A stretch of DNA of 64,000 nucleotides from Dehalococcoidia bacterium (GCA_965249275.1 CBDFLQ010000005.1:448001-512000), one strand, 5' to 3'. Positions 1-64,000 are shown, numbered from the stretch's first letter. Numbers and translations are program-made. Notes: generated by a model not told the origin, from the letters alone.

Positions 1-229
1 CATCAAGGAGCGGGAAGTGGCGGTAGCGGTGGCCGTCTACTTCAGCTGCCTGTGGGCGGGTTCGGCTCTAGGCCCGTTGATCACCGGTACTGTCGGAGAC
101 ATATTCAACGATCTCGGCACGGGGCTGCTCGTCGCCGCCTTCGGCCCTTTGACCCTCTCCACCTCGGGCGTCATCCTGGCTTTAATCGGGCGGCGTCCGG
201 AAGCCGAGCCCCCACCCATGCTTCCGTGA
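1..229 (+). CDS. MFS transporter, C-terminal fragment (truncated by window start)
   Basis: Hydrophobic helices (WAGSALGPLITGTVGDIFNDLG) match the C-terminus of the adjacent MFS paralog (WVGGFLGPLVVGVIADATQDLR). Confidence 0.75.
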   Translation, partial: IKEREVAVAVAVYFSCLWAGSALGPLITGTVGDIFNDLGTGLLVAAFGPLTLSTSGVILALIGRRPEAEPPPMLP

Positions 230-248
230 GTGCATCAAGGTTTTACCC

Positions 249-1493
249 ATGATGCATCTCCTCCGCAGGCCCACCGACTCCCCCACCTACGCCTGGGTGG
301 TTATCGGCACGTTCCTCGCCAACTATTCTCTCGTCGACATTGCTGCCCTGACTATCGGTCTTCTCCTCCCCTCCATATCGGACGAGATGGACCTGAGCGG
401 TACTCAGCAGGGGCTCCTCTCTTCCGCGGTGGTAGTCGGCAACCTCGTCTTCGAAATTCCTGCCAACGCGTGGCTCTCTCGCTACCGGCCCTGGCGCGTG
501 GCCAGCATCGCCTTTATCGCTTCAGCCTTCTTTACCGTCCTCAACGGCTGGTCCCCGAACTTCATCATCTTTCTGGCCATGCGGCTCCTCCTCGGCTTTG
601 CCTATGTCGTCTGCAAGGTGCCCAGGACCCTCGTACTGCTCCAGTGGGTTTCCCGCCGACGCATTCCCCTGGCCAACGGGATAGTCTTCAGCGTTATCGA
701 TAGCATGAGCGGGGTCGGGTTCATCGTAATCCCCATCGTCCTGGGTATCCTGGCGGATTGGCGGCTAACCCTCTATGTCTGGGCCGCCATCATCTTTGCC
801 GCAGCCCTTGTCTGGCTGGTCCTCGGCAAGGACCGCTACACGCCCGAGTATCGGGCCGGCATCCAGTCCCAGGTCGGGACTCCGCTGACGGCCATGTTCA
901 AGTATAAGGAGCCCTGGTTAATGGGGTTCGGCACCGGTGGCGCCATCGCCGCTCGGATCGGGTTCACCACCTTCTGGCCCACATTCACGCAGGACGTCTT
1001 TGCCATCTCTCTCACCTTCAGCGGTATCGTGATTGGCATGGTCTCCATTGCCAGCACCCCCGGCAAGCTCGCCGTTTCCATCATCCCGTCCCTGGTCAAA
1101 CATCCTTCAATGGTGCTCTTCGTCTGCGGCTTTCTCACTTGTGGGTCCTTTGTCGGCATGTTGTATACCGACTCCCTCGCCTTGCTCCTTTTCCTCGGCT
1201 TCATCAACGGCATCGGCTTCTGCTACTTCCCACTGATGGTGACCGAGCTTTACGAACTCCCGAACATCCGCCCCCGGGAGCTCACCGTCGCCGTGTCGGT
1301 GATGTTTACCCTCTTGTGGGTTGGCGGTTTTCTCGGGCCCCTGGTGGTCGGCGTCATCGCCGATGCCACCCAGGATCTCCGGTACGCCCTGTTCATAATC
1401 TCCTTCGGGAGCCTGAGCCTCAGCATCTCGGCGCTCCTTCTTTCAGCCTTCGGAAAGCGCACCCCGATTGACTTACACTCTGACCCTCCTTAG
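249..1493 (+). CDS. MFS transporter
   Basis: 414 aa with about 12 hydrophobic segments and an MFS-like RLLLG motif. Confidence 0.85.
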   Translation: MMHLLRRPTDSPTYAWVVIGTFLANYSLVDIAALTIGLLLPSISDEMDLSGTQQGLLSSAVVVGNLVFEIPANAWLSRYRPWRVASIAFIASAFFTVLNGWSPNFIIFLAMRLLLGFAYVVCKVPRTLVLLQWVSRRRIPLANGIVFSVIDSMSGVGFIVIPIVLGILADWRLTLYVWAAIIFAAALVWLVLGKDRYTPEYRAGIQSQVGTPLTAMFKYKEPWLMGFGTGGAIAARIGFTTFWPTFTQDVFAISLTFSGIVIGMVSIASTPGKLAVSIIPSLVKHPSMVLFVCGFLTCGSFVGMLYTDSLALLLFLGFINGIGFCYFPLMVTELYELPNIRPRELTVAVSVMFTLLWVGGFLGPLVVGVIADATQDLRYALFIISFGSLSLSISALLLSAFGKRTPIDLHSDPP

Positions 1494-1538
1494 GATGAGC
1501 CGGTAATTACGCCCCGACCCTGGGGCAGGGGGTGCTAT

Positions 1539-2504
1539 ATGTCCACATCGGTTTCCCTAGGCAGCGGAGAGTTTACGTATGCGCCCCAAGAGGGCTGGGC
1601 GCAGCTTCCCGACGGCTGGTCTTTCAAGGAGTGCGCCGACGTCGCCGTAGACTCCAACGACCGCGTCTACGTCTTCAACCGCGGGGAACACCCCGTTATA
1701 GTTTTCGAAGCCGACGGCTCTTTTGTCGGGTCTTGGGGAGAGGGCGTCTTCACCACCGCTCACGGCATCACCTACGCCCCCAACGACACCATGTACATGG
1801 TCGACCAGAAGGACCACAGCGTACGACGATGCACCCTCGACGGACGCGTCGTGTCCACTATCGGCGTACCCCACGAGCCTTCCACCCGCTGGAGCGGCCA
1901 CGCCTTTAACGAACCCACCAAAGTGGCCGTTTCGCCCAAGAACGGAGACCTATTCATCTCCGACGGCTACGGCAACTCCCGCGTCCACAAGTACAGCCCC
2001 GACGGACGCCACCTGTTCTCATGGGGAGGCCCGGGTATCGACCCCGGGGAGTTCGTCATCCCCCACACCATCCTGGTAGACAACAACGACAATGTGATAG
2101 TCGGCGACCGGGAGTGCAACCGCGTCCAGATTTTCGATACAAAGGGCAAGCTGCAGCACATTTGGAAGAACATCTGGAAACCCGCGGGCATGGCCCTTGG
2201 CCCCGACGGCAACCTCTACATCGCCGAGCTCTGCGGAGACTCCTATTTCGCCGATGCACCAAACGTCGGCAACCGGGTCAGCGTCTACACCCTAGACGGG
2301 AAGCTTTTGGCCCGACTCGGAATGCCCACTCAGGGCGAGGGGCCCGGACAGTTCCTCGCTGCCCACGGCATCACCGTCGACTCCCGCGGGGACGTTTATG
2401 TCGCCGAGGTATCCTGGACAATGGTCGCCAGGCACTCTGAAAACCCCAGGGAGATGCGCAGCCTGCAAAAGCTGGTCAGGCAGTCCGGACCGGAGGTCGG
2501 CTAG
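1539..2504 (+). CDS. NHL-repeat beta-propeller protein (peptidyl-alpha-hydroxyglycine amidating lyase-like)
   Basis: Repeated NHL units: DVAVDSNDRVYV, ISDGYGNSRVHKY, GDRECNRVQIFD, HGITVDSRGDVYVAE. Confidence 0.85.
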   Translation: MSTSVSLGSGEFTYAPQEGWAQLPDGWSFKECADVAVDSNDRVYVFNRGEHPVIVFEADGSFVGSWGEGVFTTAHGITYAPNDTMYMVDQKDHSVRRCTLDGRVVSTIGVPHEPSTRWSGHAFNEPTKVAVSPKNGDLFISDGYGNSRVHKYSPDGRHLFSWGGPGIDPGEFVIPHTILVDNNDNVIVGDRECNRVQIFDTKGKLQHIWKNIWKPAGMALGPDGNLYIAELCGDSYFADAPNVGNRVSVYTLDGKLLARLGMPTQGEGPGQFLAAHGITVDSRGDVYVAEVSWTMVARHSENPREMRSLQKLVRQSGPEVG

Positions 2505-2563
2505 GCTAGAATGGACCTCCACGTTTCCGCACTCCCCACCCCCCTCAAGGAAGAGAGAACGAC

Positions 2564-3313
2564 TTGGGACTCGTAATAATCGCGGTCATCATCATCCTTG
2601 TGGTCATGATAGTCCTGGTGTCGCGGAAGCAGGCGGGCAGGCCCGCGGTGCCCGGCTCAGGCAATGTCATATCGCAAATCAAGCCCCTGGAAAGATTCGC
2701 GAGAGTCAACATCGGCAACGCCTTCCATGTCGAGATCAAGGAGTCGACCCAGTTCAGTGTTTCTCTCTCCGCAGACGACAACGTGATCAACTTGGTCGAG
2801 GTTGAGAAAGAGGGAGATACCCTCCGCATCGGTCTCGAGGCCGGCGATTACAGCGACGTGACCCTCAGAGCCCGAATCACCATGCCCGAGTTGCTGGGCG
2901 TCATGCTCACAGGTGCAAGCCGTGCCACCCTGGAAGGTTTCGCATCCGCCAACAATCTCAGCATCAGCCTGTCGGGGGCCAGCGTTTTGGAGGGGTACGT
3001 CGAGGCCCGGGAGGCCGACCTCCGCATCAACGGCGCAAGCAAGCTCACTCTTGCCGGTTCCGCCGACAACCTCCTGGTCCGCGCATCGGGCGCCAGTGTC
3101 CTGGAACTCCGGCACTTCTCCATCGACCGCGCCTCCGTGGTACTCAATGGCGCAAGCCAGGCCGCCGTAAACGTGCGCGGCTCCATAGAGAACGCCGAAC
3201 TCAGCGGCGCTTCCGTGCTCATCTACGATGGAGACCCGGGGCTGGGAGACATCCAGACCTCCGGCGCATCCAAGATCGAACCCCGGCAGAGCGAAGAAAT
3301 CCCTCACTCTTGA
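2564..3313 (+). CDS. Membrane-anchored head GIN / DUF2807 (Toastrack-like) domain protein
   Basis: N-terminal TM helix followed by GSGNVIS and multiple xSGAS beta-solenoid repeats. Confidence 0.8.
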   Translation: MGLVIIAVIIILVVMIVLVSRKQAGRPAVPGSGNVISQIKPLERFARVNIGNAFHVEIKESTQFSVSLSADDNVINLVEVEKEGDTLRIGLEAGDYSDVTLRARITMPELLGVMLTGASRATLEGFASANNLSISLSGASVLEGYVEAREADLRINGASKLTLAGSADNLLVRASGASVLELRHFSIDRASVVLNGASQAAVNVRGSIENAELSGASVLIYDGDPGLGDIQTSGASKIEPRQSEEIPHS

Positions 3314-3329
3314 GTAGGCCGTAGGGAAT

Positions 3330-3563
3330 ATGCTCTACAGAAGCCGAACAAACCGCAAGATCTGGGGTGTCGCCGGAGGTCTCGGCGAATATTTCGGCAC
3401 CGACCCGGCCACCGTTCGAACCATATTCCTCGTCTTCCTCCTGATGGCGGGATTCTCTGTCATTCTCTACCTATTCCTGGCCGTGATGATGCCCCTGGCC
3501 CCGGAACCCACCCCCGACTCTCCGGAACCCGAGGAAAGCGGGCCCCATCCTTGCGATGCCTAG
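3330..3563 (+). CDS. pspC: PspC domain protein
   Basis: LYRSRTNRKIWGVAGGLGEYFG...YLFLAVMMP is the PspC signature. Confidence 0.85.
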   Translation: MLYRSRTNRKIWGVAGGLGEYFGTDPATVRTIFLVFLLMAGFSVILYLFLAVMMPLAPEPTPDSPEPEESGPHPCDA

Positions 3564-3575
3564 CCCGCACCCGGC

Positions 3576-5087
3576 ATGCCCTCGCTAGCCCTCCCCAGCC
3601 CGGCTCGAGCCGTAGTCGAAAGCCCTCATTACAAGTGGTGGGTATACGCCGCGGTTGCCCTCGGCACCTACTTCACCGTGGTGGACCAGACCGGCATTAA
3701 CATCGCCCTGCCCTTCATCTCCGACCAGTTCGGTCTCGACATCCCAACCGTCCAGTGGACACTCCTCGCTTACGTCCTCACCACTGCAATCATGTTCATG
3801 CCCGTCGGCCGCCTCGCCGACATCATCGGGCGCAAGAACGTTTTTCTAATTGGCTTGAGCATCAACATCATCGGTGCGGCCATTGCAGGCACGGCGACTA
3901 TCTTCCCGATAATCGTACTCGGCAAAGTGATACAGGGGATTGGCGTCGCTGGCATCCAGGGCAACGGAATGGCTATCATCGCTTCCAATTTCCCGGATAG
4001 CGAGCGCGGCAAGTCCATAGGTCTCTACACAGCCATCATAGGATCGGGGCTCACGTCGGGGCCCATAATCGGCGGCTTCCTCGTCCACTGGTTAAGCTGG
4101 AGGGCGGTATTCCTGGCAAACGTTCCAGTGGGAGTGCTTGCCATTGGCCTCGCCCTCCTGACCTTCAAGCCCATGGTCTCCGGAGCCGGGGGCGCGTCCG
4201 GGTTGCGCACCTTTGACTGGCGTGGCGCAGCCCTGTCCGCAGGGGCATTTGTAGGCTTCCTCATGGCCATGAGCAACGGGCACCGATTCGGTTGGAGCTC
4301 GACTCCCATCCTGGTCAGCTTTGCGGCGGCGGGTGTGCTGTTCGCGGCCTTTATCTGGTGGCAGTTGAAGGCCACCTACCCGATGCTCGATCTCAGTCTC
4401 TTCAGAAGCAAGGTCATGGCCATGGCCGTCTCGGCCCGGACGCTCAACTTCCTGGCAACCTCCTCCGTGGCATTCCTCATGCCCTTCTACATCATCAACG
4501 TCATGGGCTACTCACCGGACCGGGTCGGCCTGCTGCTGGCCCCCGGCGCCCTGTGTATGGGCGTAATAGGTCCTTTCAGCGGCTACCTGTCGGACCGCTT
4601 CGGCAGCCGTATAACCGCCACCATTGGCCAGGGCTTCGAGGCCTCCGCCCTTTTCTCCCTGTCCCAGCTTTCTCCCGACTCCTCCCCGGGCTACGTGCTC
4701 ATGTGCCTTGTGCTGGCCGGCATAGGCGCAGGGTTCTTCAATGCCTCGAACGGCACGGCCATCATGAGCTATCAGGACCCGTCCAAGTTCGGAATAGTGG
4801 CGGCCCTGCTCAACGTCATCCGCACTTCCGCCAACATCACCGGCATCGCCGTCGGTACAACCATAGTGACTATCATCATGGCTTCCCACGGCCACGAACC
4901 GAAGCTCCCGCTCACTACAGGCGACGCGTCACCGGCAATCAACAGCGCCTTCGTCTCGGGCCTCAACCTGACCTACCTCATCGCTGGCAGCCTGCTCCTG
5001 GTATCGATTGTCCTGTCCGCCCTCCACGGCTCGGCCCGCAGGGAAGTTGCTATTGGAGGAAAGTCGCCAGCCCGCACCCGCCGGTGA
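3576..5087 (+). CDS. DHA2-family (EmrB/QacA) 14-TM MFS transporter
   Basis: NIALP, GRLADIIGRK, GPIIGG, WRAVFLANVPVG, FDWRG and PMLDLSLF motifs. Confidence 0.88.
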   Translation: MPSLALPSPARAVVESPHYKWWVYAAVALGTYFTVVDQTGINIALPFISDQFGLDIPTVQWTLLAYVLTTAIMFMPVGRLADIIGRKNVFLIGLSINIIGAAIAGTATIFPIIVLGKVIQGIGVAGIQGNGMAIIASNFPDSERGKSIGLYTAIIGSGLTSGPIIGGFLVHWLSWRAVFLANVPVGVLAIGLALLTFKPMVSGAGGASGLRTFDWRGAALSAGAFVGFLMAMSNGHRFGWSSTPILVSFAAAGVLFAAFIWWQLKATYPMLDLSLFRSKVMAMAVSARTLNFLATSSVAFLMPFYIINVMGYSPDRVGLLLAPGALCMGVIGPFSGYLSDRFGSRITATIGQGFEASALFSLSQLSPDSSPGYVLMCLVLAGIGAGFFNASNGTAIMSYQDPSKFGIVAALLNVIRTSANITGIAVGTTIVTIIMASHGHEPKLPLTTGDASPAINSAFVSGLNLTYLIAGSLLLVSIVLSALHGSARREVAIGGKSPARTRR

Positions 5088-5138
5088 CGGCCAGGAAAGC
5101 ACATTGTGCTTTACAATACCGTCGGAGAACGGAGACAA

Positions 5139-5429
5139 ATGACTACCCCAAACTCTGAATACGGAATGGAAGAGATCCCTATCGCCAAAGCACGTGAGAT
5201 GCTCTCCCGACTGCCGGAGTTACTGCTCGCCGAGAATCGGGCAGTGGCGCTCACGCGGCACGGCAAGCCCGTGATGGCCATGATGTCGTGGGACCTATTC
5301 GAGTCCATAACGGAGACCATGGACATCATGGGCGACCCCGACTTGATGACCGCGCTCCGTCAAAGCATAGAGGATGCGCGCGCAGGACGTTTCATCTCCC
5401 TGGAACAGGTCAAAAACGAACTGGTCTAA
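5139..5429 (+). CDS. Phd/YefM-family antitoxin (no adjacent toxin)
   Basis: IAKAREMLSRL...VALTRHGKPVMAMMS...ETMDIM; GGAG upstream of ATG 5139. Confidence 0.8.
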   Translation: MTTPNSEYGMEEIPIAKAREMLSRLPELLLAENRAVALTRHGKPVMAMMSWDLFESITETMDIMGDPDLMTALRQSIEDARAGRFISLEQVKNELV

Positions 5430-5480
5430 AGGCCACCCTGGCCCGGGCCTCGTGAAGAGTGGAGGTGCGCGGACTGGTGT

Positions 5481-6686
5481 CTAGCGCTTGTCTACCGCCA
5501 CCTCGCCGCGAGCGATCACGAGTTGTAGGCGGCGTAGGTTCTCGATGTTTTCCAGGGGATTGGTCTCGATGGCTATGAAGTCTGCGAACTTCCCGGGCTC
5601 GATGGTACCTAACTTGTCACCCGCTCCACAGACTTCCGCGGAGGTCTGGGTGGCCGCCACTATCGCACCGTAAGGCCCGAGCCCCACCTTAGATAGCATT
5701 TCCAGCTCCATTAGAGCAGCCTCGCCCGGAGGTCCCTGGTCCGAGCCGCTGGCTATCTTCACCCCCGCATTCAGCGCCATTCGGAAGGACTCATCGTGGG
5801 TGGGGGCAAAGAAGTTGGCCCGCTCCCGGAACTCCTCGGGAAGGGGATGGTGCTGACAGTATGCCGCGGCGGCATCGGAATCGGCTTGCTCGGGGGTCAG
5901 GTGGCTCAGGGCCAGGGTAGGAACGTAGTAGGTGCCGGTGTCGGCCATCATCTTGGCCGCTTCCTCATCCATCACGTAACCGTGCTCGATGGACCGGCAT
6001 CCGGCGTTGACGGCCCACTTTATGGCCTCGGGGACGGTGGCGTGGACGGCGGCGGGGATGCCCCGCTGCTTTGCGATGGTTAGCGCTGCCTCCATCTCCC
6101 CACGGAGCATCATGATGTTCGTCATCACGTCGTGCCCCGAGCCCATTATCCCCCCCGTGGTAACAAGCTTGATGTGGTTCACGTAGTGCATGATCTCGTT
6201 ACGCACGGCGTGAATGAAAGCGACCGGCCCGTCGATAGGCGTGTCCACGTCAGCCATGTGCCCGGCCGTAGTATTCAGGGCGTGACCGCCGCAGAAGAGC
6301 CGAGGCCCCTTGAACTGTCCGGCGGAGAAAGCATTCCTGAGCGCAACGTCGGCCCACTCCTGCACCCCGACGGTCCGCAGGGAGGTAACACCCATGTTTA
6401 GGGCATCCATACTGTTCCGGGCATATGCCAAGACCCGGGGAATGAGGTCGAGTGCGTCTTCCTCAACAGCCTCGTGGCCATAGGTGCCCTTGTTCAGGTG
6501 GGTGTGCACGTCCCACAGGCCCGGAAGCAGGTACGCCCCATCGAGGTCGACAACCTGGTCGGCGTCGGTAGCCGGGCCGGAGGTCACCTGCCGGATAACC
6601 CCATCTTCCACCAGAACGTTTCGCTCGGTGCGGACCTCGGGGGTGGTGGCGTCGATTATATTTACGTTTTTAAGCACCAGGCTCAT
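5481..6686 (-). CDS. Amidohydrolase family protein (prolidase-like subgroup)
   Basis: PGLWDVHTH, IKL, AVHA, SIEHG, GSD and GTIEPGKFAD motifs. Confidence 0.88.
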   Translation of the reverse strand: MSLVLKNVNIIDATTPEVRTERNVLVEDGVIRQVTSGPATDADQVVDLDGAYLLPGLWDVHTHLNKGTYGHEAVEEDALDLIPRVLAYARNSMDALNMGVTSLRTVGVQEWADVALRNAFSAGQFKGPRLFCGGHALNTTAGHMADVDTPIDGPVAFIHAVRNEIMHYVNHIKLVTTGGIMGSGHDVMTNIMMLRGEMEAALTIAKQRGIPAAVHATVPEAIKWAVNAGCRSIEHGYVMDEEAAKMMADTGTYYVPTLALSHLTPEQADSDAAAAYCQHHPLPEEFRERANFFAPTHDESFRMALNAGVKIASGSDQGPPGEAALMELEMLSKVGLGPYGAIVAATQTSAEVCGAGDKLGTIEPGKFADFIAIETNPLENIENLRRLQLVIARGEVAVDKR

Positions 6687-6814
6687 GGGAGATTCCTCCT
6701 GTGATGGGGTGAGTATAGCATCAAGTAGAGAGCCACTTATCCCCGCTCACGGAGCATAGGGTATACTTGCTCCATTCACCCCATTTCAGCTATGACCTGT
6801 TCTCAGGTACCGCC

Positions 6815-7924
6815 ATGAACGATCGCCTCGCAGCCGAAATAGAGCGTGTCCACTCTGACAAATCCATCCGGACCTTAGACGAAGCCAATGTCAAGCAGGG
6901 TGTCATATTACCTATCCTGAACGCCTTGGGTTGGAACCCTTTCAATACCAACGAAGTCCGGCCTGAATACCCTGTGCCAGGTGGTAATGTTGATTATGCC
7001 CTTCGCCTCGATGCGAAAAACAAAGTTTTCTTAGAGGCAAAACGGCCCAGTGAGGATATAAGTAAGCATCAAGTGCAACTTCTCAATTACTCATTCGCAG
7101 ATGGAGTGCCACTGGCGATCCTCACCAACGGCCTAGACTGGTGGTTCTACCTACCTCTCCGGGTAGGGAGTTGGGAAGAGAGGCGCTTCTGTAACATCGA
7201 TCTAAGGGATGGCGATATATCACCAAAAGTGGAGTTGCTAACACGATATCTCTCTAAAGTGCACATTGGTTCCGGGGAGGCAATTACATCGGCCGAAATG
7301 CACCTGGACATCGTGCTAGGTTTCAGGGAGGTAGAACGAGCCTTGCCCAGAGCGTGGGAACAGCTAATCACAGGTCCGGACGACATCCTTGTAGAGTTAC
7401 TGGACGAGAAAGTAGAGGCATTGTGCGGCCAGAGAGCCGGGCAGGACAGGGTAATCCGCTTTCTCGCCGACCTACCTTGGCACGCCTCTGAGTCCCTTGT
7501 TTCCCACATCCAGTCTAAACCCTCCCTGCCAAAGCGACAAACCCCTACAGTTCGTCACAAGATAATCGCTAGTTTCACCGGAGACCGATATACATGGGAG
7601 CACCGTAATTACACCTTCAAGAAGATCGCAAGTTTCACCTTCAAAGGCGAACCTTGTGCTTGTCGCTCATGGCCAGGAATGTTGGTTGCTCTGGCCGAGA
7701 TGATTTACCAGCGGCATCCCGAGGGATTCCACCAGGTGATTGAGAGCAGCAACCACTACTTTGGACGTAGTCAAGAAGGGATGGCCAACCCTAACCCCGT
7801 GGGCAACTCTGGCTACTATGTGGGAGTCGGATACAACACTAACACCATTTACAACCAAAGATGCCGCGACCTGCTACGCAAATTTGGCTACACCCAGCAA
7901 GACCTCGTCATAGAAACAATCTAG
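6815..7924 (+). CDS. Type I restriction HsdR N-terminal-like nuclease with C-terminal putative DNA-reader domain
   Basis: EANVKQGVILPILNALGW, VRPEY, VDYAL, FLEAK, QLLNY, ILTNG; lower GC than the flanks. Confidence 0.8.
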   Translation: MNDRLAAEIERVHSDKSIRTLDEANVKQGVILPILNALGWNPFNTNEVRPEYPVPGGNVDYALRLDAKNKVFLEAKRPSEDISKHQVQLLNYSFADGVPLAILTNGLDWWFYLPLRVGSWEERRFCNIDLRDGDISPKVELLTRYLSKVHIGSGEAITSAEMHLDIVLGFREVERALPRAWEQLITGPDDILVELLDEKVEALCGQRAGQDRVIRFLADLPWHASESLVSHIQSKPSLPKRQTPTVRHKIIASFTGDRYTWEHRNYTFKKIASFTFKGEPCACRSWPGMLVALAEMIYQRHPEGFHQVIESSNHYFGRSQEGMANPNPVGNSGYYVGVGYNTNTIYNQRCRDLLRKFGYTQQDLVIETI

Positions 7925-7948
7925 TCCCCCCAACTGGACCCCACCCCA

Positions 7949-8503
7949 ATGGTTGAAACCCGACCCGCAACCCTAACCTACGAAGACTACCTCAAGACCC
8001 CCGACGACGAGCGGTGGGAACTCCTCCGGGGAGAACTGATAATGGTACCTGGCCCCACCTTTGCCCACCAAAAGATCGCCGGACGCTTGTTCCTATTCCT
8101 GAACGCATTTGTAGAGGAGAAGGGACTTGGAGACGTCGTCTTTGCTCCCTTCGATGTAGTCCTCTCCCGCAACAATGTGTTGCAACCCGACCTCCTATTC
8201 GTCTCCAAGGACCAACAGTCCATCATCACCGACGCCAACATACAGGGCGCGCCCGCGTTGGTTGTAGAGGTCATCTCTCCGTCCACGGCAAGCAAGGACC
8301 GTGAATTGAAGCGGCGCATCTACGCAGAGCATGGCGTTAGCGAGTACTGGCTCGTTGACCCCGATGCCCGCGCCATATCTGTTATGTCATTACAGGATAA
8401 GGACTTCCGGGAAGTCGCTAATTACGGCGTTGGAGCAGTCCTGTCCTCCCCGACATTAGATGGCCTCGCACTTGATCTGACTCGCATTTTCCCGTCTGCC
8501 TAG
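7949..8503 (+). CDS. Uma2-family endonuclease (DUF820)
   Basis: RWELLRGEL, LQPDLLFV, GAPALVVEVISPST, EYWLVDP. Confidence 0.9.
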   Translation: MVETRPATLTYEDYLKTPDDERWELLRGELIMVPGPTFAHQKIAGRLFLFLNAFVEEKGLGDVVFAPFDVVLSRNNVLQPDLLFVSKDQQSIITDANIQGAPALVVEVISPSTASKDRELKRRIYAEHGVSEYWLVDPDARAISVMSLQDKDFREVANYGVGAVLSSPTLDGLALDLTRIFPSA

Positions 8504-8685
8504 CCTGCCTCAGCCCTCAATCCGGCAAATGTGATGGGAGCCTCGCACCTCTAGTCCACTGTCGTTTCGCCTCATCTCTTTTTCCGTTTGCCCCCAAGCC
8601 CAGTGAGTTATCATTGTATTAAGGGGCTAAACGCCATACACGAAGCCCCTCCCTAAACAAAGTCCGGCATCCGGGAGCAAAAATC

Positions 8686-9666
8686 ATGGCCAATAACAAG
8701 AATCCTTACGACGTAGTGATAATCGGGCAGGGGGCCTCGGCCTTTGGGGCGGCGTTGTACTCGGCTCGGTACCAGATGAAGACCCTAGTCATCGGCGACG
8801 AGTTCGGGGGCGAGACCGCCACGGGCAGCATCATCGAAAACTACCCAGGCTACTCGCACATTGACGGGTTCGACCTGATGCTTGCGATGAAGAAGCAGGT
8901 CGAGGATCTTGAAGTCGAGATAGTTACCGACGAGGTCAAGGAGATTCAAAACGACGGCAACTGCTTTATCTCTACAGCCCACGAAGGCCAATACCAGAGT
9001 ACGGCGGTCATCCTTGCCGTGGGCCGGGAGCGCCGCAAGCTGGGCCTTTCCAACGAGTCGGACATGCTGGGGAAGGGCGTCTCCTACTGCTCGACCTGCG
9101 ACGCACCCCTATACCGAGACCAGACCGTGGCGGTGGTCGGGGCTGGAGACGCGGCGATAAAGGGAACGGTGCTGCTGGACAAGTACGCCTCTCGGGTGTA
9201 CCTGATATACCGCAAGGACAAGCTCACCCGCCCCGAGCCCGTAAACCTGGCGATGCTGGAAAGAGCCGAGAACGTGGTCCAGCTGGCCGGCACCAACGTC
9301 ACGGGGCTGCTGGGTGACGAGAAACTGGAGCGGCTGGCCCTGGACCAGCCCTATGACGGCGTAGGGGAGTTAGATGTGGACGGCCTGTTCATCGAGATCG
9401 GTGCAGACCCGAGGAACGCGTTGGCCAGATCCCTCGGCGTGATGATCAACTCCCAGGGCGAGATCATGGTCTCCAAGATGATGGAGACAACGGTGACGGG
9501 CGTGTTCGCCGCGGGTGACGTGACCGATGCCACCGGGGAGCTGAAGCAGACCATCACCTCGACGGCCCAGGGGGTTATCGCAGCGACCTCGGCGTACAGG
9601 TACGTGTCGGAGCACGGTAACATGTGCCAAATGCACGCCGCCGGTTTCGAGCTTGCCGCGGTGTAG
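8686..9666 (+). CDS. trxB: Thioredoxin-disulfide reductase (divergent nucleotide-binding motifs)
   Basis: IENYPG, GVSYCSTCD redox CxxC, GVFAAGDVT. Confidence 0.85.
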   Translation: MANNKNPYDVVIIGQGASAFGAALYSARYQMKTLVIGDEFGGETATGSIIENYPGYSHIDGFDLMLAMKKQVEDLEVEIVTDEVKEIQNDGNCFISTAHEGQYQSTAVILAVGRERRKLGLSNESDMLGKGVSYCSTCDAPLYRDQTVAVVGAGDAAIKGTVLLDKYASRVYLIYRKDKLTRPEPVNLAMLERAENVVQLAGTNVTGLLGDEKLERLALDQPYDGVGELDVDGLFIEIGADPRNALARSLGVMINSQGEIMVSKMMETTVTGVFAAGDVTDATGELKQTITSTAQGVIAATSAYRYVSEHGNMCQMHAAGFELAAV

Positions 9667-9737
9667 ACCGTCGCGGCTGGTCGTAGATATACTTCACCCT
9701 CCTAGATGCGATCTCCCTTACAGAAGGAGCCGACACT

Positions 9738-10202
9738 TTGCGAATAGCCATAGGTGCCGATCATGCCGGCCTGCCCCTCAAGCAGGAACTGGCCCCGTGG
9801 CTCGAGGCACAGGGCCACGAGTTGCTCGACTTCGGAGCCCATGACTTCCGCCCGGGAGACGATTACCCGGACTACGCGGAAGCCGTGGCCCGCGCCGTGG
9901 CGAAGGGAGAGGCCACGAGAGGGATCATGGTCTGCGGAAGTGGCGTTGGAGCGTGCGTCACCACCAACAAGGTGCGTGGAGTGCGAGCCTGCATGTGCCA
10001 TGACACCTACTCGGCGCACCAGGGCGTGGAGCATGACGACATGAACGTCCTGTGTCTTGGTGCAAGGATCATAGGTGGAGAGCTGGCGCGGGAGGTGGTT
10101 ACGGCCTTTCTCGGGGCGCAGTTCTCGGGGGAGGAGCGGCACAAGCGTCGGCTTAACAAGCTCCTAGCCGTGGAGAGAAACAACCTAGCTAAGGACGGCT
10201 GA
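9738..10202 (+). CDS. rpiB: Ribose-5-phosphate isomerase B
   Basis: IGADHAG, DDYPDY, CGSGVG, NKVRGVRA, NVLCLGARIIG, RHKRR. Confidence 0.93.
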   Translation: MRIAIGADHAGLPLKQELAPWLEAQGHELLDFGAHDFRPGDDYPDYAEAVARAVAKGEATRGIMVCGSGVGACVTTNKVRGVRACMCHDTYSAHQGVEHDDMNVLCLGARIIGGELAREVVTAFLGAQFSGEERHKRRLNKLLAVERNNLAKDG

Positions 10203-10206
10203 AAAC

Positions 10207-11580
10207 ATGCCAGACCCCAACGAAAACGCCCCCCAGAGATGTGATCTGCTTATCCGCGGTGGCTATGTCATCACCATGGACGCCGACAACTCCAAGCATC
10301 CCGTCGGCGCCATCGCCATCCGTGGCCGCGAGATCGTAGCCGTGGGCCCCGAGGCCGAAGTCGTCTCCAAATACAGACCCTTGCGCACCCTCGATGTTAA
10401 GGGTGGGCCGGTACATCCCGGCTACATAGACCTTCACTACCACGTCTCGGGGCACCTGCCCAGCAAGCTGCTGGAGGACGGCGTCGCCTCCTCCGCGGGC
10501 GCCGGGCAGTGGATTGCCAGCCGCTATCAGCGCTTCTTCAACGCCCTGGGAGACGAGGAGGAGTACGCCAGCGCCATGCTCGCCGGCCTGGATATGCTGC
10601 GCAACGGGTTCACCTCTTTCGTGGAGCCCGGTACCGTCCACAGCACTGACGCCGTCGCCGAGGCCTGCAACGCCCTCGGCATCAGGGCCTGGGTTGGGGA
10701 CCCGTGGCTCTGGGACGTCGGCGGCGAAGGGCACATGGTCATAGACCGCGCCCCCTTCGACACCAAGAGGTCGCTGTCGCTACTCGGTGGTGAGCTAAAG
10801 CGCAACAGCGACCCCGACACCCTGGTTAGGGGCCACGTCGCCGTCTACGGCAGCGGCACCCAGACCGACGAGCTAATGGAGGCCGGCAAAGCCTGCGCTG
10901 ACGATAACGACGTCACCTTCAACTCCCATCAGTCCATGTCCGAGGGAGACTCCGAACGGAGTGGTCGGCACGCCTACCTCCACTGGGCCGAGAAGGGCAT
11001 CCTGGACTCCAAATGCCTGTTCGTTCACAGCAACGTCATCCGTGATCCCGAAATGCAACCCATCCTGGACTCCGGGCTAACCATCGCATGGGTCCCGGGC
11101 AACTCCTTCTACTATGGTGTACGCAAGAGTATCCCCAACCGCATCCCGGAGCTCTACCACCGGGGCCTCAACGTCGGGTTCGGGATGGACGTAAACAAAA
11201 CCTGGGTATTCGGGCAAAACACCCTGCTCGCCTACAACATCGCCCGTGAAGAGCGACAGGTCCTCTATCCAGACGACCTGCTGAAGATACAGACCATAAA
11301 CGGGGCCCGGGCCCTGAAGGCCGAAACCATGGTCGGCAGCATCGAGCCCGGCAAGAAGGCCGACATCGTCATCCGCTCCCTCTCCGATCCCTGGAACTTC
11401 CCCGTCCACCACATCGAGCGGGACATCACCCTCTACAGCCTCACCCGGAACGTTGACACCGTCTTGGTCGACGGCCGCATAGTGATAAAGAATGGCCGCC
11501 ACACCATGATCGACGAAGAGGTTGTCTACCAGCAGGCCCAGAACGCTGCGGAGACTCTGCTGGCAGCGGGATCTCCGTAG
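10207..11580 (+). CDS. Amidohydrolase (MTA/SAH-deaminase, AtzA-like)
   Basis: PGYIDLHYH, GFTSFVEPG, FVHSN, GSIEPGKKADIV. Confidence 0.82.
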   Translation: MPDPNENAPQRCDLLIRGGYVITMDADNSKHPVGAIAIRGREIVAVGPEAEVVSKYRPLRTLDVKGGPVHPGYIDLHYHVSGHLPSKLLEDGVASSAGAGQWIASRYQRFFNALGDEEEYASAMLAGLDMLRNGFTSFVEPGTVHSTDAVAEACNALGIRAWVGDPWLWDVGGEGHMVIDRAPFDTKRSLSLLGGELKRNSDPDTLVRGHVAVYGSGTQTDELMEAGKACADDNDVTFNSHQSMSEGDSERSGRHAYLHWAEKGILDSKCLFVHSNVIRDPEMQPILDSGLTIAWVPGNSFYYGVRKSIPNRIPELYHRGLNVGFGMDVNKTWVFGQNTLLAYNIAREERQVLYPDDLLKIQTINGARALKAETMVGSIEPGKKADIVIRSLSDPWNFPVHHIERDITLYSLTRNVDTVLVDGRIVIKNGRHTMIDEEVVYQQAQNAAETLLAAGSP

Positions 11581-11625
11581 GGGACGACTCGGGCTGACTT
11601 CCATTCGAATTCCTGCGGGGAAGAG

Positions 11626-11679
11626 CCGCTCGTGCTGTCGAAGACCTGCCGCGGCGGCGGCATGTCGAAGCATGAGCGG
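11626..11679. repeat. Palindromic REP (CCGCTC...GAGCGG family) with an internal module of about 21 nt
   Basis: Terminal inverted repeat; same 54-bp length and layout as 27473-27526. Confidence 0.75.
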
Positions 11680-11842
11680 GGTGTGGGACGAGTGTCTTCT
11701 TCCCCACTACCCTGAGGGCGCGTCGTGATATGATAGGTCAGTTCTGAATGTAGCAGTAACGACGCCTGCCGCTCACTGACCGACTATTGAACTTCTTTCA
11801 AAGTGCAGTTAAGGTGTCCACACCTTTCAGGAGGAGGGTATT

Positions 11843-12202
11843 ATGACAACTAAAGTCATTACGCGGCCATACCTTACATTAGGTCATCACGAGTCATTGG
11901 ATATATGTGTTGCTCGGTTCGAAGAACTTGGGCTTACCGCTTACGGCAAAACAGGGGACGAGGCGTACGAGAACCTTAGATCCCTTTACAGCCGCTTCAT
12001 TAAGCTTGCTCTAGTCAACGACACACTCAAAGCACAGCTTGACCACTCCGGAGTGGAGTGGTCAATACAGGAACTTGACGAATCCGTTGCCCCAGAGAAA
12101 GAGCAAGCGCTATCAGAGTACCTTCGTCAATTACTGGAAGGCTTAGGGGAAGGTGACGTGGCATCAGAGCCCACCCGTGAAAAGGTTGAGATGGTGTCCT
12201 AA
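11843..12202 (+). CDS. HicB-like protein
   Basis: CVARFEELGLTAYGKTGDEAYENL resembles the HicB N-terminal motif; strong RBS GGAGGAGG. Confidence 0.55.
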   Translation: MTTKVITRPYLTLGHHESLDICVARFEELGLTAYGKTGDEAYENLRSLYSRFIKLALVNDTLKAQLDHSGVEWSIQELDESVAPEKEQALSEYLRQLLEGLGEGDVASEPTREKVEMVS

Positions 12203-12204
12203 GG

Positions 12205-12498
12205 ATGTTTATCCCGTACGCGCTCTTGGTTCATTACCTGACCGAACATGGCTGGCAACAAGACAAGAAAGACCCTAGCCTCTTTACAGACAACCGCGGA
12301 TGGATATTTGGTTTTGATTCTTATGAAGGACTGATATCAATACGCCATGCCCTGGAAACTATTGCAGTATGGAGTCCAAAACGCGCTCATGAGGCGGGGC
12401 GGTGGCTCTTGGCTTTTGCGGAGGATGAGGTAAAGGGCATTTTGGAGCCCTATGATTCTTCTTACGAACTTCCCGACTCCGCCTCTGATACTCACTAG
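12205..12498 (+). CDS. Hypothetical protein, possibly a divergent HicA-like partner
   Basis: 2-bp gap to the upstream gene; LVHYLTEHGW start is reminiscent of HicA. Confidence 0.45.
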   Translation: MFIPYALLVHYLTEHGWQQDKKDPSLFTDNRGWIFGFDSYEGLISIRHALETIAVWSPKRAHEAGRWLLAFAEDEVKGILEPYDSSYELPDSASDTH

Positions 12499-12625
12499 CG
12501 CATAAATCACTACAGCTTGATAAGAGGTTAGTGGGCGGCGACTAACACTCACGGAATACAATATAAGTGCTATCGGTGTGGTGATTTGCCATAGCACCTT
12601 GATCTAATGGGGTGGGGCGGAGGCC

Positions 12626-13714
12626 CTACCCATCCCTGAACCTCGGCAGGACCTTGTTGCCGAACATGTCCAGGGCGCGCATCGTGTCATCGTGGCTCGT
12701 CTCTCCTGCCTGGATCATCAGCAATAGTTGGTCAACTCCGAGCCCCATCCACTTCTCGACTCCCCGGCACGTCGAGTCCAGGTCCCCGCCTATCACGATC
12801 CCGTCCTCGATTAGCTGGTCGTTGTTCCGGTTCAGCACCGACTCAAGCACCCCTTGCCTCTTGCCACCCGCGGCCTCCTCGTAGTACTTGCCCCCGTGGC
12901 TGCCGAAGCGGAGCTTCTGGAGCGGTACGTCGTTGTCGCCGAAGTACCACCTGGCCGCAGCACACGCCTTGTCCCTGCCCACCGCGTAGTCCCCGGCCAC
13001 GTTGCTGATGGCAAAGGCTGCGATCTTGTGGTTGGCATACCCTCCGACGGGCTCGCACTCGGGCATCGCGTCCTGGTAGGCCCTGATCGCCGGTATCATC
13101 TTCTCCGGCTCTATGGCGCTGAACCCCAGGATCCCAAGCCCCATCCGCGCCGCCTTGGCGAACGTCGCCGGCTGGGTAGCTGCCAGCCACATTGGGGGGT
13201 GGGGCTTCTGCACGGGCTTGGGCACAAGATCCCGCTGTGGCAGATCGTAGTGCGCGCCCTTCCAACCGGGGAACGGGTCGTCGACGAACATAGAAGCTAT
13301 GATCTGGATCGACTCGTCCCACAGCTCCTTTGCACCCTCGGCATCGTAGCCAAAGGCCTCGGAGTGGTAGATCGAGGCTCCACGCCCAGTACCCAATTCG
13401 ACACGCCCACCCGACAGGACATCGAGCGTCGATACGTACTCCACCACTCGGAACGGGTGATTGCACGGCAGCACCACCACCCCAAGCCCCAGCCGAATCT
13501 TCGACGTGTGCTGGGCCAGGGCCGCCAAGAACAACTCGGGCGCCGAGCTGTGGCCTATCTCCGGGTAGAAGTGGTGCTCCGTCTGCCAGTAGTACTCGAA
13601 CCCCACCTCCTCCGCCAGCACCGCCTCTGCCATAGCGTCCTTGTACAGCTGAACCTCGGCGTTCTCGGGCCACGGTTTGGGCATCTGAAGCTGATTAAAA
13701 TAGCCGAATTTCAT
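12626..13714 (-). CDS. LLM-class flavin-dependent oxidoreductase
   Basis: MKFGYF, AEEVGFEYYWQTEHHF, LDVLSGGRVELGTGRG, PKPVQKPHPPMW. Confidence 0.92.
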   Translation of the reverse strand: MKFGYFNQLQMPKPWPENAEVQLYKDAMAEAVLAEEVGFEYYWQTEHHFYPEIGHSSAPELFLAALAQHTSKIRLGLGVVVLPCNHPFRVVEYVSTLDVLSGGRVELGTGRGASIYHSEAFGYDAEGAKELWDESIQIIASMFVDDPFPGWKGAHYDLPQRDLVPKPVQKPHPPMWLAATQPATFAKAARMGLGILGFSAIEPEKMIPAIRAYQDAMPECEPVGGYANHKIAAFAISNVAGDYAVGRDKACAAARWYFGDNDVPLQKLRFGSHGGKYYEEAAGGKRQGVLESVLNRNNDQLIEDGIVIGGDLDSTCRGVEKWMGLGVDQLLLMIQAGETSHDDTMRALDMFGNKVLPRFRDG

Positions 13715-13969
13715 GCCAATATCTCGCCTTCTATTCCCTCATTCTATAGTACCTTTACACAACCCTAGTGCCAGAGAGTGGAGAGTTCCCGCCCTCGCTC
13801 CCTTGATGGGTCCTAGATGGGCTTCAGGCGTGAGAGGGTTAGGGTGCGGGTGTTCCTAGGATGCCGTGAGCATAACACACGGGTCGGCGATGATGTCCTT
13901 TACTGACTGTTCTTCCATTATGGGCATGCTTTCATTATCGGCGTACTCACATCTCAAAAGGAGGCATAC

Positions 13970-14293
13970 GTGCGAGTAAAATGGCTCCTGTTAGTTATGG
14001 GCCTCGCTGTATTGCTCACAGGGTGTTCCCAACTATCAATAAAGAGTATCTCGGAGATTCAGTGCGAGGATCTCATCCCAGAAATCATCTCCTTAAGCGA
14101 GAGTTCCGATAACCAAACGGCACCGACGATCCTCAAGGTATATGATTCCCAAGAGGTCGGTCGCAGCACAGATCGATTGGATTGTGAGGGAGATGCCAGA
14201 CTATCCACGGGAGATTGGCGGATAAGCTTTCACTTAGAAGAAGATAGGGATGGCGATAGGTTCGTCGGGTACCAAGTGAAACTATTCAACTGA
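13970..14293 (+). CDS. Hypothetical lipoprotein
   Basis: AGGAGG RBS, signal peptide with lipobox LTG-C; lower GC. Confidence 0.7.
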   Translation: MRVKWLLLVMGLAVLLTGCSQLSIKSISEIQCEDLIPEIISLSESSDNQTAPTILKVYDSQEVGRSTDRLDCEGDARLSTGDWRISFHLEEDRDGDRFVGYQVKLFN

Positions 14294-14464
14294 TTGATTC
14301 CACCGTCTGGGCGCAGGCTCAAAAGGATAGTCTACCCATCTTTTGCGAAGCTGCCAACGCCGATTGTTGAGAGCCAGATGTGGCGCAAACCGGGTCTCCA
14401 GTTCTTAGAAAACTCGATGGCTAAGTCTTTCCACTGCATTATGAAACACACCATCTAGCTGCCC

Positions 14465-16846
14465 CTACCCTCTTAACGCCGCCCCGGTCTCCCGACCCAG
14501 CTTCTCCAATAGCTGCGCCTGCACCATGTTCACTTCATGCTCCCCCAACGTCCTGCTCGGCGACTGGTACAGCACCCGGAACGCCAGCGATTTCTTATCC
14601 TCCGCTACCTGGTCCCCCGTGTACACGTCGAACAGCTCTACCGAGGTTACCAGCGGGAACGACTCGATCACATCCTGCACCGCCGTCGAAGGTGTATCCG
14701 CGTCGACGATCAGGGCCAGGTCTCTAAGCGCACCGGGGTACCGGGACACGGGCCTGTATCTCTTGGTTGCAGGGAGATGTGCCAGGAGCCGGGCCATGTC
14801 CACCTCGAACACGTGCACCGACGCCCCCTCTATGTCGAACGCCTCTACCACCTGTGGATGCACCTCCCCCAACACCGCCAACCGCTCCCCTCGCGCCGAT
14901 ATCTGCACGACGCGTCCCGGATGCAGTCCTTCACCTTCGTCCCTTTCGAACTGCGCCTCCACCCCCAGCCGGCCGAGCATCATCTCCAGCACTCCCTTTG
15001 CTCGGAGGAACCCGTCCATCGGGTCGTCCGGGTCGCCGGTCACGACTCCCGTCAGCACTTCCTGCTCTTCCGGCAGGTCCCTATTCCTTGGGATGTACAC
15101 CTTGCCCGCCTCGAACATGAGCAGGGGCCCGTGGTGGTACTTCTTGTTGTGCTCCACGTTGGCCAGTAGCCCCGGCCTCAGGCTGAGACGCAGGTACTCC
15201 TGCTCGACACGGAGCGGGTTTGCCACCCTCAACGGCTTCATCTGCGCCAGGTGAGTGAGGCCCGCGTTCTCCAGCCCCTTCACGTCCGACAGCGAGTAGT
15301 TCACCACCTCTTGCATACCGGAACCGGCCAGCAAGTCCTTCACCCGATCCCTTAAGCTCCGGGCATCGTCGGGTTCGTTTGGCGGGATCCGGCCCGACAG
15401 CGGCGTGGTGGGAATGTCGTCGTAGCCACGGATTCGGGCCACCTCTTCCACCAGGTCGTCCTCGATGCCTATGTCGGTGCGCCAATAAGGCGCGTCGACC
15501 TTCAACGTCCCCTCTCCCGCGTCCTCGCACCCGAATCCCAGAGATTCCAGAACCCCGCGCACCGTCTCTAGCCCAATCGGGATGCCGAGGACCTGCTTAA
15601 TCCGCGCCTCGGTGATGTGAAGTGAGGCACTCTCCTTCTCCCCGGGGTAGACATCGATGATCCCCTCGGCGACCGTGCCTCCGGCCAACTCGGCCAGCAA
15701 TTGCGTTGCCCGGCGCAGGCCCCTTGGAGGCAGTTCGGGGCTCAGGCCCTTGTCGAACCGCAGCGACGCTTCGCTCCGCAGTCTCAGCCGCGTCGACGTT
15801 CGCCTGATATTTACGTTGTCGAAGTTGGCCGACTCCAAGAGCAACGCCGTCGTGCCTTCCGTGACCTCGCTGTCTCCCCCACCCATCACCCCCGCCAAGC
15901 CGATGGGGCCATCCGGGTCAGAAATGACCTGCATTTCCGGGTCCAGGGTACGTAGCTCACCATCCAGGGTCAGGAGCCGCTCCCCGGCCCTCGCCCGCCT
16001 CACAATTATCTTGTGGTCTTTGATCTTGTCGTAGTCGAAGGCGTGAAGGGGTTGGCCGTACTCCATCATCACGTAGTTCGTGATGTCGACCACGTTGTTG
16101 ATTGGCCTCATGCCACATGCCTTCAGCCGTTCCTGCATCCACACCGACGAAGGCCCGACCTTCAGTCCCGTAACAATACTGGCCGTGTAACGGGAGCACA
16201 GGTCCGGGTCTGCTATCTCCACCGACGCCAGGTCAACCGCCGCCCTTGCTTCCTCCTCATAGGTCACATTCGGCGGCGTAATCTGCTCGCCGGTAAGGGC
16301 CGCCACTTCCTGCGCAACCCCGAGCATCGACAGGCAGTCAGGCCGGTTCGGGGTGAGTTCAAGTTCCAGGATGCTGTCACCGAGATAGTCGAAGAGCGGC
16401 ATCCCAGGCGGTGCGTTCTCCGGCAAGACGAGGATGCCCTCGTGCTCCTCGGACATCCCAAGCTCTTTCTCGGAGCAGATCATGCCGTTGGAGACTACGC
16501 CCCGGATCTTCGCCGCCTTCAGCTTGACCGACTTCCCCGAATGGCCGTCGAACAACTGCGCCCCGACCTTGGCAAATGCGATGTTCTGGCCCGCGGCCAC
16601 GTTGGGGGCGCCGCAGACCACCTCATGGGTCTCGCCGGGCAGGTCGACGGTGCACAGGCTAAGCCGGTCGGCGTTCGGGTGCTTATTAACCTCGCACACC
16701 TTCCCGACACACACCCCTTCCCACGCCTCCCCCACCTCCTCCACACTCCCAACCTCCAGACCTGCCATCGTCAGCTTATGGGCCAATTCCTTCGGCTCTA
16801 GGGACACGGGCACATAGTCCCTGAGCCATTTGAGAGATACTTTCAT
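14465..16846 (-). CDS. pheT: Phenylalanine-tRNA ligase beta subunit
   Basis: MKVSLKWL, HPNADRL, TPNRPDCLS, NNVVDITNY, DLVEEVARIRGY, SLAFRV. Confidence 0.98.
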   Translation of the reverse strand: MKVSLKWLRDYVPVSLEPKELAHKLTMAGLEVGSVEEVGEAWEGVCVGKVCEVNKHPNADRLSLCTVDLPGETHEVVCGAPNVAAGQNIAFAKVGAQLFDGHSGKSVKLKAAKIRGVVSNGMICSEKELGMSEEHEGILVLPENAPPGMPLFDYLGDSILELELTPNRPDCLSMLGVAQEVAALTGEQITPPNVTYEEEARAAVDLASVEIADPDLCSRYTASIVTGLKVGPSSVWMQERLKACGMRPINNVVDITNYVMMEYGQPLHAFDYDKIKDHKIIVRRARAGERLLTLDGELRTLDPEMQVISDPDGPIGLAGVMGGGDSEVTEGTTALLLESANFDNVNIRRTSTRLRLRSEASLRFDKGLSPELPPRGLRRATQLLAELAGGTVAEGIIDVYPGEKESASLHITEARIKQVLGIPIGLETVRGVLESLGFGCEDAGEGTLKVDAPYWRTDIGIEDDLVEEVARIRGYDDIPTTPLSGRIPPNEPDDARSLRDRVKDLLAGSGMQEVVNYSLSDVKGLENAGLTHLAQMKPLRVANPLRVEQEYLRLSLRPGLLANVEHNKKYHHGPLLMFEAGKVYIPRNRDLPEEQEVLTGVVTGDPDDPMDGFLRAKGVLEMMLGRLGVEAQFERDEGEGLHPGRVVQISARGERLAVLGEVHPQVVEAFDIEGASVHVFEVDMARLLAHLPATKRYRPVSRYPGALRDLALIVDADTPSTAVQDVIESFPLVTSVELFDVYTGDQVAEDKKSLAFRVLYQSPSRTLGEHEVNMVQAQLLEKLGRETGAALRG

Positions 16847-16859
16847 GGGGTGAGCGCCG

Positions 16860-18302
16860 TTAGGCTCCCAGCTCCTTCCCCGCCGCCGACTCCACCACCG
16901 TGCCCTTGAAGAAGTCTGGGTTCATATCCGCGTAGAGGTGCACCGCATTGGTGAAGGTGAAGTCCCGGAAGTCCTCGGCCGTTATCAGCTCGTCTTCCAC
17001 CATCTCGTAGGCTTCCTCCACCACTTCCCGCATGTCCGGCACATCCCAGTGCCCGATATCCGAGCTAAACACCGCCTTCAGCTTTGCTCCCATCGGGTTT
17101 ACCTTCGAGTTGAAGGCGTGGGCGTTCATGGGATCATCCGCCTCGCAGCCGTAGTAGAAGGGCTTTATGAACAGGTCCAGCATCTCCTCGGCCCGCTCCA
17201 TGGGCACGTCCGACCAGTCGTCCAGCTCCTCGGGGGCAGTTTCTCCGGCCAGGTAGTGGTCCCGTATCTCCTTAAGCCGAGCCTTCTGCGAGGGTTCGCC
17301 GTTCTCCTCAATCATGCTCATCAACGAGTCGACGTCCAGGTGCCGGGGGTCGAGCTTCATAATGTCGACGCCGTTGCGCTTTACCCAATGCCCCACCATG
17401 TCCGCATAGAGACGGCACGCCCACCCGACGCCCCCCTCCAGGAAGGCGATGTTCAGGCCCGGGAACCGCTTGGTGACGCCGCCCATGAACAGCGCCTTCG
17501 CTACGGGCTCGTGGGCCAGGGCGAAGGTGGCCATGTGGTTGTACATGTAGTTGGACGTGGAGCGGGTGCCCCAGCCCAGGTTGGCCGCATGGGAGGCGGG
17601 CGCTACGTTGAGCTCCAGGCACTTGGCCCAGAACGGGTCGTAGTCGTAGTCGCTGTCCATGCCGATCAGGTCCATGCGGGAGTTGACGTAGGCCAGGTGC
17701 TCCGGGGCGTCGGCGGCCTTGGCGAGGGGGCGCAGGGACCGACCCTCTATCATCGCCACCTTCATACCCAATTCGTTGACGGCGTATTCAAGTTCCTCTA
17801 TGGCGACTTCCGGCGTGTGCATTGGAATGGCCGCCGCCGTGGTCATTCTCTTGGAGTAGCTGCCGTATACCTCGGCGTGGTAGGCGTTCACAGCCCGGCT
17901 CCCGACCTGCCTCACCTCGGGATCGGGAATGCGGTCAAGCACCAGGCTGCGCGTCGGGTACAGGACGGCGTAGTCGATGCCGAGCTCGTCCATCCGCTCG
18001 TTGAGCAGTCTGGGCAGGGAGGCCGTGGCCCGGTCCAGGCTGTTCTCGGTGGGCATGACCCACCAAGCAGGCGCCGTGGCGAACTCGTGTCGCCGCTGCT
18101 CAGCCGACATGTTGAACCACCGCAGGTTCCACGCCTGTCGAAACGCTTCCTCGTAGCGCTTCTTGATGTCCCCTCCACCTATCTTCTCGACAAAATCCAG
18201 GAGGATGGGCCCGATCTCCAGGGTGTGGCCGTCGGAATCGATTATCGGATGCCCGAGCTTGCGCCTGATGTCCTGACTGCGTGATAGCGTTGCACTGATC
18301 AT
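16860..18302 (-). CDS. Amidohydrolase_2-type protein, paralog A5
   Basis: HPIIDSDGH, FLEGGVGWA, GCEADD, FSSDIGHWD; GGAG RBS before ATG 18302. Confidence 0.88.
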   Translation of the reverse strand: MISATLSRSQDIRRKLGHPIIDSDGHTLEIGPILLDFVEKIGGGDIKKRYEEAFRQAWNLRWFNMSAEQRRHEFATAPAWWVMPTENSLDRATASLPRLLNERMDELGIDYAVLYPTRSLVLDRIPDPEVRQVGSRAVNAYHAEVYGSYSKRMTTAAAIPMHTPEVAIEELEYAVNELGMKVAMIEGRSLRPLAKAADAPEHLAYVNSRMDLIGMDSDYDYDPFWAKCLELNVAPASHAANLGWGTRSTSNYMYNHMATFALAHEPVAKALFMGGVTKRFPGLNIAFLEGGVGWACRLYADMVGHWVKRNGVDIMKLDPRHLDVDSLMSMIEENGEPSQKARLKEIRDHYLAGETAPEELDDWSDVPMERAEEMLDLFIKPFYYGCEADDPMNAHAFNSKVNPMGAKLKAVFSSDIGHWDVPDMREVVEEAYEMVEDELITAEDFRDFTFTNAVHLYADMNPDFFKGTVVESAAGKELGA

Positions 18303-18330
18303 TTTTGTCTCCAATTCGGGGATCGGGTAC

Positions 18331-19788
18331 TTATCGGCCCAGCAGCTTCCTGGCTTCTGCTTCCACGGCTGTGCCGTCGAAGAACCCTGGGTTGACCTTG
18401 CCGTAGAGGTTTACGGTGTTGGTAAACATAAAGTCCCGGAAGTCCTCTTCGTTGATTAGCTCGTGCTCCACCAGCTCGTAGGCTTCCTCCACGACCTCCC
18501 GCATGTCCGGCACGTCCCAGTGCCCGATGTCCGAGCTGAATACCGCCTTCAGCTTTGCGCCCAGCGGGTTCACCTTCGAGTTGAAAGCCCAGGCGTTCAT
18601 CGGGTCGTCCGCCTCGCAACCGAAGTAGAACGGCTCCACGAACAGGTCAAGCATCTCCTCGACGTTCTCCATGGGGACGTGAGACCAGTCGTCCAACTCG
18701 GCAGGGTGGGGATCGGGGGTGGCGTACATCTCCCGGATCTCATCGATCTTCGACTGCATGATCTCCTCGCCGTACTCCCGCACGAGGTCCAGCAGCATTT
18801 CCTGGTCGAGATGCCGGGGGTCGAGCCTGCCTATGACCCGGGCATTGCGCTTCTCCCAGTGACCTATTATGTCCGAGTATAGGTTGCACGCCCAGGCGAC
18901 TCCTCCCTCAAGGAAGATGAAGTTCAGGCCCGGGAACCGCTTGGTCACCCCACCCATGAACAGTGCCTTGGCGAAGGTGTCGTGGCCGTGGGCGAAGGCG
19001 CTCAGGTGGTTGAACATGTACTTGGAAGTGGAAACCGCACCCCAGAAGAAGTCGCTGCCGTGGGATGCGGGCGTAATGCCCATCTCCTGGCACCTGGCCC
19101 AGAAGGGATCATAGTCGTACTCGCTGTCTAAGCCGATCACGTCGATGTAGCGGGCTACGTCCTCGGCTTCCGGGTGCTCCTGCAGGTGCTTGGGGATGGG
19201 CCGATTCACGCGCCCCGGCAGCATTATCGTCTTCAGCCCGAGATCGTTTACCGCGTACTCCATCTCCCGGATGGCAATCTCCGGCGTATCCATCGGTATC
19301 ACCGCCGCGGGCGTCATGCGGTGAGAATAGGGCCGGTAAAGGTCCGCCGCGCAGGCGTTCATTGCCCGGCACACGATAAGCCTCTGCTCGAAACCCTGGA
19401 TCCGGTCGAACCCGAGACCCAGCGTGGTATACAGGACCGCGTAGTCCATTCCCAGCTCGTCCATGCGCTCGTTCAGGATCTTGGGCACTGTAGCCGTGGC
19501 CCGGTCCAGTACGTTGGACGTGGGTGCAAACCACCAGGGCGTCGCCGGATGCCAGTTCTCCTTACGCTCTTCCGGCGTCATGGTGAACCAGGTCTTTCCC
19601 GCCGACCCCGTCTCCGTCGAGCCCTTCATCATCTCTTCGAACAGGTCACGGGCGTCGGCGCCGCCCTGCTCATATACGTAGTCCGAGAGCACGGGCGTAA
19701 GCTCCAGCGTGTGCCCATCCGAGTCGATTATCGGGTGGCCCACCTTGCTCCGTATCTCCTGGCTCCGGGAAGATCTCGTAATTACCAT
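18331..19788 (-). CDS. Amidohydrolase_2-type protein, paralog A4
   Basis: Same motifs; start set at MVITRSSRSQEIR by alignment with the paralogs and a GAGG RBS. Confidence 0.88.
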   Translation of the reverse strand: MVITRSSRSQEIRSKVGHPIIDSDGHTLELTPVLSDYVYEQGGADARDLFEEMMKGSTETGSAGKTWFTMTPEERKENWHPATPWWFAPTSNVLDRATATVPKILNERMDELGMDYAVLYTTLGLGFDRIQGFEQRLIVCRAMNACAADLYRPYSHRMTPAAVIPMDTPEIAIREMEYAVNDLGLKTIMLPGRVNRPIPKHLQEHPEAEDVARYIDVIGLDSEYDYDPFWARCQEMGITPASHGSDFFWGAVSTSKYMFNHLSAFAHGHDTFAKALFMGGVTKRFPGLNFIFLEGGVAWACNLYSDIIGHWEKRNARVIGRLDPRHLDQEMLLDLVREYGEEIMQSKIDEIREMYATPDPHPAELDDWSHVPMENVEEMLDLFVEPFYFGCEADDPMNAWAFNSKVNPLGAKLKAVFSSDIGHWDVPDMREVVEEAYELVEHELINEEDFRDFMFTNTVNLYGKVNPGFFDGTAVEAEARKLLGR

Positions 19789-19872
19789 TGTCCGTTCCTC
19801 CGCTCTCCATCTGTTCGCCGCGCTATGAGAATAACCTATATATTCCAAAATAGGGCATGGGCGCTTAATGGA

Positions 19873-20364
19873 TTAGTCATCCCAGGAAGCACCTAACTGC
19901 CGGATCATATCGTAGGTATTGATACATTTAACGGAATACTGATCACACACGTTGGGGATCTTTACCTGCTGAGAGCTTGGCCGGACACGCGACTCTAAGG
20001 TAACTACTACACCTCGCTCAGCAATCGCGTGAGCTATGACCCACGGATCGGCCCGACGCAAAAACCTGCGCCTAGCCTGGTTGTCGGGATAGCTCCGCAC
20101 CACATAACTTACCACCCCCCTGACCTCCTTTTGAACAGCTATGCTGGGGTCAACGAACATCCCTGAATTCTTACGCTCCTTGGCCCAATTCACTATCTCA
20201 TCCTGCCCATCCAACAACTCTTGGTAAACTTGAATGGGACATGCGACTTGGCCACCTTCAACAAGTTCATCGATCATTGTCCAGAACCGAGGTGCAATGT
20301 CGAAATCATATGGTCCCTTCTTTCCCTCAATGAAGACATTGCTGTCCAACCAAAAGTTAGTCAA
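19873..20364 (-). CDS. DUF4411-family PIN-domain protein
   Basis: LDSNVFIE, YDFDIAPRFW, ADPWVIAHA, VVTLE, KIPNVC. Confidence 0.88.
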   Translation of the reverse strand: MTNFWLDSNVFIEGKKGPYDFDIAPRFWTMIDELVEGGQVACPIQVYQELLDGQDEIVNWAKERKNSGMFVDPSIAVQKEVRGVVSYVVRSYPDNQARRRFLRRADPWVIAHAIAERGVVVTLESRVRPSSQQVKIPNVCDQYSVKCINTYDMIRQLGASWDD

Positions 20365-21550
20365 GACTTAGAGGATCCCCGAATATATGCTCCGCAATGC
20401 TTGGGAGGGTCTTAACTTTCACTCCCAATAAGTCAGCTGCCTCACTGCTGAGCAGGGATCCTTCCGCCGCTCTGGAAATGACGGCACCGGTAAACTCTGC
20501 CCCATTACGAGCAGTCACAGTGTTGCGGAAATCCCCACCTGATGAACCCGTCTGTTGCGCCTTTCCTGCTTGTTCTACGAGTCGGCTATAGGCGCCTCTG
20601 TACTCGTCAATCCGCAAGAAGGCCTCGTCATGAGCTTTGCGCAAGATCACCATTGGGCTCACCTTATAGTGGCCGCTCAGGTTGCTCAGGTTGTCTTCCC
20701 AAGCTGGACGGCCAAAGACCCAACGGGATCGAAAGTCCTCTCTGGGAACCAACGTTTCAGCAGCAACGCGGTTACAGAACTGCTCTAAAGTGCTGTCTTC
20801 CCTTTCTCGGCTTAGACCGTAGTCTGGGTTAGATATCCCACCTTGTCCCAACCAGATATGGGCTAACTCATGTGCGAGAGTGAAGATTTGTGCCCCTTTG
20901 AAATCCCCGCCATTTATGAAAATTAGCGGAGCAATGTGATCGCTTATTGAGAAGCCGCGGAATTCATCGACATCCAGTAGACGGTGATTATTGTTGCCGA
21001 CTACACCGCTGCGCATCACCATGATCCCAGACTTCTCTGCGTTGCGACTCAGTTCCCGCATAAACCCTTCACGGTCGGACGCCCGCCGTCTCGCAGCATC
21101 AACATCAATCACCTCGCGAATATCGCTGGCCACTACATCCTCTGGATCAGTTGTACCGAAGCGGCCCACGAAGGAGAGCTCCTCTACTCCCTGCGACTCC
21201 CGATATTGTCGATACCATTCTTGTTTGCCCAGCACATCGTTAAGTAAGTCCAAGAAGTCGGCGCTGGGTTCTTTGGAGTTTTGACCAGGGATGATACGGA
21301 AGTCGGGAAGCGGCAGTTCTTCAATCGGAGGCTCGGGCAGGTACAGATAACCGAAGGGAACGTACACAGCTTGGGCGAATAGCTGGGCCTGCCTAAAGGT
21401 GGGTCGTTTCGCCCCATCCTCCCAAGCGTCGATTGCCTCCGGCTTGACGTTTAACCTACTAGCAAGTTCTCCGACTTCAAGTCCACGCCGTAGCCGTGCC
21501 CAAGTCAGCACATCTGGAGTGACCAGCGCCTCGGTCATCCTTCTCTCCAT
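20357..21550 (-). CDS. XRE HTH fused to an ImmA/IrrE-family Zn metallopeptidase
   Basis: N-terminal HTH (WARLRRGL...AWEDGAKRPTFRQ), LPDFR, FTLAHELAH (HExxH), EQFCNRVAAE; overlaps the DUF4411 gene by 8 bp. Confidence 0.9.
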   Translation of the reverse strand: MERRMTEALVTPDVLTWARLRRGLEVGELASRLNVKPEAIDAWEDGAKRPTFRQAQLFAQAVYVPFGYLYLPEPPIEELPLPDFRIIPGQNSKEPSADFLDLLNDVLGKQEWYRQYRESQGVEELSFVGRFGTTDPEDVVASDIREVIDVDAARRRASDREGFMRELSRNAEKSGIMVMRSGVVGNNNHRLLDVDEFRGFSISDHIAPLIFINGGDFKGAQIFTLAHELAHIWLGQGGISNPDYGLSREREDSTLEQFCNRVAAETLVPREDFRSRWVFGRPAWEDNLSNLSGHYKVSPMVILRKAHDEAFLRIDEYRGAYSRLVEQAGKAQQTGSSGGDFRNTVTARNGAEFTGAVISRAAEGSLLSSEAADLLGVKVKTLPSIAEHIFGDPLSLD

Positions 21551-21715
21551 TCGCGGGATTCAGACCATACATTAGTAGACAAAGGGGCCATTCCCTACAC
21601 CCCGATAGAACAAAATATTGGCTGTTTATCTCTGACGGGTGCAGTCCCCTAGCTGTCACACCTGCAAATTTTAACGCCATTCCCGCAGAGACGGTCGCTA
21701 AGGTGAGGGTAACCT

Positions 21716-23158
21716 CTACCCGCCCTTCAACTCCCTCGCCGCCAGCTCTTCAACCACTGTGCCCTTGAAAAAGTCCGGGTTCATGTCGCCGTAGAAGTGT
21801 GCCGCATTTGTGAAGGTGAAGTCCCGGAAGTCTTCCTCCGTCATCAACTCATGCTCCACCAGCTCGTAGGCCTCCTCGACAACCTCCCGGACGTCCGTCA
21901 CGTCCCAGTGCCCGATGTCCGAGCTGAATATCGCCCTCAACTTCGCTCCCATCGGGTTGACCTTCGTGTTGAACGCATGCGCGTTCATCGGGTCGTCCGC
22001 CTCGCACCCGAAGAAGAACCGATCCACGAACAGGTCGAGCATCTCCTCGGGCCGCTCCATCGGGACCCGGGAAAAGTCGTCGATTTCTTCCGGCGCCGGC
22101 TCACCGGCTAGGTACAACTCCCGTATCTCTTCCATCCGGGCCTTTTGGGACGGCTCCCCCTTCTCCGCGATGAAGCCCATCACCGCTTCAACGTCGAGGT
22201 GCCGGGGGTCGAGCTGCCTTATTCCAGCCGCGCCCCGCTTCTCCCAGTGCCCGATGATGTCGGAAAACAGCCTGCACGCCCACCCGACTCCCCCCTCCAG
22301 GAACGCCACCCTTAGCTCCGGGAACCGCTTGGTCACCCCGCCCAGGAACAGCGCCTTCGCCATCGACTCGTGGGCCACCGAGAAGGTGTTCAGATGGTTG
22401 TACATGTAGTTGGAGGTCGAACGGGTGCCCCAGCCCATGTTGGCAGCATGGGAGGCCGGGGCCACGTTCAGTTCGACGCACTTGGCCCAGAACGGGTCGT
22501 AGTCATAGTCGCCGTCTATGGTGAGTACATCCATCCTCCGGCCCACGTTGCCAAGCTCCGGGAACTCCTTTCCCACCTTGAACAGCGGCCTCATCGCCCG
22601 GCCCTCGATCATCGCAACCTTCAGCCCAAGCACGTTGACGGCATACTCCAGCTCCTCTATTGCCATCTCCGGTGTCTGCATCGGGATGGCCGCCGCTGGT
22701 GTCATCCTGTCGGCATAGGGGCGATAGATCTCGGCCAGGTAGGCATTGAGCCCCCGACATCCCGCCTGCCGGACCTCGGGGTCCGGTATCCGATCGAAGA
22801 AGAGCCCCTGCGTCGGGTACAGCACTGCGTAGTCTATCCCGATCTCGTCCATCCTCTCGTGCAGGAGTTTCGGGATAGTCGCCGTTACCCTGTCCAACGT
22901 CTTGGGTGATTCGAACCACCACCCCGGCGCCGTCACGAATTCATAATCGCGCTGCTCCTGCGACATCTCGTGCCAATGGACGCCGACCGCCTGCGCCAAC
23001 CCTTCCTCATACCGCTTCTTCATCTTCGCTCCCCCCACCTCCCCCACGAACTCCACCACCAGGGGCATGACTTCCAGCGTATGCCCGTCCGAGTCGATTA
23101 TCGGGTGCCCCAATCGGCTCCGTATCTCCTGACTTCGCGACGGCTTGGTGCTAACCAT
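21716..23158 (-). CDS. Amidohydrolase_2-type protein, paralog A3
   Basis: HPIIDSDGH...FSSDIGHWD; closest to A5. Confidence 0.88.
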   Translation of the reverse strand: MVSTKPSRSQEIRSRLGHPIIDSDGHTLEVMPLVVEFVGEVGGAKMKKRYEEGLAQAVGVHWHEMSQEQRDYEFVTAPGWWFESPKTLDRVTATIPKLLHERMDEIGIDYAVLYPTQGLFFDRIPDPEVRQAGCRGLNAYLAEIYRPYADRMTPAAAIPMQTPEMAIEELEYAVNVLGLKVAMIEGRAMRPLFKVGKEFPELGNVGRRMDVLTIDGDYDYDPFWAKCVELNVAPASHAANMGWGTRSTSNYMYNHLNTFSVAHESMAKALFLGGVTKRFPELRVAFLEGGVGWACRLFSDIIGHWEKRGAAGIRQLDPRHLDVEAVMGFIAEKGEPSQKARMEEIRELYLAGEPAPEEIDDFSRVPMERPEEMLDLFVDRFFFGCEADDPMNAHAFNTKVNPMGAKLRAIFSSDIGHWDVTDVREVVEEAYELVEHELMTEEDFRDFTFTNAAHFYGDMNPDFFKGTVVEELAARELKGG

Positions 23159-24620
23159 TCAACACCCCCTCCGCCGCCGACTCCACCGCCGTGCCCTTGA
23201 AGAAATCCGGGTTCACCTCCCCGTACATCTTCACCACGTTTTCGAACACGAAGGCCCTGAAGTCTTCCTCGGTCATTAGCTCGTGCTCCAGCATCTCGTA
23301 GGCCTCCTCCACGACCCCCAGCATGTCCGGCACGTCCCAGTGCCCGATATCCGAGCTGAACACCGCTTTCAGCTTGGCCCCCATCGGATTAACCTTTGAG
23401 TCAAAGGCCCACGCGTTCATCGGGTCATCGGCTTCGCATCCGAAGTAGAAGGGCTCGACGAACAGGTCCAGCATGTCCTCGACGCTATCCATGGGAACGT
23501 GAGACCAATCGTCGGTGTTGGGCGGGGTGGGGCGGGGCGCTGCGAAATTGGCCCGCACCTCGTCCAGATGGTCCAATATTCGGCCCTCACTGTACTCCCG
23601 AGCCAGCTCCATCGCCAGTTCGATGTCCAGGTTCCGGGGGTCGAGCCTCCCAATCTCTTTCCCATTCCGCTTCTCCCAGTGTCCTATCAGGTCCGAGTAC
23701 AGGTTGCAGGCCCAGGCCACGCCACCTTCCAGGAACATGAAGTTCAGACCCGGGAACCGCTTCGTCACCCCGCCAAGGAACAGCGCCTTGCAGAACGTCT
23801 CGTGGGCGTATGCAAACGAGCTAAGGTGGCTAAAAACGTAGTTGGATACGCTCACGGCCCCCCACCCGGCATCGCTGCCGTGGGACGCGGGCACAATCTT
23901 CAGCTCCTGGCACCGCTTCCAGAACGGATCGTAGTCATAATCGCTGTCCAGACCGATCACGTCCATCTTCCGGATGTACCGCTCGGCGCCCGGGTACTCA
24001 TCCCGGTACTTGGCTATGGGCCGCTCCACGCGGCCAGGCAGCATAATCACCTTCAAACCCAGCTCATTGACAGTGTATTCCATCTCCCGGATGGCTATCT
24101 CCGGCGTGTCCATGGGCACGATGGCGGCGGGCGTCATCCGGCGCGAGTACGGCCCGTAAAGGTCCGCTGCGTAAGCGTTTATGGCCCGGCACACGATGAG
24201 CCTTTGCTCCTGCGGCTCTATCCGGTCGAACGCGAGACCCGTGGTCGTGTAAAGCACCGCATAGTCGAGACCCAGCTCGTCCATCCGGTCGTTGAGGACC
24301 CTGGGCACCGTGGCCGTGGCCCGGTCCAGCGCGCTGCGGGTAGGCATGGCCCACCATGGCAAGGCCGGCACCCATTCCTCCTTCTTCTCCTCGAGGGTCA
24401 TCTCGAACCACGTTTTCCCATTTTCGAGGGCGGCATTGCCCGTCTCAGCGGCACCTTCCATCGACTTGTCGAACAGGTCGCGGGCGTCGGCGCCGCCAAC
24501 CTGGTACACGTAGTCCGAGACCACGGGGGTAAGCTCCAGCATATGCCCGTCCGCATCCACTATCGGATGCTTCAGGCTGCTCCGTATCTGCTGGCTCCGT
24601 GAGCCCTTCGCGCCTACCAT
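23151..24620 (-). CDS. Amidohydrolase_2-type protein, paralog A2
   Basis: HPIVDADGH...FSSDIGHWD; closest to A4; overlaps the A3 start by 8 bp. Confidence 0.88.
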   Translation of the reverse strand: MVGAKGSRSQQIRSSLKHPIVDADGHMLELTPVVSDYVYQVGGADARDLFDKSMEGAAETGNAALENGKTWFEMTLEEKKEEWVPALPWWAMPTRSALDRATATVPRVLNDRMDELGLDYAVLYTTTGLAFDRIEPQEQRLIVCRAINAYAADLYGPYSRRMTPAAIVPMDTPEIAIREMEYTVNELGLKVIMLPGRVERPIAKYRDEYPGAERYIRKMDVIGLDSDYDYDPFWKRCQELKIVPASHGSDAGWGAVSVSNYVFSHLSSFAYAHETFCKALFLGGVTKRFPGLNFMFLEGGVAWACNLYSDLIGHWEKRNGKEIGRLDPRNLDIELAMELAREYSEGRILDHLDEVRANFAAPRPTPPNTDDWSHVPMDSVEDMLDLFVEPFYFGCEADDPMNAWAFDSKVNPMGAKLKAVFSSDIGHWDVPDMLGVVEEAYEMLEHELMTEEDFRAFVFENVVKMYGEVNPDFFKGTAVESAAEGVLNG

Positions 24621-24637
24621 TTTCCGATCTCTTCTCC

Positions 24638-24663
24638 CGTCATTCCCGTGAAAACGGGAATCC
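24638..24663 (+). repeat. CGTC-type REP hairpin (also at 27296, 27941, 36452; reverse copies at 48042, 59768)
   Basis: CGTCATTCCCG-TGAAAA-CGGGAATCC. Confidence 0.8.
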
Positions 24664-24682
24664 AGGGGTGGAGTGTCAACAC

Positions 24683-26140
24683 TTACCCACCATTCAACAC
24701 CTTCGCCGCATCCGACTCCACCGCCGTGCCCTTGAAGAAGTCCGGGTTCATGTCTGCGTACAGGTGCACGGCGTTGGTGAATACGAAGTCCTCAAAGTCC
24801 GAGTCGGTCATCAACTCATGCTCGACCATCTCGTAGGCTTCTTCCACCACCTCACGCATGTCCGGCACGTCCCAGTGCCCGATATCCGAGCTGAACACTG
24901 CCTTCAGCTTCGCACCCATCGGGTTCACCTTCGTGTTGAAGGCCCAGGAGTTCATCGGATCATCAGCTTCGCAACCGAAGTAGAACGGCTTGACGAACAG
25001 GTCGTGCATCTCCTCTTTCGTTTCCATCTGCACGCGGTGCCAGTCGTCGACCTGGCGTGGAGTCGCGTCCCCTGCGTCGATCATCCGCCCGATGTCGTCC
25101 CGTCTCGACTGCATCGACTTGTGCCCATGTTTGTCGATCAGATCCAGCATCATGTCCTTGTCGACGGTGTTGGGGTCGAGCTTCCAGATCTCGCGGCTGT
25201 TCCGCTTCTCCCAGTGGGAGATGATCCCAGCGTACAGCGAGCAGGCCCACCCCACCCCACCCTCCAGGAAGGCCACGTTCAGATCGGGGAACCGCCTGGT
25301 CACACCGCCCATGAACATGGCCTTGCAGAACGCCTCGCTGGCCTTTGCGAACGCGCCGATGTGGTTGTACACGTAGCTGGATATCGAGCCCTGCGCCTCC
25401 CACTCGAACGCACTGGCGTGGCACGCCGGAGCAGTCCCAAGCTCCATGCACTTAGCCCAGAACGGATCGTAGTCATAGTCGCTGTCCAGGCCCAGGGGGT
25501 CCAGCCGATGCACGTGATGGGCTATGCCCGGGGCCTCAGCCTCCAGCTTCGGTATAGTCCGGCGTACGAGACTGGCGATCACCGGGACCTTCAGCTTAAG
25601 CGTCTTTATCGAATACGCCAGCTCGTCGATGGCCTCTTCCGGGGTGTACATGGGGATCATGGCAGCGGGGGTCATGCGGTCCGAGTACTCGCCGTAGATG
25701 TCGGCGTGGTAGGCGTTCAGGGCCCGGCAGGAGATGCGCCTTATATCGTCGTCACTCTCGTCCTGGAAGCGCATCAGGCCCGGCCGCCAGGTCGGGTAGA
25801 TCACAGCGTAGTCGATGCCAAGCTCGTCCATTCTACGGTGCAACAGGTTAGGCAGCGACGCCGTGGCCCGGTCATAGGTGTTACTGGCGGGCATTCCCCA
25901 CCACGCCGGGGCGGTGAGCCAGTTGTAGCGCCGGGCCTCGTCGGACATCTCGACCCACTCTTGCTTCTCGCTGAACTTCAGCATCTCCCCGAACCGGTCC
26001 CTGACGTCCCGGCCCCCGATGTCCTGCACGTAGTCGAGCAGCGCGGGATTCAGCTCCAGGTTGTGCCCATCCGAATCTATGATCGGGTGGCGCAGCTTGC
26101 CCCTTATCTCCTGGGAACGGGACGGCATTGTACTTACCAT
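24683..26140 (-). CDS. Amidohydrolase_2-type protein, paralog A1
   Basis: HPIIDSDGH...FSSDIGHWD; its GGAGG RBS overlaps the pheS stop codon. Confidence 0.88.
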   Translation of the reverse strand: MVSTMPSRSQEIRGKLRHPIIDSDGHNLELNPALLDYVQDIGGRDVRDRFGEMLKFSEKQEWVEMSDEARRYNWLTAPAWWGMPASNTYDRATASLPNLLHRRMDELGIDYAVIYPTWRPGLMRFQDESDDDIRRISCRALNAYHADIYGEYSDRMTPAAMIPMYTPEEAIDELAYSIKTLKLKVPVIASLVRRTIPKLEAEAPGIAHHVHRLDPLGLDSDYDYDPFWAKCMELGTAPACHASAFEWEAQGSISSYVYNHIGAFAKASEAFCKAMFMGGVTRRFPDLNVAFLEGGVGWACSLYAGIISHWEKRNSREIWKLDPNTVDKDMMLDLIDKHGHKSMQSRRDDIGRMIDAGDATPRQVDDWHRVQMETKEEMHDLFVKPFYFGCEADDPMNSWAFNTKVNPMGAKLKAVFSSDIGHWDVPDMREVVEEAYEMVEHELMTDSDFEDFVFTNAVHLYADMNPDFFKGTAVESDAAKVLNGG

Positions 26141-26150
26141 GGCGGGCCTC

Positions 26151-27194
26151 CTAAAACTGTCTCAGGAACCGTATGTCGTTCGAATAGAAAAGCCTGATAT
26201 CGTCTATGCCGTACTTGAGCATGGCTATCCGCTCCGGCCCCAGACCGAACGCGAAACCCGTGTACACGCTCGGGTCGTAGCCCACGCGCTCAAGCACCTT
26301 GGGGTGCACCATGCCTGCACCCATTATCTCTATCCACCCGGTCCCGCTGCACACCCGGCACCCTCGCCCCTCGCAGAGGAAGCAGTCGATGGACATGTCG
26401 ACTCCCGGCTCGACGAAGGGGAAGTAGTCGCAGCGGAACCTGACCTTACGCTCGGCGCCGAAGAGCATTCTGGCGAACTGGAACAGGGTGCCCTTCAAGT
26501 CGGCGAAGGTTATGCCCTTGTCGACCGCTAGGCCCTCGACTTGGAAGAAGATGCTTTCGTGGGTGGCGTCGGTGGCCTCGTAGCGGTAGACGCGGCCGGG
26601 GACTATGACCCGGATGGGGGGTTCCCGACTCTCCATCACCCGTATCTGCATCGGCGAGGTGTGAGTACGGAGCAGCATGGGCCGCTGGCCGTCGTCAGTC
26701 TCGTAGTCTATCCAGAGGGTGTCCCACATGTCGCGGGCAGGGTGGCCCTGGGGAATGTTTAGCGCCTCGAAGTTGTAGTAGTCCCACTCAACCTCCGGCC
26801 CCTCTACCACCTGGAACCCCATGCTGTTGAAGGCCTCGCATATCTCCCGGAGCATCTGGGTAGTCGGGTGCAGGCGGCCCAGCTCGACGGGATGTCCAGG
26901 CAGCGTGACGTCGATGGCCTCCCCGAGCCTCTTGGAAAGCTCATCCTGCTTGAGCGCCTCTTCCTTGTCAGAAAGGGAACCCTCCAGCCGGTTCTTCGCC
27001 CTGTTCGCCGCCGACCCCGCCTCTCGCCTCTCCTCCACCGGCAGCGAGCTTACTCCCCGCAGCAGCTGGGTCAGCGACCCCTTCCGCCCGAGATACGAGA
27101 CGCGCCACTTTTCCAGCGCCTCGGGCTCGGCCAACGGCTCAAGCTCCGAAAGGGCTCTTGAAGTAAGCTCTTCAACCTGCTGCATCATGGTCAT
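26151..27194 (-). CDS. pheS: Phenylalanine-tRNA ligase alpha subunit
   Basis: [56 protein letters not shown]. Confidence 0.98.
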
Positions 27195-27250
27195 TTAAAA
27201 GTAAAACGTGTCTCGGAAGTGGGACATTCGCCTCCGGAGAATCGTGGGCA

Positions 27251-27279
27251 ATTATAGGTACGTACGCGGAAGGGGGCAA
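27251..27279 (-). promoter_or_regulatory. Sigma70-type promoter for the pheS operon
   Basis: Minus strand TTGCCC-17 bp-TATAAT, about 56 bp upstream of pheS. Confidence 0.7.
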
Positions 27280-27338
27280 CGTTGCCCTCGCCACCCGTCT
27301 TTCCCGACCCCGATCGGGAATCCATCCCAGGGAGGGGC

Positions 27339-27383
27339 ATTCCGCTCGCCCTGAGCTGAGTCGAAGGGTCTCAAGAGCGGAAT
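27339..27383 (-). repeat. 45-bp REP, basic unit (ATTCCGCTC...GAGCGGAAT)
   Basis: Reverse complement of the copies at 46661 and 57269. Confidence 0.85.
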
Positions 27384-27472
27384 GGGGCGGGGGGGATTAT
27401 CCCCGCCATTCCCGGGCGATCCAGATTGGGCCTAGTGTGCGCCTGTGGCATGAATCCGGAGGCGGGGTGGGG

Positions 27473-27526
27473 CCGCTCGTGCTGTCGTAGATCCGCTGGG
27501 GCGGGAGGCTCTCGAAGTATGAGCGG
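27473..27526. repeat. REP with a 21-nt inserted module
   Basis: Equals 45233-45263 plus CCGCCCCAGCGGATCTACGAC (read on the minus strand). Confidence 0.75.
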
Positions 27527-27586
27527 AGGGCTGAAGCTGCCAGATCGCATTCACCCAACTAACCTGTCTCCCCAAACCTCAAAAGA

Positions 27587-27931
27587 ATGCACCAAATACC
27601 CAAATTCATAGTCCTCTACCGTTCCCCCTTCCCCGCTGCCGACATGCTAAAGAGCGTCACCCCCGAGGAGATGCAGGAAGGCATGAAACTGTGGAAAACG
27701 TGGGTAGAAAAATGCGGCGACGCCCTCGTTGAAATGGGCTCGCCGCTGGCGCAGGGGCTGTCCATTGGCTGCTCCGGTAACTCACCCACCACCCCCAAAG
27801 GCAGCGTGACCGGCTACTCCATCATCCAAGCTGACACCCTTGACGAAGCCCTCAACCTCCTCGAAGGCCACCCCCACCTCGGCTGGCACGAGGACTGCCG
27901 CATAGACGTCCAGGAATTACTGGAGATTTAG
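27587..27931 (+). CDS. YciI-like protein
   Basis: KFIVLYR...MKLWKTW...MGSPL...VTGYSIIQA...GHPHL; start codon uncertain. Confidence 0.7.
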   Translation: MHQIPKFIVLYRSPFPAADMLKSVTPEEMQEGMKLWKTWVEKCGDALVEMGSPLAQGLSIGCSGNSPTTPKGSVTGYSIIQADTLDEALNLLEGHPHLGWHEDCRIDVQELLEI

Positions 27932-28079
27932 GCCCCGGTCCGTCATTACGGCCCCCAAGCCGGAATCCATCCCCGAATCCCATCTAATCGCCTTGGCCCT
28001 ACTCACATATAGGCGGTGCGCCGCCACCACTGGTTTTTGGTAGAGTAATGCGATAGATAGGCAATAGAGGTAAGTCTGG

Positions 28080-29126
28080 ATGCAAGTACTAGGGTCAAAA
28101 ACTGGGTTTGAGCGGAGCGCCAAACGGTGCCAACAGCAATTCCGGGATTCGTCGCCAACCATCAGCAGCCACGGACGGTCACCCAAGGATGAAAAAGGGT
28201 TACGTAATCCTCACTTGCTGGCCAAAGGCTGGGAAGTTGAAAACCTTTACCCCGGTATCCGTGGTGAACGCGGGGCCATAGACTTCTTCAAACGGCGTGG
28301 GATGAAGTGGTGGAAAAGTTCCAGAAGCTGTGATGATAGTAAGTCGGACAGACCTACACGCAACATGGCCAGCTCTCAGGTGGCATGCGTCAATTTTCTT
28401 CTGCCGCTCGCAGATATACCAGGAGCCCTACGGGCATTGCTACACGCCATCGACGATGACGTTATAGACGTCGTGCGCATCCCGGGGCACTCATCTCTAG
28501 TGGAGTTCGAATGGAACGGGTTGAATTGCTCTCTTGAAGGCGGCCAAATGCGAGGTGCTCAGAACACTAGTATCGACGGTTTTATCGTCGCCGAAACGAA
28601 ATCAGGGAAAAGGCGAGCATACCTGCTGGAGTGGAAGTACGTTGAACAGTACCTTAGCCCCAACCCAGACTTCAAAGGTGACGGGACGGGAGGAGACACT
28701 CGCCGGCGGAGATATGCTAAGCGTTTCCACGCACAATTCTCATCATTCAATTCAGCCGCCGCCCCTAATTTGGACGACTTCCTTTTCGAGCCTTTCTATC
28801 AGCTAATGCGTCAGAGGCTATTGGCAGACCGGATGGTCCAAGACCGCGAACTAGGAGTTGACGAGGCTAAAGTAGTCGTAGTCGTCCCGAAAGAGAATTG
28901 CGCTTATCGCACCGTTTCCAGCGGCAAAGACACGACTTCACCGCTACTGGCCAAGAGATTCCCGCAGTTGGAAACTGTAGAGGAAGTTATGCGCGCTAGC
29001 CTCAAGAACCCGGATACTCAGTTCGGTATGGTGGCTCCATCCTCCTTGGTGGATGCCCTAGCCCGAGATCTGCCTGACGAAACCGCGGATTGGGCCGGGT
29101 ATTGGCGGTGCCGCTACGGCGTGTGA
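28080..29126 (+). CDS. PD-(D/E)xK restriction-endonuclease-like protein (PGN_0703-like)
   Basis: SSQVACVNFL, EFEW, TSID, LEWKYVE, YQLMRQRLLA; lower GC. Confidence 0.72.
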   Translation: MQVLGSKTGFERSAKRCQQQFRDSSPTISSHGRSPKDEKGLRNPHLLAKGWEVENLYPGIRGERGAIDFFKRRGMKWWKSSRSCDDSKSDRPTRNMASSQVACVNFLLPLADIPGALRALLHAIDDDVIDVVRIPGHSSLVEFEWNGLNCSLEGGQMRGAQNTSIDGFIVAETKSGKRRAYLLEWKYVEQYLSPNPDFKGDGTGGDTRRRRYAKRFHAQFSSFNSAAAPNLDDFLFEPFYQLMRQRLLADRMVQDRELGVDEAKVVVVVPKENCAYRTVSSGKDTTSPLLAKRFPQLETVEEVMRASLKNPDTQFGMVAPSSLVDALARDLPDETADWAGYWRCRYGV

Positions 29127-29214
29127 CAACGCTCCCGATCCATTGGCGTCTCGGAGCTCCCACCCCATCCCTCTCCCCTGTGCCACCAGCCCTCCCCATT
29201 GTGACATCACCCCC

Positions 29215-29244
29215 TTGATCCAATCAAAACACTTGTACTATATT
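29215..29244 (+). promoter_or_regulatory. Promoter with an overlapping LexA-like box
   Basis: TTGATC-18 bp-TATATT; AAAC-ACTT-GTAC (29227-29238) abuts the -10. Confidence 0.45.
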
Positions 29245-29292
29245 CTACCGCAGTTCCGACACCCCACGTCGGCCCTAATCAGGATAAGGAAT

Positions 29293-29358
29293 ATGGAACA
29301 TCCGCCTCTGGCGGATGGAACGCCCGCCTTTGGAGGATGGAACATCCGCCTCTGGCGG
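29293..29358 (+). repeat. Tandem repeat, 3 x 22 bp, with a mini-hairpin core
   Basis: ATGGAACATCCGCCTCTGGCGG / ATGGAACGCCCGCCTTTGGAGG / ATGGAACATCCGCCTCTGGCGG. Confidence 0.9.
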
Positions 29359-29368
29359 AAGGAGTCCC

Positions 29369-29960
29369 ATGAGTCGCATAAGCCTACATAGGCCCCGTCG
29401 TCCCCGAGCGGTATGGGACCGCCCGGCCAACGACACGCGCCTCCTCCCCAATCCTCATTCCCTCACCGTCTCCCAACTCAACCCCCACTACACGCGCTGC
29501 CCCAAGGCCGAACGCCTCCGCCTCCGCAGCGATCAATCATCGTTCCGCCCGGTCCCAGTGATCGGCTATGGAAGGTTCCCGGACAAAAACTGGCTTGCCC
29601 TTTCCAAGGGCCCCTGCCAAGTGCGCGCCCCACTTACCCGGCGCATCATCCTCGCCCCATCAGGCAACGCCCACGAGCACGGTGTCATGCTGCTCAACAG
29701 GGCCATTGTGCCCAGAGACTCCGCCGTCGTAGCCCTCGGAGAGCTCATTCCACCCAGCGACGGTATCGAGTCCACGCCCCCATATCTCCGAATGGTCGGG
29801 CACTTCTGGTGGTCGAGACTGCCCCACACCGAGATTTCCTCGCGTCTCCTCCACATCCTCTCAGAAGCACAGGGCTGTCGCAGAGCCGTCGCCGATGCAA
29901 CATGCATCGGTGCAGGCGTCGCCGTCTTACTGCGCAACCGTCCGGGACCTTCCATCCCTT
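29369..29960 (+). pseudogene. Decayed phage terminase large subunit (C-terminal half)
   Basis: NPHYTRCPKAERLRL, RDSAVVALGEL, HFWW..PHTE and CRRAVADATCIGAGVA recall the terminase nuclease region (DATGxG); ATPase half absent. Confidence 0.55.
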
Positions 29961-29980
29961 CCCCCTCTGCCCCCTCCCCC

Positions 29981-30005
29981 GTAGGGGCGACCGGCTGGTC
30001 GCCCT
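29981..30005 (+). repeat. GTAG-type REP (second copy reversed at 59601-59625)
   Basis: GTAGGGGCGACCGGCTGGTCGCCCT hairpin. Confidence 0.8.
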
Positions 30006-30101
30006 GGGGTGGGGCGCCCTCCCTCGCCACCCAAGAAAGGGACCGCCTACTAGCCCATACCCACATAATCTCGCATGCCCATCCCTTCTCCATCGCCGAC
30101 T

Positions 30102-30203
30102 CCCCCATCCCAGGAAGATGACGGAAAATTTTCCCGTAGAACAATCATACAGGCACGAACTTTCGATTGAATCAATCAAAAGCCCCCACCGGGACAACCC
30201 CCT
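30102..30203 (+). repeat. Dispersed element of about 100 bp with paired CAATCA motifs
   Basis: Aligns with the reverse complement of about 54252-54351. Confidence 0.7.
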
Positions 30204-30376
30204 CACCCAATAAAGGAGCCAGCCTACTAGCCCACACCCCCAACCCCTCCCTCCACAATTGAAGATGGAACATGCGCCTTTGGAGCATCCGCCTCAGGAG
30301 GACTAAATTCCCCCGTTGACGCCCACGACAAGGCAGGTTACATTTGCCGGGCCATCCAGCTTGAAAGGAGCCTTAA

Positions 30377-31204
30377 ATGGAGCTAGCCCCGGGCCTTCAC
30401 TCCCTGCATGTCCCCATAGAGGAAGGATCTTTCTTCTTCAGACACTACCCGCCCAACTCCTATCTCCTCACCGAGGGCGAAGGCGCGCTCATCGACACGG
30501 GCAACGGGGACGACATCTCCATTAACAGCAGGCTCGACCAGCTCAAGGAGCTCGGGAATCCCGGCTTCGGGTACATCATCCTCACCCACCCCCACGGCGA
30601 CCATCTCGGCGGCGCCGAGCGGTTCAAGCAGCTGGCAGGGGCCAAAATCATCATCCACCGAGATGACGCCGACACGGCCAACGAGGCTTTTGAGGACACC
30701 CGCGTCGACGAGGCGTTTGAGGACGGTGACGTGATCAACCTGGGGAGTATCGAGCTGGAACTGATTCACACGCCCGGCCACACCCACGGGCATACCTGCG
30801 TCCTGAACCGGAGCAATCGATCCCTCTTCACCGGCGACCACATCCTCGGCACCGGCACCACCGCCGTCAGCCCCGACCGCGGTGACATGGCGAAGTACAT
30901 CGACTCCCTGCGAAAGCTTCAGCCGCTGAATATCAGCGCCCTATACCCGGGCCACGGGTCTCCGGTGAACCAGCCCCAGACCAAGATCAAGGAGCTTCTC
31001 GACCACCGGATGGAGCGGGAGAAGCAGGTCCTCACCTACCTCTCCGAGGGCCGGGACACCATCGAAAGCCTGGTCAGGGCCATCTATCCGGAACTCGACA
31101 AGGACCTCCTCTCGGAAGCCGAGGGCCAGGTCAAGGTCCATCTTGTGAAGCTAGTCAACGAGAGGCGGGTCGAGGCACGGGGCGAGAAATACGGCGTGAG
31201 GTAA
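30377..31204 (+). CDS. MBL-fold metallo-hydrolase (LACTB2-like)
   Basis: THPHGDH, HTPGHT, FTGDH, YPGHG, winged-helix-like C-terminus. Confidence 0.9.
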   Translation: MELAPGLHSLHVPIEEGSFFFRHYPPNSYLLTEGEGALIDTGNGDDISINSRLDQLKELGNPGFGYIILTHPHGDHLGGAERFKQLAGAKIIIHRDDADTANEAFEDTRVDEAFEDGDVINLGSIELELIHTPGHTHGHTCVLNRSNRSLFTGDHILGTGTTAVSPDRGDMAKYIDSLRKLQPLNISALYPGHGSPVNQPQTKIKELLDHRMEREKQVLTYLSEGRDTIESLVRAIYPELDKDLLSEAEGQVKVHLVKLVNERRVEARGEKYGVR

Positions 31205-31251
31205 ACGTAGAACTGCCGCCGCCCTCACTCAGCACTAGGAGTTTGACTGTT

Positions 31252-31440
31252 ATGTTGGACCGGGACTATGCCTATCAGACTGGCAAGCGTAACGAAAAAA
31301 GGCATCCCAATGCGTGCTCCTGCCAGCAGTGCACGAATAAGCGGCTGGACAAGCTCGGCTTCCCCCATGCAAATGAAACGCCCCTGGAGGCGGCATTGCG
31401 ACGGAAGGCCGACAAGAAACGCAAACGTAGAAAAAAGTGA
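31252..31440 (+). CDS. Small basic protein with an HxxxCxCxxC motif
   Basis: AGGAG RBS; HPNACSCQQCTNKRL; KKRKRRKK tail. Confidence 0.55.
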   Translation: MLDRDYAYQTGKRNEKRHPNACSCQQCTNKRLDKLGFPHANETPLEAALRRKADKKRKRRKK

Positions 31441-31553
31441 GCTTGACCCAGGGATGCGCCGAGGATAAAGCCCTCGCAACCCCTCCCAAGTTGCCTAACT
31501 GAGAGTATCGACCCTAAGAAATGCCAAGCATTCTTTAGGCTGTTTACCCAAGG

Positions 31554-31952
31554 CTAGATAACAGCGTCGGCGTCTATCTCCACGACCATGTCGGGGTGTA
31601 CGAGGGCATCGGTGCCGAGAAGCGTGCAGACCGGCTTGATGTTGCCGAACACCTCGCCGTGGGCAATCCCGACCTCCTCGGCGTGGTTCTGAACGTCGAC
31701 CACGAAGACCCTCGTCCTGACCACGTTCTCCAGCGAGCCGCCCGCCTGCTCAACGTACCCTTTGATCAGCCCGAGGACGTGCTTGGTCTGCTCGTAGTAG
31801 TCGCCGGGTGCAAACACCGACCCGTCCGCCGACGTTGAAGCGTTGCCCGCGATGAATATGTGGCTGGTTGGGTTGTCGACCCTGACGGCTCGGCAAAACC
31901 CGAACTTAGTCTCCAACGGCCTTCCACTCTCGACTTGTGATCTCTCTCCCAT
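31554..31952 (-). CDS. RidA/YjgF family protein
   Basis: GFCRAVRV, VVRTR, HGEVFGNIKP, VEIDADA. Confidence 0.88.
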   Translation of the reverse strand: MGERSQVESGRPLETKFGFCRAVRVDNPTSHIFIAGNASTSADGSVFAPGDYYEQTKHVLGLIKGYVEQAGGSLENVVRTRVFVVDVQNHAEEVGIAHGEVFGNIKPVCTLLGTDALVHPDMVVEIDADAVI

Positions 31953-31993
31953 ACTTCACCTCCATTTGCATTTACCTATAGAGCATACTCATT

Positions 31994-32914
31994 TTACGGA
32001 TTCCCAGTTAAGGGGAATATCTCGCTCTCACAGCTGCTGAATGTCGTCAGGACAAGGAAGTCCTCCTCACTATTCCCACCGATCACTTCCCGGTAGACCT
32101 CCACCCCTATTTCCGCCTCAATGCACTGCTGGCCGAGCACTGGGAGAGCGCGCACTACCTCTCCCAATTGCTCGGGGCTTAGGGCCCCTTCCATTAACCC
32201 GTCCATCAAGCCAACATGGATGACATTCTCGGGCACGGAGACATCCACGTCAGTTCCGAAGTCGGAATAAACCGAGGTAAACATCGTCTCGGGGTCTTCC
32301 ACCCGTGCCTCGATGCGCAGCGGAAACAGGTCCGGCTTGCTTATCCACATCTCCAACTCCGCCTCTCCCACCCCGGGGGCGAAACCGACGGCCTGTCTGA
32401 GGTCTCCCGTCCCCTTCGCAATGAGCCGGTAGGCGTTCTCTCCATCGATTATTCCTTCTCCCAACAGTGTAAAGCTCTCCGCCGTTTCCCGGATTCCGCC
32501 AAGGTCATAGGGGAAGTTCTGGAAGTTGGAATTGCGGTGAAGAGTCTCGCCTCCGAAGTCAAACCACGCCTGAAAACCGGGATATAGCACATACTGGGAC
32601 TCCCCAATCTGAATGATCTCAATCTCGACGTTGTTCGCGGAATCGAGGAGGACCTGTACAGCGAAGCGACCTCTCTCCAAGGGAAATATGTCGGTTTCGG
32701 ATCGTGTGTCGGCGCCGGACCCTTCGGCGGTGATAGTGACGCGGAAGAAAGAGGCAGCCTTCAGGTTCTCATCAGCCGAGCGGAATATCGAGGGCGCGTC
32801 CTCCGCAGTAGATCCAGGCACAGAAGTTGGGGTGAGCAAGAGTCCTTCACACGCTAGCGCTCCAAAGGCCAGCACAACCAAGACAAACACCAAAGCCCGT
32901 TTCATCCCCGACAC
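31994..32914 (-). CDS. Lipoprotein (LolA/LppX-like beta fold), paralog 1
   Basis: Lipobox ALA-C; EMWISKPDLFPLRIEAR, YSDFG. Confidence 0.65.
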   Translation of the reverse strand: MSGMKRALVFVLVVLAFGALACEGLLLTPTSVPGSTAEDAPSIFRSADENLKAASFFRVTITAEGSGADTRSETDIFPLERGRFAVQVLLDSANNVEIEIIQIGESQYVLYPGFQAWFDFGGETLHRNSNFQNFPYDLGGIRETAESFTLLGEGIIDGENAYRLIAKGTGDLRQAVGFAPGVGEAELEMWISKPDLFPLRIEARVEDPETMFTSVYSDFGTDVDVSVPENVIHVGLMDGLMEGALSPEQLGEVVRALPVLGQQCIEAEIGVEVYREVIGGNSEEDFLVLTTFSSCESEIFPLTGNP

Positions 32915-32938
32915 CCTAGCACGCCCCCGACTGACGCG

Positions 32939-34195
32939 CTAAGGGTCACCTCCCTCCCCAGCTAACATCTTGCACATTTCTCCGGCTGCCACCTCCTCGG
33001 CAGTCGGGGGTCGTTCCCCCCACCCGACCTCGAACAGGGCTTCCAGCCCTACGGACCCCCTCACACACTCGGCCAGGTCTCCTGTCATGTCCCCGCGTGG
33101 AATCGTGAGAATAGTGAGATCGAGGCTATACAGAGCTTCGGCAAGGCCGCTTCTGGCAAAGATGTCGGAATAGGAGAAAATCGGCTCCTCGCAATGATCG
33201 AAGACCCACAATAAAACGCTGTCGAGGTCGCTGGTCCCCGCAACCAGTTCCTGGTAAGGGGCGACGCCGATTTCATTCTCCACGCATTTCTGCCCTTCTG
33301 GCGGGAACGCCCGAACAACGAGGCCTTTCTCCTCTGGGTTAAGGGTCCCGTCCAGCAATCGCTGCAGGTAGTCCAGGTCCAGGACCGACTCGGGCGCGGA
33401 GATGTCCACTGCCGACCCAAACCCCGAGTACTCTGCGTTGAAATACTCCCCATTCTTGTCGAACCGCGCCTCAATGCGCAGGGGAAGCAGGTCGTCCCGG
33501 CTTATCCATATCTCAATCTCAGTTACCTCGTCCCTCGACCGGGCCCCGACGTTAAAGCCCATTGCTTCATCGAGCCGCCTCGTCGCTGTACCCGTGACTC
33601 GATAGACAGGCCCGACCTCAATCGCCTCGGAGCTTCGCACCTCCAGGTCACCTGTCCCTTCAGCCAGGAGTGCCAGATCATAAGGGAAATCTTGGGCTGT
33701 CCTGCGCGCCCAGGTCGTCCCGCTGTAGTCGAACCACACGCGGAAGCCGGGAGGTCGAGAGTAGGGAAGGCCATCCACGAACAGAAACTCGTCTGCGTTT
33801 GTCCCTATCCGGGTAGCCCAGGATTCGTGGACGTACCCCTTGTCGGGAGGCACGATCTCGGCATTGATTTCGGTAGTCACTGCGCCGTTCTCGATAACTA
33901 CCAAGACCCGAAAAGATGCCTGTGCCCGCAAATTCTCGATAGCCGACTCAAGAATGTGGAAAGCTCTCGATGGCGTAGGTGTCGGGCTTGCTGTCGGGAC
34001 AGGTGTCGGCGCAGGAGTTGGAGTGTCGGTTGGGGTCGGGGATGGGGTGGGCGTAGTGGTCGAGAGCGAGGTGGGTATGGGAGCAGCGGTGGGTGTGGGC
34101 GTTGGCGCCGGGGTCGCTGTCGGGACCGCACCCCCGCACCCGAGCACGGCAAACACTAACCCGACCACGATAAGGACCCACAAAGGCTTCATCAC
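32939..34195 (-). CDS. Lipoprotein with a Pro/Thr linker, paralog 2
   Basis: Lipobox VLG-C; PT repeats; EIWISRDDLLPLRIEAR shared with the neighbour. Confidence 0.65.
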   Translation of the reverse strand: MMKPLWVLIVVGLVFAVLGCGGAVPTATPAPTPTPTAAPIPTSLSTTTPTPSPTPTDTPTPAPTPVPTASPTPTPSRAFHILESAIENLRAQASFRVLVVIENGAVTTEINAEIVPPDKGYVHESWATRIGTNADEFLFVDGLPYSRPPGFRVWFDYSGTTWARRTAQDFPYDLALLAEGTGDLEVRSSEAIEVGPVYRVTGTATRRLDEAMGFNVGARSRDEVTEIEIWISRDDLLPLRIEARFDKNGEYFNAEYSGFGSAVDISAPESVLDLDYLQRLLDGTLNPEEKGLVVRAFPPEGQKCVENEIGVAPYQELVAGTSDLDSVLLWVFDHCEEPIFSYSDIFARSGLAEALYSLDLTILTIPRGDMTGDLAECVRGSVGLEALFEVGWGERPPTAEEVAAGEMCKMLAGEGGDP

Positions 34196-34227
34196 CCCAC
34201 CCTACCACACCCTCCCCCCGACCCCGT

Positions 34228-34236
34228 TGCTATAAT
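34228..34236 (+). promoter_or_regulatory. Extended -10 promoter, near-leaderless pcrA transcript
   Basis: TGcTATAAT ending 9 bp before ATG 34246; no SD sequence. Confidence 0.55.
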
Positions 34237-34245
34237 CAATGGGCA

Positions 34246-36444
34246 ATGATCACACACAACCTGTTAGAAGGCCTGAACCCACCCCAGAAAGAAGCCGTCG
34301 AGAACGTCGACGGGCCTCTGCTCATCCTCGCCGGGCCGGGGAGCGGCAAGACCAGGGTCATCACTACCCGCATCGCCTACCTGATGCGCGTGGTCGGCGT
34401 GTACCCAAGCCGCATGATGGCCGTGACCTTCACCAACAAGGCTTCAAAAGAGATGCGGGAGCGGGTGTTTGATCTCGTGGGTGAGGACACCGAGCGGCTC
34501 ACCCTCGGCACTTTCCACGCCATCTGCGTCCGGATTTTACGAACCAGCGGCGAACCCATCGGCCTCGACAGAAACCTCGTCATCTACGACGAGGACGACA
34601 AGGCCTCCATCATCAAGGACGCAATGAAGGACCTGAATATCGACCCCCGGAACTTCCCGCCCCGGGGCATGAGCTCGGCCATCTCGGCATCCAAGAGCCA
34701 GATGATCGACGCCCAGGACCACCACCTTCACGTCCACAGCTATTTCGACGAGGTCGTGGGTCGGGTCTTTCAGCGTTACCAGGCCATACTCGAAGAGAAC
34801 AACGGCGTGGACTTCGACGACCTGCTTCTCAAGGCCGTACAACTCTTCGACCGTTCCCCCGAGACCCTCGAAAAGTACGCCAACCGCTACCGCTACCTGC
34901 TGATAGACGAGTTCCAGGACACGAACGTCGTGCAGTACAGGCTGGCAAAGCAGATGGCGAGCCAGCACGGGAACATCTGCGTAGTCGGCGACCCGGACCA
35001 GTCGATTTACTCATGGCGCCACGCCGACATCCGCAACATCCTCAGCTTCGAAAAGGACTTCCCCAAGGCCAAGGTGATCTACCTGGAGCAGAACTACCGC
35101 TCGACGCAGACCATCCTGGAGTCTGCCCACAACGTCATCGCTGCCAACCAGCAGCGGAAAGAGAAGAACCTCTGGACCGACAACGGGCAGGGCGTCCCCA
35201 TCACTATGTCGGAGGCCTACAACGAGCAGGACGAGGCCCAGACCGTCGCCAAGGAGATCGAGCGCCTGATGCGGGACGACGATCACGACCTTGGGGATAT
35301 AGCGGTGATGTACCGCACCAACGCCCAGTCCCGCGTACTGGAGGAGTCCTTCCTGAGGTACGGCATCCAGTACCGGCTTGTGGGCGGCACCCGCTTCTAC
35401 GAACGTCGGGAGGTGAAGGACATCGTCGGCTACCTGCGGCTCGTGCACAACCCCTACGACTCCGTCAGCCTGCGCCGGGTGATCAACGTGCCCAAACGGG
35501 GAATCGGGCAGAAGACGGTGGACGGGCTGATGATGTGGGCGCAGCAGCTGGGCATGCCACCCTACACCGCGCTTCAACTGCTGGCTCACAACTCAGAGGA
35601 GAATGGCAATGGGCCCGAGCCACCCTTCGGCAGCGCGGCGAGACGCTCGCTGACCAGCTTTCTGGTAATGCTCGACGAACTGCTGGAAGTGGGCAAGGGG
35701 GGCGACGTGGTCCATCTCATCAGCATGGTGGCGGAAAGGACGGGCTACAAGGACTTCCTGCTCGACTCCGAGGACCGCGGAGAAGACCGCTGGGAAAACA
35801 TCATGGAGCTGCGGTCCGTCGCCGCCGAGTACCGGGGCCTGGAACCCGGCGAGAGCCTGACCGCCCTGCTGGACGGCGTGGCCCTGGTATCTGACACCGA
35901 CGAGCTGGACGGCAAGGCAAACGCCGTGACCCTGATCACGCTCCACCAGGCCAAGGGGCTCGAATATCCGGTGGTGTTCCTGGTCGGGATGGAGGAAGGA
36001 CTGCTTCCTCACCGCCGCTCCATCGACGACCCAGACCAGATGGAGGAGGAGCGTCGGCTGTGCTACGTGGGCATGACTCGGGCCAAACAGCGGCTCTACC
36101 TGCTGAGGGCCTTTCGCAGGAACATGATGGGGTCCAGCAACGTCAATCCCCCTTCACGTTTCCTGGAAGCCATCCCCAAGGGCCTCACTGCCAACTTCTC
36201 AAAGACTCCCCAAGGCTACCAGACCCGCGCCGACGACCTGTGGTGGTCACCGCCGAAGCGAAGGGTAGCCAAAGAGGGCGAGTTCTCCGCCGGAGACCGG
36301 GTCAAGCACGGCACGTTCGGGGAGGGGATAGTGGTCTCGTGTGCGGCGTCGGGGGACGACCAGATGGTCACGGTAGCCTTCAAAGGCACCCTCGGCATCA
36401 AGAAGCTGCTCCAGAGCTACGCCCCCCTGGAAAAAATCACCTAG
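34246..36444 (+). CDS. pcrA: ATP-dependent DNA helicase PcrA/UvrD
   Basis: AGPGSGKT, TFTNKA, DEFQD, GDPDQSIY, LEQNYRS, HQAKGLE, EERRLCYVGMTRA, C-terminal Tudor-like GDRVKHGTFGEG. Confidence 0.96.
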   Translation: MITHNLLEGLNPPQKEAVENVDGPLLILAGPGSGKTRVITTRIAYLMRVVGVYPSRMMAVTFTNKASKEMRERVFDLVGEDTERLTLGTFHAICVRILRTSGEPIGLDRNLVIYDEDDKASIIKDAMKDLNIDPRNFPPRGMSSAISASKSQMIDAQDHHLHVHSYFDEVVGRVFQRYQAILEENNGVDFDDLLLKAVQLFDRSPETLEKYANRYRYLLIDEFQDTNVVQYRLAKQMASQHGNICVVGDPDQSIYSWRHADIRNILSFEKDFPKAKVIYLEQNYRSTQTILESAHNVIAANQQRKEKNLWTDNGQGVPITMSEAYNEQDEAQTVAKEIERLMRDDDHDLGDIAVMYRTNAQSRVLEESFLRYGIQYRLVGGTRFYERREVKDIVGYLRLVHNPYDSVSLRRVINVPKRGIGQKTVDGLMMWAQQLGMPPYTALQLLAHNSEENGNGPEPPFGSAARRSLTSFLVMLDELLEVGKGGDVVHLISMVAERTGYKDFLLDSEDRGEDRWENIMELRSVAAEYRGLEPGESLTALLDGVALVSDTDELDGKANAVTLITLHQAKGLEYPVVFLVGMEEGLLPHRRSIDDPDQMEEERRLCYVGMTRAKQRLYLLRAFRRNMMGSSNVNPPSRFLEAIPKGLTANFSKTPQGYQTRADDLWWSPPKRRVAKEGEFSAGDRVKHGTFGEGIVVSCAASGDDQMVTVAFKGTLGIKKLLQSYAPLEKIT

Positions 36445-36597
36445 CCTAAACCGTCATTCCCGTCCCCGAACAGGAATCCAGATGGGCGGGGTGGGGTCAT
36501 ATCCCCTCTCCCTTGATGTTACCCTTGCATAACCCTTATTCCGGGCGGCTGTGCGGAGGTACAGTCCCTTCTCCCTCGATGGGAGAGGGGATGGGGG

Positions 36598-37068
36598 TTA
36601 GCGGCGGCGGACGTGGGAGCGGCCGGCGCGGGCTACCAGCTCGTCGTTCTGGTTGAGGAAGTTGTGCTCGACGACTATGAAGGCCATGTCACCTGAGCGG
36701 CCCGTTTTTCGGTAGACGTCAGTGACGCGGGCTGTGCAGGTCAGGACGTCGCCGGGACGCACGGGTAAGAGGGGTTCCACCCACTGGCCGGCCATGTAGA
36801 TGGTGCCATCGAACTGAAGGTCAAGGTCCGCGGGTTCGTCGAGGCGGACGAAGGAGGCGACGAAGGAGGGAGGGGCGATGATATCGCCGTGGGGGCCCGA
36901 GGCGGCAGCTTCTTCGTCGACAAAGAGGGGGTTGGTCTCTCCGATTGCGCGGGAGAAACCGAGCACCATCTCTCGGGTGACGGCGTGGGTGGCCTTGAAG
37001 TAGTCTCTGCCTAATACCTCTCGGTTGAACTGAAGGCTATCCTGGGATGCGGGTCTGGCGGCGTTCAT
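36598..37068 (-). CDS. MaoC/FAS1-like hot-dog dehydratase domain protein
   Basis: FSRAIGETNPLF, IIAPPSF, VRPGDVL, NQNDELV. Confidence 0.82.
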   Translation of the reverse strand: MNAARPASQDSLQFNREVLGRDYFKATHAVTREMVLGFSRAIGETNPLFVDEEAAASGPHGDIIAPPSFVASFVRLDEPADLDLQFDGTIYMAGQWVEPLLPVRPGDVLTCTARVTDVYRKTGRSGDMAFIVVEHNFLNQNDELVARAGRSHVRRR

Positions 37069-37082
37069 CGGGTAGGCGTGTC

Positions 37083-38417
37083 TCAGTCCTGGGCCTTAAT
37101 CTCTTGGACGACTCGGTCTCCGGACTGGACGGCGCCGTTGGTAAACCCGGCACTTGTGTAGTCGCCGCAGAAGTGGAGCCTACCGACGGGTTTCTGCAGC
37201 AGGGGATAGATCTCGGTGTGGCCGGGTTTCCAGAGGGGTATGGCGTGGTTCCAATGGGCGACGTCGGACTCTACGATCTTGCCGCGGACGGCAGGGACCA
37301 TCTCCACAAGGTCGTCAAGCAGGACTTCCGTCACCTCGCCGTCCGAGCGAGACATGAGGTCCTTGGCAACTGCGTTGCCGGTGTAGACGCGCAGGATCCC
37401 CATGCCAGTCTTGCTCTTGTAGTCATCGGGATAGGTGAAGGAGGGGTCAGTTATAGCGCAGACCTTCTGGCCGGAGACGGGAACCCGCCATACGCCTTTG
37501 CCGATGAGGTTTTCGGAAAGCTCATCTACCAGGAAGGCAGCGGTGGTCATGGAGCCGTATTCAATTTTGGCGAGAGCCTCCCGTTTCCAGTCGGGGAGGT
37601 CCTGGGTGCAGTTGAGGGTGATGGGAGCCGGGGTGGCCATGACGCAGCGTCGAGCCTGCACGGTGTCCTTCTTGCCTCCGCGGTCATAGGTGACCTGGAC
37701 TCGATCCTCCAGCTCTTTCACTTCGAGCACTTCGGCGCCGAGAACCGCTTTGTCACCGAGCAAACGGTGGAGGGCGATGGTAACTTGGTTGGTCCCGCCC
37801 TCAACGAAATATTCGTCGGCCATGAAGAAGAGGATGACCATGAGGGGGTGGAAGGGGGTGACGGTGTCGGCGCCCATGGTGCTGGCGGTTACGGCGAAGA
37901 CGTCCCACAACTCGCGCACGGATTTCGGGGCGTTGCCTAAGAATTCGTCGACGGTGGTGGAATTGAGCTCGATGACCTTGGGGTCGGTGGGATCGAAGTC
38001 GGCGTTTAAGAGGGACTTGTACTTGCGCCGAGTCTTCCAGATGTGCCAGGCGAACTTGATCTTGTCCAGGAAGGGTATGGGCATCTTGAGAAGGAGCCCG
38101 TACTCGTTGGAGGATGCGACCAGCTTGCCATTCATATAGAGGGGCAGCTTGGACTTGGCAATAAGGGTGCGCTTGACTCCTATCTCATCAACGAGCGTGG
38201 CCAAGGGGCCCGTGTCCCCGAGGACGACCTGGGCCCCGGCGTTGTAGACGTAAGGGCCGAGCGTGCGGGATTCGGTCCGGCCGCCGGGAATCTCCTCCTT
38301 TTCCAGTAGGAGGATGTTTCGGTCCCGCATGCGGTAGGCAGCGGTAAGGCCGGCAAGGCCACCACCTACGATAACGAGGTCAAGGAGGGAGTCTGGAGTG
38401 TTTGGTGTATCCGGCAT
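37083..38417 (-). CDS. Flavin amine-oxidase / protoporphyrinogen-oxidase-family FAD oxidoreductase, paralog 1
   Basis: GGGLAGLTAA, GGR, HFCGDY. Confidence 0.85.
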   Translation of the reverse strand: MPDTPNTPDSLLDLVIVGGGLAGLTAAYRMRDRNILLLEKEEIPGGRTESRTLGPYVYNAGAQVVLGDTGPLATLVDEIGVKRTLIAKSKLPLYMNGKLVASSNEYGLLLKMPIPFLDKIKFAWHIWKTRRKYKSLLNADFDPTDPKVIELNSTTVDEFLGNAPKSVRELWDVFAVTASTMGADTVTPFHPLMVILFFMADEYFVEGGTNQVTIALHRLLGDKAVLGAEVLEVKELEDRVQVTYDRGGKKDTVQARRCVMATPAPITLNCTQDLPDWKREALAKIEYGSMTTAAFLVDELSENLIGKGVWRVPVSGQKVCAITDPSFTYPDDYKSKTGMGILRVYTGNAVAKDLMSRSDGEVTEVLLDDLVEMVPAVRGKIVESDVAHWNHAIPLWKPGHTEIYPLLQKPVGRLHFCGDYTSAGFTNGAVQSGDRVVQEIKAQD

Positions 38418-38435
38418 GACGGGTCTATCTTTGGG

Positions 38436-39785
38436 CTAGGCCGCCGGTTCCTGTTGCAATTCTCTCAGCACGCGTTGGGCAGAGAGAACTGCGGCCTCCA
38501 AGCCTCCGCTGACAGTGTAATCGCCGCAGTAGTGGATGCGGCCCGTGGGTTGCTTGATCTGCTCGGCGATTTCGAGCCGGCCCACGCGCCAAGGGCTGAT
38601 GGCGTGGGGCCAGTGCCTTATGGAGGTCTGCACGATCTTGCCCGCTATGTCAGGGAAGGCGGAGACAAGCTCCTCAGTGAGGACTTCAAGGGCTTCGCCG
38701 TCGGACATCTGCTGGAGCTCCTTGGAAGCCTTGTCACCCGTGTAGACTCGCAGGAGCCCCTGGCCCGTGCGCTGCTTGACCTCCTTGGGGAAGGTGAAGG
38801 TGGGGTTGGTCACCGAGACGATCTTCTTGCCGACAATCGGTACGCGCCAGACGCCTTCGCCGAGGAATCGCTCCGAATTCTCGCTGAGAAGGAAACCGGC
38901 GGAGGTCATGGCGCCGAAGTCGACCTTGGCAAGGACATCGCGCTTCCATTGAGGCATGTCCTTGACGATGGGCGACACGAGGGGGCCAGGAATGGCGATT
39001 ACGCAGCGTCGGGCGGTAACGGACTTACGCTGGCCGGCGTGGTCGTAGCTGACGCGAACGGCGCCGTTTTCGTGGACTATCTCGTCGACGCTTGCAGAGG
39101 TCTCGGTCTTGTCTTTGACATTGTCCCAGAGGGCCTTGGTCAGCTCCCACGTGCCGCCATTAACGTAATATTCGGCCTCCGCGAAGTGAAGGAAGGTGTT
39201 GATGGGCTGGAAGGCGGCGACCTGGTCGGCGGTGACGGTGTTGGCGCCCTTGGAGAGGGTGTCCCAGATGGCGCGGATATCGGGGTGATAGGCGCCCATA
39301 AAGCTTTCGAGAGTCTCGCCGGAGAGCTCCTGGGTCTTCTTGTTATAGGGGTCGGGCTCCTGGTCGACGAGCTCCCTGTATCGGCGGCGGATTCGGAGGA
39401 CCTTGAGACCCATCTTCACCTTTTCGAGGAAAGGTATTGGCAGTCGCCAGAGGAACAGAGGCTCGCCCAGGGTTTTGGGTTTGAGGGGGGCCGTGATGAG
39501 CTTGCCTTTCATGTGCATCGGCATTCGGGTTTTGCCGATGAGGGTCTTTTCTACCCCGATCTCCCGGGCGAGCTTTGCCGTTTCGCTTTCGTCGCCGAGG
39601 ACGACCTGGGCACCGGTGTTGTAAACGTATTCGCCCATCTTGCGGGAGATGGTGCGGCCACCGCACACATCCTCTTTTTCGAGGACAAGGATGTTCTTGT
39701 CTTTAAGCCGGTAGGCAGCAGTCAATCCCGCTATCCCCGCTCCCACAATTACGGCATCAAGGACATTGTTGTCGTCTTCTGGCAT
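38436..39785 (-). CDS. Flavin amine-oxidase-family FAD oxidoreductase, paralog 2
   Basis: GAGIAGLTAA, CGGR, HYCGDY. Confidence 0.85.
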   Translation of the reverse strand: MPEDDNNVLDAVIVGAGIAGLTAAYRLKDKNILVLEKEDVCGGRTISRKMGEYVYNTGAQVVLGDESETAKLAREIGVEKTLIGKTRMPMHMKGKLITAPLKPKTLGEPLFLWRLPIPFLEKVKMGLKVLRIRRRYRELVDQEPDPYNKKTQELSGETLESFMGAYHPDIRAIWDTLSKGANTVTADQVAAFQPINTFLHFAEAEYYVNGGTWELTKALWDNVKDKTETSASVDEIVHENGAVRVSYDHAGQRKSVTARRCVIAIPGPLVSPIVKDMPQWKRDVLAKVDFGAMTSAGFLLSENSERFLGEGVWRVPIVGKKIVSVTNPTFTFPKEVKQRTGQGLLRVYTGDKASKELQQMSDGEALEVLTEELVSAFPDIAGKIVQTSIRHWPHAISPWRVGRLEIAEQIKQPTGRIHYCGDYTVSGGLEAAVLSAQRVLRELQQEPAA

Positions 39786-40336
39786 TTGCTTGTATCCCTA
39801 CCGATAGTATTAATTTACGAGGCCGCCCTGCGGCTGCCGACTACATGGCCTCGGGGTCCGCGGGCAATAATACAACATTGGGGTGGGGGGCGGCGTCGGT
39901 GTGTACTCGTTCGGTAGGTTAGTGACACACTGGCGTTTTCTTCAGTCCTCCAGAGGCGGATCTTCGATTGTGGGGTTTCGGTTTCAGTTCTGTCTGTTAG
40001 GTTTTGGGAAGGCGATGAAAGACGCTTGCCGGATTCGGCTCCCTACATTTAGATAATGCGGGCTAGGAGGCGTCCCGGGAGCGTGGGACGGGTCTCCGCC
40101 GCCGCCTAGACCTGGAAGTATGGTCGGACGTACGGGTCCGTCATCCGTCATAGGCTCCGATGCAGGGTTGGCTGCGCTGTCCGCCGTAGGCGGATGCAGG
40201 AAGGGGAAAGTCCAGGGTCAGTTCCCCTCGCAGGAGTACGGGATATCCAGTTCGCCGACGATGTCCCGGAGCCGGGAGACGGCGGCAGCCCAGTTTATTT
40301 GGGAAGCGGACGGAGAGCCGAGCGGGCCTCGGCTAC

Positions 40337-40468
40337 GAGCCTGTCTCAAAAGTCGCCCCATGCCCCTCTTCCCGCTCTTATACGACTTGGATTCGTGCCT
40401 ACGGCACCCGTCGCATTGGTCAAGAATATCCAATCGGGCTGTGTCTAACGGACTTATGAGACAGGCTC
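40337..40468. mobile_element. 132-bp MITE with 18-bp terminal inverted repeats and a 4-bp CTAC target duplication
   Basis: GAGCCTGTCTCAAAAGTC ... GACTTATGAGACAGGCTC (17/18 match); CTAC at 40333-40336 and 40469-40472. Confidence 0.85.
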
Positions 40469-40739
40469 CTACGGGCTGCCCCGTTCCGCTCATGGGACAA
40501 GGTTGCTCCGTAAGGAGACTTTTAAGTACGGTCCAGGGCGTCTTCCATCGCCTAGTAGTCAGGGAAGGGGGCACGGGACCCGGGGGATGAGGAGATGGCG
40601 ACTTTCGCTTGTGCCGCGGGCCTGCGCGAGGGCCGTTGGGATGGGCTGAGGCGTTGAGTCCTCTGGTGGGTCGGGTGGGCTTCCCTAGTTTTTGATTCCT
40701 CCTTAAGGTGGTTGGGTTAGGTGGTCTAGACCTGGCTAC

Positions 40740-40769
40740 AATATAGAACATAAGTACTTATGATGTCAA
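40740..40769 (-). promoter_or_regulatory. Promoter with a LexA-like box in the spacer
   Basis: Minus strand TTGACA-18 bp-TATATT; GAAC-ATAA-GTAC at 40746-40757; perfect palindrome CATAAGTACTTATG. Confidence 0.65.
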
Positions 40770-40831
40770 GGGGGTGATGCCACTCTCTATGTGAACGGGA
40801 TCACGGTGAGTAACAGGGACCGCGCCACTCC

Positions 40832-40943
40832 ATTCCGCCCTAGAGACCCCCTTCGAGAGCCTCAGGACAGGCTTCGACTAGGCTTACGCCACGGTCGTAC
40901 GCCAAAGGCGCACTTGCAGCATCTTCGACAGGGCGAGCGGAAT
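40832..40943 (+). repeat. Expanded REP (45-bp unit plus three modules of about 22 nt)
   Basis: Same termini as the 45-bp unit; 112 bp. Confidence 0.75.
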
Positions 40944-41020
40944 TCCCCGCCTTGAGGACAGTTAAGAGTTTCAGGGGCCGGAATTGCGAGGCAGCTTCCC
41001 AGCGGTGCGGGCGGTTCGCT

Positions 41021-41431
41021 CTAACCGAAGTCGAGCATCCAGTTGATGCCGAACTTGTCGGTGCAGGAGCCGAAGTAGGAGCCCCAGAACATGTCGCCCA
41101 ACGGCATGGAAACTGCGCCGCCCTCGGATAGCTTGGCGAAGAGCTGGTCGGTTTCCTCCCTGCTGGCGGGGGCGTAGGAGAGGGAGAAATTGTTACCCTG
41201 ATTAACAGTCATGCCAAAAGTTGATGGCATGTCGCTGCCCATGAGCACGTTGTCGCCGATGGTATAGGAGACGTGCATGATGCCATCTCGCTCCTCCTCC
41301 GGAATCTGCATTTCCGGAGGGCCGTCGCCGAAGGTGGTTATGAGATCGAACTCGCCGCCGAAGACTGAACGGTAGAATTCAAAGGCTTCCCGACAAGTTC
41401 CGTCGAAGTGAAGGTATACGTTAAGTGACAT
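41021..41431 (-). CDS. VOC/PhnB family protein
   Basis: YLHFDGTCREAFEFY, IMH, LSEGG, MFWGSYFG, DKFGINW. Confidence 0.9.
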   Translation of the reverse strand: MSLNVYLHFDGTCREAFEFYRSVFGGEFDLITTFGDGPPEMQIPEEERDGIMHVSYTIGDNVLMGSDMPSTFGMTVNQGNNFSLSYAPASREETDQLFAKLSEGGAVSMPLGDMFWGSYFGSCTDKFGINWMLDFG

Positions 41432-41596
41432 CTATTCCTATCCTTATGTTTACGGTCTCGCTTTTGTCTGCGGGCATCTATTTTAACTGACTTTCCAACT
41501 GGCACCTAAACTCACAAACGAAGTGCAACACGTAGTTAAAGAGCCGGCTGGGCGTTACGTTAGGGGAGGTGTGAGTGGCAGGGGCGGCCCCACCCC

Positions 41597-41664
41597 ATTC
41601 CGCTCTTGAGACCCCCTTCGAGAGCCTCAGGACAGGCTTCGACTCGGCTCAGGGCGAGTGGAAT
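41597..41664 (+). repeat. Expanded REP (45 + 23 nt)
   Basis: Insert containing CTTCGAGAGCCTCAGGACAGG. Confidence 0.78.
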
Positions 41665-41749
41665 GCCCCGCCCCTAGGTCGGTTTACAGTATCGGGGGGC
41701 GGAATTATGGAGGGAGTAGGTGGTATATAATGGTGTACTTGGGGGAGCC

Positions 41750-42037
41750 ATGCCTTTAAGTCGAGAGGAAGTAGAGCACATAGCCCTGTTGGCCCGGGTC
41801 GGGATGACCGAGGAAGACCTGGAGACCTTCGGGGGGCAGTTGTCCCACATATTGGAGCAGTTCAGGGTGCTCGAAGAGGTGGATACGGAGGGCGTTCCCC
41901 CAACTTCTCACACCGTAGACGTATTCAGCGTTTTCAGGGACGACGAAGACCGACCATCTCTGCCCTCGCAGGACGTGCTGGCCAACGCACCCCGCAGAGA
42001 CGACGACTATTTCAGGGTCAAGCCGGTTCTCGGTTGA
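41750..42037 (+). CDS. gatC: Asp/Glu-tRNA amidotransferase subunit C
   Basis: EVEHIALLAR, VDTEGVPPT, LANAP, YFRVKPVL; upstream of gatA. Confidence 0.95.
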   Translation: MPLSREEVEHIALLARVGMTEEDLETFGGQLSHILEQFRVLEEVDTEGVPPTSHTVDVFSVFRDDEDRPSLPSQDVLANAPRRDDDYFRVKPVLG

Positions 42038-42045
42038 CCTGACCC

Positions 42046-43515
42046 ATGAGCAGACAGCAACCCCTTCACGACCTAACGATCCACGACGCGGCGGACCTTC
42101 TCGCGGCGCGGGAGATCACGTCTACGGAGCTTACCGAGGCGGTACTGGGTCGCATCGAGAACGTGGACGAGAGGGTGAAGGCGTTCGTTACCGTCACGGG
42201 CGAAAGGGCTTTGGCTGACGCCAGGGCCGCAGACGCCAGGGTTGTGTCGGGGAGGCTGGGGCCTCTCGATGGGGTGCCGATGATGCTCAAGGACAACATC
42301 TGCACCACCGGCATCCGAACCACTTGCTCGTCCAAGATGCTGGAGAATTTCGTTCCTCCTTACAACGCCCACGTGGCGGAGCGGCTGCGGGAGTCGGGGG
42401 CGGTGCTGGTGGGTAAGGGGAACCTGGACGAGTTCGCCATGGGGTCGTCGACGGAAAACTCGGCGTTCTACACGACGCACAATCCCTGGGACCTGGGTCG
42501 GGTGCCGGGGGGGAGCAGCGGAGGAGCGACGGCAGCGGTGGCGGCAGGGGAGGCGATGTACTCATTGGGGTCCGACACTGGAGGTAGTATCCGGCAACCG
42601 GCGTCGTTCTGCGGGGTTGTGGGGCTGAAGCCGACCTATGGCGCAGTGAGCAGGTACGGTTTGGTCGCTTTCGGGAGTTCACTGGACCAGATAGGCCCGG
42701 TGACCAAGGACGTGACCGACAGCGCCCTTGTGATGAACGCCATCGCAGGGCACGATGCTCGGGACTCGACGTCTGTGCCATTTCAGCCTCCCGACTACAC
42801 CGAGGCCCTGCTCCCCGACATCAAGGGGATGCGAATCGGGGTTCCGAAGGAGTACTTCGTCGAGGGGATAGGGCGGGACGTGGTGGACGTGATGGGAAGG
42901 GCACTGGCGAAGCTGGAGGAACTGGGGGCCGAGGTCGACCGGGAGGTATCACTGCCGCACACGAAATATGCTTTGGCGGTGTACTACATAATCGCACCGT
43001 CTGAGGCGTCGGCGAACCTGGCGAGGTATGACGGGGTGAAGTACGGTTTCTCGGCGCAGGATGCGGAAAACATGTGGGACGCGATGGAAAAAACTCGGCA
43101 ACAGGGGTTTGGGCCGGAGGTGAAGCGCCGGATCATGCTCGGGACTTATGCGTTGTCGTCGGGGTACTACGACGCGTATTATCTGAAGGCGCAGAAGGTG
43201 AGGACTCTGATCAGGCGGGAGTTCGATGAAGCATTTGAGCGGTACGACGCGCTAATCGCCCCGACTTGCCCAACCCCGGCCTTCGCCCTCGGAGATAAAA
43301 CGGACGACCCGGTGCAGATGTACCTGAGCGATATCTGCACGATCCCGGCAAACATAGCGGGGATACCTTCAATCTCGGTGCCGGCGGGGTTTTCGTTTGG
43401 GCTGCCGGTCGGGATGCAGATTATGGCGAAGCCATTCGGGGAGCCGACGATATTCCGTGCGGCCTATGCGTACGAGCAGTCCATGGGGTGGCGGCACCTG
43501 CGGGCGCCGGTGTAA
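42046..43515 (+). CDS. gatA: Asp/Glu-tRNA amidotransferase subunit A
   Basis: [51 protein letters not shown]. Confidence 0.97.
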
Positions 43516-43610
43516 GGCCCAACCGAGGCTGCAGCATTTTCTAATTGCCCCCAACGGTAGTTTGATATACTCGCAGCGGCTTTTCCGATATCCCCTTTAC
43601 GAAGGTGAGT

Positions 43611-45152
43611 ATGGGCAATCGCGACGTTTCTGCAGCCTTGGAATACCATAACGCTACCAAGCACTCTTACTGGAGTGTACGGAGCGGCCACGGGTTGGAC
43701 TGGCCGAACCAGCCACTGCCCTTCAAGATCTACAAGGATGTCGATAGCGTCCGGTTGCCCACGGACGGCAGTCCCATAGCGGCAAGTGTAGCGGAGACGG
43801 TTGGCGCAGAGCCCCTGCCTCACGACACAGCGTCGATGCCGGACTTAGCCTCGCTGGCCCGGCTCCTATACCTCTCTGGGGGGATCACCAAGAGAAAGCC
43901 CTACGCTGGCGGGGAATTGTATTTCCGGGCTGCGGCCTGCACCGGTGCCCTTTATCACATCGACCTATACCTGGTGTGTGGAGACCTGCCGGGCCTCGGG
44001 GCGGGGGTGTATCACTTCGGGCCGAATGATTTCGGGCTGGTGCGGCTGCGAGATGGCGACTACCGGGGTGTGCTGGCTGAGGCATCGGGCCACGAGACGT
44101 CGGTAGTAGAAGCTCCGCTTACGCTGGTGCTTGCGGATACGCACTGGCGGAACGCCTGGAAGTACGGGGCGCGGGCGTACAGGCACGCTTTCTGGGATGC
44201 GGGGACTTTGCTGGCCAACACGCTGGCTGCGACGTCGGGGGCCGGGGTGCCTTCGAAGGTAGTTACCTCGTTTGTGGACGAGGAAGTTCATCGGCTGTTG
44301 GGGCTGGAGGTTGAGAAGGAATCGGTAGTAGCGCTGGTGCCGTTGGGGAGGGCCTCAGAGGCCACACCCGTAACACCCCTACCGGTGGACGTCCTTGAAA
44401 TGCCCACCGAACCTCTTTCGCCGAAGATGGTGGAATACCTGAGCATTTATGAATTGAACAGAAACTCGTCACTGGAATCGCCGGAGGAAGTGGCAGACAT
44501 GAGGGGCAGGACACCGACGTTGCGAGCATACGAAACGGCAGGCAAGATGGTGCAACTGCCGCGAGAAGGAGACGTGAGGGTGCGAGGTCTGGAGGAGACC
44601 ATCTTGCGACGAGGGTCCACGAGGACGTTTGCTCAAGACCCAATCTCGGTAGAGGAGCTGTCGGCGGCCCTGCACTACTCGACGAGGGGAATCGACGCCG
44701 ATTTCCTGTCGCCGTATGGAGCTTCGGTAAACGAGCTATTCCTGATAGTCAACGCGGTCGAGGGTTTGGCCTCGGGGGCGTACCGCTATGATCGGGAGCA
44801 GCACGGGCTGGAACTGCTGGAGGAGGGTGATTTCAGGGGGGAGGCGGGGCACCTGGGCCTGGACCAGCAGATCCCCGCCGACGCCAGTGTCAACGTGTAC
44901 ATGCTGGCGGACTTGAAGCCGGTGTTGGATGCTTTCGGGAACCGAGGGTATCGGATGGCACAGCTGGAGTCGGGGATAATAGGGGGTCGGTTGTACCTGA
45001 TGGCCTACGGGATGGGGTTCGGGGCAAGCGGGCTGACCTTCTACGACGATGAGGTCATCGAGTTCTTCGGGCCGGCGGCCGAGGGGCTGAGCGTGATGTT
45101 TCTTATGGCCTTGGGCCGGTCGGTGAAGCGGAAAAGGGGTGGGGCGGGGTAA
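43611..45152 (+). CDS. SagB/ThcOx-family two-domain nitroreductase
   Basis: YHNATKH, LDWPNQPLPFK, RAAACTGALY, WKYGARAYR, RRGSTR, ASGLTFYDD. Confidence 0.88.
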   Translation: MGNRDVSAALEYHNATKHSYWSVRSGHGLDWPNQPLPFKIYKDVDSVRLPTDGSPIAASVAETVGAEPLPHDTASMPDLASLARLLYLSGGITKRKPYAGGELYFRAAACTGALYHIDLYLVCGDLPGLGAGVYHFGPNDFGLVRLRDGDYRGVLAEASGHETSVVEAPLTLVLADTHWRNAWKYGARAYRHAFWDAGTLLANTLAATSGAGVPSKVVTSFVDEEVHRLLGLEVEKESVVALVPLGRASEATPVTPLPVDVLEMPTEPLSPKMVEYLSIYELNRNSSLESPEEVADMRGRTPTLRAYETAGKMVQLPREGDVRVRGLEETILRRGSTRTFAQDPISVEELSAALHYSTRGIDADFLSPYGASVNELFLIVNAVEGLASGAYRYDREQHGLELLEEGDFRGEAGHLGLDQQIPADASVNVYMLADLKPVLDAFGNRGYRMAQLESGIIGGRLYLMAYGMGFGASGLTFYDDEVIEFFGPAAEGLSVMFLMALGRSVKRKRGGAG

Positions 45153-45400
45153 GGGTCAGGAATATGATGGTAGGGAGAGCTTTGCTTAATTCGATGACAA
45201 ACCCTCTGTGAGCCTCGGCCACTCCCTCCCCTCGCTCATACTTCGAGAGCCTCAGCACGAGCGGCCCCAGCCCCGGGAACCAGGTTATATGCAGATCCTA
45301 GCGAGGGAGAGGGGACCGGATGCCTCATGCGGTCCCGTGCAGTGGTGTCATACAGAGTTAGCGTAGGGGTTGATATGTTTCGAAGAGAAGGGAGATATAG

Positions 45401-46561
45401 ATGAAGACGGCAACTTGGCAGTACTTCACCCTGGAGGAATACCAGGGCAGGTTGGACGCTCTAAGGGCGCGGATGGAGGCGAAGGGTGTGGACTGCATGA
45501 TGGTACACACGCCGGAGAACCTGTATTACCTAACCGGGTACCAGACCCCCGGCTACTATTGGTACCAGACGTTGATAGTAACCATGGACCGGGAGCCGGT
45601 GTTCATAACCCGCCTACTGGAGAACTCCAACGTAGAGCACCTGACTTGGGTGGAGGACAGCCGGCCCTACGGGGACTCGGACGACTGGGTGGCTCGGACG
45701 CGGGACACACTGGAGGACCTGGGGATGGGGTCGAAGAGGATAGGGGTGGAGATGAGCTCCTGGTTCATAACCATCCAGGACTACGACAGGTTGAAGGGGA
45801 TGCTGCCGGACGCGAAGTGGGTGGACTGCTCGATGATGGTGGAAGAGGGGCGGATGATCAAGTCGCCGAAGGAGATCGAATACATTACGCAGGCTGCCCG
45901 GGCCACGGAGGCAAGTGTACTGGCGGGGATCGAGGCGTCGGCGGTGGGGGCTACGGAGAACGAGGTCGCCGCGGCGGTGTATGCGGCGCAGATAAAGGCG
46001 GGAAGCGAATACACGGGGCTGCCCCTCTTCGTCACCGCCGGTAAGAGGTCGTTCCTCGGACACGTGACATGGTACCGGGAGACGATACAGCCGGGGGACA
46101 CGGTGTTCCTGGAGCTATCGGGTTGCATCAACCGGTACCACGCCTCGCAGATGCGGAACGTGTACCTGGGTGATCCGCCGGAGGGATCCATAAAGGCGAC
46201 GGGCGTGATGGCTGAGGCCCTGGAGGAGATGATCAAGTTCATAAAACCTGGGGTCACGGCGCACGATGCCCACATGGTGTGCAAGAACGTCATTGGGGGG
46301 GCGGGGCTGGGGGTGGAGCTGACTCACCGGGCAGCGTATTCCATAGGAATAGCGTTTGCGCCGGACTGGGGCGAAGGGCACATTATCAGCATGAACGAGG
46401 GTGAATACCGGGAGTTGAAGGCCGGGATGACCTTCCACCTGATACCGGCTATTTTTATACCGGGGCTGTCGTCGGTGGGGGTGAGCGAGACGGTGTTGGT
46501 GACGGAGACCGGTTGTGAGCCGATAACTGGGAATGTGGAGAGGAAGCTGTTTTCGAAGTAG
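45401..46561 (+). CDS. M24-family hydrolase, ectoine hydrolase DoeA/EutD-like, paralog 1
   Basis: NLYYLTGY, RMIKSPKEI, GCINRYH, YSIGIAFAPDWGE, GMTFH. Confidence 0.82.
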   Translation: MKTATWQYFTLEEYQGRLDALRARMEAKGVDCMMVHTPENLYYLTGYQTPGYYWYQTLIVTMDREPVFITRLLENSNVEHLTWVEDSRPYGDSDDWVARTRDTLEDLGMGSKRIGVEMSSWFITIQDYDRLKGMLPDAKWVDCSMMVEEGRMIKSPKEIEYITQAARATEASVLAGIEASAVGATENEVAAAVYAAQIKAGSEYTGLPLFVTAGKRSFLGHVTWYRETIQPGDTVFLELSGCINRYHASQMRNVYLGDPPEGSIKATGVMAEALEEMIKFIKPGVTAHDAHMVCKNVIGGAGLGVELTHRAAYSIGIAFAPDWGEGHIISMNEGEYRELKAGMTFHLIPAIFIPGLSSVGVSETVLVTETGCEPITGNVERKLFSK

Positions 46562-46616
46562 AGGGATAGACCTTCCAGTCACAAGAACGGGGATCACCCT
46601 GGCCCTCTCCCATCGA

Positions 46617-46740
46617 GAGACCTTTGCGTAACTCCGGGCGGGGGCCGGGACACCCCACCGATTCCGCTCTTGAGACCCTTCGACTCAGCTCAGGGCAAGC
46701 GGAATACCCCGCCATCTTAGGCGGGGTTAGGCAATGGATC
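46617..46740 (+). mobile_element. Degenerate MITE (end GAGACCTTTGCGTAAC) carrying a 45-bp REP (46661-46705)
   Basis: Left end recurs at about 55998 and 57227, each directly after CCATCGAG; decayed right end GTTAGGCAATGGATC. Confidence 0.55.
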
Positions 46741-46769
46741 AACAAAGAGAGAGGGCAACGGAGGAATAG

Positions 46770-47930
46770 GTGAAGAAACCGAACTGGCAGTATTTTGAGC
46801 TGGAGGAGTACCAGCAGAGGCTCGATGCACTTCGGGGGCGGATGGAGGGGTTGGGGGTGGATGCGGTGCTGGTGAACACGCCGGAGAACCTTTACTACCT
46901 CTCGGGTTATCAGACGCCGGGGTATTACTGGTGGCAGACGCTGGTGGTGCCGATGGACCGGGAGCCAGTGTCGGTCACGCGTAGGGTGGAGGACTCGAAC
47001 ATGCGGGAGCTGGGGTGGGTCGAGGACCGGCGCCCGTATGAGGACTATGAGGACTGGGTGGAGAAGACGCGGGATGTGCTGGTGGACCTGGGGCTTGGGG
47101 GGAAGACGATCGGGATGGAGCTTGGGAGTTTCTTTCTTCCGGCAAGGGACTACCTGAAACTGCAGAGCCTGATGCCGGGGGCCAAGTTCGTGGACAGCAC
47201 GGGACTAATCGAAGAGGGGCGGATGATCAAGTCTCCACAGGAGATCGAATACATGCGGCAGGCGGCTAAAGCTGCAGAGGCAGCTACGCTGGCCGGTATA
47301 GAGGCGGTGGGGTTGGGGGCAACGGAGAATGACGTGGCGGCGGAGATGCACAGGGCACAGATCAAGGCAGGAAGCGAGTATACGGGCTTGCCGATTTTCG
47401 TGGCCTCGGGGGTGCGGTCTACGATGACGCACGCCACCTGGTACCGCAGGCCCCTGCAGGAAAACGAAGTCGTGTTCTTCGAGGTGCCGGGGTGCGTAAA
47501 CCGTTATCACGTCGCCATGATGAGGGAAGTGTATATAGGGGAGCCGTCGGAGTTGATGGTGAGGGGTATGGATGTCGTGACCAACACCCTCAGGAAGGCC
47601 AAGGAGAAAATCAGGCCGGGGGTCGTGGCGGGGGACCTTTTCGAAGAGATCAAGGAGATGCTGGACTCGGCGGACCTGGGGGCGAAGCTGGAGCGTCGGG
47701 CGGCGTACTCGATAGGCATAGCCTTCGCTCCCGACTGGGGTGAAGGGCACATCATCAGCATCACGAGAGGCGAGGAGCGATCCCTGCAGGCAGGCATGGC
47801 CTTCCACCTGATTCCCGGGGTACGGATCCCGGGGTTCGGGGGCATCCTATGCAGCGACACGGTCCTGGTCACGGAGGACGGTTGTGAGACGCTGACGGGT
47901 GGGGTGGAACAGAAGTTGTTTGTGAAGTGA
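46770..47930 (+). CDS. M24 DoeA/EutD-like hydrolase, paralog 2
   Basis: Same motifs as paralog 1. Confidence 0.82.
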   Translation: MKKPNWQYFELEEYQQRLDALRGRMEGLGVDAVLVNTPENLYYLSGYQTPGYYWWQTLVVPMDREPVSVTRRVEDSNMRELGWVEDRRPYEDYEDWVEKTRDVLVDLGLGGKTIGMELGSFFLPARDYLKLQSLMPGAKFVDSTGLIEEGRMIKSPQEIEYMRQAAKAAEAATLAGIEAVGLGATENDVAAEMHRAQIKAGSEYTGLPIFVASGVRSTMTHATWYRRPLQENEVVFFEVPGCVNRYHVAMMREVYIGEPSELMVRGMDVVTNTLRKAKEKIRPGVVAGDLFEEIKEMLDSADLGAKLERRAAYSIGIAFAPDWGEGHIISITRGEERSLQAGMAFHLIPGVRIPGFGGILCSDTVLVTEDGCETLTGGVEQKLFVK

Positions 47931-48110
47931 CTATTGGCGATGCGCGGCTTAGACTTGGGAACACCCTCATTCTCCTCAGAGAACCTACGGCCCTAGCCCT
48001 CTTCCGTCGAGGGAGAGGGGAGAGAACACCTCCCCCGCCCCAGATTCCTCGCGGAGCCTCGGAATGACGGTAATGCAAGGACCTCTTTTGGAGACAGCTA
48101 AGGAGTGGAC

Positions 48111-49286
48111 ATGAGAAGCCCCAAGTACCAGTTCTTCACGCTTGAAGAATATCAAGGACGGCTGGATGCGCTGCGACGGCGGATGGAAGAACGGGGGATT
48201 GATGTTCTGCTGGTCAACTCGCCGGAGAACTTGTATTACGTTTCCGGTTACCAGACTCCCGGCTACTACTGGTACCAGACGCTGATAGTGACGATGGACC
48301 GAGAGCCGGTGTTCATCACCCGACTCAATGAGGAGTCCAACATTGCGCCTCAATCCTGGGTCGAGGATAGTCGGCCCTACGAAGACCACGAGGACTGGAT
48401 AGCGCACACCCGGGACGTGCTGATGGACTTGGGTAAGGCAGATGCGCGCATCGGGGTACAGTATGACTCGTTCTTCCTGACATCCAGGGACGAGAAGGGG
48501 CTTGCGGCTGCCTTATCGTCGGCGAGGTTTGTCGATGGGTCGGGGCTGGTGGAGGAGGGGAGGATGGTGAAGTCGGCACAGGAGATCGAGTACATAAGGC
48601 AGGCGGCGAAGACGGCGGAGGCGGGGTTGAGGGCGGGGATCGAGGCTTGCCAGGTGGGGGTGACGGAGAATGACGTGGCGGCGGAGATTCATCGGGCGCA
48701 GATCAAGGCGGGGAGCGAGTACACGGGACTTCCGATATTCATAAGGACGGGGGAGCGGGACTCGATGACCCATTCGACGTGGTATCGGAACGTGATACAA
48801 CCCGGAGACAGCGTGACGATAGAGATGCCGGGGTGCATCAACCGCTATCACGCAGCGACATACAGACAGATATTCCTCGGTGACCCGCCTGAACTGCTGC
48901 TCAGGGCAAGGGAAGTGGGAAGCGAGGTTATGGCGAAGGCGAAGTCGGCGATCAGGCCGGGGGTCCCGGCGGGGGATATACACCGGCTGGTGCAGGAGAG
49001 CCTCGAAGAGGCGATGGGCTCGGGGAGTAAGCGAAACAGCCGGGCGGCTTATTCTATCGGAATAGCTTTTGCGCCGGACTGGGGCGAGGGGCATATTATT
49101 AGCATGACCGAAGGGGAGACCCGGCCACTTCAGGCGGGAATGACCTTTCACCTGCTGGCGGGACACGTGGCCCTGCAGGGTCTCGACAGGGTGAAGAGGG
49201 CGGTGAACAGTGACACGATTCTCGTCACGGAGGATGGGTGCGAGACGCTGACGGACGGGTTGGAGCATAAGCTGTACGTGAAATAG
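48111..49286 (+). CDS. M24 DoeA/EutD-like hydrolase, paralog 3
   Basis: Same motifs; AGGAG before ATG 48111. Confidence 0.82.
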   Translation: MRSPKYQFFTLEEYQGRLDALRRRMEERGIDVLLVNSPENLYYVSGYQTPGYYWYQTLIVTMDREPVFITRLNEESNIAPQSWVEDSRPYEDHEDWIAHTRDVLMDLGKADARIGVQYDSFFLTSRDEKGLAAALSSARFVDGSGLVEEGRMVKSAQEIEYIRQAAKTAEAGLRAGIEACQVGVTENDVAAEIHRAQIKAGSEYTGLPIFIRTGERDSMTHSTWYRNVIQPGDSVTIEMPGCINRYHAATYRQIFLGDPPELLLRAREVGSEVMAKAKSAIRPGVPAGDIHRLVQESLEEAMGSGSKRNSRAAYSIGIAFAPDWGEGHIISMTEGETRPLQAGMTFHLLAGHVALQGLDRVKRAVNSDTILVTEDGCETLTDGLEHKLYVK

Positions 49287-49304
49287 GTCAGGGGAGGTGA
49301 CATC

Positions 49305-50303
49305 ATGAAGTTTGGGATTATGCTGCCGCATTCGGGGGCTCTGGCGGGGGTGGAGGCAATCAGGCGGGTGGCGCTTGAGGCCGATGACCTGGGTTTCGAC
49401 TCGGTGTGGTGCCACGACCACATTACTTACGATACGGACTGGTTTCTGCACCGGGGGTCGGGGCTGATTGAGCAATGTGAGGGGATCGAGCCCCACTTCT
49501 ACGAGTCGATAAGCACGCTGACCTGGGTGGCGGGAATGACGCAGAACGTCAAGCTGGGCACGGCGATATTGGTGCTCCCTCTGAGGGACCCGAGGGTTTT
49601 GGCTCGGCAGGCAATGACGTTGCAGGCGTTATCCGGGGGGAGGTTGATGCTGGGGGTCGGGATTGGGGACTACCCCAGCGACTTCCGGGTGATGCAGATA
49701 CCCTACGACGAAAAGAACCGGATCACGGATGAGTACATCAACGTGCTGAATGCCGCCTTCCAAGGCGGGCACGTGGACTTCCAAGGGCCGAACATCTCGT
49801 TTGAAAATGCTTCGTACTTCCCGAAGACGACACCCAAAGTGCCGGTGCTGTATGGGGGTGGGGTGGTGTATCCACGCCCTTCTCGGGTCCCGAAGCTGTA
49901 CGAGCCTGCCATGCGCCGCATTGCCGAGCGGTGTGACGGGTGGATACCAGAGGGGCCTCCTCACGTGATGGCGGAGGGCATCAAGCGGATACGAGAGCTG
50001 GCGGCGGAGTCGGGGAGGGGGGACGTGGACTTTCAGGTGACCGGATACATACCCCTGTACATAGACGACGATGCTAAGGCGCAGGCGATGACAAGGAAGA
50101 CTCTGGTGACAGAGATACACACCTTCGAAGAAGGGTTGGCGGGGTCTCTGGTGGGGTCGGTGGGTCGGATTTCGAAGGTGATCGAGGCTTACCAGGAGGC
50201 GGGAGTCCATGGGTTGGGGATGAGGTGCTGGGCGGAGAACCTGCCGCGGTTTGTGGAGATGATGAGGACGTTTGCGAGGGAGGTTATGCCGAGGTTTTCG
50301 TAG
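49305..50303 (+). CDS. LLM-class (probably F420-dependent) oxidoreductase
   Basis: MKFGIMLP, GFDSVWCHDH, LGTAILVLPLR, SGGRLMLGVG, DGW. Confidence 0.85.
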   Translation: MKFGIMLPHSGALAGVEAIRRVALEADDLGFDSVWCHDHITYDTDWFLHRGSGLIEQCEGIEPHFYESISTLTWVAGMTQNVKLGTAILVLPLRDPRVLARQAMTLQALSGGRLMLGVGIGDYPSDFRVMQIPYDEKNRITDEYINVLNAAFQGGHVDFQGPNISFENASYFPKTTPKVPVLYGGGVVYPRPSRVPKLYEPAMRRIAERCDGWIPEGPPHVMAEGIKRIRELAAESGRGDVDFQVTGYIPLYIDDDAKAQAMTRKTLVTEIHTFEEGLAGSLVGSVGRISKVIEAYQEAGVHGLGMRCWAENLPRFVEMMRTFAREVMPRFS

Positions 50304-50354
50304 GATGAGCGCCGAGCCAATAGGCCTTGGATCAGAAGTCTTGGTTAAATGAGA

Positions 50355-51395
50355 CTAACGTCTGCCTTTCTTCTGCTGACGGCGTTGGGCACGGTTCTGA
50401 GTTGGAGATGAAGTAGCGGGAGGGCTGGGCTGAAGCGGCATGGGAGGTCGAATGACTGCTTTGCGCATTATCTTAATATACGCGCTCCCCTTCCTATGCT
50501 CAATCAGCTTGATCGCATCAGTGTCGTTGAATGTAACGTCTATCGCCCAATAGAGGGCCATCACTGCATCTTCAAACTCCTTGCTCAAGTCCGCTAGTAA
50601 CCGAACCCTCATTAATGGTTCGAGTTCCAGAAGTTGCTCTATCCACACAGGTCGGGAGTGGCTGTGGAAATTGTTGTGGTCTGCCAACCACTTGGCAATC
50701 CTTTCGGCCTTTGTTGATGCATCAGGCTTACCCTTAAACATATAACAGCTTAGCCAATCGGTTACGAGTGTCTCGGACAACTCTATTGCGTTGTGGCATT
50801 CTTGCAGAAACCCAGGGCCGTATTGCCGGATGATGGGGAGCCATACCCGCAACTTGGTGGGGTCTGTGCCAATGTCGGATCCGGCCCGCTCAAACTGATC
50901 AATAGCGGCTCTTGCCGGGACAGTTACTGGCCTCTGCTCAGTAACAAATTGAAGCTGAGGGTCAATGGGGCCTAGTTCGGCTGCCTCTCCAAGTAGGACT
51001 TCGTTGCCGGAAAGCGCAAGCATTGTAGCCGCGCTCTTTGATGTGTGTGGGATTAGGAATCGAATGGGATCGAACCGAGCCCTGAGCAAATGCACTATAG
51101 ATTCTGTAGCTGTTGGAGACCCGCCGGGGCTATGAAGCAACACGTCCAAGGGGCCATCCGGGATGTCGGAAATTGCCTGAAGAAAACCCGTCTTGTCCTG
51201 TAGCTGAATCTGCAATCCGGCACCGTATTGTGCAGCCCTATCGATGTCAGTGAAATCCGCGGCGTAGACAATAAGGGGAATGCTACTGATCTTCTCAACG
51301 GTTGCTATTTTGGCTCGTCTAATGTTGTCATGCTGCGCTACGCCTAGGTTTTGACTCGCTTCATGAATTTCAAGGCGGATTTGGTCCCAAGTCAT
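50355..51395 (-). CDS. SDH-family (DUF114) ClpP-fold serine protease
   Basis: LLHSPGG, SKSAATMLAL, LGPIDPQ, HSHSRP; lower GC. Confidence 0.85.
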   Translation of the reverse strand: MTWDQIRLEIHEASQNLGVAQHDNIRRAKIATVEKISSIPLIVYAADFTDIDRAAQYGAGLQIQLQDKTGFLQAISDIPDGPLDVLLHSPGGSPTATESIVHLLRARFDPIRFLIPHTSKSAATMLALSGNEVLLGEAAELGPIDPQLQFVTEQRPVTVPARAAIDQFERAGSDIGTDPTKLRVWLPIIRQYGPGFLQECHNAIELSETLVTDWLSCYMFKGKPDASTKAERIAKWLADHNNFHSHSRPVWIEQLLELEPLMRVRLLADLSKEFEDAVMALYWAIDVTFNDTDAIKLIEHRKGSAYIKIMRKAVIRPPMPLQPSPPATSSPTQNRAQRRQQKKGRR

Positions 51396-51404
51396 TGTAG
51401 GAAA

Positions 51405-51587
51405 CTATCTGATGGTGCTGTCTGAGGTGATAATCTTCGGCTCGTTTTCGGCGAGCATTCGTTCGTACTCATCGACGGTGATATTAAGGAAGTCGAGTTC
51501 TTTTACGAAATCAGGGTCCACTTGTGAACTCCATTTGTTGATTTGATCGTCGAACTGATTGGACATCGCCATTGTGTTTACCTCCAT
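51405..51587 (-). CDS. Small acidic hypothetical protein co-oriented with the protease
   Basis: GGAGG RBS before the second Met (51572); 9-bp gap to the protease gene. Confidence 0.55.
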   Translation of the reverse strand: MEVNTMAMSNQFDDQINKWSSQVDPDFVKELDFLNITVDEYERMLAENEPKIITSDSTIR

Positions 51588-51643
51588 ACTGATTTTAGCA
51601 TTTCATCGGGTGCTTCGCTGGAGTATTACAGAGAAACAGGGGT

Positions 51644-52804
51644 CTAGCCGACGGTGGGGGTGGGGGAGGGTAGGCGGTAGAGGGCCAGGGCGTTTTCGCC
51701 GAGGATTTTGCGCTGGTCGGCTTCGGGGAGGGTGGAGATGTTTTCCTTGACCTTTCTCAGGGGGTCGGTGTGACCCTCGGGGTGGGGCCAGTCGGATCCC
51801 CACATGAAGCGGTCGGCGCCGACGATCTGAGCCACGGCTCCGAGGCCCTTCTCGATGGGCTCGGCGCTGATCCAACACTGTCGCTTGAAGTACTCGCTGG
51901 GCTTCATGGTGAGGATGGTGTCGAAGCCGAAGCGGGAGAACTTGAAGTCCAGGAAGTCGAGCCAGTGGGCGACCCAGGTGGAGCCAATCTCGACCATGGA
52001 GATGCGGAGGTTGGGGAACTTTTCGAAGACGCCTTCAGTCATCATGTTGGTGAAGGAGAGGAAGGGGTCGCCGAAGACCATGGACTCGACGAAGAACTCG
52101 GGGCCGAGGCCGGGGTGGTCGGGGTAGAGGTGCTTGCCCACGTAGTTGGGGTTGAAGATGACGTGGAGCGTTATGGGCATGTCGAGGTCCTGGGCGGCAG
52201 CCCAGAAGGGGTCGTAGTAGGAGTCTCCGTAACGGATGCCGTTGACGGGGGCAGGGCAGATGAAGGCCCCTTTCATGCCCTCCTTGGCGGCACGTTGGAG
52301 CTCGGCGACGCCGAACTCGACCTCTCTGACGGAAACGTGGGCCACGGGGAAGAGCTGGTCCGGGTGGTCTTTGCAGAAGTCTACGAGCCAGCGGTTGTAG
52401 GCCCGGCAGTAGGCGTCGGAGATTTCGGCGTTTTCGCACTCGGCTTCCCAGCCCAGGCCGAGAGAGGGGAAAAGAAAGGTCTTGTCGACGCCCTCTCTGG
52501 CGAGGTGCTTGATCCTTTCATCGGGGTAGGCAGCCCCGGGAGCGATAATTGCGGCCTCCGCGTAAGGGAGGGTGGCGTGCTCCATCATCCAGTCCCGGTC
52601 CTTTGTGACTCCGGCGATACGGCCGAGGGCGCCGCCGTTGTAGCCGCTGCTCATCTTGCCATCGATGTCCAGGTATTCGAGACCGAGCTCATCTAATTCG
52701 ATGCCCATGGCGCGGGAGCGGTAGGCGGGGTCGATGTAGTCACGCCACATATTGGCGGGTTCTATGATATGGCTGTCGGAGTCGACAATTGTTCCTGCTG
52801 ACAT
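51644..52804 (-). CDS. Amidohydrolase_2 family protein, paralog B3
   Basis: VDSDSH, AYNRWL, WGSDWPHPEG, ILGENA. Confidence 0.88.
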   Translation of the reverse strand: MSAGTIVDSDSHIIEPANMWRDYIDPAYRSRAMGIELDELGLEYLDIDGKMSSGYNGGALGRIAGVTKDRDWMMEHATLPYAEAAIIAPGAAYPDERIKHLAREGVDKTFLFPSLGLGWEAECENAEISDAYCRAYNRWLVDFCKDHPDQLFPVAHVSVREVEFGVAELQRAAKEGMKGAFICPAPVNGIRYGDSYYDPFWAAAQDLDMPITLHVIFNPNYVGKHLYPDHPGLGPEFFVESMVFGDPFLSFTNMMTEGVFEKFPNLRISMVEIGSTWVAHWLDFLDFKFSRFGFDTILTMKPSEYFKRQCWISAEPIEKGLGAVAQIVGADRFMWGSDWPHPEGHTDPLRKVKENISTLPEADQRKILGENALALYRLPSPTPTVG

Positions 52805-52823
52805 GGCAGATGCTCCTTTTCGG

Positions 52824-53987
52824 CTAGCCCACGGCGGGGGCGGGCACGGACAGGCCGTACATGGCTAGGGCGTTTTCGCCCAGTATCTTGTTCTGGTCGG
52901 CTTCCGAAAGGGAGGCGATGTTCTGCTTGACTTTGTTGAGGGGGTCAGTGTGGCCCTCGGGGTGGGGCCAGTCGGAGCCCCACATGAAGCGATCAGTCCC
53001 AACCATTTGGGCAACGGCCCCGAGACCCTTCTCGATGGGTTCGGCGCTGACCCAGACCTGACGGCGGAAGTAGTCGCTGGGGGTCATGGTCAGAGGCATG
53101 TCGAAGCTGAATCGGTCGATCTTGAAGTCCATCATGTCGAGCCAGTGGAGGAGCCAGGTGCAGCCAACTTCGACCATGGATAGTTTCAGGCCGGGGAACT
53201 TTTCGAAGGTGCCGTCACCCATCATGCAGGTAAAGCTGATGAGGGGATCTGCGAAGGTCATTACGTTGTTGAAGAACACGGGGCCGAGACCAGTTTCGTC
53301 TTCGGGATATGAATTGCGGCCCGGGTAGTCTGGGTTGAGGACTACGTGGAAGGTTATGGGCATGTCCAGGTCCTGGGCGGTGGCCCAGAAACGGTCATAA
53401 TACTCGTGGCTGTACCGGATCCCGTTCATGGGGGCGGGGCAGATGAAGGCGCCTTTCATGCCGTCCTTTGCAGCCCTCTCCAGCTCTTTGATGCCCTCGT
53501 TCACGTCTCGTACCGTGACGTGGGCTATGGGGATCAGCCGGTCGGGATACGGCGCACAGAAATCGACGAGCCACCGATTATAGGCCGTGCAGTAGGCGGC
53601 GGAGAGCCTGGGGTCTTCGCACTCTGCTTCCCAGCCCAGGCCTAGGGTCGGGAATAGGAAGGTCTTGTCTACTCCGTGCTTGTCCAGGTGGGCGATTCTT
53701 GCGTGAGGGTCCACTGATCCTGGGGCGATGTTCTTGAGCTCATCGTAGGGGAGAGTGGGATGCTCCATCATCCACTCTCGGGTCTGGTCGACACCCCCGA
53801 TCCTGCCCAGGGTGCCACCGTTGTACCCGATGCTGACCTTCCCATCGATGTCCAGATATTCCAAGCCGAATTCATCCACACTGATTTTCAGGGCCCGGCT
53901 ACGGAACTCGGGGTCCATGTATTCCTGCCACAAGGTGGCCGGTTCCATGATGTGGCTGTCGGCGTCGACGACTATTCCTGATGCCAT
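52824..53987 (-). CDS. Amidohydrolase_2 family protein, paralog B2
   Basis: VDADSH, AYNRWL, WGSDWPHPEG. Confidence 0.88.
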   Translation of the reverse strand: MASGIVVDADSHIMEPATLWQEYMDPEFRSRALKISVDEFGLEYLDIDGKVSIGYNGGTLGRIGGVDQTREWMMEHPTLPYDELKNIAPGSVDPHARIAHLDKHGVDKTFLFPTLGLGWEAECEDPRLSAAYCTAYNRWLVDFCAPYPDRLIPIAHVTVRDVNEGIKELERAAKDGMKGAFICPAPMNGIRYSHEYYDRFWATAQDLDMPITFHVVLNPDYPGRNSYPEDETGLGPVFFNNVMTFADPLISFTCMMGDGTFEKFPGLKLSMVEVGCTWLLHWLDMMDFKIDRFSFDMPLTMTPSDYFRRQVWVSAEPIEKGLGAVAQMVGTDRFMWGSDWPHPEGHTDPLNKVKQNIASLSEADQNKILGENALAMYGLSVPAPAVG

Positions 53988-54004
53988 CTTCGATACTCCT
54001 TACG

Positions 54005-54130
54005 CTAGGCTGAGGCGTTGGGCACGATGCGGATGGTGCGGGGCTTGAACTCGGGTTCGAGGTAGTCCAGCCACATGGAAGCGTGTTCAGTAACGTGTCT
54101 TTCGGCATCGACTATAACGCCGGTCGACAT
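54005..54130 (-). pseudogene. Truncated third amidohydrolase paralog B1 (41 aa)
   Basis: MSTGVIVDAERHVTEHASMWLDYLEPEFKPRTIRIV aligns with MASGIVVDADSHIMEPATLWQEYMDPEFRSRALKIS. Confidence 0.8.
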
Positions 54131-54176
54131 GCTGGTGTGTTCCCCCCAGAGCAAATACAGCAACGAACGAATTCCG

Positions 54177-54206
54177 AGTATACATTTGAGGGAAATGTCG
54201 GGTCAA
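54177..54206 (-). promoter_or_regulatory. Promoter of the B-amidohydrolase operon with a palindromic operator
   Basis: TTGACC-18 bp-TATACT; ACATTT-N5-AAATGT (54182-54198) in the spacer. Confidence 0.55.
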
Positions 54207-54479
54207 CACGGCGCCTCATCCGCACATATGGAGTACGGCGTCGCGGGCCGAAGGGGGCTCGTCCCGGTGGGGATTTTTGATTGATGCGCGGACTCAGGCG
54301 TGATTTTTGATTGTTTTAGGGGGAAATGTTCCGGTTTTCCCCGGGATGGGGACGGGAGATGGGGGGATAGAGACCTCATAGGATGGCGCATTATACGAAA
54401 TTGGGGTGGGGGTGGGGCAATGGGCTCGTGTCACATTGGGGGAGGGCTTTGCGCGACGGATTGGCAGTGCGGGGCCGCC

Positions 54480-54536
54480 CCGCTCGACCCTTCGACTCTG
54501 CTCCCGCCTTAGGCGGATCTTCGACAGGGTGAGCGG
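54480..54536 (+). repeat. REP with a 22-nt inserted module
   Basis: Insert CCGCCTTAGGCGGATCTTCGAC at GCTC^AG. Confidence 0.75.
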
Positions 54537-54599
54537 CCTCACCTCCTCGGGGAGGGGATGGTGTAGAATTTAGGTATATCAGGGATAGTCGGAGGGAGA

Positions 54600-55067
54600 A
54601 TGCTGAAGGCAGGGACTCGGGCCCCGGATTTTGAGGCGGTGCAGCATGACGGCGAGAGGTTTTGCTTTGCCGATTGGCGAGGCGACAGCCCCGTAGTCAT
54701 CTATTTCTACCTGAAGAACTTTACTGTCGGCTGAAACCGTCAAGCTCGTGGCTTCCGTGACGCATATGAGGCTATAAGTGGGTACGGGGCCCAGGTTGTC
54801 GGGGTTAGCACCGACAGCCCGGAAAGCCACGACCGGTTCCGGAGCTGGTTGTCGATCCCTTTCACCTTGCTGTCCGACTCCGACAAGAAGGTAGCTCGAC
54901 TCTACGACGTTGCCCGTAGGATGGGGCTTGGGGTGTCTCGGGTGACCTACGTTATCGATAAGTCGGGGGTCATCAGGGATGTATTCCATCACGAGGTGAG
55001 AATCGGCAAGCATGTGGAGGACGTGCTGGAAGGGGTGAAGGCGCTGGACAGGGAGAGGGGAGGGTGA
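54600..55067 (+). CDS. bcp: BCP/PrxQ peroxiredoxin, putative selenoprotein (UGA at codon 45, 54732-54734)
   Basis: MLKAGTRAPDF...VVIYFYLKNFTVG-U-NRQARGFRD...GVSTD...LLSD...RVTYVIDKSG; frame continuous across the TGA; GGAGGGAG RBS. Confidence 0.85.
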
Positions 55068-55275
55068 CCTCAAGGGATCGGCCTTACTGGAGAGAGGGGA
55101 GGGAATGGATTAACGCTCTGCCAAAGGCGGACTTTCAGCTCGGCGCACGCTATAGGCGCACTTGCAGCATCTGCGGCCTGCACTCCATAGGCGCATCTGC
55201 GACCTACGCAGGAATTACGAGTGGAAAAGGGGGCTGGTGTAGAATTGAGTTATATCAGCCATATGCGGAGGGAGA

Positions 55276-55755
55276 ATGCTAAAGGTAGGGACCAGGGCCC
55301 CGGATTTCGAGGCGGTGCGGCATGACGGCGGGACGTTCAGACTGAGCGAGCACTTTGGCCGTCAACCCGTGGTGCTGTATTTTCACACAGGGGCCTTCAG
55401 CGTCCTCTGAAATATCCAGTCCAAGGGCTTCCGTGATGCGGATGAAGCCTTCCAGGGATACAACGCCCTAGTCGCCGGGATCAGTCCCAATACCCCCGAG
55501 GTGAATGCACAGTTCCGGAGAGAGTTTGGGATGCAGGCTGTTCTGCTGTCCGACCCGGAGAGAAAGATCAGGAAAGCCTATGATTCGCTGCGGGTGTTCG
55601 GGGGGTTCAGGACGGCTTACCTGATTGATAAGTCGGGGGTGGTGCGGGGGGCACATGAATACGTGGTTGTGGGGATAGGTCGGCACGTGAAGAAGCTGCT
55701 CAAGGGGTTGGAGAAGCTGCGGGAGGAGGAGTTGGTGGGGGGATTAACTTCGTAG
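55276..55755 (+). CDS. Second BCP-like peroxiredoxin, putative selenoprotein (UGA at codon 45, 55408-55410)
   Basis: MLKVGTRAPDF...VVLYFHTGAFSVL-U-NIQSKGFRD...LLSD...RTAYLIDKSG; frame continuous across the TGA. Confidence 0.8.
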
Positions 55756-55997
55756 GCATTCGACTGACGGGTGTTGTGGGAGTTGGGTTACTGTCACTTT
55801 CCTCAGCGAGCCCCAATTGGGTAGCTTATTCATACCTAGTCAATCGTGAATTCTTGTCCCTGGGTTTACGCCACAGCGCACCTTCGGCCCGTTTTCACGG
55901 GAAAGACGGTTATGCGGGGGTCTTGCCTCGGCGCACGCGAAGGGCGTATTTGCAGAATCTGCGATCCTCCAAGGGCGGGCCTTTGGCCCATCGAGGG

Positions 55998-56177
55998 GCC
56001 CTTGCGTAACTCCGGGTTGGGGCCGAGAAGCCCCGCCCATTCCGCTCTGGAGACCCTTCGACTTGGCTCACGCCATGGCGCATCTTCGACAGGGCGAGCG
56101 GAATACTCAGTCCCAGGAATGGAAATGCCATACTTCGTTAGCAGGTTCAGGGGCGGGAATGAAGGTTATGCAAAGGT
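55998..56177 (+). mobile_element. MITE-like composite carrying a 66-bp expanded REP (56039-56104)
   Basis: Ends GCCCTTGCGTAAC ... GTTATGCAAAGGT; CCATCGAGGG occurs on both sides. Confidence 0.6.
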
Positions 56178-56286
56178 AACGCCAAAGGCGCGTCTGCGAA
56201 CCATCGAGGGAGATGGGAGAGAATCACACCTACAGAGCCGGACTCCGTAGATGTGGCGAGAATACTCTGCCGGGCTTGTAAGAGGA

Positions 56287-57078
56287 TCAGGTAACGGCTT
56301 CTTCCATGCGGCGTATGAAGTCTCGGATGGCGCGGAAGTAGGCGTCGGTGTCGACGAACATGATGTCGTTGTGACCGGCGCCGGGGATGGTGAAGAAGGT
56401 CTTGTCGGTGGAGGCTACGGCTTCGTAGAGGTCCTGGGGGTGGGAGATGGGGACGAGGAAGTCACGGTCGCCGTGGATGATGAGCAGTGGGGTGTCGATG
56501 CTCTGGACCCGGGCCCAGTGGTCCTGGAGAAGCTGGGAGATGACGGGGGTCTCGGCGATACCGAGCCTTTGAGGCATTCCACCGACGTTGGCCGAGCCAC
56601 TTTCGATGATCATGCCCTTAATCTTTTCTCGGGCGCCCGCGGCTATCTCGACAGCGCAGTAGGCGCCGAGGGACCGGCCCATCACGTAGATTGAGGGAGC
56701 GTAACCGTTTTCGCTCAGAAACGTCTCCAAGGCAGCAAGGGCAGTATGACTGTCTTCAACCAAGGCGGATACCGAGGGTTCTCCCTGGGATTTGCCGTAG
56801 CCTCGGTAGTCGGTGACGAAGAGGTTTAGGCCGATGTGGTTGTAAAGGGAGGAAATGGCGTCGTATTCGGGGGCGACTTCACCGTTGCCGTGGAAGAAGA
56901 GGATAGTGGGGCGTTGTTTATCTTCGGGGAAGAAACGGCCGCATAGCTGGACCCCGTCATGGGAAGGGAAGGTGTGGTCCAGGGCGCCGGTTGGAGGGGG
57001 TGAGGAGTCGGGGCGGGGGTAGAACATGTAGTGGGTGATTTGGGGGAGGTCGAGGAGGGTGTAGTCGAGCTTGTTCAA
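56287..57078 (-). CDS. Alpha/beta hydrolase (ABHD/BEM46-like)
   Basis: FFHGNGE, DYRGYG, GRSLG, IHGDRD, GAGHND. Confidence 0.9.
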   Translation of the reverse strand: MNKLDYTLLDLPQITHYMFYPRPDSSPPPTGALDHTFPSHDGVQLCGRFFPEDKQRPTILFFHGNGEVAPEYDAISSLYNHIGLNLFVTDYRGYGKSQGEPSVSALVEDSHTALAALETFLSENGYAPSIYVMGRSLGAYCAVEIAAGAREKIKGMIIESGSANVGGMPQRLGIAETPVISQLLQDHWARVQSIDTPLLIIHGDRDFLVPISHPQDLYEAVASTDKTFFTIPGAGHNDIMFVDTDAYFRAIRDFIRRMEEAVT

Positions 57079-57268
57079 GGGTCGGGCTCCTTTGAAGGGT
57101 CTGGGAGCATGTTAGGTTATTGTGGCGGGGAGGGGAAGTGAAGGATTTTGGGCTCTCGGGAGGGTATTGCCTACCTGCTCTGTTGAAATTCGATTCACCC
57201 TCACCCTAGCCCTCTCCCATCGAGGAACCTTTGCGTAACTCTTCGCGAGGGGTCGGGACACCCCACCC

Positions 57269-57313
57269 ATTCCGCTCTTGAGACCCTTCGACCCGGCTCA
57301 GGGCGAGCGGAAT
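57269..57313 (+). repeat. 45-bp REP, basic unit
   Basis: ATTCCGCTCTTGAGACCCTTCGACCCGGCTCAGGGCGAGCGGAAT. Confidence 0.85.
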
Positions 57314-57359
57314 ACCCCGGCCCCGTGCTTCTTGGCTCGGGGGTGGGGTGGTGGTGGGA

Positions 57360-58163
57360 TTAGCGCCGCAGGGTTCGGCCACGGAGGGCGAGGAGGGCGA
57401 GGGTCATGCTGACAGCGCCAACACCGAAGACGGCAGCCAGGCCCTTGAGCAGGGCCTCGGGGTCCCAGCCGACCATGAGCAGGGATCGCAGAGCTTCGAG
57501 GAGGTAAGTGACGGGGTTGAAGGCCGCGATTGCTGCGAGCCAGCCAGTCATGGCCTCCCTGGGGAGGAATGTTGTGGTCAGGAAGGCGAATGGGAAGAAC
57601 AGGAGGAAGGAGGTGTTGACCGCGGCGGGATTGCCGGTCTTGAAGGCTATGGCGTAGGGGAAGCCAGTGTAGACGAGACCCCAGGCGCCCGAAATCAGTA
57701 CGAAGATTATTACCCCAAGCACGCCGCTTTCAAAGCGGACGCCTACGGCGAAACCGAGGACGATGACGGGGATGGTGAGCGCGACGACAAGGGCGAAATC
57801 GGCGACCATGAGGCCGAAGAGCATGGCAAGCCGATTGACGGGGGTCAGGGAGAGGCGGTCGAAATAACCGGACTGGATATCGATGACTAGGGTGACGGCG
57901 CGTGAAACTCCGGTAACGGCGAATATGATTGCTACGGGGAGTTGGAAGGCCTTGTAGTCGAGGCCGGGTAGGGTCTCGGCGAGGTCCTGGAGGGCGCCTA
58001 CGTTAGCGACGAAGAAGAAGACGGGGATAATGAGTGCGGGGATAACGCTCTCGGGGTCGCGTTTGGTGGAACGGAGGGCACGTCGGGCGACGGCGGCGAC
58101 TTCGTTGATGAATCCGGCTTTCCGGGCTCGGATTTGGGTGCTTTCGTCGACTAACGTGGCCAT
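57360..58163 (-). CDS. ABC-2 type permease (DrrB-like)
   Basis: Six TM segments, DIQSGYFDRLSLTP, FNPVTY; start uncertain (58163 or 58226). Confidence 0.88.
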   Translation of the reverse strand: MATLVDESTQIRARKAGFINEVAAVARRALRSTKRDPESVIPALIIPVFFFVANVGALQDLAETLPGLDYKAFQLPVAIIFAVTGVSRAVTLVIDIQSGYFDRLSLTPVNRLAMLFGLMVADFALVVALTIPVIVLGFAVGVRFESGVLGVIIFVLISGAWGLVYTGFPYAIAFKTGNPAAVNTSFLLFFPFAFLTTTFLPREAMTGWLAAIAAFNPVTYLLEALRSLLMVGWDPEALLKGLAAVFGVGAVSMTLALLALRGRTLRR

Positions 58164-58179
58164 ATGTCTGATCTCACTG

Positions 58180-59160
58180 TCACTCTCTTCCATCAAGGGA
58201 GAGGGGATTGGAAGGGGACTCATCATCTAGGCGGGCGCCGGTGGCCTGGAGGAATACGTCGTCTAGAGTGGGGGTGCGCAGGGTTAACTCCTTGATTCGG
58301 GCCCCGGACTGGCTGAGGGCGAGGGCTACGTCGCCCATGGCCGCTACGCCATTTGTCACACCAATGGTGAGGGCATTTTCGTAAATTTCGACTTGCTCCA
58401 CCTGCTCGACTGAAGAGAGGGACCGGGCTGCGGCTTGGGAGTCGCCTTTGATGGTTGCGACGATGATGTCGGCGCCGATGCTGCGCTTGAGCTCGGCGGG
58501 GGTGCCCTCGGCGACGAGTTTGCCGAGGTTGATGATGCCCACGCGGTCAGCCAGACTGTCGGCTTCTTCAAGATAGTGGGTCGTGAGGAAAATGGTGACG
58601 CCGAGGTCAGCGTTGACGCGTCGGACTTCTTCCCAGACGCGGGCTCGGCTGACGGGGTCGAGGCCGGTGGTGGGCTCGTCGAGGAAGAGGACTCTGGGGT
58701 TGTGGACGAGGGCGGTGGCGAGGTCGAGCCTGCGCTTCATGCCGCCGGAGTAGGTGCCTATGAGCCGGTCTATGGCGGGGCCGATGTCCATGAGGGGCTC
58801 GAGGGACTTTATGCGCATGTCGATTTGCTTGCCGGATAGGCCGTAGAGACGGCCCTGGAGCTTTATGAGTTCTCGGCCGGTCTGCTTGTTGTCGAGGGAG
58901 GCGTCCTGGAGGGCTGCACCTATGTGAAGGCGGACCTGCATGGAGTCGGAGACGATGTCATAACCGGCGACGGTGGCTCGGCCCCCGGTGGGCATGAGGA
59001 GGGTGGTCAGCATCCTGACGAGGGTTGTCTTGCCCGCGCCATTGGGGCCGAGGAATGCGTAGATCTCGCCTTCGGAGACGGAGAGGTCAATGCCGTCGAC
59101 GGCGCGGACGCCGGAGAAGTCGCGGGAGAGGGAGTCGGTGTGGATGGCGTGCTGTTGCAT
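58180..59160 (-). CDS. ABC transporter ATP-binding protein (DrrA-like)
   Basis: GPNGAGKT, YSGGM, FLDEPTTGLD, TTHY. Confidence 0.93.
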   Translation of the reverse strand: MQQHAIHTDSLSRDFSGVRAVDGIDLSVSEGEIYAFLGPNGAGKTTLVRMLTTLLMPTGGRATVAGYDIVSDSMQVRLHIGAALQDASLDNKQTGRELIKLQGRLYGLSGKQIDMRIKSLEPLMDIGPAIDRLIGTYSGGMKRRLDLATALVHNPRVLFLDEPTTGLDPVSRARVWEEVRRVNADLGVTIFLTTHYLEEADSLADRVGIINLGKLVAEGTPAELKRSIGADIIVATIKGDSQAAARSLSSVEQVEQVEIYENALTIGVTNGVAAMGDVALALSQSGARIKELTLRTPTLDDVFLQATGARLDDESPSNPLSLDGRE

Positions 59161-59643
59161 GGCGCGTTCGTATCAGTTGTAAAGACGGTAGATTTTAGAA
59201 CGGAAAGAGGGGGAAGGGTAGGGGGGAGGATCATCCTCACCCTAGTCCCCTGTCGTTGGAGAGAGAGGGGGCGGGACTCCTCCCCTTCACTTATCAGGGA
59301 TGAATCGGTTCCCACCCACCCGTCCTGTTTTATTGATTTATCAGCCATGTTGCTTTGCAATATGGCTGATAAATCTTTACTAATTGGAGGGGAGATTGGG
59401 CTTGTTGCGCGGAGGCGATGTATGTGAGTGGGAGGCTTACGCTTTAGATCCCTCGTGGGACCTCGGGATGACAGTATGCAAAGGTCACGTTTCAGCGCAT
59501 CTGCGACTCATTTAGGGTAGAGGGGACAGGAGCCTCGGCCCAGCTCGACCCCTGGATTCCGGTTAGGGGGGAGTGGGGGGTGAGTAGCGTGCTGGGCGGG
59601 AGGGCGATTAGCCAATCGCCCCTACGGGAGGGGACGCCGCCCC

Positions 59644-59752
59644 ATTCCGTTCTTGAGACCCTCTTCGAGAGCCTCAGGGCAGGCTTAGACTCCGCTTACG
59701 CCACGGCCGCGCGCCAGAGGCGCAGTTCTAGCATATCCGACGAGGTGAGCGG
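59644..59752 (+). repeat. Expanded REP with nested modules
   Basis: Same module order as 40832-40943. Confidence 0.7.
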
Positions 59753-59868
59753 CCCCGCGGGACCCCTGGATTCCGGCTCTCGGCAGCCGGAATGACGGAC
59801 GGTGGGGTGGGGGTCGGGAATGACGGGATGGGATGGATTCCCGATCTGGGGTGGGGACGCGGTGGGGG

Positions 59869-61362
59869 TTAGGGGTAGAAGAGTTTTTGGGCGGCGGCCT
59901 GGAGTTCGGAGCGGAAGTCTGGGTGGGCGATGTTTATTAGCTCCTGGGCGCGCTCACGGATGGACTTGCCGAGGAGGCGGGCGACTCCGAACTCGGTGAT
60001 GATGATGTCGGCGAAGGTGCGGGGGATGGTAACTACTGCTCCTTCGTCATGGTTGGCGACAATGCGGGACACGGCTCCGCCAACGGCCCGGGAACGCAGG
60101 AGGGTGATGGCCCTGCCGCCCTCCGAGAGGACGGCTCCGATGTGGAACTCCGGTTGGCCTCCTGTGCCGTTGTAGAGCCGAGAGCCGAATACGGTCTCCG
60201 AGTTTATCTGGCCCGTCAGGTCAATGGACAAAGCGTTGTTGATGGAGGTCATGTTCTCGTGGGCGGAGATGGTGCGAGATATGTTGAGGACCTGTATCGA
60301 GTCGTGGAGCTCGATAAGGGGGTTGTCGGCGGCCCAGGCTATTTCGTCGGCCTTGCAGCCGTCCATGCCGGTGAAGATGGCCTTGCCTCGGTTGATGGTC
60401 TTGCGGTTACCGGTGATAACCCCCTTTCTAATGAGGTCGATGACGCCGGGGGCGCCCATTTCCGAGTGCCACCCGAGGTCCTTTTTGGAGTCGAAGACAC
60501 CTAGCTGGGGCATGTAGGCGCTGGGAGTGCCGATGCCGATCTGGATTGTGTCGCCGTCGCGGATGATTTCGGAGAGGTGTTCGGCGATACGGCGGACGTC
60601 CTCGGCGGGGCGGTCGAGGCCCCTGGCCCGGCCGAACTCCCTAATCTGGTCGGCCCGTCGATTAACAAGCATGGGGAGCACTTCGGCGAGGCGTTCTTTG
60701 GGGATAGCGCCGGCGATGTTCCTGAGCTCTGCCTTGGCCTCTTCGTCTACGGCCTGGTCTATGAGGGAATCGGTCTCCTCGGGGGAAAGGATGGGTGGGG
60801 TGTAGTCGACAAGGTGGTCGATTTCGGAGACGTGGATGTAATTCTGGCCATAGGTGCGGATGGCGCTTTCGTTGACCTGGGCTACGACGGTGCGGGCGTA
60901 TTTGGCGGACTGGCGTTTGCCCCAGAGGTCGGAGCCGAAGCTGCAGAAACCGTTTCTATCGGGGGGCGAGACTACGGTTAAGAGGACGTCCAGTCCCTTC
61001 GACTCGGCGGGGCGTTCCTTGAATGGTTTGATGAGGAGCGAGAAAGGGGACGGCAGATAGTCGATGCGGCGCTCGTCGAGGGCGGGACGGGCCACGGGGC
61101 CGAGGAAGGTCTCGGGGATGGGGAGGAAGGAGTCCTGCCAACCGGGCTGGAACCAGCCGGGATCAAAGGCGGGGGAGACGCCGCGTATGACCACACCGGA
61201 GAGCTCGTCTTTGCGGGCGGCGAGGGCGTTGAGGAGGGGGCGGGGCGGGGGGTGTCGGGTGACCAGGACTACGTTACCGGACTGGACGTATCGGGCAGCC
61301 TCATCGGCGTCCACCAGCTTGTCTGCGTACGCTCGGCGCCAGTCGAAAGGAGTTGCTGTCAT
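59869..61362 (-). CDS. Acetyl-CoA hydrolase/transferase (4-hydroxybutyrate CoA-transferase-like)
   Basis: SPPDRNGFCSFG, TIQIGIG, HSEM catalytic Glu, GTGGQ, IAHPDFR. Confidence 0.9.
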   Translation of the reverse strand: MTATPFDWRRAYADKLVDADEAARYVQSGNVVLVTRHPPPRPLLNALAARKDELSGVVIRGVSPAFDPGWFQPGWQDSFLPIPETFLGPVARPALDERRIDYLPSPFSLLIKPFKERPAESKGLDVLLTVVSPPDRNGFCSFGSDLWGKRQSAKYARTVVAQVNESAIRTYGQNYIHVSEIDHLVDYTPPILSPEETDSLIDQAVDEEAKAELRNIAGAIPKERLAEVLPMLVNRRADQIREFGRARGLDRPAEDVRRIAEHLSEIIRDGDTIQIGIGTPSAYMPQLGVFDSKKDLGWHSEMGAPGVIDLIRKGVITGNRKTINRGKAIFTGMDGCKADEIAWAADNPLIELHDSIQVLNISRTISAHENMTSINNALSIDLTGQINSETVFGSRLYNGTGGQPEFHIGAVLSEGGRAITLLRSRAVGGAVSRIVANHDEGAVVTIPRTFADIIITEFGVARLLGKSIRERAQELINIAHPDFRSELQAAAQKLFYP

Positions 61363-61377
61363 GCTGCAATAGCGGCC

Positions 61378-61755
61378 TTATTCAGGGTAAGAGATGAGTT
61401 CGAGGAGGTTGTCGTCAGGATCGAGGAAATAAAAACATTGGTGGTCACCCCAGTCGACGGGGCCGTGGACGGGGATGCCCTCGGCGGGGAAGCGAGCCTG
61501 GGCCTGGGCGAAATCAGTCTCGCTGACGCGGAAGGCCCAGTGGCCGCGGCCTCGGGGTTCGGTGAGTTCTCGGGTGGCGGGTGGAAGGTCCGAACGTTCG
61601 AAGAGGGCGAGGTCGTTGTCGCCACACTTCATAACAGACATGTGTCCAAATCGAGCATGAAGCTCCATGCCCAGGGTCTGGGCATAGAAGTCGAGGCTGC
61701 GCTCCATATCGCTGACCTCTATTCCGAAGTGGTCGAGTCCCTTTAGTTTGAGCAT
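61378..61755 (-). CDS. VOC/glyoxalase family protein
   Basis: LDHFGIEVSD, HWAF, YFLDPDDNLLE. Confidence 0.88.
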   Translation of the reverse strand: MLKLKGLDHFGIEVSDMERSLDFYAQTLGMELHARFGHMSVMKCGDNDLALFERSDLPPATRELTEPRGRGHWAFRVSETDFAQAQARFPAEGIPVHGPVDWGDHQCFYFLDPDDNLLELISYPE

Positions 61756-61873
61756 GATTTCCTCCGCCTAAGCTCCGGGGCGCAGATAATACGGGGTTGA
61801 CAAAAGGGTGGGGGGTAGTTATATGGATAGCCGCAACAGCCGTCAAGGATACTTGCCGAGGGATGGAAGGGCA

Positions 61874-62608
61874 ATGGCCGAAGAGATTACGACTTCAACA
61901 ATCTCATATGAGGCGGGTGGGGAAGAGGTGACGGGATACCTGGCTCGGCCTGCCTCCGGGGAGCCTCATCCCGGGATGATAGTTATACAGGAGTGGTGGG
62001 GCGTGGATGGGCATATCAAGGACCTCGTGGAGAGATTTGCACGGGAGGGTTACGCAGCGCTGGCCCCCGACCTGTACACGTATGCCGGGCATCGGGTGAC
62101 CAAGGATGCCGACGAGGCGGCCAAGCTGGCCGAAGAGCTGCGTTACGACACGGCGATGGGCTATTTGAGGGGAGGGGTGGAATATTTGAAGGCGACCGGG
62201 GTTGCGGCGGACAGGATAGGGGCGGTGGGCTACTGCCTGGGCGGGAGCTATGCGTTGTTGATGTCGTGCCAGGACACGGGCATCGGGGCGGCGGCGGCGT
62301 ATTACGGCCAGATCGTGAATGAAGAGCCGACGGAGGAGAACCCAGTCAATCCGATAGATATGGTGCCCCAGATGTCATGCCCGCTTCTTTTCGTCCACGC
62401 AGGACTGGATGAATGGATTACCTTAGACCACGCAGACAGGCTGCGGGAGGCAATGGCGTCGGCGGGCAAGGAGGGAGAGGTGAAGTCCTACCCGAACGCC
62501 CAGCACGCGTTCTTCAATGACACCCAGCCAGACATCTACAACGAGGATGACGCCGAGGACGCCTGGGAACGCACCTTGAAGTTCTTCGGGAAGCACCTGG
62601 CGGCTTGA
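61874..62608 (+). CDS. Dienelactone hydrolase family protein
   Basis: IQEWWG, APDLY, GYCLGG, HAFFN. Confidence 0.9.
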   Translation: MAEEITTSTISYEAGGEEVTGYLARPASGEPHPGMIVIQEWWGVDGHIKDLVERFAREGYAALAPDLYTYAGHRVTKDADEAAKLAEELRYDTAMGYLRGGVEYLKATGVAADRIGAVGYCLGGSYALLMSCQDTGIGAAAAYYGQIVNEEPTEENPVNPIDMVPQMSCPLLFVHAGLDEWITLDHADRLREAMASAGKEGEVKSYPNAQHAFFNDTQPDIYNEDDAEDAWERTLKFFGKHLAA

Positions 62609-62723
62609 CGGGGCTCGGGGTTAAGCTTTAGTCTGCCGCTTCGTTGAAAGGACTGGGTTTGAGGCCAAACAACGTTCGTCTTGTCATCTACGACGCCCCA
62701 TGCGATAATTAGCGTTCGAGTCT

Positions 62724-63077
62724 ATGCGTAGAATACTAGATGTAGTAAAGAATTTCAGGCTGGTCTGGCGTCTCTTCTGGGACCAGCGCGTACCTTTGAT
62801 ATTGAAGCTGGCCATGCCCATGTCACTGGGCTATCTGGCCCTCCCCTTCGATCTCCTCAAAGACGTTATCCCCGTGGTAGGGCGTTTCGACGACCTTCTC
62901 ATCCTTGCAATTGCCTCCCTAATCTTCGTACGGCTAGCGCCGCCGCAGGTTGTGCGCGAGCATCGGGAGTCGATTTGGGGCTCGGGGCTGAAGGAAGGCG
63001 ACAAGGTCACCGAAGGCGAATACCGGATTCTGAATGACGACGACAGCGATCAAGGCCCGGCTCGAAAAGGGCGCTGA
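62724..63077 (+). CDS. YkvA/DUF1232 family membrane protein
   Basis: DQRVP..LK...YLALPFDLLKDVIPVVGRFDD; TTGTCA-17 bp-GATAAT upstream. Confidence 0.85.
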   Translation: MRRILDVVKNFRLVWRLFWDQRVPLILKLAMPMSLGYLALPFDLLKDVIPVVGRFDDLLILAIASLIFVRLAPPQVVREHRESIWGSGLKEGDKVTEGEYRILNDDDSDQGPARKGR

Positions 63078-63143
63078 TAGCGCCATATTTCAAGGCAACA
63101 ACCAATCTAGCTCGGAAGCAACCAAGAACCAGGAGAATAGGAT

Positions 63144-64000
63144 ATGGCCCGACGACCAGGCGGGGGGGGCGATTTTGACCGGATGCTCGATGCCTTCGGC
63201 CCCGCTGCCCGCAACATAAGCAGGCGCTTCAGAGGCCTGGGCTTGATAATGGCACTGTTAGTGATCGGCCTGATACTCGTTATCTGGCTGGGCACGGGCA
63301 TTTATCAGGTCGACACCGGACAGCTAGGAGTAGTCAGGCGGTTTGGCCAGGAAGTAGGCCAGACGAACCCGGGACTACATTGGCACTGGCCCTCGCCGAT
63401 TGAGCGAGTGGATAAAGTGAGAGTTGAAGAGATCAGACGGCTCGAGGTTGGATTCCGGGTAGTGGACCCCGGGCCTCCTGCCACCATCACTCCCTTCCCT
63501 GTCGAATCCCTGATGCTCACGGGTGACGAGAACCTGGTGGACGTGAAGATGGCCATCCAGGCCCGTATTAACCCCGGGTCGGTCGGGAACACACAGTTGG
63601 AAGTGGATAATCTGGTTCCGCGGCGAGACAGGGGGGCCTCGGCGTTCCTGTTCAATGTATTCGACCCCAACGGGTCGCCGGACCAGGTGACATTGAGAGA
63701 CGCTGCAGAGACCGCCCTGCGCCAGGTAGTTGGTGAGGGGTCTCTGGACGATGTACTTACCGAAGAGCGAAGCGTGATCGAAGACCAGGTCAAGGGCATC
63801 CTTACCGACCTCATGGTCCTGTACGGCACGGGGTTGGAGATTGTCCGGGTGCAGATACAATCGGTGGATCCGCCCACCCAAGTACAGGCCGCCTTCGACG
63901 ACGTGGTGGCAGCCAGAGAGGACCGGGTACGGCTCATAAACCAGGCGGAAGCCTACAGGAACGATATTGTCCCCAAGGCCCGTGGTGAAGCCGAGCAGAT
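63144..64000 (+). CDS. hflK: FtsH protease modulator HflK (runs off the window end; not in the ORF track)
   Basis: TM helix, then GIYQV...GVVRRFG...PGLHWHWPSPIE...LMLTGDENLVDV...VDPPTQVQAAFDDV...NQAEAY. Confidence 0.88.
   Translation, partial: MARRPGGGGDFDRMLDAFGPAARNISRRFRGLGLIMALLVIGLILVIWLGTGIYQVDTGQLGVVRRFGQEVGQTNPGLHWHWPSPIERVDKVRVEEIRRLEVGFRVVDPGPPATITPFPVESLMLTGDENLVDVKMAIQARINPGSVGNTQLEVDNLVPRRDRGASAFLFNVFDPNGSPDQVTLRDAAETALRQVVGEGSLDDVLTEERSVIEDQVKGILTDLMVLYGTGLEIVRVQIQSVDPPTQVQAAFDDVVAAREDRVRLINQAEAYRNDIVPKARGEAEQ

Follow-up and report, generated by a model that had tools for sequence, protein, structure and literature searches.

Do two neighbouring reading frames that are each cut by a TGA at the same codon code for selenoproteins? 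The question arises at positions 54600 to 55755 of the 64-kb stretch of DNA analysed here, which we refer to as the window. Both frames lie on the plus strand. As read directly from the sequence, the first, g1 (54600..55067), runs from the ATG at 54600 to a terminal TGA at 55065-55067, and the second, g2 (55276..55755), from the ATG at 55276 to a TAG at 55753-55755. Each harbours a single in-frame TGA, at codon 45 (54732-54734 in g1 and 55408-55410 in g2), and is open on either side of it. Read through this codon, the 155 codons of g1 and the 159 codons of g2 give products of as many residues, with 47-49% identity between them. The original prediction had described two BCP-like genes interrupted in this manner and had proposed that both encode selenocysteine (Sec).

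The pair is flanked by two minus-strand genes, one for an amidohydrolase (52824..53987) and one for an alpha/beta-hydrolase (56287..57078). Upstream of each gene we read an extended -10-like element, TGTAGAAT, at 54562..54569 for g1 and 55238..55245 for g2, and a Shine-Dalgarno-like GGAGGGAGA at 54591..54599, where it abuts the ATG of g1, and at 55267..55275 for g2, all on the plus strand. These elements belong to a 108-nt direct repeat (54554-54661 and 55230-55337, 86% identical) that includes TGTAGAAT and GGAGGGAGA and, from the ATG on, 62 coding bases of either gene, which bears out the earlier remark that the upstream region is duplicated too. Across six genomes with the pair, 9 of the 12 upstream regions have TAnAAT at an equal distance. 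A scan for sigma-70 consensus promoters and terminators returned 0 sites and no full promoter; TGTAGAAT may nevertheless function as a -10 element. The only thioredoxin-reductase-like gene of the window, at 8686..9666, is 45 kb from the pair and provides no evidence as to the reductant of its products.

Both genes are of the BCP/PrxQ peroxiredoxin type. The AhpC/TSA domain (Pfam PF00578, curated cut-off of 26 bits) was detected in g1 with an E value of 1.1e-33 (116.2 bits) and in g2 with an E value of 1.7e-24 (86.6 bits), and both matches span the TGA (residues 5-127 and 4-124, respectively). Alignment with Cys-containing homologues places the TGA in the column of the Cys of the PxxxTxxC motif, the peroxidatic position, as had been proposed. 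The motif reads YFYLKNFTVGU-NRQAR in g1 and YFHTGAFSVLU-NIQSK in g2, so that the strings YLKNFTVGU and HTGAFSVLU given in the original prediction were correct. We built an alignment of 33 rows, comprising 13 Sec genes and 20 full-length Cys homologues chosen from the 120 and 94 matches listed in database searches with g1 and g2. The peroxidatic column is invariant in all 33 rows (13 TGA codons read through and 20 Cys), and so is an active-site Arg (R114 in g1, R112 in g2).

In AlphaFold (AF2) models based on this alignment, with pLDDT values of 92.6 for g1 and 93.3 for g2, a helix starts at residue 43 of both proteins and has residue 45 in its first turn. The best Foldseek match of the g2 model is Bcp1 of S. 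solfataricus (3DRN; TM 0.90/0.94, rmsd 1.6 Å), which is also the best solved relative of g1 by sequence (E value of 1.2e-32, residues 1-152). Unlike g1 and g2, Bcp1 is an archaeal Cys enzyme that keeps the Pro and the Thr of the motif; in the deposited chain, Ser aligns both with residue 45 and with position +5 relative to it. Both proteins score below the cut-offs of the more specialized NCBIfam models. With NF006960, the E. coli-type BCP equivalog (cut-off of 140 bits), g1 and g2 reach 94.5 and 52.1 bits, and with NF040737 (PrxU), a model of 233 positions with a cut-off of 270 bits, 55.2 and 34.5 bits.

We searched for relatives in a database of 5.8 billion proteins. Of the 120 matches to g1 that were listed, 13 reach 67% identity or more (67-92%), and all of these are fragments of 86-107 residues that cover only the C-terminal 46-58% of the query; the full-length matches have at most 52% identity each. 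Similarly, the 94 matches listed for g2 comprise two fragments at 93-94% identity and then none above 39%. The relatives appear as fragments because gene callers stop at the TGA.

A collection of species-representative genomes yielded 13 loci with homologues. Five of them (L001-L005) are in complete Dehalococcoidia MAG chromosomes of 3.0-3.4 Mb, each with the same tandem pair, and one (L007) is a more distant Dehalococcoidia gene, at 43% identity. The seven further loci, from Gammaproteobacteria, Bacillota and Xanthobacteraceae, code for Cys-containing homologues. Synteny with the window was seen in the flanking genes of L001-L003 and, for L004, in the downstream flank; the window thus comes from a close relative of those Dehalococcoidia.

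TGA is found at codon 45 in all 12 genes of the pair (six g1 and six g2, in six genomes) and at the aligned codon 44 in L007. Altogether, 13 of 13 Dehalococcoidia genes from seven assemblies have TGA at this place, never TAA or TAG, and none has a second interruption. The aligned codon is TGC or TGT in 7/7 homologues from other phyla, and Cys occupies the TGA column in 20/20 of the full-length database homologues aligned. This conservation is far beyond chance. The original prediction had called for a comparison of homologues with Cys or UGA at this codon and had argued against chance nonsense mutations; the comparison came out in its favour on both counts. A change of the genetic code, with TGA reassigned throughout, was considered and rejected, as TGA is a working stop that ends 9 of the 42 complete Pfam-supported ORFs of the window, g1 included (TAG ends 22 and TAA 11).

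Downstream of the UGA, all 12 genes of the pair can form a 6-bp stem, GGCUUC/GAAGCC, that starts 15 nt past the UGA and encloses 12 nt. The candidate bacterial SECIS hairpin of g1 is at 54750..54773 and that of g2 at 55424..55451, with its core, GGCUUC...GAAGCC, at 55426-55449 (both on the plus strand). In g1 of the window the 3' arm is GAGGCU, and the two pairs concerned are kept as G-U wobbles. The minimum-energy fold of the g2 hairpin (-12.2 kcal/mol) has an upper stem of 5 bp and GAU as its apical loop. Over the 12 genes, 93.6% of the stem cells are paired; in controls with the partner shifted by 1-3 columns the figure is 19-56%.

The stem also codes for conserved residues (G-F-R and E-A). 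Identity of synonymous codons was counted among sequence pairs with the same residue. For the four stem codons, 242 of 264 comparisons are identical; the other codons of the first 100 give 1986 of 3536, and the 8 best of 92 eight-codon windows all fall within codons 45-59. Out of 26 fully conserved degenerate columns, only three, codons 51-53 (GGC UUC CGU), use a single codon throughout the 12 genes; the loop codons 54 and 55 vary freely. That paralogues with 47% protein identity share these codons argues that the RNA itself is constrained, with the synonymous sites of the hairpin frozen.

The published rule for bacterial SECIS elements asks for a loop of 3-9 nt with a G in its first two positions, a spacing of 16-37 nt and a minimum free energy of at most -7.5 kcal/mol (PMC13188914, Fig. 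2). The local minimum-energy folds of the 12 genes range from -8.4 to -12.2 kcal/mol with 21-25 nt from UGA to loop, so that spacing and energy are within range in 12/12 genes. The loop fits in the minimum-energy fold of four of them, g2 of the window, L001, L002 and L003. The small hairpin of L007, GCGG-AGUU-CCGC, is a different one; it lies 16 nt past the UGA and fits the loop rule, but its -6.7 kcal/mol falls short of the energy threshold. The folding energy was rejected as evidence: z-scores against shuffled sequences are about 0, and the corresponding stretch of Cys homologues from GC-rich genomes is about as stable (-5.9 to -14.9 kcal/mol). None of the six stem pairs shows a compensatory change in the 12 genes, and column shuffles equal the observed values. 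We read the hairpin as a probable SECIS element, with the caveats that its support is conservation, not covariation, and that the loop rule fits in 4 of 12 genes.

Selection was assessed with the Nei-Gojobori method on all 15 orthologue pairs of each gene, i.e. 30 comparisons. For g1, dN/dS is 0.04-0.25 in codons 1-44 and 0.07-0.22 in codons 46-150. The corresponding values for g2 are 0.05-0.17 and 0.05-0.26, with two exceptions in the N-terminal part, the window versus L002 (dS of 0.03, ratio of 1.23) and one saturated pair. Purifying selection thus acts on both genes, on either side of the TGA. The low ratios 3' of the TGA (0.05-0.26) indicate that the downstream halves are translated and constrained, and they rule out the neutral evolution that the original prediction had named as a possible refutation.

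Given a UGA that is conserved and paired with Cys in homologues, constraint on both sides of it, a frozen hairpin next to it and the use of TGA as an ordinary stop elsewhere, Sec at codon 45 of both genes is the best reading, to which we assign a probability of about 0.85. The central proposal of the original prediction is thereby supported, and its description of the sequence proved right wherever we checked it.

The surroundings of the Sec residue were compared over the same alignment. The motif Pro (position -7) is present in 20/20 aligned Cys homologues; it is replaced by Leu in g1 and by Thr in g2 of the window, as stated in the original prediction. The loss is not universal, since the Pro survives in g1 of L005, alone among the 12 pair genes, and in L007; in g2 it is gone in 6/6 orthologues. 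At position -3, g1 has Thr in 6/6 orthologues (Thr42 in the window), and g2 has Ser in 3/6, the window included (Ser42), and Gly in 3/6 (G-L-L-U). These Gly residues in place of the catalytic Thr/Ser were absent from the original prediction.

At position +5, where a resolving Cys could be expected, the window has Arg in g1 and Lys in g2, and the orthologues have Arg or Gln (g1) and Lys or Glu (g2); the CxxxxC arrangement of atypical 2-Cys BCPs is not seen. The predicted lack of a resolving Cys thus holds for both proteins, but it is not distinctive. A Cys at +5 is found in 16 of the 20 Cys homologues and in 0/13 Sec genes, and four Cys relatives (P0014, P0024, P0122 and P0128) lack it. As also predicted for the second protein, g2 has no Cys at all, and this holds in 6/6 orthologues. 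A single Cys (C22) is found in g1 of the window, and sporadic ones at positions 22, 81 and 83 of its orthologues; no Cys is conserved in the 12 pair genes.

Maximum-likelihood analysis of 41 proteins joined g1 and g2 in a single clade (support of 97/91); the order of the genomes is mirrored within each paralogue, and the stem of g2 is long, with 0.98 changes per site. This topology indicates that the duplication predates the divergence of the six genomes. Since TGA and hairpin are common to both copies, the duplication most simply followed the Cys-to-Sec change. The Sec gene of L007 groups with the Cys proteins P0024 and P0014 (100/97), so that at least two switches between Sec and Cys are needed. 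After the duplication g2 evolved fast yet remained under purifying selection; it lost the motif Pro, and also Thr/Ser in half of the lineages. Today g2 lacks the motif Pro, any Cys and, in half of the genomes, Thr/Ser, but it is retained next to g1 by strong purifying selection.

In all sequence features save the Pro, g1 is a member of the Bcp-type Sec-peroxiredoxin family, of which g2 is a divergent offshoot. The peroxidase activity of g2 is uncertain, because the motif Pro is gone and Gly replaces Thr/Ser in three orthologues. Sec may be inserted into proteins of which one or both, above all g2, are not peroxidases but Sec-dependent thiol/selenol oxidoreductases or redox sensors with a peroxiredoxin fold, a possibility that we take seriously while considering it unlikely. 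The long branch of g2 (0.98 changes per site) points in this direction, as does the distance of its best Cys counterpart, 39% identical among the matches listed, and its score of only 52 bits on the BCP equivalog model. The loss of the Pro in 6/6 orthologues and the Gly in 3/6 fit as well, Thr being held to act as the proton relay in peroxiredoxin catalysis (PMC7231847). On the other hand, no sequence has lost the Arg or the Sec position, g2 of the window retains Ser at position -3, and the fold predicted for g2 is that of Bcp1 (TM 0.90). Furthermore, the UxxC/UxxU motif of peroxiredoxin-like thiol:disulfide oxidoreductase selenoproteins is absent, as there is no Cys or Sec at position +3 (U-N-R-Q in g1 and U-N-I-Q in g2).

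Peroxidase or not, the reading of UGA as Sec calls for a decoding machinery. No SelA, SelB or SelD domain was detected among the 47 ORFs scanned in the 64-kb window, no tRNA, and hence no tRNA-Sec, in the window or in the six loci, and no match to Rfam families in the window. Pfam analyses of 42 ORFs in the flanks of L004 and L007 revealed no sel genes and no obvious redox partner. We also searched for other selenoprotein genes. Among the 145 TGA read-through frames of the window, 26 lie outside Pfam-supported genes, and these gave 0 Pfam matches. A tblastn screen of 1195 read-through frames across loci was dominated by out-of-frame ORFs that are conserved in syntenic genes; among the matches listed, only the peroxiredoxin genes have a stop in all Dehalococcoidia copies and Cys in other phyla.

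The lack of Sec machinery in the sequences examined, namely the window and the six loci, together with the fit of the published loop rule to only 4 of 12 hairpins, would suit a selenium-free explanation. In that case near-cognate or suppressor decoding, or else a local recoding signal, would place a standard amino acid (Trp, Cys, Arg or Gly) at the UGA, giving for instance a normal Cys-peroxiredoxin at low yield. We find this very improbable. The pairing of TGA with Cys at the redox site of a known Sec family is a classic signature of selenoproteins (PMC1088965), and TGA works as a stop in 9 of 42 genes of the window. If Cys were wanted, TGC or TGT, one mutation away, should be favoured, and 0/13 genes have either. 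The class also includes genomes very rich in selenoproteins: according to Table 2 of a 2026 paper (PMC13326102), the ten bacteria richest in selenoproteins in BSepDB include two genomes of Dehalococcoidia (49 and 46 selenoprotein genes), and selenoproteins were counted in Chloroflexi in a survey of 2006 (PMC1794560).

Finally, the idea that g1 and g2 are pseudogenes or decaying copies inactivated by nonsense mutations, which would agree with frames cut at codon 45 under the standard code and with the truncated public gene calls of the relatives, is scarcely tenable and was rejected, because every interruption is a TGA and falls on the catalytic codon (13/13 genes, seven assemblies), the frames contain neither further stops nor frameshifts, dN/dS to either side of the TGA is 0.04-0.26, and the start codon, Shine-Dalgarno sequence and -10-like element are kept.

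If Sec is thus the residue at codon 45, the following scheme can be proposed. Within the BCP/PrxQ branch, the two genes would be intact paralogues that encode selenoproteins in Dehalococcoidia (Chloroflexota), each with a promoter of its own. SelB and tRNA-Sec, probably recruited by the hairpin that lies within the coding sequence, with its stem starting 15 nt past the UGA, would decode codon 45 as Sec. In the folded proteins Sec45 is predicted to lie in the first turn of helix alpha-2, beside the Arg (R114 or R112) and Thr42 (g1) or Ser42 (g2). Its selenolate would attack the hydroperoxide and yield a selenenic acid. As neither protein has a conserved Cys, there would be no internal resolving residue and an external thiol would be needed. 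We infer that such a reductant, e.g. thioredoxin, a glutaredoxin-like protein or a small thiol, recycles the enzyme directly, which would make the overall scheme a '1-Sec' version of the 1-Cys mechanism. In silico, Sec lowers the barrier of peroxiredoxin catalysis (PMC7231847).

A more radical view of the g2 lineage is that selenium has made the classical activation machinery of peroxiredoxins dispensable. Either Sec alone would keep peroxide reduction going, without the Thr relay, or g2 would have become a new Sec-dependent redox partner of g1, whose selenenic acid it might, for example, resolve through an intermolecular Se-Se bond. We regard this view as speculative and rather improbable. 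The g2 orthologues with Gly at position 42 are of interest here because Thr has been described as the proton relay.

The proteins described here do not represent a new class, as Bcp-type Sec-peroxiredoxins with a TxxU motif have long been known and are abundant in bacteria. Prx (COG1225 Bcp, PF00578, motif TxxU) is a listed family of bacterial selenoproteins (PMC1088965, PMC9312934, PMC13188914). The Sargasso Sea survey found 43 Bcp-type genes, making it the second most abundant known selenoprotein family (PMC1088965), and 12 Sec-Prx genes were present in the genomes of 2006, with five inferred conversions of Cys to Sec (PMC1794560). The genes of the pair share with this family the Pfam domain, the Bcp type, the UGA at the peroxidatic position with Cys in homologues and a stem-loop directly after the UGA, and g1 also has the TxxU motif. 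The phrase 'atypical Sec-only Prx subfamily' in the original prediction was therefore overstated, since g1 carries the standard TxxU of the known family (PMC1088965, PMC9312934). In contrast with the family as described, two tandem paralogues are kept here across six genomes. The 'highly conserved PxxxTxxU' motif reported for Sec-Prx (PMC13188914) has its Pro replaced in 11 of the 12 pair genes, g2 has SxxU or GxxU instead of TxxU, and neither paralogue has a conserved Cys.

Among the Cys BCP relatives without the +5 Cys, P0014 and P0024 have 47-52% identity to g1 and share with it an FTLGC-T-x-Q-x-[KR]-GF pattern that has Lys or Arg at position +5, as in g1 and g2. Unlike g1 and g2 they have Cys for Sec and keep the Pro, and it is the Sec gene of L007 with which they are grouped. 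PrxU (NF040737) is likewise a peroxiredoxin with a Sec form. It belongs to a different Prx subfamily, and g1 and g2 are far below its cut-off. The PrxU model is presumably linked to the Sec-peroxiredoxin of E. acidaminophilum, reportedly the protein of Sohling et al. 2001. Our literature searches turned up neither a conserved tandem Sec-Prx pair nor Bcp forms with SxxU/GxxU, although supplements and BSepDB may list them. The modestly new features are thus the conserved tandem duplication, the lack of any conserved Cys in either paralogue, the loss of the motif Pro and the replacement of the catalytic Thr by Ser or Gly in g2.

Relatives of g1 and g2 are mis-annotated, every close database relative among the matches listed being a truncated piece, and the antioxidant repertoire of this group of Dehalococcoidia is consequently undercounted. 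The matched paralogues and their Cys relatives bear on two questions, namely what Sec buys a peroxiredoxin and how much erosion the PxxxTxxC scaffold tolerates with Sec in place.

The 5' ends of the two tandem BCP/PrxQ-type peroxiredoxin genes, g1 and g2, are much more alike than the genes themselves. Positions 54554-54661 and 55230-55337 of the window, each extending from a promoter-like region through coding base 62 of its gene, share 86% identity, whereas beyond this common part the two have diverged (47% protein identity). Furthermore, in L001, another Dehalococcoidia chromosome with the same gene pair, the upstream parts of g1 and g2 are far less similar to each other than in the window. 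Together, these sequence comparisons suggest that gene conversion has recently affected the 5' ends of g1 and g2 in the window's genome.

The g1-g2 spacer is 208 bp long in the window, compared with 57 bp in L001 and in L002, a second chromosome harbouring the pair. Short intergenic repeats of one family, with 81-100% identity across 25-86 nt, are scattered through the window, at positions 27352-27392, 40896-40943, 41594-41621, 46609-46692, 54486-54536, 55139-55175, 55927-56101 and 57216-57300. Copies flank the gene pair on either side, and a further one lies within the spacer. They resemble elements of the REP or MITE type.

On the minus strand, a 52-codon ORF (54005-54163) adjoins the upstream side of the amidohydrolase gene (52824-53987), whose 5' end it duplicates (53904-53969/54047-54112, 66 nt, 74% identity); it is probably what remains of an Amidohydro_2 gene that was duplicated. 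Paralogous amidohydrolases, amidases and monooxygenases abound across the entire window. The minus-strand pheT (14465-16846) and pheS (26151-27194) genes are split by ~9 kb containing five large Amidohydro_2 paralogues and a DUF4411/IrrE-M78 peptidase pair (19873-21550). Three tandem creatinase/prolidase-type M24 peptidase paralogues followed by a luciferase-like monooxygenase occupy positions 45401-49286 of the plus strand.

In L007, a more distant Dehalococcoidia locus with a Sec-peroxiredoxin gene, one gene with a nucleotide cyclase domain and another with a Pycsar effector (PycTM) domain directly follow the latter on its 3' side (10521-11918), forming a Pycsar-like anti-phage pair.

Lastly, the g2 genes of three other chromosomes with the pair, L003 (10840-11304), L004 (10567-11034) and L005 (10567-11031), harbour a Y-G-L-L-U motif, in which Gly replaces the Thr/Ser of the peroxiredoxin motif. 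Purifying selection persists on these Gly-bearing genes.
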